Source: Asterias rubens (taxonomy: Eukaryota). Taken from it: a stretch of DNA of 64,000 bases. A model generated the notes under the pieces. That model had not been told where the DNA came from, did not search any database, and saw nothing but the letters and a program-made list of their open reading frames with translations. Position numbers and translations under genes: made by a program. Numbering within the stretch: the stretch's first letter is position 1; each line of letters opens with the position of its first letter. The stretch covers positions 372,001 to 436,000 of the forward strand of contig NC_047074.1 of the NCBI RefSeq assembly GCF_902459465.1, given 5' to 3'. This document shows, piece after piece, positions 1 to 64,000 of the stretch.

Positions 1-164
1 GTAGATGAGAGCCATGTTGCTTTGCAGACTTTTTACAATTGTTTTTATTTATACTCAATGTTTCAACTCTTGGCGAGTTTTGTTTTTAATCATTTTGCCA
101 TCATTTTGTAGGAATTTTTCCCCTCAATTGTCAAGGAAAAGACTGTGCTTAAAAAACCACTGAA

Positions 165-299
165 TCCCAATATCATAGAGCTGCTGAAGAAGCAATGCTG
201 CTTACTAAAATCTGTGACTGGTATTCTGCTATTTTTTGTTCAACAGGAATTTTGTTTAAAACATTATTTTCTGCTAAAGCAGCTCTGTGAAATTAGGCT
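165..299. mobile_element. Degenerate MITE of the same family in the CAP-Gly 3' region
   Basis: cccaatatcatagagctgct ... agcagctctgtgaaattagg form imperfect terminal inverted repeats. Confidence 0.6.
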
Positions 300-992
300 A
301 TGAAGACTATGGGTAGATTTTGGAAGAGTTTCGGCTATTGCTAGAGAAGTTGAAACTTTTTTTTCTTTCTCATTAGATAAGCAAGAAAGCACTACAAAGA
401 AATCAAAGTCAAGCTTTAGTTTATGAATTGTTTTTATTTTATTTACTTTAAACTAATGAGGGAATATATTTTAAAAAGTTCTCACACACGTCAACATTCA
501 GCAAAACACATTTAGATGTCTTATCAAACAAGTCTGCTCTTAAAGATATCAAAATATAAAAACTAATTACTCTAAAGTAAAATAGGACCATTTGTTGAAA
601 TATCAGTCTGTTTTTATATAAAACTTCAGCATCGTGTTTTGTTAATCCTGAGAATATTATAGTTGCAGATGACTTAATAGCACTTGTGTAGCCATCTTAG
701 GTTTTGCTTAAATAGTCTATAAGATTCAAAATGAGGCTCAAGTCTAATAATGGTCTGGCGACTGATTGGTAGTTTGTTAACTAGCAGTTAAACTAACTTT
801 CTTTGGGTGCAGTTGGTCAATAAGTCGCCATTTGTTATACTTACTGATATGAATGTATTAAGTATTGAATAAATCTCCCTGATATACTGAATTTAATGTT
901 GTATCAATCAATGGAGTCAGTACAAATGATGGAGTCAAGATTGAGACTGAGACCTCTAACACTGGTCAGACACATCAACCCGTCTTGCCATA

Positions 993-2663
993 TCATATTG
1001 ACCATTCTCGAGGCTTCTGGGTACAAGACCAACCCCTCATATCTTGTAGCTTTAAAGCCTCACTAGGCATATGCGTCTTCGGTACCGCTGGACTGCTAAT
1101 AAACGGTGAATCCGTACGACTGTAGAATGTCCGTAATGGTGATGTCCTGCCGTTAGAAATACTCAAATCCATGGCTGATTTTGGACGTTGAGGTTTCTTA
1201 GGAGTTAATGTTCTGCCGATGTTGTGACTACGATGGAAGTCCGGGGTAGGAGCGCAAGCGAAACTCTCCGACTTTGAAAGACATTTTTTACCAGCGTGCC
1301 AGGAAGCATTCATATCTGGAAAGAGAACAATTATATTAATGTTATGACAAGAAATCTGAAGTAAACAAAGGAAATGACGGTGTGCCTTGATGCACTTTTA
1401 TTTTGAGCGCAAAAAGATTATTCTTGGAAAGAATCTGAAACTGAATTTGTATCTTACCATAAAATCCTGCAGATGCCGATCTAGCAAAGGTTTCCGACAC
1501 GGAGACTGGGTCGTATGGGCCAATAACTCGTGGTGCTGTTAGGAATAATGAAAAGAAAACTTCAGGGAAATTGAAAGACAAATTTGTAAAGGTACACGGG
1601 TTAAATATACATTTAGAATGGGAATAATAATGATAGCATTCTTAAAAAGTTGACATACCTGAGGTTGGTCTAAACAGAGTTTCTTCAACATACGACCGTG
1701 GACTCACTGATTTGTACGTATCAAATATACTGGAAAGGAAGAACACAAATTGAGTAAATAGATGTATCTGCTGCTATCCATCGGGTTAGCTCGGTGGTCT
1801 AGAGGTAAGACATCTGCTCTAGCAAATGCAAAGGTCTTGGGTCCGAATCCCACACGATTGATTGTCCTGTGGATTTTTTTCACAGAATTCTTGGAGTACT
1901 GAATCAGTGCTAATAACACATCAATGTTAGCTAAAATACAAATTATTTATATGAGTTAAGTCAAGTTATTAAAGCAAGCCCTATGCCTAGATGTTGTCCT
2001 GTTTGTCATTATTTACTCAACTTCGGTGTAAATTGTTATTGTCTTTACTTCATCTGTGGTTTGCCATTCTTTATTCATTACCATGTATATTAACTTTAAT
2101 GATTTACACAAATGTAACTTTATGGCAACATTGAAATAAATGTGTTGAAATGAATGAATGAATGAAAACTTTTTTTGCTTCCTCATACTACGAAATTAAA
2201 CTTACTTTCTTTTCAAAGGGGTGAACCGAATTCTAGAAGGATGGACAAATATTCCATGTTTTGTTTTACAGGTAAAGTATTCTCGACCTTTGAAGATTCC
2301 ACTATGCTTGCCAACTGCAAAATAAAAATCACATAATTTATGTTGGATAATTAATGTTGGATTACGTTTGATAAAGTTACATTCCACAACGAACATCTGA
2401 ACTAAAGGAAATGCAAAGGGTGCCACAGCTACAGCCCAGGGCACCATGGCAATTGCTATGGGTTATTTCACAAAAGGGGATGTCTGTCTTATGTTCCATC
2501 AATCCACTTGGTTTTTCCTACCTGGTTTGTCCAACTCTACCCCAACCCAGTCCCCAGTGACGTTTGATAATCCTCCTTTATATTTAACCGTAGCAGAGAA
2601 GATTTGTCCCTTGAAGTAAACCTCGACTCGTTGGCCGATACTGATGTTGAGGAAGAGTACCAT
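993..2663 (-). CDS. Small stand-alone CAP-Gly domain protein, about 240 aa, 5 coding exons
   Basis: Exons (plus coordinates) 2522-2663, 2206-2314, 1659-1729, 1458-1535, 993-1315; GT-AG, phases 1/2/1/1, total 723 nt = 241 codons. N-terminus MVLFLNISIGQRVEVYFKGQIFSATVKYKGGLSNVTGDWVGVELDKPVGKHSGIFKGREYFTCKTKHGIFVHPSRI is a recognisable CAP-Gly fold, followed by a Ser/Pro/Arg-rich tail ending REWSI*. The ATG at 2661-2663 has an in-frame TAA 3 codons upstream; the acceptor at 2690-2691 implies a further 5' UTR exon. Confidence 0.85.
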
Positions 2664-3699
2664 TGTGATTTAAACAGGAATCGCAAGATCTGGAAACAGG
2701 GAAAGGAAATACACTTGATGAATTAGAAAAAAACAATGACACACACTCCCATAAATACCTACTACAAATATTTCTCTTGCCCTGATTTTGGGTATTCATT
2801 TTTTTAGTGAATGCCAATGGAAAGTACTACAATGTAGTCTACATCCTATACATGAGATCTCCCTACATACCTCCCCATGCCTAGCCCCAGATATATGACT
2901 ACCCCATACAGTACCCCTATCCCCATCTGACCACACCCCCAACAAAAGGGGGACAATGTCAAAGATACAATATAATTACACTTCAGTGAAAACATTAAAA
3001 CAAAGGTTGTACAAATTGTACTACAATTCACATAGACACAATTTAATGTCAATGATGAGGACTTTCTCCAGATCGAGACTTTCTCATCTCCTCTTACTTA
3101 CCGTCTACGACATAAATCAGTGATTCTAGCTCCCTAAACCACGAACGGACCACCAAATATTCCCCAAACACCTGCAGCACCCCATTCACCTGCAGACGGT
3201 CCTATTATTGTTGTAGTTACGCGTCTTCCCAATATAGATTCTGCCATTATAATGTGGGTATATCATGCGCCAAAACTTTACAAATTGTTCAAATTGGTTT
3301 TTTTTTTAAAGCAAAATATTTATACTATTGTAACCAGAAATATAAAAATAAGCATTAAAATACATTTTTGAAAAATTATAATTTGAAATAAGCAGTTGGT
3401 GTGAAACAAACAAAGAAAATTAATTACGTACACACCTACAAAAATAGTAGACTCTACCAAGTAATTGATTGAGTCTGGTGCCTGCGGAGTCGATAGTGTC
3501 TTTCAATGTTTAAGAGCGGAGGTTGATGTACACACTTACTGTCGCATACCCAGACGTCAAATGGAATCAAAATGGCAGCGCGCACAACAATATTTTTCTT
3601 CTCTGCTTTTCCCTCTGGTTTTTAGATTTCTGAATGAGTCTGCGGGTTTTGTAATCTCCGAGCAACCGTGGGCGTAAGATTGTAAGGTACAGCATCCTT

Positions 3700-4440
3700 T
3701 AGTGATTTCAAGTTTTACAATATTTCTGCTGTTCTGCATATTTTTTCGAACATTACAGGAACATTACAGAATTGTTTTTGCTAACAAAAGGCCATCTATC
3801 TATATCTGGGTCGAGAGAATAGTGAAAAACCGATAACAAATTTTGCATTGCATCGATGCAAAAATAAAAATGAATAAAACGCTCACTGCTGAGCGATAAA
3901 TCCAAACGCGAAGTTAGATTATTTATTTCTCATCAAATAATTGAAGTTTGACATTTCAGACGGAAATTATTTCAAGCAAGGGATGTTTTCAACTATCATC
4001 AACATAGACCTAGTTGCGATAACAAATTCTTTGTTTTCAAATTAAAACAAAGAAGGAGATTGCGGCTTTATTATGGCACCAATTGTTTTACTGATTGAAT
4101 CAATCAGTAAAACAATGGACCGATCCTATCAATCAAACTGTGCGTGTTCACCCATTTGACCAATCACAGCAGTGATTGTGGTCGGACAAACTCGGTCATG
4201 CGTGCGCGTATATATTTGGCACGCGCGGCAGAATCGTGCAGAATTTCATTGGGAATGTTCGTACACGTGTCTTGCTCACGTGTGCGGTGGGCGGAGCTTA
4301 GTGGAAAGCCGGAATGGTCCATTGGTGCCATAAAGCCGCAATCTCCTTCTTAAGTTCTTCGTTCCAGAAAGATGCTAAAAGATTGTTTTTGTTTAATATT
4401 TGAGGTGCTTGTGACTTGTTGACTAGTTCCAACTAGAGCT
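3700..4440. promoter_or_regulatory. Probable bidirectional promoter between the CAP-Gly gene and TAF6
   Basis: Lies between two divergent genes. Locally CpG-rich around 4140-4330, with a CCAAT box (gaccaatca near 4160), two CACGTG E-boxes (near 4263 and 4277) and a GC box (gggcggag near 4290). TSS positions are inferred only. Confidence 0.55.
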
Positions 4441-4454
4441 GTGAAGAGTCAATC

Positions 4455-7400
4455 ATGGCTCCCAACAAACCACGCAAGAAAGCTAAAGCAAACTTGACCC
4501 CTGAGTCAGTGAAGGTCATTGCTGAATCCATCGGTGTTTCTCATCTTCCTGATGACGCGTCTCTCATGTTGGCTGAAGATGTTACCTTCAGACTCAAGAA
4601 TCTCATCCAAGTAAGGACTTAAACCTTGAATTTTTAATTGTTAATGTTGAATTATTCTTTAAGGCATAGGGGTTTTTTCTTCAGTGAAAAATATAAGTGG
4701 GAAAACATATGTGACATGGGTTTCGGCAGACTGAACATAAGTTTGTTGTCTCTTGGAAGAAGGTAATCCAACCAAGGACAAAATAGAGAAATTGTATTTT
4801 CTCACCAGGACGTTGAGGAATGTGATGTTATCTTTATGCAAAATTTTGCCTATTTCTACTCTGGACCAACTCTAACAGTGATAAGAAATGTTCAGCCTTT
4901 AAAATAAATCTATGAGGTTTTTTTCCTCGTGGAGTATTGAGGAATCTGTAATGAATTATCAATCTTTGCGGATAAACTCATTTTAATATTTGTTGCTATT
5001 TTTGCCCACAGGAGTCAGAAAAGTTTGCAAGGCAGAGTAAAAGGAAGAGAGTGTCGACATCAGATTTTGACAACGCCTTGAGGATACAGAATGTTGAGGT
5101 ACAGTCTACTTCCAAGCATGACATTTTTCCTACTAAAGTCTGATTTCTAGTGGTTTGTGTTTCAGAAAAATCAGAAAAATTATGACCTGACTTGATCAAA
5201 GAACCACTCCTCACAGATAAAAAAAAATGATAGTCCCCGCTAGCACTCACTGTGGGTGAGTTGTTTATAAGCATGGTGGTCGTGTAACAATAACATCCAT
5301 AATAACGCCTTGCACCAAGACTATAGTTTAAAAAAATATTTGAAAATCCTTTTACAAATGAAATTGTTGTTAGCGTAAAGTGATTGCCCTTAAGTTCCTT
5401 CTATTTTGTTCTCTTTGTTCTTATTGATTTCCATACAGCCTCTCTATGGTTTTACCACTCCTGAATCCATCCCATTCCGCTTTGCCAGCGGTGGCGGACG
5501 AGAGCTGCATTTTATTGAAGAGAAAGAAGTTGAGTTATCAGATATAATCAGTACACCATTACCTAAGGTGCCTATAGACGTCAGCCTTAAAGGTTAGTCA
5601 TATTGCTTAGTGAAATATTGTGCTAAGCGAGAATCCATACCAGTCAAAAGCAAGTTATATTGCGTTGCATTGTAGCTGGTAAGCTATATTTGCATGATTT
5701 TCCTGCGCTCAGTGTATTTGTTTATTTGATGGAGTTGACTTAGAATCAGGCAATGAATTTTCAAAGTTGAGTTTTTGTTGAAAGGTAAATAAAAAATGGT
5801 TCCAGTTATCTTCACTTATGTGGAGCTGCAAGTAGCCACAAAGTTGCACCTAGATCTTAATTCGGCACAAAGAACACAAATATATGTACATGTATGTAAA
5901 TATAATGAACATTGTTCTTTATCCACAGCTCATTGGTTAAGTATTGAAGGAGTTCAACCGGCTATTCCTGAGAATCCACCTCCAGGTGCGTCAAAACTAT
6001 CAATATTCCAATTCCAACAAATATATATTCATAACTGGGACAATTTCATGGATTTGCTTGTCCATCGCCGAATAGGCTTTCAGATTTAGAATCTTTGTGT
6101 TAGTTGCTGACCTTTTAGAATTTCTTTAATTAATAAAAGTGTTAAACAATTCCGCTGTTTTTCTCTTCACATTAGTTGGACGAGATCAGCAGAAGACAGA
6201 AGCAACGGACACCTTAATCCCCAAGAAGCCGTTATCCAAAGACCAGCTTGGAGGCAAGCCAGGAGAGGATGGGGGTAAACCTACACCCCATGGACTCAAA
6301 GGCAAAGGGGCATTGGTAGCTGAAGCAGTCAAACTCAAACCTGTTATAACACATGAACTGTCTGTGGTAAGTACTTTTTCTTTTAAATTCATTTATTAAT
6401 TCTGGTCGTAAAGCCAAGGACTCTCAGAAAAGCTAATCTAATCAATGTACTATCCGACTTACTAGAGTGCGATTTTAACCTGAGTTCGTTGGTTCAAATC
6501 CCGCTCTCTAGTCAATTTTTCTTTATTAAATCCCAAATGAAATAAAAGAAAACGCCTCTCTAATAATCTAATGAATATTATTGAGCCAATGTTATTTAAT
6601 TTCTTGTAGGAGCAACAATTATACTACAAGGAGATAACGGAGGCATGCGTCGGATCATCAGAAACAAGAAGAGCAGTAAGATGGAATTTTCTATTTTAAT
6701 CTTTGGAACATTAATGGGCATCTCTGAGGACAAACAATGAAAACATGCTAAGCGTAATCAGCCACTGTAATGTTGGTGAGCTGACTGTAAATGTTTGTTG
6801 GCTATACCGGGTGTAGGTGCGGGGTGCAAGGGGACAACCTCACATGAGAAGTAGAGCATCAATTCATCATTGGCAAGTGGTTTATTTAGCCATTTAAGCA
6901 AATTCATGTCCATAATGAAATCAAAATTTGTTTTCACTAAGCTGAAATGAAAATGATCTTTTGATGGCCTTTATGTTTAAAGGAAGCTCTGAACAGCTTG
7001 ACTAGCGATCCTGGACTGTATCAGATGCTACCAAGATTCAGCACTTTCATCTCAGAAGGAGTGAAAGTAAACGTCGTTCAGAATAATCTGGTTCTACTCA
7101 TCTATATTATGAGGATGGTTAAGGCACTGATGGATAATACCACACTGTACCTCGAAAAATATGTAAGTAAGAAGCAAAATGGTGTCATTTCATTTTAAGT
7201 TTTGATTCTAGCCTTGGAGAAAGACTCTGCTAGGGCCCAAACGTCAGGCCAATTTTGCATTTAGACCGTGGGTTCTTTTGGTTGGTAAGCTCTTTACAAC
7301 AGCTAATTCTATTTTCTCTGGACTAGTAAATTAGAAATTAGCAAGTTTTCAAAACAGCCCCCCAATCTTTAATTTATGTTTTCTCAAATTGTTTGATTTA

Positions 7401-10400
7401 AAATTTCTGTTTCACAATGGTATAATAGGTCTCCTACTACAAACTTGCTCATTACTTAATCAAATTTTAATTATTTCAAACTTTCATTCTATTTTTAACT
7501 TGATTGAGCACAAATAAACTGAACTTTTAATGCATTTCTCATCAATGGTTTATGCATCTAACCACAAACTTGTTTGTTAATATTTCAGCTTCATGAGTTA
7601 GTACCAGCCGTCATGACATGCATCGTCAGCAAGCAACTCTGTCTAAGACCAGACGTTGAGAATCATTGGGCATTAAGAGATTTTGCATCCAGACTTATCT
7701 CTGGCATCTGCAAGTAAGTTTCATTAAATTTATTCTGGTCGTTAAGCCAAGGACTGTTAGAAAAGCGAACTTATTGCTGTACTAGCCAACAACCCCAAGG
7801 AGATAAGACAAAGAAGGAAGTTTAAGTTTTAGATGTGTGAGGAAAACCCTACAGAAATATTCTAGGGTGTAAAACCCACGCAGTCAGGTAGGGACTGAAA
7901 ACCTAATCCACACAGTGCCCCCGTTGGGATTCAAACCGGGTCTTAGAGGTGGAAGGCGAGGATAGATACACTGCAAGAATTATATTGCACAATTTATCTG
8001 ATTTCTGCTAAGATTGATCTTACAGCTAAGATGGATCTTACTAGCTTACTCTTCTCTTTTTGCCCTCTGCAGAAAATTCAGCACGACGACAAACAACTTA
8101 CAGCTGCGTATTTCTAAGACGTTTGACAAGTGTCTGTGCGATGAGAAGGCAACAATGGCTGCAGTGTATGGTGCCCTCTCTGGGCTGTGTGAACTTGGAA
8201 CCGAGGTCAGTTTTTCGCATTATGATCCAGATATGGCATGTAGAGGGCGCTAAACAATTGGCTTACCAAACACTTACTTTAACGCACAGAAAGTTAGTTT
8301 CAATCACCAGTTATTCTCCGAACCAACACTACCCAAAGAGATTTACACATGGTGATACGGCAAACCTCAGCTAGAAAGTTAGTTTGACAAAATTTACCAT
8401 ATTGGTAATTTCATATTAAGCAAAAAAGAATTCAGTTATTTGCACTGCTGTAAAGAAATCTTGGGTTCACTTTTCTTCTTTTTGGAGATTAATTAAAAGT
8501 TTGTTATGTCCCTTTATGTCTTATGTCTGAGTAAAATTCAAGAGCTTTCCACCCCCTTCCCTTTCTAGAAGATTTCTGCCAAGACTAAAAACCAACAATA
8601 CCTTTGTTTTGAATGTGTTCAGATCATCAAGACAATGGTGTTAGGTAAACTTCCATCAATCAGCGACAGGGTTAGGTTGGCGTCGGAGTCACCCATCGTT
8701 GGTAATGTGGATAAGAATGCTACAGATCATCTCATACAACTTGTACTGGTAAGACTGCAGTCACAACTTCTATCATTTGATGTTCAATGTTATATTTTTG
8801 AGAAAATACAATTACCTGTTGCAAACTGCTTATCAACCAAAATGATCTATGGTATAAATGCAAAAAATAGTTATGGCCTGACATTTATTTTGGCATATGA
8901 GAACGACTCTGCTAGGCAAGAAGAAAAGGCATTCACATTTGACTGTTTACGTTTTTTTCTTGGGGATCGTAAGAAACTGTTTAAAAAAATACTCATGTGC
9001 CAACAACAAAATGGTCTTGTAGCATGCACTGCGGTTGGTTGCCTCCATTTTGCCTGTAAAAGTTGCCTCATGTGACGAGGCTCCTTAGATTCTTAAAATG
9101 TTTTTTTCTTTTCTTGTTTGTTTATCTCAGAAACACTGCGGTCCATACCTGAAACAGACCCGGTCCACCCCAGATGAAGTTGACGCATACAAGGCTGAAT
9201 TTGGCTTCTTGGGTACCGCACTATTTGCCCAGGTTATTAAGCTGAGAACTCAGCCTGCTCTGTCTGGTTCCCAGTCTTCTTCTAGTCATCATGGGAGACC
9301 ATCATTGAATCTATCCCAGGTGGGTACAGAGGATTTCATTTCATTTATTAATTTGTATTTATTTCATTTATTTGTGGGATCAAGGACTCTCAGAAAAGCA
9401 AACTTAATCACTGTACTAGCCAAGAAACCCCATGGAGAGAGGACAAGGAAGGAAGTTTTATTTTTAGATTTTGGAAGACAACCCTAGGGAATGATTCCAG
9501 GGAAAACCCACGCAGTTTAGCAGAGACTGAAACCCCAATCCATGTAGCCCTTCGGCAGGATTCAAATCGGAGTCTTAGAGGTGGAAGGCAAGGAAAGAAA
9601 CCACTACCAACCATACCACCCAAGATAGAACATGTAGAATGCTGGGATAGTGTGAGTCACAAGTAGTGCTGTTGCATGTCCAGTGTCCTATATCATAGAG
9701 CTGCTTAAGCAGAACGTACTGCTTAGAAAATCCCTGGTTTGCAATAATGAGCAAGATACCAGTTAAACATTAAAAAAATGATATGGTGTTTTGCCTGGTA
9801 ACCTTAATCTGGTTAAAAGATCAGTCGGAATTCAAATTCATCAACATTGTATGAGAGTAAATTTTCCTGAAATTATTGTGAATATCCTTATCGTTCCTCT
9901 ACAGGCTCGCTCCGCCTCTAGCCTTGGACTTATTCCTCGTACCTCTATACCTGGTGGTTCATCACATACAACCCCTATGTCAGCAGGTATACCTCGAACC
10001 CCAACACTCCTAACAAGACCAACCTTCCAGAGGTTGTCCTCATCCCCAGCAGCCTCAAGCTCCCAGAAGATTGTCATTGTGACAACGCCAAACTCTAAAA
10101 GCTCCACCATTGTGTCTCCGCTTCAAGTAAGTGTCGTCTTATTATTTCCTCAAAGATGTTTGTCGATTGACCAAGTTCACTCGACATCATCATCTCAATT
10201 ATCCTGGTTTGGGGTTTAACAAAGAAAGAATGGGACTAGACTAGAGTGGGATTCAAACCAAGGTTTATTGTGGTGCCGCTCTACCAACTTAGCTCTATAG
10301 CATTTTGTTGGTGGTCTCCCTAATAATCTTGGTTGAGCCATTTTTGTGCTATACAGTGTAGAGTTCATTAAGCAATGTGGCATTACATGCCTACCATCAT

Positions 10401-10913
10401 TTGATTGTGACGTTTAACTTCTAAAGTAGCAAGCTCAGCTGACAGTTGACGCTTTTGACATTGGTGCAAGGGGCCATAAACAACTATTTCTATAAATCTG
10501 ATTGAGTTATGTAATCTGTGATGTGCGTTTTAACTAACTCAATTTCTTTTCTTTCTCAGACATCAACAATAGTTACTTCACCGCCCTCCACTCCAACCCA
10601 AACAACGTTCGTCAAAGTCATCGGTGGCAGTAAGACTACAACCCCAAAGTTTAGCACCCCGACTCCCGCAGGCACTTCCACACAGAAGATCGTTGTAGTG
10701 ACCCAGTCATCAACTGTTATCACCAGACCACCCCAGCAGCCATCGCCAAAGGTCAAAGTTGAAATGCCGAGCGTGAAGGTCGAGCCGCAAGATTCACCAT
10801 CTGGGACGTCAGGTGCAGAGACCAACATGTTGATGTCGCTGGTTCATGCTGCAAGTATGCAGTCACCTTTAAGCACGGAAGGAGAGTTGAAGACTGAAGG
10901 TGGGGCGTCTTAA
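4455..10913 (+). CDS. TAF6: TFIID subunit 6, about 679 aa, 13 coding exons
   Basis: Exons 4455-4610, 5012-5098, 5439-5592, 5929-5985, 6176-6366, 6610-6675, 6983-7162, 7589-7713, 8073-8205, 8623-8748, 9131-9319, 9905-10126, 10560-10913; 2040 nt in frame. H4-like histone fold ([12 protein letters not shown]...DFDNAL), [57 protein letters not shown], and HEAT-repeat motifs LYQMLPRF and NHWALRDFA are all TAF6 hallmarks. AATAAA at 11111 and 11461. Confidence 0.97.
7728..7977 (-). mobile_element. tRNA-derived SINE copy, antisense in TAF6 intron 8
   Basis: About 250 bp homologous to 9366-9612 and partly to 6392-6447. The reverse complement shows a tRNA-like head with a B-box (ggtttgaatccc). Confidence 0.7.
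9366..9612 (-). mobile_element. tRNA-derived SINE copy, antisense in TAF6 intron 11
   Basis: Collinear with 7728-7977 (caaggact.t.agaaaagc.aactta...gtactagccaa...gtcttagaggtggaaggc.agga). Confidence 0.7.
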
Positions 10914-12434
10914 AGGTGGAGGGTTACCAAGAACAGGCCTGTATGTTTTTTTTTTGGAAGGGCAAGGGCACCAAGGCATTTTCTCCTTGGTAAAGGGCGA
11001 CCTATGAGGAAATTTCTAATTAGCTGAAGTTGACATCGTTTAGTCAGATACAAGACGTTTGTTGATCATAGATTTTCACATCTGCTGAATTTTTTCATCA
11101 TGGTTTTTTAAATAAATTAATTGAATAGGTTTCTATGGATATTATTAATTTTCAAAACTTCACAGAAGAAATCATAAGTAAATTTGTCATCAAAAGTTAA
11201 ATTCTTTTATTGCAGAAAACATCATAGAGTGTATATTATATAAGTGCATGGGTTATTAATACAGTTTTATTTACAAGGTTTTTGTTTTGTTTTTACAGAA
11301 ATATGTACAAAACTTAAATTTTATCAGTGAATAGTTGTAGTCAACACCCTAGATGCACAAAGGACTGCAGATATACCAATGTAGCCTAATTCTTAGTGTA
11401 AAGTTTATAAAACATGTGAAATGCAATGTTACCATGTTCACCTTCTAATAGTATACTGTAAATAAAACATTTTTCTGCTACATCCTTTTTCTTCTTATTT
11501 AGACATCCATTTTCTCCCCATAATACAAAATACAAACAAATATTTGTGGTTGCTGATACTTTGAGTTCTATATTAACATCCAAGTAGTCATGTTTGGTTC
11601 CAGAATGATGAAGTTCTAAGGCAGGGGCTATAACCAAGGCACTGTGAACATCGTGGCATTATAACATTATAAATAGTTGTAAACTACACCCAGATAAGAA
11701 TATATTCCTATTCACTGAGCACAGGTACAACAGGAAATCAACTTAATTAACATTAGTTACAGACAATTAAGCAAGAGTTTGCTCTTATGCAAATTTAGGG
11801 TTAGGGTTGGGCAATGAAGTTTTTCTTTTTGCATTTTGATTATTCATTTCACAAGAACATTGAGCTGACAACTTGATCATGACAGAGAAATAAACAGGAT
11901 GAATTGGGAATCAGAAAAGAAGAAAAGTGACAATCTATAATTATTGAGAGCTTTGTTTATAGCCACAGCCTAGTCCAATACGATCATCTGTCAATCTTAA
12001 GTTTTATCTGACAAGTCAATTTCTTATCTGAGTTAGTTTTATTTCTATTTTGTCATCTGTACATGTAAATGTGTACAATAACATTGTTGATTCAGCCATT
12101 TTAGCCAAAAAATGCTTACAGTAATTATGGCCAGGTAATACTTTCAGAAACAATTTGTTTAACTAGGGACATGACAAAATGACTCATTTCTACTAAGCAA
12201 GATATCTCTGCTTAGCAAATTGATGAGGAACCAAATCAGGTTGAATATATCAAAACAGACTTCTGCACAGCAGAAAGTATATTAACATAGTAAGCACGAA
12301 ATCCAGACATAACAGTCTAAAAGAAATGTCCACAAAAACTCAAAAACACCAAACATACGACTGAAATATGTAAATAGAAACAAGCTTATTACAATGGCAA
12401 GATTGACTTTCCTCATTCACCAGTTACAACGGTT

Positions 12435-12440
12435 TTTATT
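12435..12440 (-). terminator. Candidate polyadenylation signal for a long angiomotin 3' UTR
   Basis: Minus-strand AATAAA preceded by TGTA elements (tttgtacaaa...ttgttaataaaaacc). Assignment to angiomotin is inference. Confidence 0.35.
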
Positions 12441-13322
12441 AACAATATAAACAAATGCGTAAATGGATTTGATATATAGCTTTGTACAAATGGTCCAGCC
12501 AGTGGAAAAGTTTGAGAAATGTAGCCAAATACGCTAAAGTTTTACGTAATAAATTTGCATATAGTTTTAACATTGAATAGAGTACAGGCAAGCACACACC
12601 CCTCTAAAGTTTGGCTCCGTTGACACACCGTACTGCATTGCTAAACGGATCAAACCACTGAATGTTACTCATCATAGACTGAAGTACTGTGTATTACTTT
12701 AGAGCATACCCTTATTGAACATAGTACATAGGCATGTATTAACTGTACACAAGTTGTATAATATTCATCCCTTGTTGAAATCATCTCATTAACAGTAAAC
12801 CCGGCATCGCATAAACTTGTGCACTACAGCGTATAACACATGGGGCGGTGCTTCCCAAAATGGCGCAATCAAGACTATTGTAATTAGGTAAATTTAAGAT
12901 CAATTCCACCTTGCTGCTTAGCATAAGTTAAGTATCAACAAATATCAATGAAAACTTGCCAGTATTTCAAACAGTTTTATCCCTTTCGCATACATACTCA
13001 AACAAATTTAAAACACTTGTTTGATATTTTTAATGTAAATTTACTAATTTAAGTTTGGAATTATTGGCAGAGCCCTTTGTTGGTGACCTTTACTCAGGTT
13101 GAATTGACACAGTTTGACACATGTGGTTTATTTACCAGTACATGTTATGCAAGACTACATTCAATCTTATTCCTTTGTCTAAGACCCTTTGTGACCACCC
13201 AGCTGTCCAACCATTCAACCAGCACATGCCAAGTATTACATAAGTTCTTTTCTGTTACTAAGCAAGGTCTGGTAATTCACAATAGTCCCAAAGTGGAGAC
13301 TTTTGTTAAGATTTTTGCCTCA

Positions 13323-13690
13323 TTTATAAAAACTATGAGCACATGGTCTAGGGTTCACTCTGCAACTGGTCTCAGTGGTGGATGGAGCTATCATTTTGTC
13401 TGTCACGCACAAACTATGGACAGCATGTTCCAATGTGGACTTGTCAATTGGAAGCAATGGTGGTTGGAGCTATCATTTTTTCTGCTACAATTATACAAAA
13501 TATGGACAGCATTGTCCAATTTGGACTCTGCAATTGGAAGCATGGAACTATCATTTTGTCAGTAAAACGTTAGCTGGCCAGCTTTTGGAGATTTCTGGCT
13601 CATTTATACAAACTATGAACAGAATGGTTTAGTGTGGACTCCACAATTGGAAGCATTGAGCTCTCATTTTGCCAGCTGGCCCAATTTTGG
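13323..13690. repeat. Degenerate tandem repeat, about 75-90-bp unit, 4-5 copies
   Basis: Recurrent caaactatgga.agc.t.gt..a.t.tggactctgcaattggaagca.tggagctatcattttg motif. Confidence 0.75.
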
Positions 13691-13902
13691 AATTATTTGC
13701 AGTTTGTCCGTGGAGGATTTACTCCTGCACCAACCAAGCAAGGACCCAAAACAACATCATCTGTACTGTGCTATGTAAGTACTGGTTCGTTTGTTTTATT
13801 ACATACCCCATTATCATTGTAAACCTTTAAGCTACACACATGGGGTCTCAACTCAACAAGTCTTGCCTTTTGGAAACCCCCACCATCATTTTCTTAATTG
13901 AT

Positions 13903-13998
13903 CCCTGTATATCCATGTCTAATTGATCGAGTGTGCCAATATTTTCTTAATGTATCCCTGTATATCCATGTCTAACTGATCGAGTGTGCCAATATTTT
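13903..13998. repeat. Tandem duplication of about 43 bp
   Basis: ccctgtatatccatgtctaa(t/c)tgatcgagtgtgccaatatttt occurs twice. Confidence 0.85.
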
Positions 13999-14887
13999 AC
14001 TATGTCCATCCCCAACACTTAATTTACTTGGGAAAGATTTCTGTATCCTGCCACCACTTTTTCATTCAATTTTTACCAGAAAGAATATTTCATTTGAACA
14101 AATTTGACACCAATCTATTTCATATTAAGAATGAACAAGTGGTGGCAGGATACAGACATTTTCCCCTTAGTTGTAGCAATTTGTCCGAGGTGCATGCAGT
14201 ACCAACTGCTGTGGTTTCTAAGGTACTGTGAACCGTCTGTCCATTGTTTGTTTTGATAATTTAATACAGTAGGCTTTGGGGGGACTCAAACGAAAATAGC
14301 TAACCCTAGGTGACAACATCAATCAAACTTCCTTTATAATTGGAAATGCTGTAAAATGTTTTCCTTAAAAATTTAATGTTAGTTGGGTTGTGTAAATATT
14401 TCCTCAAGGCATTTTATAACCGATGGTGAACCCCGAGTGTGGGACGTTGTTATAATACTCAACAGACATAGTTTTTTTTTACTCGATGTCATCACCAATG
14501 ATAAGTCTTGGTTGCGCCATTTTGGTGTTGTATTTTTTTTGGTGCACATTTTCAGCGATAATTATTTGCAGTTAAATGAAATTCCACCGAAATGGCAGAC
14601 TATGAGTGCAGTATTGTTACCCTGTGACCTAAAATTCTTAAATACAGAATGTCTTGGTAAGCAGCATTGTACAGCTTAGTAGTTACTGTAGATGATAAGA
14701 AATCGTAATTGACTACAAATATGGTACAATAAGTCACTTTAATCTGAGTCGGATCTGAGAATTCACAAACCATAACTGCCTGCAGCACGGTTCAAATGAT
14801 TTTATTCTCAAAGAGGAAGACATGTGACAAACAATAACTACTCGGACTCCAAACCTAATAGTGTCATAGAGGGCGCTGTTCGTAAAC

Positions 14888-15313
14888 ACTGTAGTGGATG
14901 AGATTGGGTACTGTAGTGGATGAGATTGGGTACTGTAGTGGATGAAAGAGGGTACTGTAGTGGATGAGTTGTAATCTGAAGATCATCTTCTGTAATCCCT
15001 TAGGGTTTCCATAGTGGATGAAAGAGGGTACTGTAGTGGATGAGTTGTAATCTGAAGATCATCTTCTGTATCCCTTAGGGTTTCCATAGTGGATGAAAGA
15101 GGGTACTGTAGTGGATGAGTTGTAATCTGAAGATCATCTTCTGTAATCCCTTAGGGTTTCCATAGTGGATGAAAGAGGGTACTGTAGTGGATGAGTTGTA
15201 ATCTGAAGATCATCTTCTGTAATCCCTTAGGGTTTCCATAGTGGATGAAAGAGGGTACTGTAGTGGATGAGTTGTAATCTGAAGATCATCTTCTGTATCC
15301 CTTAGGGTTTCCA
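14888..15313. repeat. Compound minisatellite: 22-bp unit x2, then 75-76-bp unit x5
   Basis: Unit tagtggatgaaagagggtactgtagtggatgagttgtaatctgaagatcatcttctgtaatcccttagggtttcca starts at 14936, 15012, 15087, 15163 and 15239; copies differ only by a 1-nt indel. Confidence 0.95.
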
Positions 15314-15954
15314 TAATGATTCCAGTATATGATCCTGTAATTAAACAAATAAACAAATACTAATTAATAATTACATCAATATTCATTTACCACGAATACA
15401 ATTAATTTGTACAATTCATAATCATGGACGTTAAACCAATGTTTGTATGAGCAATATTGGCTGTTGCCAGCTTGGTGTTTAAATCCCCTTTAAGGTAGTT
15501 TGCCGAATTTGCCAAGATCACCTTAACAAACAAACAAACAAACAAACAGAGGACAAACCTAGCCCCTTCTGTACAGAGTGACCTTGGACATTCCAGGTCA
15601 TTTCCTAAATTCCTGGTGGTCAAGTTTTATTGTGGAATTTTTGTTACACTAATTATTAAACAGTAGCTGTATCAACAATGTGCAACCTATCACCTTTGAA
15701 TAAATCATCAACTACCAGTAAATTAAATCGCTGTGTTGATTCAAAGTTTGATACATAATGAAACAAACAATGATGAAATTGTTATCACCAAATGTACCAA
15801 ATAGTAAGCCATGTAGCCAAATTAGCCCAATTTAGCATTCAGATTGTTAGTTTTTTCCTTCTTGGGAGTAAAATAAAAAAGACTGTGGTCTCAAAACCAA
15901 AGTGTGGTTAAGAGCCACTATGCCAGAAAAAGATTTGTATTTATTCAATTTTGG

Positions 15955-16140
15955 CGCCAAAAATTGTGGTTACAATCGCCCAGTGTGAAAAAAGAAATCA
16001 AACAAGATAAAAGAAAATCCACTCTGTGAAATAATACTTGTGGTTACAACTGCTCAGAACAAATAAGAAATCATACAATACAAGATGAAAAATAACATGC
16101 AGAGTGAAATAATACCTGTGGTTACAATTGGCCTAAGATT
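15955..16140. repeat. Degenerate tandem repeat x3
   Basis: gtggttacaa core recurs near 15967, 16039 and 16118; the second and third copies share the gtgaaataatac.t flank. Confidence 0.55.
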
Positions 16141-16353
16141 AAAAACTAAAACTGAGTTTGTATGGAGTCCCCAGACCACATTAGAAATACTTGATAAGGT
16201 TAAAAGGTCATTGTCTAGTCAAGGAGACCGTTATAGACGACGATTCATCGCACAAGAATGTACATCTAATCCATATGTATGTGTTATTTATACTCTGGAA
16301 TGACTTCACCATACCACTCAGTGCAGAACAGCTAAGATGTACGGTGGGTTTAA

Positions 16354-16828
16354 AGGCACTGGACATGCTTGGTAATTACTCAAATTGTTAGCATAAAAAC
16401 TTACTTGGTAATGAGCAATTGAGAGCTGTTGATAGTATTTGTGAGAAACGACTCCCTCTGAAGTAACTCAGTTTTTGAAAAAAGGGTAATTTCTCACTCA
16501 AATAATAAAAAACTTCAGCTGAAGCCTTTTATTATGCATCTGAAAACACACAAAGTAATGCAACAAAGGCGTTTTTCTTTCATTATTCTCTTGCAATTTC
16601 GATGACCAAGTGAGTCCAAATTGTCACAGGTTTGTTATTTTTTATGCATATATGCTGGGAAACACCAAGTGAGAACACTGGTCTTTGACAATTACCAAAG
16701 GTGTTACCTCTTTCTCAAAAACTATGTTACTTCAGAGGGAGCAGTTTCTCACAATTATACTATCAACAGCTCTCCATTGACCATTACCAAGTAAGTTTTT
16801 GAGTAATTACCAAGTGTGTCCAGTGCCT
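16354..16828. mobile_element. Non-autonomous DNA transposon with TTAA TSD and long TIRs (Kolobok-like termini)
   Basis: TTAA|AGGCACTGGAC...GTGTCCAGTGCCT|TTAA, with about 130-bp imperfect inverted arms. A second family member lies at 51077-51440. Confidence 0.85.
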
Positions 16829-17958
16829 TTAACAGCAAGGATGTAGGGAAGGTATTTTAGTATAAATTAATAAAGACCTGTTTGAAACTGACGGAGGAAG
16901 GAGGGAATATGGCATAGCTGAGATATACAACACTGAGGGAGACCATATTGGAAAGAACTTGATTTCTGAAATTCTTTGTGGGTTGGAATTCAATGGAATG
17001 CTTTAGGGCATCTGAGGTTTTGGGGTTGAGGTGTTATTTTGTTGTTTGTCAAAATGTAAGCGTATAGTCGAACATGTTCCATGCATGTATTCAGATTTAT
17101 TTATTAAAATAGTAATAACATTGTTTAAGGCATTTGTCAAGAGATGTTTAAAACAAAGTAGCACCTATAGGTATATTTACTCCTCAAAAAAACCTTTTAT
17201 TTAAATGAAATGTTCACAGGTTAATTTTATTGTATAAATTCATGCAATCTAAGCAATCAAGAGGATCCCAAAACCAAATAGATATTCATTGCCTTTAACA
17301 ATAGATTTATGTTTACAATTGACACATATTAAAACAAATCAATGCTTTACGAGACACCCTGCTGACCAATGAGACCTCTCCTAATAGAGACATTAGACAA
17401 GAGCATAAACAAACTAACCAATTACAACAACTGTACTATATCCACTCAAGGCTTGCCAATCATTCATTGGCTACTAAACATCAATGCTTGGAATGTGTGG
17501 TAAATTCCCCATCACTCCTCACAACCTCTACCCCAAGGATGTTTCATAAACTGGGACAGAGGATAGAAGGTCAAGTTCTGGTAACATTCTTGCTTCTTCA
17601 CGGCCCAGGGGGTCAGAGGTGGAAATATGGTTTAAATTTATTGAAATCTGAAAATCCACAAGGACACAAAATGGTGTCCTTGGGTTTAAACTTTCTTCGA
17701 AGTCAACTTCTAAGAAAGATGTACATGTGTAGCTGGGGTTTAATTTGTAATGTTAGCTATTCGCATTGATGGGCAAGCTGTTTGTCCTGCATAATCCTAA
17801 ACCCTCCCCTTGCAACCCATGCACTCACCCCCACCACACAAGACAGAATAACCAAACCAAGCCCCCGCTAAACTCAAACCTCATTATTGGTAAAAAACAT
17901 CTCGCATAGAGCACCATGAAATGATTTCTAGCAATCAGAAAGTGGTTATCAAATAGAT

Positions 17959-18191
17959 CAGAAAATAAGTCTTTATAAAGTATGCTAAGCACCATTCCTA
18001 AAGTATGCTCCGCACAATTTTTTTTGCTAAGTAACTTAATGAAACTGGTTGGAGTACTGTTATGCATAAACCACTGATGTAGGAACCATGTTTCAGAAAA
18101 TAAGTCTTTATAGAGTATGCTAAGCACCATTCCTAAAGTATGCTAAGCACCATTTTGTTTGCTAAGTAACTTAACGAAACTAGGTTGAGTA
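17959..18191. repeat. Tandem duplication of about 100 bp (period about 134)
   Basis: cagaaaataagtctttata.agtatgctaagcaccattcctaaagtatgct...tttgctaagtaacttaa.gaaact occurs at 17959 and 18093. Confidence 0.85.
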
Positions 18192-19452
18192 GCACATGAC
18201 CCATGCCTTTTTATGCAATGAAGTACATGTACATGTATGAACCTGAATATACAGGAATGTTTCGCTCCACAGTCAACGATTCTTTGTCCTGCCTTGAAAC
18301 GTGTACTGGTCTTTACATCAAGGACAGCCACGCAACTCAGTTATTTTGGGCCTTGGCCAAGCATACTCAACATACCAGTCAAGCAGATCATTTCTATAAA
18401 GCGGAATCGGACAAACAAGAATCTAAACTTTCTAACCAAGAAAAAACCCTGAACAAAATTCTTGAAAAAAATCTGAATGAAATCTTGAACGCGGGAAGTT
18501 TTCAGCCTCTCTACACACCCAGTGTAATACAAGTCATGAAGTCATTTTATCACAAGAATTACAATAACAACTTTTAAAATTATTTAAATTCTTCCCTGAT
18601 CTGTTGTCTCACTTATACCAGATGGTGACTCAAGTTGGAATTTGGAGTTGGCATAACAGCATTAAAGTTTAAGTACAGTGAATAATGCTGTGTTTATAAT
18701 TGCCTACTTTAGAGACCGTTTTATGTTCATGTCCAATTCATGTTTTGTCTTATGCCGTCAGAATAGGACATCCGCCTGGATTCCTTATTCCAGAAATATG
18801 CCAGTGAGTTCTGATTGCGTAAACAGTCACGTTTTATCCTGTTTGTTAAAAATTGCATCTTTGCATTTGATGAGATAGTTGTTGCTATGAAAGCTCATAT
18901 GCATTTTTTAATGTAATTAGTTATTCTTTAAAAGTGCTACCACTTCCTTCCTTGGTTTATACTGAGACCTCTAACCAATATTTCTATAAAGCATCCAGTT
19001 TTAATACATGAATCACCAAAAAGGAACTCGGAAATTATATAACCAATATCTCATATTTATGGTTTCATTTAAAATGACTTGATCTGTTTCAGATTTCCCT
19101 CTTTAGTCAACACTAATTAGATAGACTCCCAAAATTCCAAGTGGGATGAAAATTTTATAACACCAAGAGTGTAAATTATCCAATTTAGTGCACAATTCAG
19201 GAAAACCACCAGATGCTTTTTTTATTCAAATCTTGTCAGTCCTGCATAACAGACAATCTTATGGCCAAATTGGTTTTCTCCAATTCTAATACTCAATGTA
19301 AACAAGAATAAGGATAGTCTGGTCCTCTATGGTAAAGCAAGAATCAGTATAGGTTACTGGTATTGCAGACAGGGGCCCTGTCACAGACAAAGCAGCATGC
19401 TAAATTGATCGGAATGGGGCGAAGTTGTCCAATAATACTATCCACAAATATC

Positions 19453-22400
19453 TCAACTATTTTCTAGCATAACATTCTCTACCTGTAGATTGTAGGCATA
19501 AGACGCTACCTTCCTTATCATTATGCAATATTTTGACTAAACGGAGCAATCTTTGAATCCCATCAACCCATTTTAATTGAAGTATCACATTCCCGTACAA
19601 TACAACTAAGGCAGGTTATCTTCCAGCCTGGTGGAATTCCAGAGCTATAAAAGTAACCCAGGCTAATTCATTGCAAAGAGAATGTATGGAATGTTACCAA
19701 GTCTATACATTCCCCTGGCGGCTGGAGGAAAGACTAATCATTCTTAAGCTTGACAATAATACTTGCCAGGTTATTAATTTACTCATAGCAGTGCAATGCC
19801 CTGTCTGCTCGACAGTGATATTCTATTTGCTTCAATACCAATGAGAGGAATTCTCTTGTCTCCGGAAAGCTTTTTACTCTTATTTGTCTTTATGATTTTG
19901 AGATTGATAAGGGTGGTGGCATCAATGTTTTAGCAGGATTTGGTGAAAACTGGTTACCAGCCAAAATCCCATAAAGTTTATTGCAACTGGTACCCCTCTC
20001 TTTTTTTAAATTTGCTAAGCAGTGTTTTCTGCTTAACAGCTTAATGAAAATGGGCCCTTATCACATCCAACCGTCTTAGATAATAACTAGTTATCTTAAG
20101 GAATTCTAACCTGTTCTGCTATTTCTTGGTCCAGCTGCTTGAGTTTTTCATCTAGTACAGTTCTCTCCTTTGCTAATGTAGCCAAGTCTGATTCACTACC
20201 ATCTGAAAATAATCAACCAGAAAAGAAATCATTGCTTAGTCTGACAAATGTGTCTACTACAATAAATTGTTGTGTTTCACAGTTCCAAAATACATCTTAT
20301 AGACAGAATTTTCACAATTTGCTTTTAAATCAACCCAAATTAAGTCAAGCACCAAAACTTTGTAATGAGGTACCTGCTCACATTCAATTGATACAGTCTC
20401 TGTTTGTCTTAAAAAGCTTAACACTTTGCTCTTTAAACAAGCTCTTGGCTGATTTTGTTCCATTGTTGTTGTTCTCCATTGTGCTGACTTTTTACGATTG
20501 TATCTTATTGTTACATGTTTTGAACATGTCTAAAGGGAAATACTCGCAATTTATTATAATTTCAACGTTTTGTACTGAAACTGTAACAAAAGATCTTACC
20601 CGTTCCAGCAATAGACAATCCCGATGTACTCAGTGACGTAACCGAATCATTCAACCCTAGCAACCTCTCTTGTGAACCATGACCTCGGCTTGTAGCCAAC
20701 GGTACAAGACTCTGGAATGACCCTGCTGGTGACCTCATCAGGTTCTGAAGCGAGCTAAGAGGTGATTTATTTCCCAAATTCGACGAGGACGACAAACCGA
20801 TGTTGTGAAGTGAACCGGAGCTTCCCGGAGATCGTGGGAGATTGTGGAGCGACTCCGCTGAACCACGCTGGATGCTGTGACTGGAGTTTAGCGGAGATGA
20901 CGAGGAATGGGGACGCGTCAATCGCTCCATAGAGATGGTTGGATCCTGGTCTAGGATCTGCCTCCTCAGTACTTGGATGATAGTGTCTTTATGAGATAGA
21001 TCCATTGTCAACGCATTTATTCTATAACAAGAAAAACAAAGCAGACGTTCAGTAATTGCCACCAGTTTCATCATGTTCCCTATCTACAGTCATAATAATA
21101 AGTACTGATTGACATGTCCAAGAAAGGGGCTAGCCTTTTCCCCTCTTTCATTAACTTGTGGAGAAATTGCGATGGATTCTTGTAACCCTTCTTTCTTAAA
21201 GACAAAATGGCAAGAGAGAGTTGCAAGCTGGCTGATTTTATTGAACGGTTTCAAGCAGGTTTTTCAATAAAACTACTTCAACAATAACTTAATTGACTTC
21301 TTCTTACCTGGATTCCATATCTGTGAACTGACTCTGAACATGTTGTAAATCATCCATGTATCTCGCTCTCTCAGCCTGAGCCTCAGCTCGTACCTGCTCT
21401 GCTTCTTGGTTGAACAATCCAGCCTCACTAATGACATACAGAATACAAGTCAGTTAGTTATCACAGCTTCTACTTCTACAGTGTTCTCCACAAACATTCA
21501 CATAGATAACACACTCAGGAGCCAATTACAGCCAAGTGTGTTGCTCAAGGACACAAGTGTCACAACCAGGATTTGAACCCACACTCAATTGCTGTCATCA
21601 TTTTCATCTTGGAGCTACAAGAAATGCACAGACCAAACAAACCTTATCAATGTTGGAGCTCAAAACTCAACTTTGTTAGAGTGCAAGAGAAATGTAGAGA
21701 CAAAACTAACCTTGTCAACGTTGGCTCCACAAAGCACTGTCTCAACGTACACTCCTCAAGAAACCTCTGCTCCCACTGCCAAAAACAAAATGAAGACACA
21801 AGTTAACTTCAGGGAAATTTGAACCAGGAACAAAAAGTTCAAATGCACCACTACTAAAACAATCTTGACAAACACCCGACGATGACAAGAGTTACTTACC
21901 TTGGTAACATCTGACTCCAATCGTAAGATGGCGTCTTCTCTTTCTTTAAGGAGTTCAAGAAGGGTGTGGTTACTACACTCTACATCCAGCTCAGATACGC
22001 CCTCATCTTGGTTGGGGTTATTGCTCTGTGAGTTAAGAAGTACGGGTCAATATAAAGGACTGACTACAACAAGTTTTCACTTTCCACTATTTTCAACATG
22101 AAAACCATGCCTCAAAACCATAAATAAAACTCTCTCAATAGAAAATAATGTGTTAAGCGCCATATCTGTCATCTGAAAGATGCTCATGGTGCAAAGCAAG
22201 CAAACTCTGCAAATGATGGTACTTCAAGCCTATACTAAACCAGTGAGTTTTCAAGTTAGTTTTGAAGCTCGGGAGAGTGTCTACTAGTTTGAGGTTCAGT
22301 TGAAGAGCATTCAAAAGAGATGGTCTAATATTTGGAGGGTGGATTCGCGAAGGAAAGCAACTTGATTTTCATTACCTGCATTCCTTTGAGTTTCTCGATC

Positions 22401-25400
22401 TCCTTCTCCAGTTTATTTCTCAGCTTCTGTTCGATCTGTTCTCGTTTCTGGTACGTTGATTTGAGAGCAGAGACCATCTTCTGAAGAGACGAGACCTTGT
22501 CGACATAAACCTGACGTTTCCGACACTGAAAAATATATATAATAATAATAATAATAAGGAAATCTTTCAATAAGGCAAATTGGGAAACATTTACAAAGGT
22601 CAAGAGCGATGTTCGGAAACAGAAACAAAATTATGAGATCCTAGATTCAAACTCAAACTTACCTCTTCCTGAAGTTTGACTACATTAGCTTGGGCGTTTG
22701 ACAGTGCTGTGTCAAGTACATCAATATGTTGTCTTTGTTCTGACAGAGTCGCTCTTTGAGCCGATAGTTCCATTTCCATTCGTTGGTTGCTCATCATTAA
22801 ATCTTGATCTAGAATCCAAGAAAATCACAAATTACTTCATGACACAAACAAAAATATAAATATCCAGAATGGGTCTTCGAATACAACTGTTATTAAAATC
22901 CTCTGCATTTTTCGTTTGAAAGTAAAATTGAGAAACTATTCATGAAGTAGAAGAAATACTTTACTAGCTACTATTTTGTTTAAGAGTGGTTTAGATTGAA
23001 TATGGTTGTCTGGTCATGTATTGGTTAAATCAAATTTTAAAAGGAAGAAACTGTCATTAACTTTTCTCAGAGAGTTTTGGCAAATGTACAATTCTTAGGT
23101 GTGTGTAATTAATTGAGGGAAAAAAAAAACCAATTGTAATCTTTTTAATTTTTTTATTTGTTATTTATATTTATTAGTATTATGATATTTATTTATTTAT
23201 TATTATTTTTTTAGGGGGGGTATTTTTGTGTGCATTTGATAGACTTTGAGATACTGTAAGCATAATTAAAAGAAAATTAGAGTAGATTTGTACTTACTTT
23301 CTGTAGCGAGTTTCTGAATCATGGAATCTTTGGCTCTAATCTCCTGCTTGAGTTCACTCACGTGACCCGTATTTCTCTCATGATGGTACAATTGGGTTCT
23401 GGATCTCTCTAATTGACCTGAAAGATAAGAACAGACAAGACGTCAATGGATCGGGCTGGCCCATCTTATACTGTATTTTTCCCAGTGGGCTCTGGTTCGA
23501 ATCCCCCCTTATTTTGATCATCACACTTCCAATATGACTCAAGACTATTACACCAGATGGCAAAATCAAAATCAGATATTTCTAAGCAAGTCAGTAAATT
23601 GGATAAATATTTCAGATATGTTGATGGTAAAAAAGCCTGTATAAGTCTTCTTGACAAGTTAAAAGGTACATTGCATGTATGTAATGTTTTTCTGAACAAT
23701 GAGGTCATGAGGGGAAACCCCATCCAAATGAACTTTGTTCCTGTGATTTCTGCATGTCACAAATTCTATGTAAAATGAGGAGCTTGGTGCAAATAATTTA
23801 AGATGTATCCTGAAAGAACCTTTAGGTTAGACCAGAAACTCAAGACATTGTCTCACCTTGTACTTCTTTATATTGCTCTTGTAACCTCTTAATCTCAGCC
23901 TCTAGTTTAGAGCGGACTAGTACCTCAAGTTGTTCTCTCTTCTTTGTGGATTCTACGAGCATCTCATGAGATGTCTGGACTCTGTGGATGTCTTGCTCAA
24001 ACTGTTACCACAAACAAAAGCAAGCAATAAACAGAGTAAGATTGAGCACTTGACAAAGTGGTTGGAGTTGAAGATAAAACAAGTTTCTGTATGAACCCAA
24101 ATCATTCCAACCCAAGTTAACCATAGCATAGGTGGTTAAGTATAAGACCATAGCAAGGGCCAAGATCTGTCCCCTTTGGTAGTGGATGTAAGATGTTGTG
24201 GATATCTTGCTGCTCTATGCTCAAACTGGTACCACAAACAAAAACAAGCAATAAACCAATTAAGATTGCGCCATTAGTGAAGAACTGTCCCCTTTGGGAG
24301 TGGACTTAAGACATTAACGTCTGGCCTTAATTGAAGCATCATAAGTGACAGGTGTTAGTCTAGCTGAGATAAAACCTTGGCTAGCTCTATAGCTCTAAGC
24401 ATGCTCTAAGCACGTAGCTCTAGCCCAACTGTGTCTAATGCTCAAAGCATCTCACTTATGGGACATCCATAACACAATCTGTGTAACGTTTTAACTCCAA
24501 CTTTTAAGTTGAAATTACAAGCTCAAGTAATAAACCACTGCAATCAGATGTCACGTTCTCATGCCCTTTTAACACCTTCAACTAACACCTCCTAATAACA
24601 CCCAATCCAGCATGTCCAAACCACTCCATCTAACATCACACTCCCATCCCATCAGTGTTAATGCCATATACATGTAACCTGACCTTCCCCCACATCTGAA
24701 CTTTTGATGTAGTGTAAAACCCTAACAAGCCATGGGACAAATTGCTGCATATACCCCCATGGGTTAGTCTCCCATTGAAGGCCCTAAAATCATCACTCTT
24801 GGAGCATGGCTTGGACCCTCCATGGTGGGCTTTTATAACCCTAGCTGACTTGTGACTTAAAGACTTCCCAAAAGCACTGGACTAAAACAACAGAGCATCT
24901 TGTATTCATTACCATAGTACATTAACTGGTTGGCCTTTGGTCTGTTGTTGGTTTTCAGGGATTGGTATACGGTAGTTTTTCTTAAACAAAGTATGTTCAT
25001 TACCTTTTGTAATTTGCTGACTCTCTGTGAGTACATCTCAAGTTCTTGCCTCAAGGACATGTTCTCTTCTGAGAGTATTTCAACCATGTGAGTCGCTCTT
25101 GTTGCAATTGCCTCATGATCCACCTCAAATGGGATGTTAGAGGGCTGGCTACTGTCGGCATTAGGGGAGGAACTTGGGCTGGAACTGTAGAGGAAGGGAA
25201 TAGAAAGCATAAATGTTTTATCAGTTATTAAACACAATGGATTCATTGCTGAGAAAGGTTTGAAATTCGGATCAAATTTGAGGAGATATGGATGAACTTC
25301 ACAATCTTTTGGTCACCAATGGAGTTATAGCAGCATTCCTTTTGTAACAGTTAGAATTTCAAGGACCAGTCAGAATTCTGTCCAATCATAGTCTAGTTAA

Positions 25401-28400
25401 TTGCTTGCCACTACCTAAAACACTGACTATTCATATTGCTTCAAATCTTATAGTCCCATGCTAATTGCTAGTACATTGGAAGAAAATATGTATCTGGAAA
25501 AAAACCCCAGCTAATTTACTCTTACTATAGAGCTCTTATCGGCCAGACATAAAACAGTCTGAATTCCAATAAAAAGTCTGAAAATTCTCATACAATGTAC
25601 TTGTAAATTTAACTTAATTTGAATACAAACACTTTATTTTGGGTAAAGTGTAATTCAATTCTTGCGTGTTTTTGAAAGTGAAAGCGCCAATTTTGATTCC
25701 ATTATATTTGTGTTGCAAATTACGTGGGGACTAAAGTATTTTTTCATTTGAGACTTGCGTGATCTGTTCATAATACATGACATCACCAGAGTTAAATTTG
25801 TCAGTGGATCATCGATGTACATTGATGCTCCATATAAAACACTCCCATATGTTTTACTCTACTATTATTCTTACACGTCGTTAACCGACGCTTTACCAAA
25901 TTACCCTCATCTGCCATCCATAGGCAATCATTCAAACAGAATAGTGGAATCCTCATCGAGCACGAATGGTATAAAACAGGTTGTGTTAATTCCAACGTGT
26001 TGAATGAAATTGATAATCATCACACCATATTTGTTTAGTTAAACTCTACAGTGGCATACATAATTGCAACAGCCAGCTGCGAAGGTCAAACTAGGGGAAA
26101 TTGTTACATCATTTAATGAAGAAGCGTTAGGAGAATTTGTCTCATTCTCCCTGCATCCTATAATAAATTCCATGCCTCAAAATAACCCACAGCAATTGCA
26201 GTGGTGCCCTGTGCTTTTACTGTGTTGCCCTGTGCTTTTACTGTGTTGCCCTGTGCTTTTACTGTGTTGCCCTTTCAATGCATTGTCCTCATTGAAGTGC
26301 CCCTTATACCATAAGGAAAAAAAGAGCAAAGTGCAAGGGCTAGAAAAAGGGACCAGCATTTTTTTTATTTTTTTTTATTAGATAAAATTAGTTTCCTTGT
26401 GTACTGACATAGAAATTCCTCAGATTCACACTAAATGTCTTACCATTCCCACCAGAGACCAATTACATGGTGTTATGCTTGCCACACAAATTCTGTCCAT
26501 AAAATTACACAATTTCTTAGGGCAAGGTTAGCATAAAACTCTATTCTGAACAATTTTAGTCCAGTAAATATTTTTAAACTACAAGTCCAGCAGTCCTGTG
26601 GACCCCCCCCCCCAAATTGTGGCTAGAGTCTGTAAGACTGTAAATAAATTGATTATTTTACAAACTCTGACTCATTAGCAACAATCCCTGTTGTATGAAG
26701 CTCTTTTTGTATCTCAAACAACGCTCTAAGGTAAGAATCCTTTACATTTTACCCCATGACTAATCCCTAAACACAAAGCTGCTATTGTACTCTCACAAAT
26801 ATTGCAATTTGACAGTGGGGGACTGGGTCATATGACAAACTGTAACCCGTCACCAGCAAAACCCAGACCACAAAAATGTATACATTCTGTAGCGCTATAA
26901 TACAATGCCAGTAACACTGTCCAGTAAGGCCACTGAGTTCAAATTAAACATTGCACACACTGAAGCCCAACAGTGCATAATGAACTTGATGTGCAGTCAG
27001 TTGGAACATGAAATTCCATCAAGATAAATCATTTTATTTCCTAGAAATATTCCTAATAGATGAAAATCTAATATTTTAAAATAACATCCTTATTAGATGA
27101 CAACTGTTTTCAAAGTGAATTTGAAAATAGATTTTATAGTGTCATGTTTAAAGAATGATAATAACTTCAAAACGTATAGATGATGTCATACTGTTTACAA
27201 CAAGAATGACCTTGAGAATACATCTGCGTGCTATTAAAGTTGTGTGCACATTAAAGGTGCAGTATGTATTACGTTGGGGTTTTAACCACACATTCATTCC
27301 ATTCCTGTAGCTTTCAACAAAGGAATTGTTACCACAGAGCAAGCATTGCACAACTCTACCCAACCTGTAGAAACTTAATAAACTAAGTTGCACATGTGAT
27401 ACATTTAGGACTACACTGTAGTTTTGTTTTGTCACATGATGTGCTCCTTTCAAGTGCTCCGTTGAAGTTGGCATAATAAGTTTTTATGAACAATCTTCTG
27501 GATTTGTTGAAACACAATCTTGTCTGCTCTGTCCTTGTTTTATCTCCAGTTCAAACTAGCGTATGTTTTCATGGAGCTATAACTTGATGTTTCTTTTGAT
27601 TTTTAAGTTGGGACAAACAACCTCATGGTCAAACTTAATTTTTACAACTTGTTCGAAGTTCCAGCCTAAAGTTCAGGTAACTACACAATTGTAGCCTGCA
27701 AACCTTTCCACAGTCACCTTGTTCTATGGTTTGAACAATATAACCAGGAATGTCAAGTATGGGGTCATTGAGACCAGCTGCCAAAGTATGGATTCCAAGC
27801 TATGTAACAGGCGTTCAACCATCTAACAGGATTTTTGTGGATTTGACAAATGCCAAGGCTTTTGGGTAATTCCTTGAAGGATTAAGTTTGGATTTCAAGC
27901 TACCATTTGAGCATTCTTGATTACATACAAATATGTGTGTACAGGGAAGGCAAGGCAAGGTTCTCCATGGTCTGAGCAATTTCTCCAAGGACGGCCAAAT
28001 TAAATTTTCAAGGAAGTGCAGGTAAAACTGGATGAGGCAAGTTGCCAAGAAACCTACAAAAACAAATACCCAAACTTTTAAGGTATAGGAATGTAGCTTT
28101 TGTCCCCAAAAAGTTTGTTTTTTTCAAAGAGTTTATTGGACTTTTGCCACAGCAAAGCTTTTTACCAATACTACACTTCTCAGAAAAAGGAATTTTACAA
28201 GTAAACAACAGTATTTTTCATCCTTGATAAATTAGGGTCAGATGGGTATAAAGTACAAGTGTACTAAAGTCAACCCTCGTAACAAAGATTCAGTGAAGAG
28301 ATCTGCTTCTTAAGAGTACATTCTGATGTCCTTAACCTCATACTGCTTTGTGTTTCTGTGTCTTGCTGTCATCTTACAAAATCATTCCTGTTATAAGACA

Positions 28401-30741
28401 GAGGTAATTTGGCCAGGCCCAGCCTGTTACAATAACGAGCGTAGGATGTAGTGTACATGTAGTAACAGTTGGGCCTTAATAGAGAAAATAGCCTACATTT
28501 TAGCAAACATCTAGTCTCATTATATATGGTCCACTCTGTGTCTAGCTGGCTGGAACCATGCATGAACAATAGAGCAACGGCTGAACCAATTTCCTTCTTC
28601 CCTTGCACAACCAACATTGTATGAGATAACACAGGTAGTTGTGAGATTATGGTAGATGATAAACTGAAATGCCATCAAAATGATGAGTTCTTTGTTCATT
28701 TTTACAAATGAAGGTCGAAGCCAATCCTGACAAACCAGTGATACAAATAAATCTTATTTTGTGAAAAAAATGTTAATTTAAAAAAATAGTTAATGGCCTA
28801 TGTTTTGCATTCAACCATAGGTCCTTTCGGTTAATTATATTTTCTCTATTTTTTAATTTGGTTGATCTTTGTCCTTTCTCTACAATCTTTGTAATCAGTG
28901 AGCAGGCTGGCTTACTATTGGTGATAAGAAACAAGGCCACTAAACTGAATTGTTGTAACTTTGGGAGAGAGGTGAGAGGTGGGGGGGGGGGGGGGGTATC
29001 CATATTTCTTGAAACCAGTCTGTTTTGGCAATGTTCACTAATAACCCACATTCCAGTCATCAAGTCTGGTGCTGATAAGACACCCTCCAATAGAAACCTG
29101 AACTCAAAGATACTTCATAATGACTACCCAATACTTCCTGTCAGTAACCCTCAAATATTGGAACCTTGCATCACCCCCGGGGATACGCTGATAATTTTCC
29201 AGATCTAAATTCCACGCCTTGCCCGCTCAATTTCTGACCCACTTTCCCGCCAGGGTGGACAATTCATAACAGATATTTGAGTTTCTTAATTGGTATTCAA
29301 TCAGGTGGCTATGTTGATTGCAATAAGTGCCTCATGTCTGAAGGGTCTTGGGTCTTGGGACTCATACTTTATTCAAATCAACAACTTGTGCACAGATTAC
29401 CGTGAAATCAACCATGGACAAAACTAAAAACATCTGTATTGGATTTATACATGTTTTGGAAGTAAACACTTGCAAATATTAAAAACGTGGATTACTATAT
29501 TTTTTTTTAAATAAGTGAGCTAGGCCCTTTAGTATAGTGCAATTTGGCTACAAATACATGATGGCACAAAGTCAAACTTTTAAACCATCAATCTCGGATT
29601 GAAACTTCACAAGGTGTGGACATGAGTACTTAGCTATAAATAGTAAAATTGCAAGTTTGTGTCAAATCTCTTTTAGGAGGAGTGTTGGCTATCTTTTAAC
29701 TAAATTCAAAGTTTAAACAACTTTTTTTGCCATCAGTTTTTAAAAGTTTTATTTAGCACTTTATGAAACATCTTACCTGTACAAAACATTGTTACAGTAT
29801 GTTCTCAATCTTTTAAATTGAGCTTGTTTATAGTTGATGAATAATTCTTACCTTGTTGTTGTTGTCGTTGTCGTGGTTTCAAACATACTTGATGACTCAG
29901 AAGACTTAGATTTCATATTGTAAGATCCGCTGAAGAAAGTTGAACTGTCTCCGCCATCGCTGCTCTGAGAATCACGATCACTGAGCCTCGAAGAGGAAGG
30001 TGATGAGGTCGAACCACCAGGGTACCTCGGAGGCGGCGGTCTCTCAGAAGAAAAGTTTGGCGATAATTCAGAGTCACTTAAATCACTAACTTCGACGGAT
30101 GGGCTCGTATTTTTAAGTCCAAACTCACGAACAAGGCTTTCCATGATGCTTCCTCCGGATCGGGCACTTGCGGACGAAGAGGAAAATACGGATTGAGAGT
30201 CTAGACGTGAACTTTGCACGTTCTCATGAGAGGAACTCTTATGTCTTGTTTCGGCCCCTCGGTCATGAGACAAGGAACCAGACTGTGGAAGACTTTCCAT
30301 ACTCTTAGAGGAATTGTTACAGGAGATGTTTAATGCACTGAGTTTATTAGCAGTTTGTGGGATATGGAGTAACTCATATTTTGAGCTGTCACCCATCGCC
30401 CCTTGCGAGAAGAACGCCATTTCTTTATCACTAAGGAAGTCCTGACTCTTCGTGGGCTTATGTTGAAGAATACGTCCATCGCTCGTCCGCAGGAATAATT
30501 GTTCCTCACTTTTCATCGGTTTGTGTTGCACCATAGGAGAGAGATGAGGGAACCCTCCGACACCACTCCCACTATTCCACGCTCGATGCGCAGACGGCGC
30601 CCTCGTTTGTTTGTCCTGCAGTAAGTCCAGCAGTCGTAGCTCCTTCTCGCCTCCGCCATTATTGCACTTGCCCTCCATTGAAACAAAATTTAGAAGTAGG
30701 TATCTCGGTACTGTATTGTCGTCCTCTGGTTTAAGGATCAT
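19453..30741 (-). CDS. AMOT: Angiomotin-family protein (Hippo/YAP scaffold), about 828 aa; terminal exon tentative
   Basis: Exons 29852-30741, 25004-25184, 23857-24001, 23298-23417, 22663-22808, 22376-22525, 21900-22025, 21711-21775, 21308-21427, 20600-21021, 20111-20202, and tentatively 19453-19482; all phases are compatible. Angiomotin coiled-coil signatures: MVEILSEENMSLRQELE, LSAQRATLSEQRQHIDVLDTALSNAQANVVKLQEE, RKRQVYVDKVSSLQ, LLKEREDAILRLESDVTKWEQRFLEE, KDTIIQVL. A PPxY motif (PPPPRY) lies in the first coding exon. Confidence 0.93.
26208..26274. repeat. 21-bp minisatellite x3
   Basis: (gccctgtgcttttactgtgtt)3; explains the CCPVLLL-repeat ORF at 26064-26381. Confidence 0.9.
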
Positions 30742-31695
30742 CTCAGAATAAGGACAGGAAGATTGGGTAGGATGCCTTTACTTCCAGCTGACAGTTTGTA
30801 ATAATAGATCCCAGTCAGAACTTACACCAGCAATGATTAAAATCTGTAGGAAATGAAATAATATGGTTAGACAGGAAATGGTACTTACAATGATAATGTC
30901 TCGGTCCTTAGGGAAGGCTTGATAAAAATCACTCTTTTTTTATCAAGGATGAAACCAGGTGGTAACAATAAACTTTGATGTAGTATTTAGACTATATTAG
31001 TAACTGGTAACCTTCTACTACTACTAGTCTAGTTTTAAACACATCGTTTTACTGGCACCATACGAAGAATTATCATCACAAAACATCCATGGATAACCAA
31101 ATCTAAACATTTGAATAACTTTCAACTAATATGTAGATCATGGAGGAAGGCAAAGATGTAGAGAGTACATAGAACTGTGCAGGATTCAAAAACATTCAAA
31201 TCAAATTAGGCTGTCCCCACAACCACACAAAAATATTTCAAACTTTCAACAATTACCAAATTCTTTGAAAGTTACCAGGATATTGCCAAACATTCTAATC
31301 TTGCAAACCAGCGTCCTGCTCCAAGTTTGCCACCATATTTCCTGCTGTCAGCTCACAACGATGAACCCACAATATTTCCAACAATTATACCGTCTTGGTG
31401 GTGGCTTGTTCAACTTACGGCTCTCCAAGTACACTGTACCGTGGAGGTAGAACGTCTAGCTGTACTACATACCTCAGTTACTTATCACATCAGTAATACC
31501 GTGAGAAACAGTCCACGCTAGCCCCACATTACTAACATGTTCCTCGCATGCCATAGAGTCCAACTTACTCCCAGTGGTGTAGATGAACCTAGTGGGCATA
31601 AGACCCTGAGATGGAATCAACCGAAGGTGATCTATGCACACTTTACACAACAACACTGATCCACAAACCCGCCTGTACGCATAGCCCTAGTCCAC

Positions 31696-31736
31696 CAACC
31701 TGGACTCCGCCAACCTGGACTCCGCCAACCTGGACA
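31696..31736. repeat. 15-bp tandem repeat x2.7
   Basis: (ccaacctggactccg)n. Confidence 0.85.
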
Positions 31737-34013
31737 GGCATGGAATGTAAGAATGCCTATGATAATATTCTAAGTAAATTCTTGGCTGTGGTGTTGCAGG
31801 CTAGGCCATTCTTTACTCCTGGCATATTTTGATAGTACGTGTTTGAAATAAATGCAAGTGCATGCATTTTTAACTTTGATATTTACTTGTTAATGTTTAC
31901 TGGGTGATTGGAATTCAGAAGCTTAATTGGGAGGGATGGATGAGTTTTTTACCCTTGATGTGGTAATGTTCCAGTATTTTATATAAATGATAAAAATAGA
32001 TACATAAATGACAGAGAATATTACTTTCAGTTTCTGCCTGAAGTACAGTCATGGGTGGTCATATTGTAGTAGAAAACTTCAACAATTTCAACTCAAGTTT
32101 TAAAGCTGTATCATCATTTTGTTTTTCTGTTTCTGATGGCCCAAGTTTTAAAGAGTTATTGCTGGTGGGGTGCGTTCCCAGAAGCACAATGATGATAAAC
32201 AATGACTTAAACAAATAAAAGTCTCCGTCTTTCTTTTTCATTTGAGCCCAATTTTCGTAGCAAAGGCTTTAAATACAGCCTGGTACAATACTTCACACAT
32301 CTATAGCCTACATTTGGTTATTGCCTCAGTGCCCTTTGAAATGTTCCAGATAAAACACTCATTTCTCTAAAGAGGTGACCATAACTTCAGGAAAAACTGT
32401 CCAACCCTTCTAAAATGAGTGAAGTAATAGGGCTAATTCAATTCTGCAATTTAAGATTCAATTAAGAATTATCACCTTTTATTATAATTTTTTTATCAAA
32501 ACCTTGGGGTGAGTTGATTCTCACACTTTGGATTAATTCTCCTTTCGAAGAATTCAATGAATTCATCTACGTGCAGAAAGTCTCTCACAAAAAGTTCCCA
32601 TCCTTTTAAAACATTCCACAGACTTCCTTAAGACAAGAAAAACTGCAAGATGGTAATTCTCATCATAACGCAAACAAATTTCTCCACTCTTGTACATGAA
32701 TTATGATTTTCAAAGCACTGACCCTTATAAATCTTAGTCATGTTTCTTGCGACAGGAAGCCGTGACAATGGAGGGTCCCAGAGCAGGAATGTGGTCCAGC
32801 CGTGGGGTTCAATCGCAAGGTCACGTTGTCACAACATGCGACTGACCGGAATTCAACAGACCCAATTTGATTCATTGGCAACTTTACATGGGATAAATTG
32901 AAAAGGAATTTTTTCATAAGTGAACTTTCCTTTTCGGGTTTTGTTCTGTGAACGACAGGTATCGTTCGATGAGTGTTGTGAGAGAATTCCCTGACTTATT
33001 ATAATTTAAAAAGGAAAGGTAGATCAAGGAAACCTAAATCATCTCACAAGGAGGTATTGGATGTCATCTAGATCCAACATAACTCCAGAATAACTTAAGT
33101 TACAGTGACTCAAGTAATAACAACTGAAGGGCGTTTTGTAAGTTTATTGTGCATCAAAATAGTTTGTAATATTTGTAAAGTCACTTTTATACTAAACTGT
33201 GATACACACACTTTAGCACACAGAGTTGTTGAGACTTCCTATTATTCCCTTTCCTAACTAATCACGTTGTGGGGACCCAGATTTAACAAATAAAAAAGTT
33301 GTGGAACCTTTGTTCCATTGTGTAAGTCCCCACATCTTCGAGCATGCCAACCCCAAAATATTAAAACATCACATTTCTACTAGACTTATTCTATTCCAGT
33401 ACAGTCAACATATTATGTTCCCGAGTCTGGATACAAGGTCTCTAAAACTTTAAGAAACACAAGAACTTGGAGTTTGTTTTAAAGGGGTAAACACTTCACA
33501 AAGGCTGAAAGACTAAACAATGCACAAAGGCCTACGGCATACTTAGTGTTAGCTAGAGGGGTGTCTGGGTGTCTTTTGACACCCTGTTTTATTTGTCCTT
33601 TATACATTTTTCTTTGACAATTTGGACACCAAGTTTTAAACTTTCCAGCAAATATTCATACCCTCTTATCAAATCCTGGCATGTGATATTGTATGTTAAG
33701 TTGCCGGACAGACAAGACTGACAAACATGCCCTAGTGAGTCACTACTGTACTGACCAGTAGTGACCAATCCAGCCGTTCCTGGCCACTGACCATTGCCCT
33801 CGCCCTGTATTCCTAGCCACAATAACTGTGGACTTTATCTTATCATGAGCCTCCCCGTTATCTTCTCCCGCATTCCAGGATGCTCCATGGTCAACAAATA
33901 GTTGTATTTCCTCATCAGACTTTAACCACATCGAGTAGGGTAGAGTTCAGACAGTGTAAAGTATTCCAACGGCTAGCCCTGTCTGAGTGGTGCAGTATCA
34001 TCACTCCTGTCAA

Positions 34014-34246
34014 GGGCCCAATTTCATGGCTCTGCTTACCGCCAAGATCTACGGTTACGATCACCATTCTCCAAATTTCTGGGCTAGGTGTGTGAAAGAG
34101 GAATGCCTCGTAACGTGGAGTACGCACACGCACAAGCAAAAATTCCTTGCTAACCAGCGAAATAAGCTTGACGTAAGCGATCCCTGCTTCTGTAAGTAAG
34201 CGCCGATTCTTTGCTTACGGTAAGCAGAGCCACGAAAAAAGGACCC
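34014..34246. mobile_element. MITE of the GGGCCCAATTTCAT family
   Basis: TIRs gggcccaatttcatggctctgcttaccg / cggtaagcagagccacgaaaaaaggaccc. A partial copy of the same subtype lies at 53398-53527. Confidence 0.8.
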
Positions 34247-36316
34247 TGAACTTAAGACACACCTCGCTGAATCAAGTTGACCGCTAACACAAAAAAGGAT
34301 ATTCCCTTCCTCTATTACTTAACTTACACCCTTACAAGTAAACTAGATGAAAGATCAGAAGATGTATCTAATATCTTCAATCCCAGCCATCATCCGACAA
34401 TATTCCAACTTGGTTTTCTTAACTGTCATTTCTATCATCTCTCATCCTCGGCTCATCTAAAAGCATTTACGTCATCCCTGAGCAAGTCTTACTGCAGCTG
34501 CTTACACAGCCTCTCTCCTTACAGAAGTTCTCATTACAATTAGCATCTCAATCTCAATGACATCTTGGGAAGGTTCCTCCTCATCAATGCCCTCTTCCTG
34601 CCTCATGGATTGAAAGTCTTAATTTATCCTTCTTTCATCACTTCTCACTCTATCTTTGCATCTTTTCTTAGGATAGTTAAGACTCCCCGAGCATTTATCC
34701 CTTGCACACTGTACTGTATGTATACTCCCACACCGTACAATGTTTCATCACATGGGCATCTTACTCTTATCTGAGGATATTAAGACTCCTTCAACATTTC
34801 TCCTTACGCCTAGTATCCCCTGCACACTCAGCAATCAGTCTCTCTCTCATCCATAATGTTTCATCACATCCCCTCTAAGTTTGCGTCTTCCTCCTATTAT
34901 TGGATGACGATTGAAGACTCCCCTGTATCCATCATCAATGAAACCATCTTATTTATTCACTGTCTCCTCATCCCTACTCCTTGAATGTAAAATGATGAGT
35001 ATCAAAGATGATGGCTATCTGTCTGCCCAACCCTCCTCCGTCCCTACTCAATGAACTCTCATAAACTACTCCTCTAACATTATAACTTATTTCCATCTCT
35101 TGCTCTTTATTGCATTTTATTATCATCAACTGATGAATATCCGTCTGCCCCCTTGTCTTCATCTGCTTTCCTCTTCTAATTTACTTTCTGCTCTTCTCAT
35201 TTATAATCATCTTTTCTCTAGATGACTGGCAAAACTTCCATTCCTTCATCCTTCCATCATCACTTTGAAAATGTTCTAAGATGTTAGAAGAGGCATTTTT
35301 ACCAGTCAGGTCTGCTCATCTCATGAGAAAAATGATTGTACACTGTAATCAGTTTCTCCAACATGACTTTACATCACTCTTCATTAGCATCTTAGATGTA
35401 GTCGTCTAAGATGAAGCAATCTACATGTACATGTTCACCTGTCTCCTGCACCCTACCCCCTGCTCTCCCAAACCACTCCTCTCCGCATCCCTCTTCCCCC
35501 AACCTCTCCTCTATCACGTTCTTATCTCCTCTGCTCCTGGATTCCAGGGAGGTTGTCTGAACTCTCGTTGCATTTTTCCCACGGCCCCAGAGTCCATAGT
35601 AAAGATGAGTTCCATTCCAAGATGCTGACTCATCAGCGAATGACGATTCAGGGAATTTAGGCCGGGCGCACGAGCCGAGGGTAACAACCACAAACATGAG
35701 AACATTCGCTTTGACAGATTTCTCAAAATGTTGCTTGTCAAAAAAAATGACAAATACATGAAATGTCATCTGCTGTTCTATCTCTGGCTACATAAGGAGA
35801 CAAAAAGATTGCACACCTCGTTCATGATGCCTTCTTCAGTATTAAAACAAAATTGTTGTTAAATTGTTTAATGAAGTAAAAGCAAACACTTGTCAAGGGA
35901 AGTCAAATTGAATTGCCTTCAAGCCCCTGTTAAATTCATGGCATCTGCAATGTTTATAGCTTGTAAAACAAAACTGCTGTTTACCAAGGAAATAATAGCT
36001 ACCTCCATTGTTTGATAATTCCCAGCATGTCACACTAGACAGATTTACATTTTTGTCTCAAAGGTCTGCAAAACAATCTCAAAAAGTGCAACCCTCTTAT
36101 GTACTTGTCAAACTCAAAGTAAACACTCTATATTCTATATCTCAATTTTAAAAACAATCAACAATGGTGGCTATGGTAATAACACAGTTCTTTTATAGCG
36201 CTTTTCACGCCCGAAGGCATCCTTAAGAGCTCATTATTTTTTTTGAAAAGCTATGTTTGGAATTATATCACCCATTTATGTAGCACCTTGTAACAGTTTA
36301 CCAGTGCTTGTATCAC

Positions 36317-36513
36317 TGGTCCCAATTTCATAAAGCCTGGAAGCACAACAAACTTGCTAAGCTTAGGAAAATCTTGCTTAGCAAAAACAGGTTACAAGCC
36401 ATTATTCCACCAAGTTTACATTAATGTAAAATGCTGCCGCACTCATCTTTTGCTTAGCAAATAAATTTGTTAAGCAGTATTTTCTGCTTAACAGCTTTAA
36501 GAAATTGGGCCCA
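36317..36513. mobile_element. MITE of the GGGCCCAATTTCAT family (second subtype)
   Basis: tggtcccaatttcataaagc...gctttaagaaattgggccca. Related whole or partial copies at about 165-299, 9685-9735, 19930-20058, 38222-38250, 63310-63382 and 63764-63895. Confidence 0.75.
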
Positions 36514-37687
36514 TTTTACAAGTGCTTGTAACACAAGTACAATGTACTGTGAAATTAGAGTACACAATCGTCTGCTTAGTAACAAAATTTATATTAGACT
36601 CTATTTTTTCAAAGACATTCGTAGGTGTGCGTAGGTACCATACATTCATAATACTGCATGCGTAAGTCACTGTGTACAACAACCTCACATACCAGAAATT
36701 CATCTTTTGCTTTTGGCTCACAAGGAATTTGAGCAATCCCTGGGGTATTAAAGACAAGGAGTCAGTAGCATGATTGACCTACCCTGCTTTAGAAAGGTCT
36801 GATCCCAAATAATGCCCTCTGGCGGACGGGTCAAGAGAGATATTTAATAATGCTTCATGCCACTTTATAGGTAGAAGTAGGGTACTGCTAGTTTACAAGA
36901 TTTAACAAATTTGCTCAAATTTTGTTCAACAACTGTGTTTAGATCGGTGCTAAAGAATATTATTTGGTTTTACCCATACACCTATTAAGCAATGTATACT
37001 CAGTACTTTCCTGAGTAATGTGTGGTATGTAGGCCATGTGTTGTGTGAATTTTAATCTTATTGTTTGCAGTGACTTTCGGTAAGCTTTACGGTTCTAATG
37101 AACGTGTGACATCTCCATAAACTTCAATTGTTGATTTTTTGTTCTACCACTACTTCAATTTAGAATCCATAGGGAAGTTCTGTTTGAAATCAACACAGGT
37201 TCTCAGACCTGGAATTACATCTTTGAGATCAGAGGGCCAGGCCGTTTTCATTTTGCAAAGGGAACTTCCAATTGGAAAATCTTTAGGGCCACTAAGGTCA
37301 AGAGCAGGGCAACAGAGGCCATGCCCTCCAAGTAAATCCAGGCATTGCAGAGATGCCAAGTCCAGAGGCCAGCTATGCGTCAGATTTTTCCGTTTTGTAT
37401 TGCATGCCTGTACGATCACATAGTAACCATGGTATTTGAAGCACTATTGCAAACATTACTTTTTCTATCATCGCGTAGTTCAAGACAAACTGAAGCACCA
37501 CCAACACTACTTTTTCAATCATCACGTAGTTGAAGATGAATTCGTAAACATTCAAGTACAGAGAGTAACAAAGCCACACCACATGATTAAGGCCCATCCC
37601 TGCGCTGCTACAAGATCAAAAGTGTATGGTTCGTCATAAATCATTTCATTGTGTACATGATGTATGACGTCTGCATACTCAATGTGT

Positions 37688-37969
37688 AAGGCCAAATAAA
37701 AAACAAACATGTTAGGCATCCCCCCTTTTTGAAAAAAGGAAAGAAAAGGGCCTTTTTTTCTTTTTCTTTTTTTCAAAATGGCTGTCTAAGACAAACAGCT
37801 GGGCTGTTTTTCAAAACTTTTTTTGCTGAGATCATTTAAATAAATCCTTTGTTTTCCAATTAAAAAAACAACAACAACGTTTTTATAAATGTTTGTTTTG
37901 TTTTAAAGGAGACGGCCTTTTAAAAGGAAGTGGGCGGGGACGCTAAACATGTTTTTATTTTGATTTGGC
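37688..37969. mobile_element. MITE with AGGCCAAAT termini
   Basis: aggccaaataaaaaacaaacatgtt ... aacatgtttttattttgatttggcct form imperfect TIRs. Confidence 0.6.
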
Positions 37970-40834
37970 CTATATGAACCTCTAGCTGTGTGTCAGGTTG
38001 ATCTTTTCTCTTAAATACATTCCATAATAACAGGTGTAGCTCAAAGACTAGACTGGCTCAGTCCTTTGGTTTCTGACTCTTGTAATGTTTATAGCTGGCA
38101 TTTTTTTTTTAATTGGGTACCAAAACCCTAGTAACATCTTTGTTGTGAAATGGAACATCTGCTAACGGGAGCCGAATGTAAAATTTATGACCAGCCATTT
38201 CTACTAATCAATACAATATTTTGTGCTTAAGCAGCTCTCTGATTGGGCCCCATTTGTAGTTTCGGTGTACAAAAGATGCAATAATGAGGGGTTTTGTAAA
38301 TTAGATAAAGAGAAACAGTTGACTGCACTAATTCCTAGCCACTCTAACAATAAAGCGAGGATGCTGCACTCTCCAGTAGAATGTTTTAATTGGGTGATTT
38401 TTACCCGTTTAGAGGAAGCATTCCATCAATGTTGCCCCCCCATAGGGGACAGCTCACAGGGTTGAACCCAAACAAAAAGACTGACTGAAAATCTGCACGT
38501 ATCCTTGCGATCAATTGGCTTGGGAATTTAGGCTGCTGTGATGGGAAGGGTTTAAGTCTGTAAATAAGCTACAGATTAAACTGTCACATCATAGGGAAAT
38601 AGAGTTAGGTTCTCCAATCTCCTCAGGATTGGTTAAAACTGTACCACATTCTGGACCAAAACTTTTAAGTTTTGCCAAAATATGCAGAACTGAAACAGGG
38701 CTGCTCTGACTGTTTTACTAGGTGTTTATCTTTGGTTTTTAAAGTATATTCTGTCTAAACTGGTGCATTTCAAATGGTACTATCTTGATGCTTTATGTAA
38801 ATTTGATTTCAACTTCAACCCCCCCCCCAAAAAAAAAAAAAAATGTTGTGTGGTTTTTGTTTTGGTGTGTATCAGCCTTAAAAAAACTGAGCCCTGGCAA
38901 ACCTATAAATAAATAGTGCTCCTAAACCCCCCAAGGTACATCATCAACAAAGATGTGCTTCAAACAAAGGCCAATGCTTTTATAGCTGTCTAAAAATTCA
39001 AGGCCCTATGCAATATCACACCATAAGAATGATTTTCCCAGCATTTCAAAAATATTATTTCAATAAATTTGATTTCATATATTAAATTTGATGGAACCAG
39101 TTAGTTGACCTGACTAGCATTAAAAACTAAACATACTTTGTATGGGGCCATCCTGAACTCAATGGGGCACACCAAGTGAGCTACAAAAACCCACAAGAAA
39201 CTTCATGAGGTTTGTGTACAGGGACACAGTGAAGAGGGGATGCTGTAATTGGGTGAATTTAACCATTTGGAGGAAGTATTTGATCAATGTGACCCCATGG
39301 GGGACAGGACAGTCAGCCTCAGCTCACAAAGCAACCAAAATACTCTCTAGCTGTGATTCTTCAGCATGGGGGACTGTTGGCCAGTCTTAAATTGTCCAAC
39401 CCACCACAGTCCTTTGGTTGGACATTGGAACTAAAACTAAACACAATTTCTATGGAATTGCAACTCTCTTTCACATTTGCTGCATTTTCTTCTGGAAAAA
39501 TGTACTTTAAAACCCTCCACAGTGGTTGTTTATTTTCTGGGATTAACAGTCAATTGAGAAAGGACAGTAACCAAACTTTTGGGGGAATTTCCCCATTTAT
39601 TTATTTTGTATGAAAAGGGCAGCCAAGGTTCAGAGTACTTTGTGTACTTTATTTTAAGATAGGAATATAAAAAATAGGTTTTCAAAGTCAAAAATACCTC
39701 TGACTTGAGAACCAGTGATCCTTAATAAAAGGATCAGTTTTGTTGTTGTGTTTGGAAGAAGACCTTTAAACAAAGGGATCTGAAATCACAAGCAAGATTC
39801 TGGTTTGACATGAGATTTGGGGGTTTCTTTGCTGTAAGCTTCCTTGTCTCACAATTTGTTTTTTAGCTCTCTATTTTCTCCTTTTTTAAGAGTAGGCACT
39901 TATAAATAAGCCTTAATTAAAATATAAAGTTTAAAACAAAGAAATATTTCTCTCTATACATCAAGAGTGGCTTATGCTTCAACTAGAAGACTAGTTTGAT
40001 CACAGGATTCATAAGAACTAAGCTAACTTGTTAACTTACTGTTGTAAATCTTTGTGATTCTATACATTTTAAAACATTAACTAAGTCAGTATTCAACTTG
40101 GGCCATCTACGGCATCTACAGTTATTGGAACTTCTATTGTTTTCCTTCTCCATTCTCAAAGTACTTAGGCGCTGTACTCATTTATTGAAATTTTGAAATT
40201 TGCTAGTAATAATAGTATGAAAGATAAATAAAAAATAATAAAAAATAGTACAGTGCCCCAGTTACTGGGTCTATAAAACTTTATAGGTAATATTGCTGAG
40301 TATTAATCAATACAAAATGCTTGTGTTGTGGTGGTGGTGATCGAAAACCTCCATGGAGAGCTAGATTATTGAAACAACTTTAAATCATGCTTCGATTTCT
40401 TTACAGTAAATTATACGGTACTGTCCTTAAATAGCAATAGAATTCAGTTACTCAATACACATCGATTTGTATTGTGAATAACCTATGAATATGATATACC
40501 CCAGCACTGCAGTTAAGTGCATACTCGGCAAAAATCAAAACAACACAACACTTGTCAATTGACAATCTTTTAAAAACAACATTTATTGGTCACGATCGCA
40601 TAATGGTACATCCATGAGAAAATTGTGTTGGATTTCGACCTTGCAGTTTCGGACCTTTACAAAACAATGATTGAAAAACGTACACTAATAATAGTGAAAA
40701 TACAACCCTGACAATAGGATTTATTCGCCTCATCAGATGTATTGTGGCGGGAGTTGTGTTCCAGACGGCCCCGGTGTTTTCGACAACAACCTGCAAGATT
40801 GCGATCGCATTCTTCCAAAAATAAAACCACTTAC

Positions 40835-41150
40835 CTTCAATTTCACTGCCTGGATCTTTCACTCCGTTCACGATTTCACGACCTTCGAACTACTTGTAAG
40901 ATTTGTGTCCATGATTTACTTGTGGTTTTCGGGTGAAATGATCAGTCTACTACCGCAAAAGAAACACACATGCACAGCGTACGATTTGTGACTGTGTACC
41001 TACTTATGCACGGAATGTGCATTAATCACACAACAAAAAGCAAACAAGAAAAGCCCATTCATTTCACACACATGCATTCTACACCATGCCAACTAGTTTA
41101 CAAGGAAGTACAGGGCGCCCTCGGCGAGGAATGTTAGTTAGTAGTGACTC
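40835..41150 (-). promoter_or_regulatory. Probable promoter and non-coding first exon of angiomotin
   Basis: CpG-enriched stretch about 40590-41150 with a strong minus-strand donor GAAG|GTAAGT (intron starts at 40834). It lies upstream of the angiomotin CDS and just beyond the 3' end of the desulfhydrase A gene. Inferred. Confidence 0.45.
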
Positions 41151-42501
41151 AATCCTTTTGTGGCGTAATGGTCCTTTGTCTGCTTTGCAAAATGAGAAAC
41201 TTCCTATTTTCGCGGGGATATAAATAAAAACTCATCGGTTTTGTTTGAAATTGATTTCCTCATTAAACCCCAGATGTAACTTCTTGTTAAAATAGGTTCT
41301 TGTTGATAGTTTTCAGTCTAGGTTTTTTGATTTGTTTATTACAAATGTTCAAGGTCACACCAGACCAGCACAAAATACATGCACAAACATCAAATTTATT
41401 CCAGTTCCGAAATTCCTGGGTTTTTTTTATATTGCAAATAGAACAGACAAACATACATTGAAAATAATTTTATACTGGTAGAAATCATAAAAATCTATAC
41501 AATTATTGTTCAATGACAGACAGATAAAATTGCAAAAATAATCTTCTCAAGAGACAGGATGTTGGAAACCTTGAATTTCCCTGTAAAGAATAAATTACAG
41601 TATCCGTAATGCCATGCATTTAAAGTTGTAATTTAATCAATTTTGTTGGAAATTGCAAATACAAATTATTTAAATGTTTACAAAGAGCATTTGGTGTGTT
41701 GCGAATATATTATAACATTTGGGAAGATTTAACCACGGCCCTCTGCCAAAACAAAGTAAGACTCAGAGAAGATTTATTCAATCCGGAACACTACTTAAAA
41801 TAAACAGCCTAACATCTTCTAAAAAACAATTATGAGCAGCTTTGTGCTAAGAGAACAAGTATCCACCCAAAAATATAAGCAAAGTATGGCTTCTACTGCC
41901 CCCCCCCCCAAAAAAAAGCAAAAATTGTTTATTGACAAAATACGGAGACCGCCATCTTTAGGACTAGACAACTCAGTTGGTAGAACGCTCTCACAACGAA
42001 AAACTGAAAAAGTCTTGACCTTTTCAGCAAATAAAAAAATGGGAGTATGTCTCAAACTAGCGCGATTGTTGGGACTGGCCAAATTAATTCTTAAGACAGT
42101 AAAGTAGAGATGAGATTTGGGTCTTGAAAATTTACTCTATAAGCAGCATGGAGGTAGAAGTTATGGCCATTCTTGCTGTCCCACTTTGACCAGAAGAGGG
42201 CGACATTCAGTCAGTAAGTAGGTCCAGATCAACTTCATCAAGGATTCATTTAGTAGGTGCAGATCTCCAACTTCATTCAAGCCTATGTAGATCTTTTTTT
42301 GACCTCTTTGAATCAGTGACAATAATTCTTTGTACCTAATGGAAGATTTTGTTTTTAGAGTGTTTAGAAAAGTAGTCCGCCATTCAAATCAAGACGGATC
42401 AGAAACCAAGCACGACCCACTACTCTGCTCTATTTTGTGGCAATCTAAAAATGTTCAATAACTGTTCATTGTTGACCAACAGAGGGCGCATTCACTAGAG
42501 T

Positions 42502-45500
42502 TCAGAGTAAGAGTTTCAAGTCCGGGGCTTGATCGCTGAGTTCCATCCATTCATGAATATGATTCCTATCTCTGCCCATCTGTTTTACTGTCTCATCCAT
42601 ACGTCCATCAAAGAGTCCGAAAAGTCCTCCTGAAGAAAATTCAAAACAAATTCCTTCAATTAAAGATTTGAACACACAAAGACAACACTATTCACTGTTG
42701 AGACACTCTTTTAGAGAGACACCTGTGCATTACACCTCAATATAATTTCTTACCATATTGGTGCCTCCCTCAGGCTTGTGTATACATCTCTTTCTTCCAG
42801 GAGAAATAAGAGACAAATCTAGATGTCTTAGATAGTAACCAGTAGTAACCCCATTCCTCAACTCCTACTCTCCCAGCCTTCTATAGAAACCCCACAAGGG
42901 ACAGCAGTTCTCAAACTAGTCTAAGGGCCATATCACCTGAGGCAATTTACAGGCAACCAGTTCCAGGCAATCTCCGAGAAGAGAATACATTCACATTAGA
43001 CTTTTCTCATATTTTTCCAGGTAATTGCTTGGAAAATTACCCATTGCTGTGCCTCTAAATGGCTGCAAAAGTTGCCTCATATGACAAGGCCTAAAGCCCT
43101 TATGCTGATACCTGAATTGGCAGTTTCGGCTACAGCTATGGCCGTTGCTAAGAGCACCCTGTACTTCAACACATGCTGACACAGCTATCGGCCATACCTC
43201 TAGCCATAGCCGTAGCAGCTATGGCTGTTGCTAAAAGCACCCTGTACTTCAACACATGCTGACACAGCTATCAGCCATAACTCTAGCCATAGCCGTAGCA
43301 GCTATGGCTGTTGCTAAGAGCACCCTGTACTTCAACACATGCTGACACAGCTATCAGCCATAACTCTAGCCATAGCCGTAGCAGCTATGGCTGTTGCTAA
43401 AAGCACCCTGTACTTCAACACATGCTGACACAGCTATCAGCCATAACTCTAGCCATAGCCGTAGCAGCTATGGCTGGTGCTAAGAGCACCTTGTACTTCA
43501 ACACATCCTGACACAGCTATCAGCCATAGCTCTAGCCATAGCCGTAGCTGCCATTTTGGAAAAAGCCCCACAAATTGATTTAACCATCTCACCTGTATGT
43601 ATGAAGAGTATCTTGTTGCCTTTGAATAGTTGTGGTTGTTCCTTTGTTAGCCTGAGTAGATGATGGACGCTCTTACCAGTGTACACAGGTTCAATGATAA
43701 CACCAGTCCTTCTACAAACCTCACCAACAAGATCTAGCAAAAGAAAAACCACAAAATGTCGGAGAAGTTTTAAGATTTAAATGGTTTGGATCATAAGAAA
43801 AACTATAGTAGTAAACTTGCAGGAACAACAATGAATAAAACTACTTTGGGTTGAGAGAAGTGCTGGCTCTGTGAAGGACCGATGTGGTCTCAACGTTTCG
43901 AACAGTATTCTGGAGAGAATTTTGAGTTCATATAGAACTCAATATCAGCAAATATTTGTGGATTTAAAAAATTGTACAAATTAGTTTGAACTCTTATAAC
44001 CGCCGCCTCATCAGAGCTTACTGATCAAAACTTTAGTTGTTGGTTTTTAAAACCAACACTACTCAAAAAGAAATATTCACATGGTGTTACTGCAAACCTC
44101 TTAGCTAATACCATTTATTTAAATGTATAAAAAGACTTCTTTCAATGACTTCATTCTATTCTTGTTTTCTTATTTACCCAGTTCCTCTTGAGTTGACAGT
44201 CCGTAGCCTCTTCCTTTGACTCCATCTATTAAGTGGACAATATCTTCAGACTGCAGGACTTTACCATTGCTATCCTTCACATCGATTTCCCTCAAGACAT
44301 CGTTGATCTGTTTAGAGTGGAACTCTGAGTCATCCGAGACGATGAAGCCATGGACTCTGTAAGAAACATTTTAATTTTCATATTCAGACAAGCATATGAA
44401 GCAGTTTGAGCCTACATTTGCTCTACACTGATTTATGCTAAAGCACCTCAGGTTGGGCATGAACCTACAACCTTCATATTCAACTGTTAATAGGAACTTT
44501 CTCAACACCCTAAGAGTATTTATAAACCTCTCAGCTCAGAGCTACTATCTCAAACCTTTACAACCTCCATTGATACTCCTTGGAGAAGAGAAGCAATTAA
44601 GGCCAGATGCCTTTCTTTATTAGCTGATCTAAAGATAGGTCTGTCATATCACAATGACTGCTGCTGGGTTGCACTTACTTCAGTCTGGAGCCAGTGAGAT
44701 AGTTGGCAAGAGCCAGACCAGCAGTAGAACCACTGCTTCCACATGCAATGGCGATGTCTGTAAACTGGTCTGCAATACCCTAGGTCAAATTAAACCATAA
44801 CCAAAATGATTGATTGTAAACAAGCTGTACGTATGTTGAACGCGTATAGTAGAATATATCTAAACTATTTGATTCAAACTGCCTCTGACTACTGGGCAAG
44901 CTCAGTGGTCTAGTGGGAAGACGCTATTTTAGCATGGTAAATGGCAAAAAAGGATTTCTCAAAAAAGTGAACAAACAACAAATCTGAATAGTTCTTGTAA
45001 AGCTTAAAAAAAGAAAGTGGTTTTGTAATGACTATGACCACAAAAACTAACTAGGCACAGCAAAGTATTGTTGAACAGAACAGTTTACCAGCCAAAATGA
45101 CATTAAGTTTGCATTGTTGGGACTGGTTCCCCACTGCTTTACAAAGAAATGTGTCGAGCAGCATTTTCTGTTTAACATTTTTTATGACATTGGGCCCTAG
45201 TCAGCATTGGTTGTTTGGCTTTGTTTACCGAGTACCCTAATCAAATATATGCTAGGCATGGGTTTATGGGATGTGGGGTAATTGTGGGGTAATTGTGGGG
45301 TTATTGCAGGGTTATTAAAATGAGATCCTCACCTGATCCAGTAGTTCCCTGAATCCCTCCAGATAGCCGTATAAACCTATTGCTGTAGAGCCACCTATTG
45401 GTATTGGGTAGGCACTCTCACCCGTCTCCTCTCTGTATAGAAATCAACATTACTGGGTCACTAAAACTGGATCAATACTAAAAGTGGGTCAGTACTACAA

Positions 45501-48500
45501 CTTTTTCAGTTCTCAAACTTAAGCTTCATCAGTACCATAAACTGGGTCGGTACTAAAACTGGGTCAAAATAAAACTGGGTCAGTACTATAAAATCGGGTC
45601 AGTACTAAAACTGGGTCACTAAGTGGCAAAAGCCATACCGCGTAATTTTTCCTGATTACATAGTTCGAACAAATTAACACACATTTCCGACAACATTAAA
45701 GTTACAAAAAGAGACTGTCGCCACCTAGTGCCCAGAACATTTCACATACAGAAGGAGTTCAAAAGCAATATAGAGTGTTGAAAACTTACTTTATTTTCTG
45801 TACCAGTTGATCCATACGTGGTTTTATATCTGTTGAATATTGAGACTTCTTAGGTAGCAGATAAACATGTGTTCCAATTAGACGGTTCAGGAACATATTA
45901 GCTGTACAAACAACTTCATTTGGATCCTGCATAGAATTGAGTTCAGTAAACATATTTTAATCAATTGGTTGACCATCTTGTTTGTCTTCCATTCAATTAA
46001 ATGTAACTCAAACTGAGGCTGGCAGGAAAAATAAGTCTGGTCCCATTATAAAATGAGAATAAAGACTTTCCCTGTCACCATGAGGGTAGGGAACCAGACC
46101 ACATCGGGATAAAGGTCAACTTAAAAAAGCTGGTACAGTTGATTCAAAGAACGTTCAGTGCATTTGAACTTACTGAGACGGGAGATCTAAGTAGAAGGTA
46201 GGGTTCCAGACCAAGCTGTCTTGTTGCTATGGCAGTAGCTCGACAATGATTTGATTGTGATGATCCACATGTGATGACGGAGGTACAGCCTTGATTTATG
46301 GCGTCGGCAAGGAGGAACTCAAGCTTACGAGCCTGTGTGGAGAATTGTGGAGAATAAATAGAATAACTCTTGGAGGAAAAGAAAATTAAGACACTTAGAT
46401 GAGCCATTCGATGAACTTTGTAATATACCAGTATCAAATGTCTTGAGAAATAGTTGTGAAAAACTCCCCCCCCCCCCCAATTTAAGTTTTACTTTTGTTT
46501 ATTGTGCCAATTCGTAAAGCAAAAGCACAGTGTACCACGGCAATTCCTGTGGGTGCTGTGGGTTATTTTGAGGCCTGCATTCTTGAGTTTTGTTAAGATA
46601 ACTAAATTTCAACATCCATGTTAGAAATCAATTACTGTGACAACAAATCTTTCAGTGTCATCAAATTTCCTCACCTTGTTACCAGAAAGTTCACATCCTG
46701 TCAGGTCATCTCGTTTAATGTGGATTTCAAAATTGGCTGGAACGTTGGGAAGGTACCATCTCTGAATAGGGGTGACTCCATGGATGAGCTATAAATAATA
46801 ATAACAAAAAGAGAATTTGGAAATGTTTGTCAAAGGAAATAATTATTGTTTAACCCAAGAAACAGAATACCATTGAGGCAATCCCCTAATGACCTATTAA
46901 GCCATTTCTTCAAAGTGCAATGACCTTGGGGAGTCATACTTGATATCCTAGATTACTCCACATATTGATGACCGCATTTCATGTAAATAATGTATTGGTA
47001 CACCAGGGCCCTTCAGATTTATAGTTTGTTTCCCAATTATTTTACAATATCAAACTTCAAGTGTTGTTTGAAACTTTGAATAGTGTGGATAATAAGAAGT
47101 AACTATTTGTCAAACTTGCCAGTTACACCCTAATACAACCATGAGTGGGAAGTCTTTATGGCAGCACTTCAAACAGTATACTCTGCTCATCTTCAGCAAA
47201 AAGTATAGTTTGATTAATGTTGACATATTTTACAAAATGACACAGCTGACACTTGATTTTGTGTATTTTCTTCAGCCAGTATTGAAACTTAAGAGATAAT
47301 CACCTTCTCGAGAGACATCTGTTCAACTTGTCAGACAGACTGACCTCCAGTGACCCGACCCTGACACCAAATACCCAGACAGTTATGGCCACACATTATC
47401 ATATTATAATCTATGAACAAAGTGTGGGTCAACAGCTATCACAGTTATTATTTGCACACAGTTTTGTGCACAATTCTGGATATTTTCTCCTTTGTTGAAT
47501 TGACTTAAGTTTCCCTACAGTACTTGATCAGGCTGTGAACATCGTTCTTGCTTGAATGGGCACAGCAATTTCCCTCTGTTAAGGGGCACTTCTATTGGGA
47601 AAATGTAAGCCTGTATTGGAACCTTGCAGATAGAGGGTACCACAGCAAAAGCACAGGACACTTCGGCAATTGAGTGGGTGCCGTGGGTTACTTTGAGACT
47701 GCTTTTATATATTGAGAGAATCTTAGACAAACTTTTCCCTATTTCATCCTAAGTGCTTGACATAAAATGATGACCATCCAGTGGCAATTGCACACAAAAG
47801 GCTATGCACATTGTACATTATATAGGTGGAATTTTAAATTTCTTAAGAATTCCGTGGGATATATTTCCAAGGAATGTGTTTTGTGTGAAAACTAAAAGGA
47901 ATCCACATGCCAGACCAGAGCCAAGCTGAGTATACACAGCTAGCTGCGTCTACATCATAGCTCTGGATAGTACAACCACAAAGCACAGCACAGCATGACC
48001 TGGGCTGGTCTTGCATCATTCAAAAACCTGGCAAGAATTTAACTATAGCTCTGTCTGTTTGATATGGTACTCGGGTACCTGATAATGGCTAGGGTCAAGC
48101 CGTGTCCTTTGTAGTCTAATATTACACACCATGGGTAAATACTCCAATGTCAAACAATCGTCGTGAACAAATAGATACTTTGCACATTGAGAGGTAGGCA
48201 TAACAGGTTTTTTCCTGGTTTATCTTGGTTCCAAGAAAAGAACTAACTGCCTTGTACAAACTACTAATATAAACTTATCTTACTTTTAAAAAGTTGGTGA
48301 TCTTCACTCATTTTTGTAAAGTGTTCCTAAATGAAGGCTTTGTATGGTTTCTGACTGGTACCCCAAACAAGACAAATAGGGAAACCTCCAGTTAGGGGTA
48401 CCCGGTACAATAGCTCACTAGGTAGAGCACTGGAATGTTGATTCAGCAGTCGTAGGTTCAAATCCCACTCTAGTAAATTTGTCTTTGTTCAACCCAAATT

Positions 48501-49032
48501 AGTGAAAATTTACCCAGTTGCAGTTTCCCTTTTATAGTGAGTTATAAGCATTCTATTTTGAGGGTAATAAAAACTTATAAAGACGAAATAAAGCTCTTTC
48601 TGAATAAACTTCACTTACCTTTACTCTGTACTTTGGAATAAGTTGAAGTTGTTTCATCCAATCAGCAGGATGATATTGCAATAAGAAATCTGAGGGTACC
48701 GGACCGTCGCAAGACGCTTCTCCGCCTCCATTCTCTATCAATGCAGTCCGTTTTATCATCTCTGTTTCCATTGCTGGTGAAGGATTCTTAAATGAACTCT
48801 CCTTCCGATGATGAAATCTCGTAACTGTGAATTGGCGACTGCACTGCACCCAGGTACCAAGATTCAAGATATAATGTGAACTACACGTGCCTTTTCTATT
48901 CAATGACTGTTTGCAAATACTCCATGGCCATGAGCTTAATGCATGGCCTGAAGGAATAGATCCTTGACATGGTGCCCAGTAACAACTGAATAGGTTCTTT
49001 ATCTGAACAAATGATACCAGGGATCTAGCCAT
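42502..49032 (-). CDS. D-cysteine desulfhydrase-like PLP enzyme, paralogue A (ACC deaminase/D-Cys desulfhydrase family), about 490 aa with N-terminal extension
   Basis: Exons 48619-49032, 46675-46788, 46174-46332, 45790-45926, 45333-45432, 44679-44779, 44178-44356, 43593-43733, 42502-42629; 1473 nt in frame. Motifs [26 protein letters not shown] (PLP lysine), [47 protein letters not shown]. Start ACCATGG at 49030-49032; second in-frame ATG at 48769-48771. Upstream acceptor at 49215-49216 and a candidate 5' UTR donor at 50233-50237. Confidence 0.93.
43134..43548. repeat. 83-bp minisatellite x5 in the last intron of desulfhydrase A
   Basis: Unit agctatggctgttgctaa(a/g)agcaccctgtacttcaacacatgctgacacagctatcagccataactctagccatagccgtagc starts at 43134, 43217, 43300, 43383 and 43466. 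Confidence 0.95.
45453..45621. repeat. Degenerate 17-bp tandem repeat
   Basis: Recurrent tactaaaactgggtcag in desulfhydrase A intron 4; an 11-bp gtggggtaatt x4 run lies nearby at 45272-45315. Confidence 0.75.
48400..48500 (+). mobile_element. tRNA-headed SINE fragment
   Basis: A-box-like tagctcactaggtagagc and B-box ggttcaaatcc, followed by a shared tail (ctctagt.aattt.tcttt.tt.aa.cc.aa). Related fragments at about 1781-1860, 6455-6535, 10234-10325 (-), 21531-21587 (-), 44896-44940 and 53020-53100. Confidence 0.6.
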
Positions 49033-49393
49033 GGTGTTAAGGTCAAATTCAGGTCAAGTCAAGCCTGGCCTGAGGATGTGTGCATTATTAGTAGACACAG
49101 TGCCAATGAAATTACGCCCCCTGAGAATAGCTAGGGTACAATGTGCAGGTGTGCAGTGAGTCAACATCCGAAGCTAGCTCCATCTGTATAATTTGGACGT
49201 CCATAAAGTGTCACCTAGGAATAAAATGAACACTAACACACATTTTTATATCCTTCCCTAAACTGCAGATGTTACAGCCAGTGTTTGTACTTTGGTTGTG
49301 TCACTGTTTTTTACTAGACTTGAATGAGAAACCAGTTCCCCTTCCTTTTGTCTGGGGGCGAATTTGTCAGGGAGCGAGTTTGCTAGGGGGCCT

Positions 49394-49559
49394 GCAGCCG
49401 ATTTCACGAAACGCTAGGATTAATCCTAACTTGAGTTAGGACGAGTAACCTCTCCTAACTTAGGATGGGTTCAATGCGTCCTAACGAATTTGGATACGGA
49501 TCTGAACCCGTCCTAAGATTAATACTAAGTTAGGAAGAGTTTGTGAAATCGACGGCTGC
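49394..49559. mobile_element. MITE in the 5' UTR intron of desulfhydrase A
   Basis: gcagccgatttcacgaa ... ttgtgaaatcgacggctgc termini, with internal inverted tcctaac/gttagga repeats. Confidence 0.7.
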
Positions 49560-50434
49560 CCCACGTACTCCTAGAACTACGAGGTTTGATCCGCTATCGT
49601 CTCCACGATAGCGGAACGAACCTCATAGTTCCATTCTTCCTCTCAATGATTTTTTTTTTTTGATGCATGCATGCTGCGTCAACAATGATGAGATTGAGAT
49701 TATTCATTGTATAATTTTGTATTATGTTCAACATTTCTTTTTTGTTGTATGTATTGTTTTTTTGTTCTGCGCCTCGGAATAGGGTCTTGTACACTAGATA
49801 GATGGCGCATTATAAATGCATTATTATTATTATTATTATTATACAATCATGGAGGATTTTTACTAATAATACTGCAGTGTAACTGTACTTATTATTATTA
49901 ACAATATAATGCAGTGAGTAGTGTGGTTGGGCTACATGGATTGAGCTAGTAAAATAGTAGTCTAGTAGTAGTAATAGTATGGTGGTATTAAGTGGGCTAT
50001 TGTTAAATATAACAAGTAGAAGTAGTTAAAGTTTATAGTTAAATGTTTAATGGATGAAAGAATGTCGATCAAAATCTCATCAATGCTGGTGCTATGCTGT
50101 GCTACACTGAATGATGTAATGCTATACCTACAGCCCATGTAGAACATGATCAGCTCTGGCCATGCTCCCCTCAGCCTGAAAGTAGATTTGTTGTGATGTG
50201 ACACAGAAACAAATCTACTTCAAAACAAAATAATTACCACCGTTAAACCAGCATAGCGCCCTCATTTTTGTGTTGGTGCAATAATTAAAAACACAGTCCA
50301 CATGTCATGCATGCCAACCATAGAGCTCTATGATGCCAACACGAATAAATACGTCTGAAGATCATTTACTATAATCATGTAGTATGTACATGACTAAGCA
50401 GTGGACTGGTTAAGTTTACGGACGGTACTATCTA

Positions 50435-50628
50435 TAGACTTGTGGACAAGTCGTTAAATCGGCCCCACGCGCTGAGATAGTGGTCTCGCGAGATCACTGC
50501 TCTCGCGCGAACTGATGGCTCCCCCGGCCCCGATTTCGACTCCTCATTAACGAGGAGTCGAAATCGGGGAGCCATCAGTTCGCGCGAGAGCAGTGATCTC
50601 GCGATTTAACGACTTGTCCACAAGTCTC
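50435..50628. mobile_element. Foldback MITE, 194 bp, with a 9-bp TSD (Mutator-like by TSD length)
   Basis: Perfect inverted arms 50436-50461/50602-50627 (26 bp), 50486-50524/50566-50604 (39 bp) and 50528-50545/50552-50569 (18 bp), with a 6-nt loop. Flanked by the direct repeat TACTATCTA at 50426-50434 and 50629-50637. The superfamily assignment is inference. Confidence 0.85.
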
Positions 50629-50682
50629 TACTATCTACTGCATGATGAGAGTTGACTTGATCTTGGAAGGTAGACGTCCAAG

Positions 50683-53600
50683 ATGAGTGCCAATAAACAG
50701 CGATTAAATGAGTCTTTAATCAACTATGACCCGCCTGAATGGGTTAGCAAGCTGGATAATCTACCCAAACATCATGTACAGGTTGGTGTTTTATTTAGTT
50801 TAGATTTTGTGGACCTTAAAACCATTTATTTAATTCGATCATGGAGGTAGAAATTTTGCAAAACTGCTGAATAAACAGATCGGATCTCACTGGGTGTCCT
50901 ATGGACATGGTTGGAAAAATATTTATCGATTTGTTTAGATAGATAGTTTGGCGCAGTTCTGTACCTTTCACCATAGACCATGACCATATGAACACCTGCG
51001 AACCTGCTGCACTAAAAAATTAATATTTATGAATTGATATAAATATGATCAACTTGCATTCACCTTTTTAAATTAAAGGCAGTGGACACTATTGGTAATT
51101 ACTCAAAATAGTTATCATCATAAAACCTTACTTGATTACGAGTAATGTAATGGGGAGAGGTTGATGGCATAAAACATTGTGAGAGACAGCTCCCTCTGAA
51201 GTGACGTAGTTTCCGAGAAAGAAGTAATTTCCCACGAATTTGATTTGAGACCTCAAGTTTAGAATTTGACGTCTCGAAATCAACCATCTAAACGAATACA
51301 ACTTCGTGTGTCAAGGGTGTTTTTTTTCTTCATTGTTATCTCAAATTTTCTCAGAGGTTTATTTGTTATTTTATGCATATGTTTATATACACTAAGTGAG
51401 AAGACTGGTCTTTGACAATTACCATTAGTGTCCAGTGTCTTTAAAATTATAAAGCATACTCTTTCTCATACAAAAGAGTGAAACCTTTGATGTACTGCAA
51501 TTTTTCTTTTTTGATAGCTTGTCCATCCAGACACCCCTATTCATCGATGGTATGTCCCAGGCGTTCCTGAAGATTTTGAGTTGTATATTAAACGCGACGA
51601 TATGACAGGCTCACAGCTTTCAGGAAATAAGGTAAAGCCCACAAAATCACACGGATGCTAGAGAGGCAAAGGTCTCTGCCATGGCTTTCGAAAGTTGCCG
51701 GTTAACTTTGTAAAGATTTTCCAATGGAAGTGCCTTTTCTAAAATGAATAAGGACTTGCCCTTTCAAAGATGAAATCCTATGATTCAGTATGCAGCGAGT
51801 GGTGGGTGTGGCCTTTATTTAACTTAAACTCAAATTGACGTTTTAGAGGTGTGTTGATGTAAACTTTTCCCATGATGCAGTTGCAAAAAAATGCTGAAGA
51901 ATTGCTTAATTGAGGGGGAATGTGAGGAGCCAAGTTATTGTTGAAAAGAAATAAAGATTTTGTTCTAAACTTTGAAAACCAAATTGTGGAGTTTAAAGTT
52001 ATACTTAAATTTTCAATCAGGTACGGAAACTGGAGTTCTTGCTCGCTGATGCCATCTCAAAAGGATGTTCAACGATCATTACTTGTGGTGGTATTCAATC
52101 AAACCACAGCAGAGCTACAACCATCTCAGGTCATCAACTTGGACTCAAAACTCATCTTCTTCTCAAGAGTACAGAACTGGTACGTGTCAAGCAAGAATAC
52201 AAATAAGTAGGTTTTGAAACTTTCATGGTGCGAGTATAATTAGGTGAGATTTGTGGTAGCACAATGTGTAAATCTCTTCTGAGTTGGTTCTGAAAAGAAT
52301 CGGTGGTTGACAGCTCAATGTTATGATGAGTATGCTCTGATCGTCTTCATCATCCTGGCTTGCCTGTGTCAATGTGTCTTTTTTTTTTCCAGGACCCAGA
52401 GAAGGCAACTTGCAAAGGGAATGTCTTATTGGATCGTCTTGTAGGAACCCACATTCATCTGATTCCTGGAGATGCAGTTTATAATGAAGACATCCATCAA
52501 AGGATGGAAAACTTCAAGAAGAAAATTAGGTAAAACAAACAAAGTGTATTATCTGATTTGGTCTGGGGAATTGTGAAAAAAACCCAGGCTGTATCCATTG
52601 ATATCCTCCTTCTTTTTCAAGCCTGGAAACTCAGCAAACTTACCCCCCCCCCTCCCATCCTTCTCATCTCCTCGCCCCCTTTGCAGAAATGTTTGCAAGA
52701 AAATAGTACACAAACTCATACTTTCAGGGTTTGCCCATTCAGTGACTGGTCAAAGGACCAGTTCTTAGCCTTCCATCTTACTAGTCCGTCACCTTTTGCA
52801 CTGGTTCAAAGCCAGCAGACAACTGTTAATCTCAAACAGTTGTTTGTATTTTCCTCCAGTGAAGAGAAAGGTGAGAAGGCATATTCCATTCCATGTGGAG
52901 GGACCAACTCAATTGGACTCTTTGGCTACGTTCAAACATTCCAAGAGCTCCTTAAACAGGTACTAGCTTTATTTAAACTGTCTCTAGCCAACGGGCAATC
53001 TCAGTGGTATATGTTGTAAGATACTGCTCTAGAATTGCAAAGGTTGTTGTTTGAATCCCACTTAAGTAATATACCTGTGATTATTTTGTAGAACTCAGGA
53101 CATCTGTGTATGGTAAAATCCAAATGATAAGGTACTAGCTTGATTTAACGGCGCATGGTTTGGGCAAAATATGTGATCGTCTGAGTTAATGGGAATTTAA
53201 TTTATTTTGTAATTACGAAAAACTTGTTAAAGTTACTTCCTTTTTTTTATAGAAAGTCCCGGATAATTTCACAGACATTGCTGTTGCAGTTGGTAGTGGA
53301 GGAACGATTGGAGGACTAAGCATGTCTAACTATCTCAGCAACTCTCATCTTAGGTAAATTTTTGTAAAGAAGAAGCATGCAACCTTTTAGCTCATCAGGG
53401 CCCAATTTCATAGCTCTGCTTACCGCCGATTTCTACATTTGCAGGGCAAGCATTGAATTCTGCGCTCACTGTGTAAGTGAAATTGCCTTGTAACGTGGAA
53501 GATGCACTTACACAAGCAAACATTTCCTGATAACTTGTGAAATATGATGAGCAGAGTCATAAAACTAGTCCCAGGAGATAATTTGTTTTCTTGAATACTA

Positions 53601-54768
53601 CTAGCATAGAACACTGAAAACTCTGTACAATGATTGGTGGGCATCTTTTTGTTCTCTTATGGGGAATAAAAAGTTGCAAATCTGAGATATTTTGTATAAT
53701 CCAGAGGGAGAATCAATCAAAAACATCACTTGATATCTGTCCATCCTCTTTGTTTTCTTTTTGTTTTGTTTGCAGAATTCATGGGATGCTTGTTGGTGAC
53801 ACTGGGGAGTATTTCCACTCTGAGATAAACAAAGCCTTAGATGGTTTGAACTGGAGTCAGAAACACCCTGGGGTACAGTCTCAAGATATGTGTGAGATGT
53901 ATGAAGAGGCACAGGGGCGGGGTTATGCACTCTCATCACCAGATGAATTAGGTAAGTAGCTAGAGTACTTCAAGATACCCATGGCCCGCCCCCACCCACT
54001 CCTCAAATATTCAACAACCACTGGACATTTTAGCTCTATCTAACTGACCAGAAATAATTAACACCAGAAAAAGTTGTTTTGTTCTTAAGTTTGTGTTGTG
54101 CTGACCAGTTATGATGTAGAGGTTTCGACTAGAAATCTTATTCCAAAATATTAAAGAAAACTTTCAAATATGGACAACTGATGCCTACACACCAGACTTC
54201 AAGACTGCAAATTTCAATTTACTGGATCACAATATTCTAAAGCTGATTGGTGTAAATGGTTAGCATGGTAACCAACAGTCAGAATGGAATTGGGTTACGG
54301 CACTGTATGTTTGTAAGCACAGGCAAGGGTTTAGGTATTCTGTTCACCATTATAGTTGACTGATTGAATAAATTTCCTTTGTTTGTACAGAGTTTATTAG
54401 TGCTGTTGCCGAGGCAACAGGCATCCTCCTCGATCCTGTATACACTGGGAAAGCAGCGTTTCACCTGATCAAAATGATGAAAGAAAAACCAGAATGCTTC
54501 AAGGGAAAGAAAGTTCTTTTCATCCATACAGGTAAACAACTTGGACAAATATAATACAACAGCTAAGCAAAACATTCTAAGCATCAAATGGTATGCGACA
54601 TAATTGGTATGCAACATAAATGATTGAATGCTAAATATTTGATTTATTTCAGGTGGAATGTTTGCTTTGTTTGACGGACGGATGGATGACATGGTCAGAA
54701 TGAAAGGTTCTCTCACAAACAGAATCGATGCATGGATTGACGTTGATAAAGTTCCAGAAATCAACTAA
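50683..54768 (+). CDS. D-cysteine desulfhydrase-like PLP enzyme, paralogue B, about 380 aa
   Basis: Exons 50683-50781, 51518-51631, 52021-52179, 52393-52529, 52860-52959, 53253-53353, 53776-53951, 54391-54531, 54653-54768; 1143 nt in frame. Motifs [73 protein letters not shown]. Intron positions and phases are identical to paralogue A. AATAAA at 55259. Confidence 0.95.
51077..51440. mobile_element. Same TTAA-TSD family, in intron 1 of desulfhydrase B
   Basis: TTAA|AGGCAGTGGACACTATTGGTAATT...AATTACCATTAGTGTCCAGTGTCT|TTAA; internal sequence is homologous to 16354-16828. Confidence 0.85.
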
Positions 54769-55743
54769 AACAAATCGGTATATTAAGCCAAAGGCTCTAT
54801 ATTAAAAGATATAAAGAGAAATATATACCTGAAAGGGATTATACTGAAGAATTTGCTTTTAAATATGCATCATGTTTAGTATTTTCAGAAAATATTTTAG
54901 AACAAAGGCTTTAGTTTTAGAATAGGTTCTCTTACAAACAGAAAGGATACATAGATTGACGTTGATAAAGTTCCAGATAAAGTTCTAGAAATGCTGTTTG
55001 TATGCCCATGGCTCTTCACATTATAATATTAAAACAGAAATATAAAGGTGAAGGTACTGAAGAAGCTGCTTTTAAATATGCATCATTTCAGGGTGATCCA
55101 ATTGGATCCAAGTAAGATTTTATGTTTTCAGGTTTTCCTTTTGACAAGCAGATTTTATTCATGCTTTTATTGTAGTCAAGAAGTCATGCAGACTTTAAAG
55201 AAAGACATTTTTATTGCCAATTTAGTTTTGGTTGTCCATATCAGAAACATAAAATATAAATAAATACATAGTTTTCCCAAAGCGTTTCATTTACATGTAC
55301 TGGTTTATTTACACATGCTACTTCCATCAAACAAGTATCTTATTTCTACACAAAACTACTACAAGGTTTTGAAACTACTACAAAATACTTCCAGATAAAA
55401 AATACACATTTTTAGCCACCCTCACATGCAGTATACTTGTGGAGGTGTCAGGTATATCAAGAAAACAGAGGGTGATATTTAAGATCGTTTGGGCATGATC
55501 TTAAGAGTTTCTTTTGATTAAGTTGTATCGGGTAAGAGTCGTTCCCGACAACAAGCTGAAAGTAGAATCCAAGGAGAATGTTTAAATGATGGCATTAACA
55601 CCTTTGTGTAACCTCTGGGGTTTAGATTTCACAGAGCTTTTAGGAACAGTTTCCTCAGCTAGCTTTAGAGTAGAACACAATTTCTTTGTATGTGAAAAAA
55701 AAAAACCAACTGATTTTCCTAACCAAGCTGACTTATGGTCTTA

Positions 55744-55922
55744 AGGCCGAGTCACACTGCAGCGATACTGAAAACGATAACGATCACGGCGCAAAGAGAA
55801 CGCATTTTATTGGTTGAATTGCTCCACGCAGAATACGCCAACGCTCATGCAACCAATCGAGGGCGTGCATTGTTAACATTCTCGTTTTCGTTATCGTTAT
55901 CGAGGCCTGTGTGACCGGGCCT
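55744..55922. mobile_element. MITE with TTA TSD (PIF/Harbinger-like)
   Basis: TTA|AGGCCGAGTCACAC...GTGTGACCGGGCCT|TTA, with internal inverted cgataacga/tcgttatcg repeats. It sits between the convergent 3' ends of desulfhydrase B and CWC15. Confidence 0.8.
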
Positions 55923-56188
55923 TTACTTGAGAGAAATTTCTCATCCCTGTTTCCCGGTTTCTTTATTGAAAACGAGATTAAAGATGATGATAATTTAAGT
56001 CAGTCAAAAAGAACTTGACTCTATGCTTTGGTTTAAAGAATCCCACACAAATGTTTAACAACAAAAACTATTAATGCTTTATTTTAAGAGGTTATTTTTG
56101 ATATAAAATAAACCACTTCAATTCATAATAGTTTTCATGGTGAGTAGAAAGTTTGTTTAAGTTTTTACAAAGTGCGTTGACCCTGACA

Positions 56189-58939
56189 TCAGTGGATATA
56201 TTTGTCCATAAATCTCTTGTGGAATTCCGACCGGAGCGTGTCATTGATGAATTGTTTCTCCTTCTTGTCATCCTCTCCTCTCGCACAGTTCTTGAAGACG
56301 ACATCATCATCCCATCTAAACAAAAAATAATATTACTGTTATACTAACGGTTTTCTTAAAATATTTTAATTCTTTTATAAGCGATCACCATGTAGGCATC
56401 ACCCACTGGGAGCAAGGTTGGTAGAGAAGAATGAAGATTAAAACACATCGCTACTTGTCTTACAGTTCACCTTAGTACATTTATTAAATATTTGTAAATT
56501 GGTATTGGTATTTGTTTGTGTGTTTCAAATTTTGAATTGAAAGTCACCACTTGTGATGAAAATTTGCTCAAGCCAAAGTAGACCATTAACAAAAAAAAGC
56601 ATTGTGTTTAGTTTACAACTCAGAAAATAGAATTAGCTGTTGTAAATTGCTTACCAACCCAAAAGGACCTACGGTATAAATGCAAACAATAGTTTTTACC
56701 CTAGCAGAGTCTTTGTAAAGGCTAAAGGGTGATGGTTAATCATATTTTTTTCCCTCAGATTTTCAAAACCATTTTGTAACTAATTTTGTTGTGTCCCGTC
56801 TTGTTTTAGACAAACCTTTTAGTGACTTTAAAGTCGCTTTTGTTTGAGTTTGACATCAGTGGATTGCCGCTTAGAATATTCTCCGTTCTGATTTTCTCCT
56901 CTTCAAGTTTCTTCTCTTGGTCCTAAAAGTAAAAAAAACAACATTGAAATGGAAGGATAAATAAATACTACTTCGACAAGTTTCTATATTTTCAAGTACT
57001 ACAGCAAGAATGACTTTACAAAAGTAAAATTGGCCTTAAAAAATTGAGCTTAAATAGCTGGTTCTGGAGCCTCAATGAGCAGGGTTTTGTTTTTTGTCAA
57101 ATTTGTTTTTCTATTTCCACCTTTTATTTCGATTTTATGTTGCCGATTTGATGAACAAATCTCAATGAGATATCGTTGGTGTTTGATTCTTTTTGCTGCT
57201 TAAAATGTGCGCAATAATGTATTATTAAAGCAAGTTTGCCTCTGAAAACGGAACATTTTTACCGCAAAGGCACGTTAGCATATAATGACATAGGTTTCTT
57301 GTGGTCCAGCCATGATGTTGTTGATTTTATTCTACTTGCAGCTTGACCTTTAGTGACCTTTGGTGACCTTACTGACCTTTCTAGCCTGCTCTAGGGATCT
57401 CTCTTTCTTGATCTTGTTAAGCTCAGCAAGCAGATCGGCCGTGTCGTCATCGCTGTCGGAGGAGTCGCTCTGAAATGTCATCAATACATAATGTTACTTT
57501 TGATAATAGTAATTTAACAATTGCTTGTTAGATTATTTGCTTAGCAATAAATTAATTATGCACTTGGGCTCTTGACCTTATTTCCCTAAGAAAGATTTTG
57601 GTATGTGCTTAGCAAAAGACAACCCTGACAATACACAAAAGTGCCTAAAAATTATGATTTTGTAGTATGGTTACAGAAGATAAGAAGAAGATGGCTGCAA
57701 ATTACAACCATGAATCACACTTACATCTTCATCATCATCTTTATCGATTGGATCATCAGCATCCAGGTTTGCTGCAGGGATTTGTTCAATGCGTGGTCTC
57801 TTAGCACTGCCACTACTCACACTACTTGAAGAATCTACAAGTTTAAAAAATAAATGAGATGGCAATGTTAAATCATTATTTAGTCATTCATTAATTTCAG
57901 ACAGTTCGGACTTTTTAAGACTAAAAACAACTAAGCCTCTTAACATAGAGCCAGAAAGAAGTGTTACGAAAGTAACAAATGACATGCACACTTTCTAATA
58001 GGAAACAGTTCGACTACAAAATTCTATCCCCTATGAAACATCAAGTCTACAAAGTGTACAAATACTTCAATTTAGTTCAATTTATTTATCATGTGAAAAC
58101 ACATGAAATTTGCTATCACTTGTACAGCACCAAAACATTGATTTTGAAAAAAACTGTAAAATAAAATAAAAATGCAACTAGAAAATTGTGTACACAAAGG
58201 TAAACAAAATTGATATCACAACAACAAGACGAGCCATTAGAGTTTTTTTTATAATGATAAATAATTGACCTCTATTCCCACGATCACCCCTCTTCTCCCT
58301 GGCTACAGCTCGTTCTCTCTCTTCCAGTTCTTTACGGAAGTCACGACGGCTGACGTCATCTGATGTTTCTTGTCCACTTTGCCTGAAACCAAACACAACT
58401 TTATCTGATCAAATGGAACTTCACAAGTCTACTGACGTAAAAAAGTTGTGAGATGTATGATTTGCAACCACTATATCATTGTAATTTTTAGTGTAAGTAT
58501 TCAGGGTTTGTGCTTAACTTTTTCAGTGACTTGCCAGCAAGACCAGTTAGATTGTAATTATTTTGAATAGTCTGTCTGCTTTTTCAGTAGTTCATATTTG
58601 AAATGAAATATGGACGCTTTCATCACTGAACTAGCAAACAGGACCACTTGGAGAGTTTTGACTGGTCCTCAGAGGTTTTAACTAGCACTTAGCCAGAAGA
58701 TAGGGCGAACGCTGGAATTGATTAAACAAATAATTTATTAAAACATTTAACATGAATCACACAATTTATATTGGAAATGACCACGGGGCGTGATTGATAA
58801 CTTACCTGTATTTCAGTTTAGTGTGTGCAGGTAGATCTCGACTAGAATACTGCTTTGACATAGCACTCAGGTCACCCCCTTCACCCTTTCCTCGACCCCC
58901 CCGAGCGGGGGCAAAGGTCGGTCTGGCAGCTGTTGTCAT
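56189..58939 (-). CDS. CWC15: Spliceosome-associated protein CWC15, about 227 aa, 6 coding exons
   Basis: Exons 58806-58939, 58270-58382, 57725-57834, 57377-57469, 56816-56922, 56189-56315; 684 nt. Begins [45 protein letters not shown] and ends [41 protein letters not shown], matching the conserved CWC15 termini. Likely 5' UTR intron 59096-59735; minus-strand AATAAA at 56078-56083. Confidence 0.97.
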
Positions 58940-59735
58940 CTTGCTTGATTATTAGTTCGTCTCAAGTTTAAAGTTAATGTGTAGCTTTGAGTCTACTGTT
59001 CCAAAATCCAGTGCAGAATCCTTACTGCTGGCTGCAAGCAGGTCAGTGTTATGTCTTGATACGAATCCTAACGTCTAGAACGGTTGATTTAATATCTGAA
59101 AACATCAAGGATCATCATGATTAAAACATATACATGCAAACAAATTACGCAGAACGATTTGTCTTAGAAGGGCCATTCAAAAAACAGATTTAACTTGTAC
59201 AGTATTATTAATAATGACCTTATTTATAACATAAGTTACAACGCCTTAGTCCCCACTACAAATAAATAACAGTCAAAAATATAAATAAAATCCAGACAAA
59301 CGAACAAATAACAAAGTCTTGATCGATGCCACATTCATAAAAATAATTCAAATCTTAAAATTAATTGGGATTCAACTTAATTACATACGGGGCATTTCTG
59401 TTAATTCAATGTAAGCATTTTACCTTTTTAATCTACCCTGATCCATTTACAAACTATAGAGTACGATTCAAAAGAATAAAAAGAATTACTAATGTCTAAC
59501 TATTAAAACTAAGCATGAATGAAACGTTCATTTAAAGAAAAGGGTCGAGTTGACTAAGCGAGCGAGACAGCACGTCGAACAAAAAAGGTCACAGCTAACT
59601 CAGATTTTCCAGGCTAAATGAGACGTAACGGACCCTGTAGCATAACATATCTATTAAAAAGTACATGTTGTAGCATCGTCTGTAATATTTATAAACAAAA
59701 TGTGTTACTTATACAAAATAGGGGAAAATACTCAC

Positions 59736-59930
59736 ACTTCACGATCAACACAATTTTGTCATGGACGGCGCCATCTTGAAAATAAATTGGGTCAAAGATT
59801 ATTTCGCTGGTACCGAACAATCTGAAATTCTCTAGCATTGACATCAAAGGTAGTACACCAGTGAAATCAGTGAAAAACCAAAATACACAAAATCAAAAGA
59901 GCAGAAAAATAAAGCATCACTACAAAATAA
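59736..59930. promoter_or_regulatory. Compact bidirectional promoter for CWC15 and the GPCR, with a YY1-type motif
   Basis: The CWC15 non-coding exon donor (59731-59735) and the GPCR ATG (59933) are about 200 bp apart. CAAGATGGCGCC on the minus strand at 59767-59778 matches the YY1 consensus typical of housekeeping 5' ends. Confidence 0.6.
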
Positions 59931-59932
59931 TC

Positions 59933-62900
59933 ATGACGGCCGAAGTCGATTTTGATGCCGATAATTTCACCTCGCCATTCGATGATGGTGACCTAATGAC
60001 AACACTGGCACCTGGAACAACTTGTACCTTATTTGATGGACATCAGGGGAAATGTGTAAGTTTAAACTGGTTGGAGAAATTCTAAGCTGAAAAAATTAAA
60101 AATAAAAGAAACTGACTTTGGTATGGAAAGAATGTGTCATCAACTGGCCGAGGTGGGCGGCAACTCGGCCCCGGTGGTGGTTAGTGAATAGCGGACAATT
60201 TTCCTTTTTAAAAAGTTATGCAGTTATTATACTAAAAAACATGTTTTTGTTGTTGTAAAACAAATTTAAATTGAATTTGAATAACCAGAGAAGTTATGAC
60301 ATTAAATTATATTAATTTATTTGGCTATTTGTTGACAATGTTTGATGTGTGTGGAGGATCCGATGGATGTGTAGAGCACAGCGGATGAATTACCCACATC
60401 TTTATAAAAGGGGCTTGGTTTGGCACAATTTCAGAATACCCGCCACTCCTGTGTTGCAAGAATTGTGGACGCCGTTGGCAGGAGGGAGATTACGCTTTCG
60501 CAACTAGTGTTGCAGATGTGTTTGATGTGTGGTTTTCTACCTAGAGTATACGTCTTTACTTACTTAGCCATAACCAGGAACTATTTAAGTATTATTAATA
60601 ATAATATTGGGATGTTTCTCGGTGGCAGGGTATTCTGCATCACTCCTTTGCTTTTACTTTGGTCAGCGTGAATTATTATAAATAACTGATGATTTGATGA
60701 ATTTTTCAGGATGCGGTGGTTGGAGTCAAGAAAGCAATGGCAGCATTGTCGCTGGTTGGGAGGTGAGTCAACAAAATCAAAAATATTTGATGAGAAAAAT
60801 TTTAAAATTCGCCCGCCATCATTTCTGGTAATTAATTTTGAGTATGGTGGCCTAGGGATTGTGGGAGATTGTGATTTTGTGTTAAGCCATAGTTGCTAGG
60901 CATTGGCTATAGTATTGGATTATCTATTACACCTTGTTTTGTAATTGAGCAGTTGGGACTTCCATTTTGCAGTAGTGCCATTTAATCTAAACTGACTAAA
61001 AGGGAAATAAACTGACTAAAAGGAAAAGTTTGATGACCAATTAAACTTCTGTGCAGTCAAAACTTTTGTTACAAAATGTTGTAGTTTGTGATCATTGTGT
61101 TGTTTCTTGTTAATTAATTAAGGTTTGTTTCTTTTTTCCCGCAGTGTATTTATGATAGGAGTAATCTGGTTATTCAAGAAGCATGTAGTGTTTGTACAGA
61201 GACTGATTCTATATCTGACTATCGCTGCTTTCTTTGACAGTACGGCGTACTTAATGGTAAGTTTTATTCATCCTTAACTTATTCTTTAATGATTAGAAGA
61301 CTCCTTTAATGAAGATTGTATTTTGTCTTGAGAAAGGTCTCCAACATCCCTTGTTTGAAAAGTTTAGCAAAGTGTATCCGTTGCTACTCGAACGTCATAA
61401 TTTTCCAATCATTATAACCATTCAGTGTGTACTTAACTAGTTCAGTTGGAATATTTTGCTATGCAAGAATGAAATTGGTGGATGAAATCAATGAATGCAA
61501 TTGTTCCCTGCCATTGTTAGAGATCTTTGCTTGAATTGTTTTGTTAAATTTCAAAGTATAATTTTTCAGAATATAAGTGTTTTTCCAGAACTGCATTAAT
61601 TCGTTAATTATTACTCATTTCCCTGATTGTAGGCTAACGTTCAACCCGATGGTCCGCTTTGCGACTTTGAAGCTTTCTGGCTGTCTTTCTGGGGTATGTT
61701 TATTTTATTTCAAGGAATAATAATAATAATAGGTTCTTTTTTAGCATTTTATCTAAAAGGGCGTATGAAAGCACTCAGTATTTGTTCCCTACATTTGGAG
61801 CTAAGTGTTGGACTTAATCCTTTAAAGCATCATGTGTGAGCCTCAACATTTCCTGCGTAAATCAATACTAGTAAAGCTAGCTCAGTGCAATTCCTATGGG
61901 CTGCTGGTCATGAGTGGAGCCTGCTGGGTAAAGTGGGTGTGACTTACAGTGGAGTTATATCTCACTCTACAAACAGGATTTGATATTTCCAATTCAACTT
62001 CCTCTTTTGCAAATCATCAGATAACAAATGCTTACTTCCTGTGAAAAATAAAAAATGCAAAATTAAAATCAAATTTTTATGTTTGAAAAAGAGGAGTTGG
62101 CTGAAAATTTCACAGGGTTCATTTATTTTAATGCTGTTGCATATTTCTTTTTTTATTCTGGATGCATCTACAAAAATTTTGTTAAAAGTGTTGGGTTAAT
62201 TATCAGACATGATGTATCGTTCTTATGTTATGTCTTTAAAAAGTAACTTACTTTGTTGTTAAGGTGGCAAGCAATGTACTCTTCAAGAATTGTGCATAAA
62301 ATTTAAATGATTTTTGTTATTGTATATAAGGCTTATTTATGCATGAAAAGTTTTGTTTTAGAAACTGAGCTTTCAGTTTAGATTTATTATTACTTGTTTC
62401 TTTTAGAATTATACTTTTCTTTCTAGATTGGGCCGTGTTACTGTGGGTTACCTGCCTCACTGTCAACCTCTTTCTCATAGCAGTAAAAATGATAAGAACA
62501 GACCGATATGAAATGTAAGTATTACTAAAGTTTATGAATTTCATCTAAAACATAATATTCCTTTCAACCTTGACTGTTAACACTAACTTTACAAATGCAA
62601 AGAAGAGTTAATCACTGATGCTCAGACCCTTGCAGAATCTGTCTCAAAGGCTAAATGACAACACAATACACATAAATAGGTTTACTAGTGTAACAGATGA
62701 AAAGAAAGAGAGATAGGGAGAAAGCACACAGAAAAAGCAAGGTATTTTACAACTCCAAAATAGATGCAAAGTGTTTAATGCAATAAAATAGTTAACAGCC
62801 TCTTTGACCCTAGCAGAGTCTTTCTTGAAAGCTAAACAAAAATCAGAAATTTTCCCAAACTATTTGATATTACAGATGGTACCATGTGGTGTGTTGGACT

Positions 62901-64000
62901 ACAGCACTATTTGTGTCACTACTTCCATTTATTGGAGACAACTATGGGCCAGCCGGGGCCTGGTGGTGAGTAAAAATGTCTCCCTCGTGGGTCTGAATTT
63001 GAATTATATAGTTGGCAAAGCATCCAAGTGGAAACATCACACCAACTTGGTTGTGTGACAAACTTTCTGCAGAACTTGTCAGAATCTTTCCAGAAATTGA
63101 AACTGTTTCCCTTTAGACTGTTTTGAGTTCCTATACATATAAACTTACAGGTCCTAACATTTAACCCTGATGGTTCAGAGGGCTTGGTATTTTAAACCAA
63201 CAACCAACATTTCAGATTTTTCCTTAGCATCATTCTCTGCATAGCAAAAAGCAAATTAGGGCCACCGGTTGCAACAGTGTGACTTTATTGAAGTTGGGTT
63301 TGTTACCTGTGCTTCTGCTGAGCAATTTGTTTTCTGTGCTAAGCAAGTTTTTGTGCTCACAAGCTTTAAGAAATTGGGACCTGATCAGCTAATCCCCTGT
63401 ACTGTGCAAAGTTTAGTGTACTTGCCTGTTTTCTCTCATACCACAATCAAGCTGCATGTCTAATTTCTACAAATGTTTTGTTTTCTTTAGCTGGATCAAG
63501 GAGGAAGCAACTGCCTGGAGATTCTTTGTGTAAGTTGGAACAATTTCTTCTTATTCTCATACTTTATATCTTCATCTTCCTTGACTCCAACCCTTAGGAC
63601 CCAAACGCTTTACTTCAATGACATTTCTGATGTATAAATACTATTGTCTTAATTTGTTTCAGATGGTATGGGCCTTTGTTCATCATCATCATAGCAACAT
63701 TCATCATGTACAGCTACATCATCTACGTCTTAAACAAAAAGGTAAACACACTTTAGCTACCTTGGCCGCAATTCATAAAGCTGTTTAGCACAGAAAATAT
63801 TGCTTAGCAGAAACAGGGTTCCTGGCAAAATACAATGTGATGTATATTGTTTATGACTGGTTCCCTTCCGTGCCTATTGTTTGCTTAGCAGTTTTGTTGA
63901 TATTTATTTTCCTTGTTGTTTTTATCCAGGTCAAGAGTTGGCAGGGTACATACGAACCCGAGATTGAAAGAAACAGACAGATTCTGAAAGCTGAGATTCG
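59933..64000 (+). CDS. cAMP-receptor-like 7TM GPCR (Dicty_CAR / CrlA / GCR1 / GPR157-type), truncated by the window end
   Basis: Exons 59933-60055, 60710-60762, 61145-61256, 61633-61693, 62427-62514, 62876-62965, 63491-63529, 63663-63741, 63930 to >64000; all phases are compatible. TM1 VKKAMAALSLVGSVFMIGVIWLF, QRLILYLTIAA, PLCDFEAFW..WDWAVLLWVTCLTVNL, WYHVVCW..SLLPF..YGPAGAWCWI, WRFFVWYGPLF. The YGPAGAWCWI extracellular-loop motif is typical of this family. Confidence 0.85.

Follow-up and report, generated by a model that had tools for sequence, protein, structure and literature searches.

Genes A and B, which lie head to head in a 64,000-nucleotide stretch of Asterias rubens DNA (NC_047074.1; hereafter the window), encode two fold-type II PLP enzymes that, on the profile and structure matches given below, fall in the D-cysteine desulfhydrase/ACC deaminase family, within its eukaryotic 'DCD' branch. 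Comparison with relatives suggests that the two proteins are isozymes of a single D-specific beta-eliminase whose likeliest substrate would be D-cysteine, cleaved to H2S, with A probably located in mitochondria and B probably in the cytosol. A probability of roughly 60% was assigned to this reading.

Models rebuilt from the window sequence gave a divergent pair of genes with nine coding exons each (Table 1). All 16 introns are of the GT..AG type, intron phases are the same in A and B at every intron, and exons 2 to 8 agree in size but for exon 7 (179 nt in A and 176 nt in B), with terminal exons of 128 and 116 nt, respectively. The gene B product is 380 aa long, and that of gene A has 403 aa with translation starting at ATG 48771, or 490 aa if the in-frame ATG at 49032 is used. 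The two proteins are identical at 184 of 380 positions (48%), with 25 of 38 residues matching in exon 2 and 23 of 46 in exon 8, and the motifs PVYTGK and HTGG were found in both. The exon sizes, common intron positions and phases, per-exon identities and motifs listed in a preliminary description of the locus were all reproduced exactly. The intergenic region contains an insertion of roughly 196 bp (about 50435-50630) that is missing in Asterias amurensis. An Rfam match pointed to a tRNA in intron 1 of gene A, but ARAGORN did not confirm it, and it was discarded.

Table 1. Features of genes A and B, in window positions.
Feature	Positions	Strand	Basis
Gene A (DCD-like paralogue A), transcription unit as far as seen	42502..49212	-	rebuilt model and RNA; transcript to at least about 49212
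Gene A optional N-terminal extension, 87 codons, ATG 49032	48772..49032	-	coding in A. amurensis annotation; RNA-covered
Gene A coding exon 1, 153 nt from ATG 48771	48619..48771	-	gene model
Gene A exon 2, 114 nt; PLP-binding Lys codon 46677-46675 (SGNK) at its end	46675..46788	-	gene model, codon mapping
Gene A exon 3, 159 nt; Q-S-N-H (Gln77, Ser78, Asn79, His80 equivalents), Ser/Asn/His codons 46254-46246	46174..46332	-	
Gene A exon 4, 137 nt	45790..45926	-	gene model
Gene A exon 5, 100 nt	45333..45432	-	gene model
Gene A exon 6, 101 nt; PLP-phosphate loop GSSGS	44679..44779	-	gene model, alignment
Gene A exon 7, 179 nt; Tyr261 equivalent (GRGYG)	44178..44356	-	gene model, alignment
Gene A exon 8, 141 nt; PVYTGK Tyr 43683-43681, Thr 43680-43678; HTGG Thr 43596-43594	43593..43733	-	
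Gene A exon 9, 128 nt, with stop codon	42502..42629	-	gene model
Gene B (DCD-like paralogue B) coding span, 380 aa, without N-terminal extension	50683..54768	+	equals XP_033638263.1
Gene B exon 1, 99 nt	50683..50781	+	gene model; splice joint 50779/51516 in 30 reads
Gene B exon 2, 114 nt; PLP Lys71 codon 51629-51631	51518..51631	+	splice joint 51629/52019 in 16 reads
Gene B exon 3, 159 nt; IQSNH, Ser98/Asn99/His100 codons 52099-52107	52021..52179	+	gene model
Gene B exon 4, 137 nt	52393..52529	+	gene model
Gene B exon 5, 100 nt	52860..52959	+	gene model
Gene B exon 6, 101 nt; PLP-phosphate loop GSGGT	53253..53353	+	gene model, alignment
Gene B exon 7, 176 nt	53776..53951	+	gene model
Gene B exon 8, 141 nt; PVYTGK Tyr313 54441-54443, Thr314 54444-54446; HTGG Thr342 54528-54530	54391..54531	+	
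Gene B exon 9, 116 nt, with stop codon	54653..54768	+	gene model
Divergent intergenic / 5'-UTR region between A and B	49213..50682	.	layout kept in three other sea stars

Both genes are real and expressed. The gene B model gives a protein that matches RefSeq XP_033638263.1 (P0221) at all 380 aa (100% identity), introns 1 and 2 of the gene are borne out by RNA-seq splice joints, and long RNA contigs of 1817 and 2270 nt link its exons 1-2-3. RNA reads were seen on gene A as well, where they cover exons 1-3 and include a contig piece at 48642-49212; the gene A protein is 98.5% identical to isoform X1 of A. amurensis (P0335). The novelty at first attributed to the pair was overstated, since RefSeq already names XP_033638263.1 a 'bifunctional D-cysteine desulfhydrase/ACC deaminase' and homologues, in many cases duplicated in tandem, occur widely among cnidarians, molluscs, annelids, hemichordates, amphioxus and tunicates. 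The accompanying claim that these enzymes are uncharacterised in animals was upheld, no paper on a biochemically characterised animal orthologue being found in the searchable literature. The gap is thus biochemical and not genomic, as family, mechanism and gene names are already in public databases.

Pfam PF00291 (PALP, fold-type II PLP enzymes; cut-off 35 bits) matched B with 110.7 bits and the A orthologue P0335 with 96.2 bits. The top NCBIfam model for B, P0335 and a third copy, P0336, was TIGR01275, a subfamily-level model of the D-cysteine desulfhydrase family with a cut-off of 289.4 bits, which was exceeded by B (310.8 bits) while A, as represented by P0335 (268.2 bits), and P0336 (261 bits) fell below it; other animal homologues ranged from 271 to 310 bits. 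None of the NCBIfam equivalog cut-offs was reached by an A or B protein, which weighs against the D-Cys reading. The sea-star proteins scored 143-166 bits with the DcyD equivalogs NF003029/30/32 (cut-offs 429-610), for which the E. coli DcyD control gave 736, 621 and 505 bits, 211-231 bits with the CuyA equivalog NF052482 (cut-off 450) and 122-128 bits with the ACC deaminase equivalog TIGR01274 (cut-off 392). The PDB entries 1J0A, 7YSK and 4D8T were matched at 1e-40 to 1e-52, and the true ACC deaminases 1RQX and 1F2D more weakly, at 1e-22 to 1e-29. The TIGR01275 and PDB matches agree with the family membership originally proposed.

Active-site residues were identified from alignments with 4D8T and E. 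coli DcyD and are given in the numbering of Salmonella DcyD, for which their roles have been described (PMC3344862; see also PMC11193023). All ten DcyD sites (Asn50, Lys51, Gln77, Ser78, Asn79, His80, Tyr261, Tyr287, Thr288 and Thr315) are carried by both A and B, and A. amurensis copy A has Ser at position 315. Both genes have the DcyD-type Thr/Thr in place of the Glu295/Leu322 of ACC deaminases, as previously noted. Gln77 and Ser78 determine the D-Cys activity of Salmonella DcyD, and residue 323, which shapes the conformation of Gln77 (PMC3344862), is Asp in both sea-star proteins, Ala in Salmonella DcyD and His in the Pyrococcus horikoshii protein PH0054, a difference that counts against D-Cys as the substrate. 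Position 76, beside Gln77, is Ser or Thr in the A clade and Ile or Val in DcyD, copy B and most eukaryotic homologues; Thr is also found there in CuyA and in 7YSK, deposited as a D-Cys desulfhydrase.

These conserved residues, together with the work on Salmonella DcyD, suggest a reaction in which PLP would be held as a Schiff base on a lysine (Lys71 in B, Lys89 in A) and a D-amino acid with a beta leaving group would form the external aldimine. The alpha proton would be taken by the phenolate of the PVYTGK tyrosine, itself tuned by the Tyr261 equivalent, and the pyridine nitrogen would be hydrogen-bonded by the threonine of HTGG. The beta substituent would then depart, and the released aminoacrylate would decay to pyruvate and ammonia. 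By homology to enzymes that are 33-45% identical, D-cysteine is the most likely substrate, in which case the product would be H2S; a part in H2S signalling, also put forward in the preliminary description, is conjectural. A and B had been described as a two-enzyme route or system, which does not fit paralogues with identical catalytic residues; because these residues are shared, the two would be isozymes of one reaction type and not consecutive steps.

The nearest characterised relatives are the plant DCDs (Arabidopsis At1g48420 and its tomato, pepper and potato orthologues; 'D-cysteine desulfhydrase 1, mitochondrial'), which belong to the same eukaryotic branch and are 40-45% identical to the sea-star proteins. 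They share the motifs YS/TGK, HTGG and QSNH, a similar length plus an N-terminal presequence, and the same pattern of NCBIfam scores. However, the plant proteins score 416-418 bits with TIGR01275 against 268-311 bits for those of sea stars, their gene is not part of a head-to-head pair, and the plant enzymes have been assayed, that of Arabidopsis showing D-Cys desulfhydrase activity in vitro (PMC4048297), whereas the animal members are known from sequence. Bacterial DcyD (E. coli/Salmonella, 4D8T) has the fold-type II PLP fold and the ten active-site residues in common with A and B, among them the pair Gln77 and Ser78, responsible for D-Cys specificity, and the D-specific base Tyr287, but is only about 33% identical, differs at residue 323 and is encoded within a cystine-transporter operon.

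Alternatively, the enzymes might chiefly dispose of D-amino acids other than D-Cys whose beta substituent can leave (D-serine, O-acyl-D-serine or halogenated D-alanines, of dietary or microbial origin), with D-Cys cleavage as a side activity. The best-scoring solved structure (161-182 bits) is that of PH0054 (PhAHP, 1J0A), a serine-deaminating homologue of ACC deaminase whose DPVYTGKA and IHTGG motifs are identical to those of the sea-star proteins; it deaminates D- and L-Ser and is inactive on D-Cys, and the family has been called promiscuous (PMC4048297). Salmonella DcyD, moreover, degrades beta-chloro-D-alanine efficiently and D-Ser poorly (PMC3344862), and D-amino acids and racemases have been reported in invertebrates, including echinoderms (PMC12414876). 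The active site of PH0054, however, differs from that of Salmonella DcyD only by His for Gln77, and this residue, His80 of PhAHP, packs against His316 (PMC3344862). A and B do not have the His residues that PH0054 carries at positions 77 and 323, but Gln and Asp, and so lack the signature of a PH0054-type serine deaminase at both diagnostic positions. Salmonella DcyD is no longer active on D-Cys when Gln77 is changed to His (Q77H; PMC3344862), which implies that the Gln/Ser pair kept in the sea-star proteins favours D-Cys, and a main role on other D-amino acids was considered unlikely.

It also appears quite unlikely that A, B or both are sulfo-lyases like bacterial CuyA, acting on D-cysteate or a related beta-sulfonated D-amino acid and releasing sulfite in place of sulfide, in which case marine sulfonates (e.g., D-cysteinolate-derived cysteate) would be degraded through them, with mitochondrial A feeding sulfite to sulfite oxidase. 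CuyA belongs to the same family, is about 30-35% identical to the sea-star proteins and is D-specific, with a Tyr-base mechanism and the same catalytic residues (PMC11193023), and D-cysteinolic acid has been isolated from a starfish, according to the work cited as reference 10 of PMC12814064. The Ser/Thr of the A clade at position 76 matches the hydroxyl residue of CuyA, unlike the Ile/Val of DcyD and copy B; the same Thr76, however, occurs in 7YSK. CuyA was also the second-best NCBIfam profile, ahead of the DcyD equivalogs, but this order was rejected as evidence because it is shared by the plant DCDs, whose Arabidopsis member is D-Cys-active in vitro. The sea-star scores are far from the CuyA cut-off, whereas CuyAs from cuyA-cuyB-hpsN clusters reach 527-538 bits (n = 3), and CuyA reads YSAKG where the sea-star proteins have YTGK(A/S), as in DcyD. 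Finally, cuyA adjoins genes for a cysteate racemase and an HpsN-like dehydrogenase, whereas at the A/B locus no racemase neighbour was seen in four sea stars, nor was an HpsN-like partner seen.

That A and B are true ACC deaminases is very improbable. The second half of the RefSeq name and the report by one group of ACC breakdown by the Arabidopsis homologue (PMC4048297) point in this direction, and the true AcdS enzymes (Pseudomonas UW4/ACP and Williopsis saturnus; 1RQX, 1F2D) share the superfamily fold, the PLP lysine Lys51, Ser78 and the catalytic Tyr. However, besides the far weaker structure matches and the shortfall against TIGR01274, Glu295, Leu322 and Gln80 (Pseudomonas UW4 numbering) are replaced by Thr, Thr and His in A and B, with Ser at the Leu322 position of A. 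amurensis copy A. The Pseudomonas E295S/L322T mutant loses ACC activity (PMC4048297), and Glu or Leu was present at the 295/322 sites in 0 of 198 collected eukaryotic homologues.

A. amurensis, Patiria miniata and Acanthaster planci have the pair in the same divergent layout, flanked by the same neighbours, and in the tree the asteroid A and asteroid B clades are separate (support 100/100 each), which places the duplication before crown Asteroidea and bears out the earlier view that it is old. In the free tree, A groups with some Amphiura copies (90/74). A date before the asteroid/ophiuroid split was dropped; as an asteroid-only duplication is not rejected by the AU test (p = 0.33), the tree-based bracket claimed is limited to the interval after crinoids split off and before crown sea stars. 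Both copies would stem from an inverted tandem duplication that preceded the diversification of extant sea stars. Between the two Asterias species, dN/dS was 0.14-0.18 for the A core and 0.08-0.11 for B, and between Patiria and Acanthaster, for which codons were mapped from the longest isoform by exact peptide matching, it was 0.08 and 0.09-0.125, respectively. By these estimates both genes are under purifying selection, in agreement with the proposal that both copies are being kept. That one copy is a decaying or functionless duplicate is scarcely credible: gene B lies on a longer branch and is 67% conserved between Asterias and valvatid sea stars against 75% for A, but both frames are intact with all splice sites canonical, both genes are transcribed and B is spliced correctly, every catalytic residue is retained, orthologues of each are kept in four species, and two independent species pairs gave dN/dS values of 0.08-0.18.

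Division of labour between compartments would be the likeliest reason for the retention of both isozymes. The ATG at 49032 of gene A lies in a strong Kozak context (aacaccATGG), and the extension starting from it is rich in Ser, Arg and Lys, lacks acidic residues over its first 76 aa and, by composition only, has a net charge of +5 with zero Asp/Glu in its first 60 aa. P0335 is annotated with the extension as coding (488 aa), and annotations for three further species include long isoforms. Within the extension, dN/dS was 0.21-0.25 between the Asterias species and 0.64-0.84 between Patiria and Acanthaster. BLAST similarity to the Patiria and Acanthaster extensions was not significant, and homology across genera is therefore not claimed. 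Judged by its composition, the extension may be a mitochondrial presequence, and because it can be made, copy A would probably enter mitochondria, while copy B, without such an extension, would be cytosolic. Against this partition, a basic extension has likewise been annotated for one B isoform of Acanthaster.

If D-cysteine is indeed cleaved, marine invertebrates would, like plants and bacteria, need just one step to make H2S from it. In mammals, H2S is formed from D-Cys by a two-enzyme route across peroxisome and mitochondrion (DAO plus 3MST), which would not be needed in marine invertebrates. As echinoderms, hemichordates, amphioxus and tunicates all carry the gene, the finding would bear on the evolution of sulfide signalling and D-amino-acid handling in deuterostomes. 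A broader scenario, which is speculative and on balance doubtful, is that sea stars, and with them many marine invertebrates, have a one-step stereospecific route from D-Cys to H2S that was lost in vertebrates and replaced by DAO plus 3MST, and that in asteroids it was split into mitochondrial A and cytosolic B, or A was shifted towards D-cysteate-type sulfonates. Such a shift would tie copy A to the D-cysteinolic acid of starfish and would make it an animal sulfo-lyase, an activity not known so far outside bacteria. The A/B pair is not a new kind of system, but its conservation would make it a clean natural experiment in isozyme partitioning.

Six-frame reading and splice-site inspection gave two complete, divergently transcribed genes in the window, gene A on the minus strand (403 aa, or 490 aa from an upstream ATG) and gene B on the plus strand (380 aa), both of the D-cysteine desulfhydrase (DCD)/ACC deaminase family of PLP enzymes. 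Both are divided into nine coding exons by introns that agree in phase between the genes and are bounded, all 16 of them, by GT..AG. Exons 2 to 8 measure 114, 159, 137, 100, 101, 179/176 and 141 nt, the terminal exons are 128 and 116 nt long, and overall protein identity is 48%. The shared gene structure and exon lengths of the preliminary description were reproduced exactly in the rebuilt models, its per-exon identities (25/38 and 23/46) were recomputed with the same values, and its observation of the gene pair is confirmed without reservation. The gene B protein is identical across all 380 residues to RefSeq XP_033638263.1 (titled 'bifunctional D-cysteine desulfhydrase/1-aminocyclopropane-1-carboxylate deaminase...') and shares 99.2% identity with a protein of Asterias amurensis. 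For gene A, the match is A. amurensis 'isoform X1' (98.5% identity, 488 aa), whose start corresponds to the upstream ATG. Expression was assessed over 46170-52169 from RNA-seq reads and assembled transcript contigs. The splice joints of gene B introns 1 and 2 were matched exactly by 30 and 16 reads, respectively, and contigs of 1.8 and 2.3 kb connected exons 1-2-3. Exons 1, 2 and 3 of gene A were likewise covered by reads, and a contig running from exon 1 to 49212 spanned the upstream ATG. Both genes are expressed.

Genes, repeats and insertions at the locus (window positions)
Feature	Position	Strand	Location or basis
Gene A	stop 42502, ATG 48771; second in-frame ATG upstream, 49032	-	sequence reading
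Gene B	ATG 50683, stop 54768	+	sequence reading
83-bp minisatellite, 5 copies, 96% matching	43133-43548		inside gene A intron 8
Rfam tRNA match, 39.1 bits, above gathering score	48406-48476	+	gene A intron 1
Second repeat, very deep RNA-seq cover	about 49370-49569		A/B intergenic region
Insertion of roughly 196 bp, absent from A. amurensis genome	~50435-50630		just upstream of gene B ATG
Element with 28-nt terminal inverted repeats (89% complementary)	51073-51444		gene B intron 1

The minisatellite yields repeated, ORF-like translations that do not belong to gene A. As A. amurensis transcripts connect 50434 directly to 50645 with ends that are not GT/AG, the segment upstream of the gene B ATG was read as an indel and not an intron; the A. 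amurensis intergenic region has about 1.3 kb of extra sequence of its own. The element with terminal inverted repeats was covered to an extreme depth by RNA-seq reads, many of them with chimeric or loose ends, and was therefore taken to be a multi-copy, transcribed MITE-like repeat. RNA depth was also raised near the Rfam tRNA match, at which ARAGORN called no tRNA; this may be the head of a tRNA-derived SINE.

The loci of A. amurensis, Patiria miniata and Acanthaster planci share this arrangement: A is encoded on the minus strand and has B immediately upstream of it on the plus strand, and beyond B come a CWC15-like gene, on the strand opposite to B, and then a Dicty_CAR-type (cAMP-receptor-like) GPCR. 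In a maximum-likelihood tree of 61 proteins, asteroid A and asteroid B formed separate clades (100/100 each) nested within a non-crinoid echinoderm clade (100/99). Asteroid A joined some brittle-star copies, an association that was not strongly supported (90/74), and an AU test did not reject a duplication restricted to the sea-star stem (p = 0.33). From the conserved loci, the position of the two clades and the AU test, it was therefore determined that the duplication predates the split between forcipulatid and valvatid sea stars and postdates that of the crinoids, which justifies its earlier description as ancient. The forcipulatid/valvatid split dates to roughly 200 million years ago. Both copies are clearly under purifying selection: dN/dS in the comparison of the two Asterias species was 0.14-0.18 (A core) and 0.08-0.11 (B), and between Patiria and Acanthaster it was 0.08 and 0.09-0.125, respectively. 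Together with the RNA-seq data, these values show that neither copy is silent or neutrally evolving, in agreement with the proposal that both are being kept.

The only Pfam match of either protein was PALP. Among NCBIfam models, against which A was scored through its A. amurensis orthologue, the top model for both was TIGR01275, 'D-cysteine desulfhydrase family', with B above the cut-off of 289.4 (310.8) and A slightly below it (268). Neither reached any NCBIfam equivalog cut-off, the scores being 211-231 for CuyA, the bacterial D-cysteate sulfo-lyase (cut-off 450), and 146-166 for the DcyD models (cut-offs 429-610). The scoring controls behaved as expected: E. coli DcyD gave 736, and three plasmid-borne CuyAs adjoining racemase and hisD-like genes gave 527-538. 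The control plasmids of Ruegeria sp. and Leisingera carry cuyA-racemase-hisD-like clusters, that of Leisingera also with an aminotransferase; they correspond to the D-cysteinolate degradation cluster of the literature, but the only annotation of their cuyA is 'D-cysteine desulfhydrase'. The closest solved structures to A and B were Pyrococcus horikoshii PH0054 (1J0A), the D-Cys desulfhydrase 7YSK and Salmonella DcyD (4D8T), at E values of 1e-40 to 1e-52, with the true ACC deaminases 1RQX and 1F2D matching much more weakly.

Active-site residues (Salmonella DcyD numbering) were read from the structure alignments and from a MAFFT alignment including E. coli DcyD. Both proteins have Asn50-Lys51, Gln77-Ser78-Asn79-His80, Tyr261, Tyr287-Thr288 and Thr315. 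In Salmonella DcyD, Tyr287 is the base that takes the alpha proton from D-substrates, Gln77 and Ser78 determine activity on D-Cys, and Thr315 pairs with the pyridine nitrogen of the cofactor (PMC3344862). At this last residue, exon 8 of A. amurensis copy A reads FIHSGG, against FIHTGG in the window, a Thr-to-Ser change. Of the relatives that have been characterised, the plant DCDs are closest (40-45% identity), and the Arabidopsis enzyme among them cleaves D-Cys in vitro, its activity on ACC being disputed (PMC4048297). Because of this kinship and the intact Gln77/Ser78/Tyr287 set, the conversion of D-Cys to H2S, pyruvate and NH3 is the best-supported reaction, and it is predicted to be the main activity with a probability of about three in five.

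A sulfo-lyase activity like that of CuyA also deserves a place among the candidate functions, as CuyA is specific for D-cysteate and uses the same residues (PMC11193023), and D-cysteinolic acid has been isolated from a starfish (a reference listed in PMC12814064). The A clade further shares with CuyA a hydroxyl residue at position 76; however, Thr76 also occurs in 7YSK, deposited as a D-Cys desulfhydrase, and the CuyA motif YSAKG is absent from the sea-star proteins. That both score higher against CuyA than against DcyD profiles is uninformative, since plant DCDs show the same order. D-Ser or other beta-substituted D-amino acids would be a further rival to D-Cys as substrate. PH0054 uses serine but not D-Cys as a substrate (PMC4048297), and its pocket differs from that of DcyD in having His in place of Gln77, whereas the sea-star proteins have Gln. 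A remaining difference from DcyD lies at position 323, said to shape the conformation of Gln77 (PMC3344862), which is Ala in DcyD, His in PH0054 and Asp in the sea-star pair as well as in plants. Gln77 was absent in 34 of the 198 eukaryotic homologues collected; animal proteins without it include that of S. purpuratus (VRSNH) and one Nematostella copy (IYSNH), and substrate preference may differ among lineages. ACC deaminase identity is effectively excluded, by scores of 122-128 against an equivalog cut-off of 392 and by residues: ACC deaminases have Leu at 315, Gln at 80 and a Glu295 that assumes the pyridine-nitrogen contact (PMC3344862), 1RQX reads YEGK/HLGG/SNQ where the sea-star pair reads YTGK/H(T/S)GG/SNH, and none of the 198 homologues had Glu or Leu at the signature sites. 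The original residue argument for a DcyD-type enzyme was thus sound, and the mutational interconversion it cited is borne out in PMC4048297.

A and B are paralogues with the same catalytic equipment, and are therefore isozymes and not the two-enzyme route that had been envisaged. The two clades are fixed differently at 45 positions, few of which could be polarised, these being conservative. Changes derived in A within or beside active-site segments comprise Val52Ala, Gly75Ser, Ile76Ser/Thr, a Thr-to-Ser in the phosphate loop and Ala291Ser, and nothing among the differences suggests a new chemistry in either copy. The clearest difference is at the N-terminus. Translation from the upstream ATG of gene A, a possible start in strong Kozak context, would extend the protein by 87 residues; the first 76 of these lack Asp and Glu, and the first 60 carry a net charge of +5. 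For Patiria (517 aa) and Acanthaster (528 aa), annotation gives long A isoforms whose leaders are similarly basic and acid-free, beside short ones of about 405 aa. In Asterias and Patiria, B opens directly with the conserved core and has acidic residues from the start; one Acanthaster B isoform is likewise annotated with a basic leader. The A leaders evolve fast (dN/dS 0.64-0.84 between Patiria and Acanthaster), and BLAST similarity among them across genera was not significant. Their composition would fit a mitochondrial (or dual) location of A and a cytosolic one of B, the former resembling the mitochondrial plant DCD.

Homologues among the matches listed came from cnidarians, sponges, molluscs, annelids, nemerteans, echinoderms, hemichordates, amphioxus and tunicates; names of vertebrates, arthropods or nematodes did not appear among them, which is consistent with loss but not proof of it. 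Tandem duplicates of the family are common elsewhere, and the sea-star pair exemplifies a general tendency: Mytilus californianus (LOC127737078/77) and Batillaria have adjacent pairs, several copies share a contig in Haliotis and others (in one instance three, at least one from Haliotis rubra), and Amphiura has six. In A. amurensis, a different contig (30.8 Mb) carries a third, A-like copy (391 aa, 84% identity to gene A, without the long leader), which arose by a younger duplication within the Asterias lineage. The genes themselves are not novel, being already annotated and named in RefSeq with homologues known across many animal phyla. The view that the animal orthologues are biochemically uncharacterised held, as no biochemical study of an animal member was found in the literature searched; a 2025 review of D-amino acids treats D-Cys desulfhydrase only under plant enzymes and gives DAO/3MST for mammals (PMC12414876). 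The gap is thus a biochemical one, real but ordinary, and the new facts are modest: a conserved head-to-head architecture in sea stars, an age bracket for the duplication, strong constraint on both copies, and a difference at their N-termini.

What the first reader, a model, noticed from the sequence alone, without database searches (positions are those of the whole stretch)
48772..49032. Paralogue A carries an 87-aa mitochondrial-presequence-like extension that paralogue B lacks, plus a second in-frame start
Seen: the reading frame stays open for 87 codons upstream of METEM..., starting at an optimal ACCATGG. The extension has 10 Lys/Arg, one acidic residue (E78), many Ser and hydrophobic residues, and an R-Q-F|T stretch resembling an R-3 processing site. 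The downstream ATG (48769-48771) also has a good context (GCAATGG). Paralogue B starts directly at the region homologous to the mature enzyme (MSANKQRLNESLINYDPPEW vs ...[11 protein letters not shown]). Established: plant D-Cys desulfhydrase is mitochondrial, and sulfide is oxidised in mitochondria by SQOR. Inference: the paralogues are partitioned between mitochondrion (A) and cytosol (B), and A may be dual-targeted by leaky scanning.
Basis: partly seen in the sequence, partly recalled or inferred. Interest (0 to 1): 0.72.

Follow-up and report, generated by a model that had tools for sequence, protein, structure and literature searches.

The report
Transcribed N-terminal leader on starfish desulfhydrase paralogue
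One of two head-to-head D-cysteine-desulfhydrase-type genes in the starfish Asterias rubens has a real, transcribed 87-codon N-terminal extension that public annotation already lists; it may send the enzyme to mitochondria, but that is untested and this is an ordinary gene design.

Summary
On the minus strand, an ATG in ACCATGG context (49032) opens 87 codons in frame with a second ATG (48771, GCAATGG). My 9-exon model gives 490 aa. It is identical to a 490-aa RefSeq protein of Asterias rubens, and a 403-aa RefSeq isoform starts at the second ATG. Paralogue B (380 aa) lacks the extension.

The extension is very probably coding.
- RNA-derived contigs from four studies run unbroken through it, to about 30 nt below a conserved TATA box.
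- Against A. amurensis its dN/dS is about 0.21.
- Patiria and Acanthaster keep an open 111- and 123-codon leader in the same exon.

The mitochondrial reading is plausible but only moderately supported.
- For: the leader has no acidic residue until E78, is predicted disordered, and carries an R-Q-F|T pattern. Many homologues, including plant enzymes called mitochondrial, share "acid-free leader plus internal Met".
- Against: its 10 Lys/Arg equal what random translation gives, only 2 lie in the first 40 residues, and amphipathicity is not above shuffles.

Leaky scanning is unlikely, because the first ATG has an optimal context and four out-of-frame ATGs intervene. Separate transcripts are the likelier source of the short form. 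Verdict: a new member of a known kind, of low-to-moderate interest. The scan has not reported it on other DNA.

The parts
48772..49032 (-). 87-codon N-terminal extension of paralogue A (residues 1-87 of the 490-aa isoform)
   Evidence: The ORF is open. It is identical to RefSeq protein P0271. RNA contigs of 4 runs cover it without a break. dN/dS against A. amurensis is 0.21. AlphaFold2 pLDDT is below 50 with no secondary structure. It has no Pfam or NCBIfam match and is single copy in the genome.
49029..49035 (-). First start codon in ACCATGG context (ATG at 49032-49030)
   Evidence: The context is identical in A. amurensis.
48768..48774 (-). Second in-frame start (METEM) in GCAATGG context (ATG at 48771-48769); start of the 403-aa isoform
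   Evidence: P0270. An 'ME' start sits at the same place in Patiria (MERDT) and Acanthaster (MESEA).
48826..48837 (-). R66-Q67-F68-T69, a pattern resembling an R-3 type processing site
   Evidence: Read from the sequence. It reads R-Q-F-S in A. amurensis. The pattern has low specificity and cleavage is not shown.
48925..48972 (-). Four out-of-frame ATGs inside the extension (48970, 48944, 48931, 48925), opening short ORFs of 2-24 codons
   Evidence: Three of the four are kept in A. amurensis. They argue against leaky scanning to ATG2.
49033..49232 (-). 5' leader of the long transcript, with upstream ATGs at 49205, 49183, 49167 and 49086
   Evidence: RNA contigs end at 49172, 49212, 49214 and 49232 in the four runs. 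The upstream ATGs and their short ORFs come from the frame translations and the sequence.
49243..49250 (-). TATAAAAA box about 20-30 nt upstream of the 5' ends of the RNA contigs
   Evidence: Sequence. It is identical in A. amurensis. Promoter function is inferred.
48619..48771 (-). Rest of coding exon 1 (residues 88-138) with the conserved Y-H-P-A-D-W motif; GTAAGT donor follows at 48618
   Evidence: Its only changes against A. amurensis are 3 synonymous ones.
42505..46788 (-). Exons 2-9 of paralogue A: 46675-46788, 46174-46332, 45790-45926, 45333-45432, 44679-44779, 44178-44356, 43593-43733, 42505-42629
   Evidence: Splice sites and phases are shared exon by exon with paralogue B. PALP domain PF00291 matches.
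50683..50781 (+). Exon 1 of paralogue B, which has no extension (MSANKQ...)
   Evidence: RNA contigs are spliced 50779>51516 and 51629>52019.

Best explanation
The 87 codons are a genuine, translated N-terminal leader of paralogue A of a D-cysteine-desulfhydrase/ACC-deaminase-type PLP enzyme in Asterias rubens. A TATA-driven transcript starts near 49220 and carries ATG1. It encodes a 490-aa precursor whose first ~110 residues are disordered and whose first 77 residues contain no acidic residue.

The most likely role of the leader is a long, fast-evolving mitochondrial presequence. It would be removed by the processing peptidase, possibly around R66-Q67-F68|T69. The 403-aa form from ATG2 would stay in the cytosol. 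That short form is more likely made from separate transcripts (an internal start site or a variant 5' exon) than by leaky scanning.

Shown: the ORF, its transcription, its coding constraint, and its conservation as an open leader in starfish. Inferred: translation from ATG1, import, the cleavage site, and the origin of the short form.
For: - Model identity: the 490-aa model equals RefSeq isoform P0271. A 403-aa isoform P0270 also exists for the same gene. A. amurensis has the same pair, at 488 and 401 aa.
- Transcription: contigs of four runs from four studies run unbroken from 48642 to 49172-49232. These runs hold spliced mRNA, as the introns of B are removed. No joint inside the extension is listed. 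The intron 1 bins 47701-48300 are empty or near zero in the four runs.
- Promoter: a TATAAAAA box at 49250-49243 is conserved in A. amurensis.
- Coding constraint within Asterias: there are 14 substitutions in 261 nt, 8 of them at third positions. dN/dS is 0.21, with binomial P about 0.003. The one polymorphism seen in RNA (48901) is synonymous.
- Conservation in other starfish: Patiria and Acanthaster have open leaders of 111 and 123 codons in the same exon, ahead of a conserved 'ME' start. The two leaders are homologous to each other (z = 18), with only in-frame gaps and dN/dS of 0.62.
- Acid-free leaders: the first D/E is at residue 78 in Asterias, 59 in Patiria and 75 in Acanthaster. For Asterias this has P = 0.009 against random translation.
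- Structure: residues 1-110 have pLDDT below 50, and residues 1-85 have no predicted secondary structure.
- Family pattern: 47 of 105 close homologues have at least 28 residues before the Y-x-P-P-x-W motif. Of these, 44 have an internal Met and 34 have an acid-free first 20 residues. They include textbook-looking leaders in Branchiostoma and Saccoglossus, and the Solanum enzymes.
- Literature: plant D-cysteine desulfhydrase is described as mitochondrial (PMC10585658).
Against: - No localisation predictor could be run, and there is no experiment.
- The Asterias leader is not Arg-rich. It has R = 1 and net charge +2 in its first 40 residues. Its K+R total equals the random expectation.
- Its hydrophobic moment is not above shuffles (P = 0.36 for an 11-residue window, 0.85 for 18). 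No helix is predicted.
- It contains 5 Cys and 4 Trp, which is unusual for a presequence. At 87 residues it is long.
- Sequence similarity to the Patiria or Acanthaster leaders is not significant (P = 0.064 and 0.45).
- The long mRNA has 3-4 upstream ATGs, so the efficiency of ATG1 is unknown.
- RefSeq's pipeline may simply have taken the longest ORF, so the annotation is not independent proof of translation. The Acanthaster B model shows how such leaders can arise in annotation.
Confidence: 0.5

Rival explanations
1. The extension is translated but is not a mitochondrial presequence. It could be another kind of disordered N-terminal tail, such as a regulatory or degron region, a membrane- or ER-associated leader, or a lineage-specific appendage with little function.
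For: The features are weakly canonical: low Arg, no amphipathic signal and many Cys and Trp. Selection on the amino-acid sequence is relaxed between Patiria and Acanthaster (dN/dS 0.62). The region is predicted disordered. In Patiria and Acanthaster, alternative first exons replace the distal part of the leader with unrelated peptides.
Against: Acidic residues are excluded from the first 59-78 residues in all three genera, which is a hallmark of targeting peptides. Homologues in other phyla carry short, classical-looking presequences at the same place. The hydrophobic run of the leader is broken by Q10, K12 and N13, so it is a poor signal peptide or anchor (read from the sequence). The C-terminus (..DLKLLL) shows no peroxisomal signal.
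Confidence: 0.2
2. The extension is not translated to any useful extent. The true start is ATG2 (METEM), and the upstream frame is part of a long, ATG-rich 5' leader. That frame would be open partly by chance and was extended by longest-ORF annotation.
For: The leader of the long transcript holds upstream ATGs at 49205, 49183, 49167 and 49086. Open stretches of 87 or more codons are common in this AT-rich window, with about 65 in six frames. The K+R content equals random translation. The third paralogue and B work without a leader. The extension has no homologue outside Asterias by sequence.
Against: dN/dS is 0.21, with an excess of third-position changes in frame 0. The frame is kept open in the same exon in three genera, with only in-frame gaps despite dS of about 0.9. 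ATG1 has the best context of all ATGs in the leader. Four out-of-frame ATGs would hinder access to ATG2 on the long mRNA, which is the form seen in RNA. Acidic residues are depleted.
Confidence: 0.17
3. This is the reader's mechanism: one mRNA yields both forms by leaky scanning past ATG1 to ATG2. A variant has reinitiation after the short upstream ORFs.
For: The two in-frame ATGs both have good context, and ATG2 is conserved. Only the long transcript form was visible in RNA contigs. Two upstream ORFs end 21-24 nt before ATG1, so reinitiating ribosomes might skip it (inference).
Against: ATG1 has the optimal A at -3 and G at +4. Four out-of-frame ATGs lie between the two starts, one of them in a gccATGG context. 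Patiria and Acanthaster also have 3-4 intervening ATGs. RefSeq models the short form as a separate product. In Patiria and Acanthaster, alternative 5' exons splice into the leader.
Confidence: 0.08

Closest known systems
Plant D-cysteine desulfhydrase (Arabidopsis At1g48420, DCDES1, and Solanum/Capsicum DCD)
   Same: It belongs to the same enzyme family (hits). The Solanum and Capsicum hits also have a ~40-residue acid-free, Ser-rich, Lys-based leader with Cys and Trp, followed by an internal Met-Glu-Asp start. The plant enzyme (Arabidopsis, Capsicum) is described as mitochondrial (PMC10585658).
   Different: The leader sequences are unrelated. The Asterias leader is twice as long. No localisation data exist for any animal member, and I found no paper on echinoderm members.
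Orthologous long isoforms of Patiria miniata (517 aa, P0275) and Acanthaster planci (528 aa, P0274)
   Same: They share the head-to-head synteny with a B-type paralogue. The leader sits in the same exon ahead of a conserved 'ME' start. The leaders are acid-free, and short isoforms are annotated as well.
   Different: Their leaders are longer (111 and 123 residues) and more Arg-rich at the tip (MARSWLLIGWLRLKP.. type). Both genes also have an alternative upstream first exon that splices into the leader. Similarity to the Asterias leader is not significant.
Genes that give mitochondrial and cytosolic isoforms from two in-frame starts (a general class known from my own knowledge, for example fumarase- or aminoacyl-tRNA-synthetase-type cases)
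   Same: There are two in-frame ATGs. The upstream one adds an acid-free leader, and the downstream one begins the catalytic protein.
   Different: Here ATG1 is in optimal context with intervening ATGs, so the classical leaky-scanning version does not fit. Alternative transcripts are more likely. Localisation is untested.

Membership tests
D-cysteine desulfhydrase / ACC deaminase family (fold-type II PLP enzymes) | PALP domain (PF00291) above the gathering score | tested here: met
   A scores 95.4 bits and B 110.7 bits against a cut-off of 35.
D-cysteine desulfhydrase / ACC deaminase family (fold-type II PLP enzymes) | TIGR01275 (ACC_deam_rel subfamily) at or above the curated cut-off | tested here: not met
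   Paralogue A scores 270.3, just below the 289.4 cut-off. Paralogue B scores 310.8 and passes. The best solved relatives are ACC deaminase 1j0a and D-cysteine desulfhydrases 7ysk and 4d8t, at E 1e-40 to 1e-46.
D-cysteine desulfhydrase / ACC deaminase family (fold-type II PLP enzymes) | PLP-binding Lys in the S-G-N-K-x-R-K-L-E motif | tested here: met
   G174, N175, K176 and R178 are invariant across 28 homologues.
D-cysteine desulfhydrase / ACC deaminase family (fold-type II PLP enzymes) | D-Cys to H2S (or ACC deaminase, or sulfo-lyase) activity | not testable with these tools
   This needs an enzyme assay. The NCBIfam equivalog models for all three activities score far below their cut-offs.
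Mitochondrial matrix-targeting presequence | Lies at the extreme N-terminus of a translated, transcribed ORF, outside the folded domain | tested here: met
   It is present in RNA contigs. The frame is under constraint. pLDDT is below 50 for residues 1-110, and the catalytic fold starts near residue 131. Translation itself is not shown.
Mitochondrial matrix-targeting presequence | Lack of acidic residues | tested here: met
   The first D/E is at residue 78. This has P = 0.009 against random translation of this genome.
Mitochondrial matrix-targeting presequence | Enrichment of Arg and positive charge near the N-terminus | tested here: not met
   There are 2 positive charges and 1 Arg in the first 40 residues. 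The total K+R of 10 compares with 9.8 expected by chance. The Patiria and Acanthaster leaders do better, with 6 and 4 positive charges in the first 40.
Mitochondrial matrix-targeting presequence | Amphipathic helix | tested here: inconclusive
   The maximum hydrophobic moment is 0.53 (11-residue window, residues 1-11), similar to homologues but not above shuffles (P = 0.36). No helix is predicted in residues 1-85.
Mitochondrial matrix-targeting presequence | Processing-peptidase motif (Arg at -2 or -3) | tested here: inconclusive
   R-Q-F|T is at residues 66-69, and reads R-Q-F|S in A. amurensis. The pattern is short and common.
Mitochondrial matrix-targeting presequence | Import into mitochondria; score from a trained predictor | not testable with these tools
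Dual isoforms by leaky scanning | Weak context at the first AUG and no AUG between the two starts | tested here: not met
   ATG1 is in ACCATGG, and four out-of-frame ATGs intervene.

The most novel reading that the evidence does not exclude
The design of an acid-free leader plus a conserved internal Met may be ancestral to this enzyme family. It is seen in cephalochordates, hemichordates, echinoderms, molluscs and plants. It would split a D-cysteine-desulfhydrase-type H2S source between mitochondria and cytosol. In starfish the leader would have grown to 87-123 fast-evolving residues, and the choice of start would be set by alternative 5' ends and upstream ORFs. That would point to a mitochondrial D-Cys/H2S pathway in invertebrate deuterostomes that vertebrates lack.
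Probability: 0.35. Interest if true: 0.45.

Novelty: new member of a known kind. Interest (0 to 1): 0.25.

Why it matters
If the long form is mitochondrial, starfish and many other invertebrates would make H2S, or process D-cysteine-like substrates, inside mitochondria with an enzyme family that vertebrates do not have. The three Asterias paralogues would then divide the work by compartment. This would be a useful detail for comparative sulfur and H2S biology. It is not a surprise, however. Alternative N-termini that add a targeting peptide are common, and both isoforms are already in public annotation. The main value of this check lies in three results: the leader is coding and transcribed, the leaky-scanning idea does not fit, and the "10 Lys/Arg" argument carries no weight in this AT-rich genome.

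Tried and rejected
- Searches for relatives of the leader. A full-length query scored on residues 1-90, and a profile of four starfish N-termini, found only Asterias itself. The profile search also returned one metagenome DNA contig of A. rubens whose gene call reads through the TGA. No intermediate-distance species was therefore available.
- The leader DNA has no second copy in the genome, so it does not derive from a repeat.
- Pfam and NCBIfam find nothing in residues 1-87.
- Asterias against Patiria or Acanthaster leaders: the shared 'MARS' start and 'APCQ' looked like homology, but a shuffle test gave P = 0.064 and 0.45. I do not claim sequence homology, only positional orthology.
- The hydrophobic-moment test did not separate the leader from shuffles.
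- ARAGORN found no tRNA in the tRNA-like piece of intron 1.
- Logan contigs cannot show transcript starts or rare splice forms, so the origin of the 403-aa isoform could not be seen. The look-up of sequencing runs was busy three times before it answered.
- A paper search for the enzyme in echinoderms or other invertebrates returned nothing relevant.

Full report
**What is there**

The window is from Asterias rubens. My spliced models are identical to three RefSeq proteins of that species.

Paralogue A lies on the minus strand in 9 exons:
- 48619-49032
- 46675-46788
- 46174-46332
- 45790-45926
- 45333-45432
- 44679-44779
- 44178-44356
- 43593-43733
- 42505-42629

All have GT/AG borders, and their phases match paralogue B exon by exon. 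Paralogue B lies head-to-head on the plus strand (ATG at 50683, 380 aa).

A encodes 490 aa from ATG1 (49032, aacaccATGG) or 403 aa from ATG2 (48771, ccagcaATGG). Both forms are already RefSeq isoforms (P0271 and P0270). A. amurensis has the same pair, at 488 and 401 aa. Both proteins carry the PALP domain. Their nearest solved relatives are ACC deaminase and D-cysteine desulfhydrases, and the catalytic fold starts near residue 131 of the long form.

**Is it more than chance?**

On its own the case is only moderate.
- A fixed 87-codon opening has P of about 0.005-0.017.
- The window contains about 65 open stretches of that length in six frames.
- The K+R count of 10 is exactly what random translation of this AT-rich DNA gives (mean 9.8).
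- The lack of acidic residues is unusual: P = 0.03 for at most one, and P = 0.009 for a first acidic residue at position 78 or later.

**Evidence that the frame is coding**

1. *RNA.* I laid four runs from four studies on 46101-52100. They hold spliced mRNA, because B's introns are removed with GT..AG joints at 50779>51516 and 51629>52019. In every run one unbroken contig spans 48642 through the whole extension and ATG1, ending at 49172, 49212, 49214 or 49232. No listed joint falls inside the extension, and the intron 1 bins 47701-48300 are empty or near zero in the four runs. A TATAAAAA box sits at 49250-49243, about 20-30 nt above those ends, and is identical in A. amurensis. Contigs can hide rare forms, so this is not proof of absence.

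2. *Selection within Asterias.* Against A. amurensis the extension has 14 substitutions in 261 nt. Eight are at third codon positions. That gives 7.5 synonymous and 6.5 non-synonymous changes, dN/dS = 0.21, and a binomial P of about 0.003 against the neutral share. The only polymorphism seen in RNA (48901) is synonymous. Flanking non-coding DNA differs by 3-4%.

3. *Other starfish.* In Patiria miniata and Acanthaster planci the head-to-head synteny is kept. The long isoforms (517 and 528 aa) have leaders of 111 and 123 codons. These are open in the same exon as a conserved 'ME' start (MERDT, MESEA). The two leaders are homologous to each other (local score z = 18), with only in-frame gaps and dN/dS of 0.62 at dS of about 0.9. 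The frame is therefore maintained while the residues drift. The Asterias leader is not significantly similar to them (P = 0.064 and 0.45), so I claim positional orthology only.

**Is it a mitochondrial presequence?**

For:
- Acidic residues are excluded from the first 78, 59 and 75 residues in Asterias, Patiria and Acanthaster.
- AlphaFold2 gives pLDDT below 50 for residues 1-110 and no secondary structure in 1-85, so this is a tail and not a domain.
- Among 105 close homologues with a recognisable Y-x-P-P-x-W motif, 47 have at least 28 residues before it. Of those, 44 have an internal Met within 40 residues of the motif, and 34 have an acid-free first 20 residues (some isoform redundancy).
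- These homologues include classical-looking leaders in Branchiostoma (MRSWRAAGRLFHRA-M..) and Saccoglossus (MRLISSVLILARRPLTT..-M..). They also include the Solanum enzymes, whose 40-residue Ser-, Lys- and Cys-containing leader precedes 'MEDSSS'.
- The literature treats the plant enzyme as mitochondrial (PMC10585658).

Against:
- The Asterias leader has one Arg and two positive charges in its first 40 residues.
- Its best 11-residue hydrophobic moment (0.53) is matched by 36% of shuffles.
- It is rich in Cys and Trp, and it is long.
- I could not run any trained predictor.

I put mitochondrial import of the long form at roughly one in two.

**How the two forms arise**

Leaky scanning does not fit. 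ATG1 has the best context of any ATG in the leader. Four out-of-frame ATGs (48970, 48944, 48931, 48925) lie before ATG2. Patiria and Acanthaster also have 3-4 intervening ATGs. RefSeq lists the short form as a separate product. In Patiria and Acanthaster, alternative upstream first exons splice into acceptors inside the leader.

The long Asterias mRNA also has upstream ATGs at 49205, 49183, 49167 and 49086. Two of their short ORFs end 21-24 nt before ATG1. Reinitiation effects are therefore possible, but this is speculative.

**Limits on the 'A mitochondrial, B cytosolic' picture**

- A third paralogue on another chromosome (P0277, 86% identical to A) starts at 'METTK'. It has an in-frame stop 9 codons upstream, and it has no DNA similarity to the leader.
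- The Acanthaster B-orthologue model (445 aa) has a 66-residue basic leader of its own. That leader overlaps A's alternative first exon antisense, and it may be a longest-ORF artefact.

**Verdict**

The extension is a real, transcribed and constrained coding leader that public annotation already holds. The mitochondrial reading is plausible by family analogy and acid depletion, but it is unproven and weakly canonical in Asterias. Leaky scanning is unlikely. This is a new member of a known kind, of low-to-moderate interest.

Noticed in passing
G000:C2:18065342-18065473 (locus L006:1501-1632): A third, A-like paralogue (RefSeq 392 aa, P0277, 86% identical to A) lies on another chromosome. It starts at METTK, has an in-frame stop 9 codons upstream, and has no leader. 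DNA similarity to A begins only at about window 48714.
   Followed up: partly
window 50901-51500: A repeat inside intron 1 of paralogue B has summed contig depth of 1e5 to 9e5 in all four RNA-derived runs. Many internal joints and loose ends map at 51069-51073 and 51445. It is a very abundant, apparently expressed repeat family.
   Followed up: no
window 49385-49790 and 50301-50700: High-copy repeats lie between the two genes, at depths of hundreds to 7e4. They include the inverted-repeat element seen at 49400-49560, and a recurrent 147-149 nt skip at 50454/50456>50604. The RNA 5' ends of A (~49220) and B (50611-50673) are about 1.4 kb apart, so the promoter is not tightly shared.
   Followed up: partly
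window 48400-48470 (intron 1 of A): A tRNA-like stretch (..gggatttgaacc..) has raised RNA-contig depth (35-548 in bin 48301-48500). ARAGORN calls no tRNA there, so it is probably a tRNA-derived SINE fragment.
   Followed up: partly
window 43109-43575 (intron 8 of A) and 14737-15359: Both are tandem repeats. The first has a period of about 83 nt and copies 85-100% alike at the translated level. The second is an array near 15 kb with a period of about 76 nt.
   Followed up: no
L004:3743-4048 (minus) versus L004:4001-4120 (plus), Acanthaster planci: The B-orthologue model (445 aa) has a 66-residue basic N-terminal leader. Its coding DNA overlaps, antisense, the alternative first coding exon of the A orthologue. 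One or both may be longest-ORF artefacts.
   Followed up: partly
window 46174-46332 and NCBIfam scores: Paralogue A falls just below the TIGR01275 cut-off (270 against 289 bits) while B passes (311). A has G-S-S-Q-S-N-H where B and most homologues have G-G-x-Q-S-N-H.
   Followed up: no
window, paralogue B: RefSeq also lists a 350-aa B isoform (P0279) that starts 'MDS' joined to exon 2. B therefore has an alternative first exon too.
   Followed up: no
L005 (ENA metagenome contig, 1551 nt): This is a contig of A. rubens DNA inside a metagenome assembly. Its gene call reads through the TGA 7 codons upstream of ATG1. The contig also has a 5-nt deletion just after the exon 1 donor that keeps GTAAGT.
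   Followed up: yes
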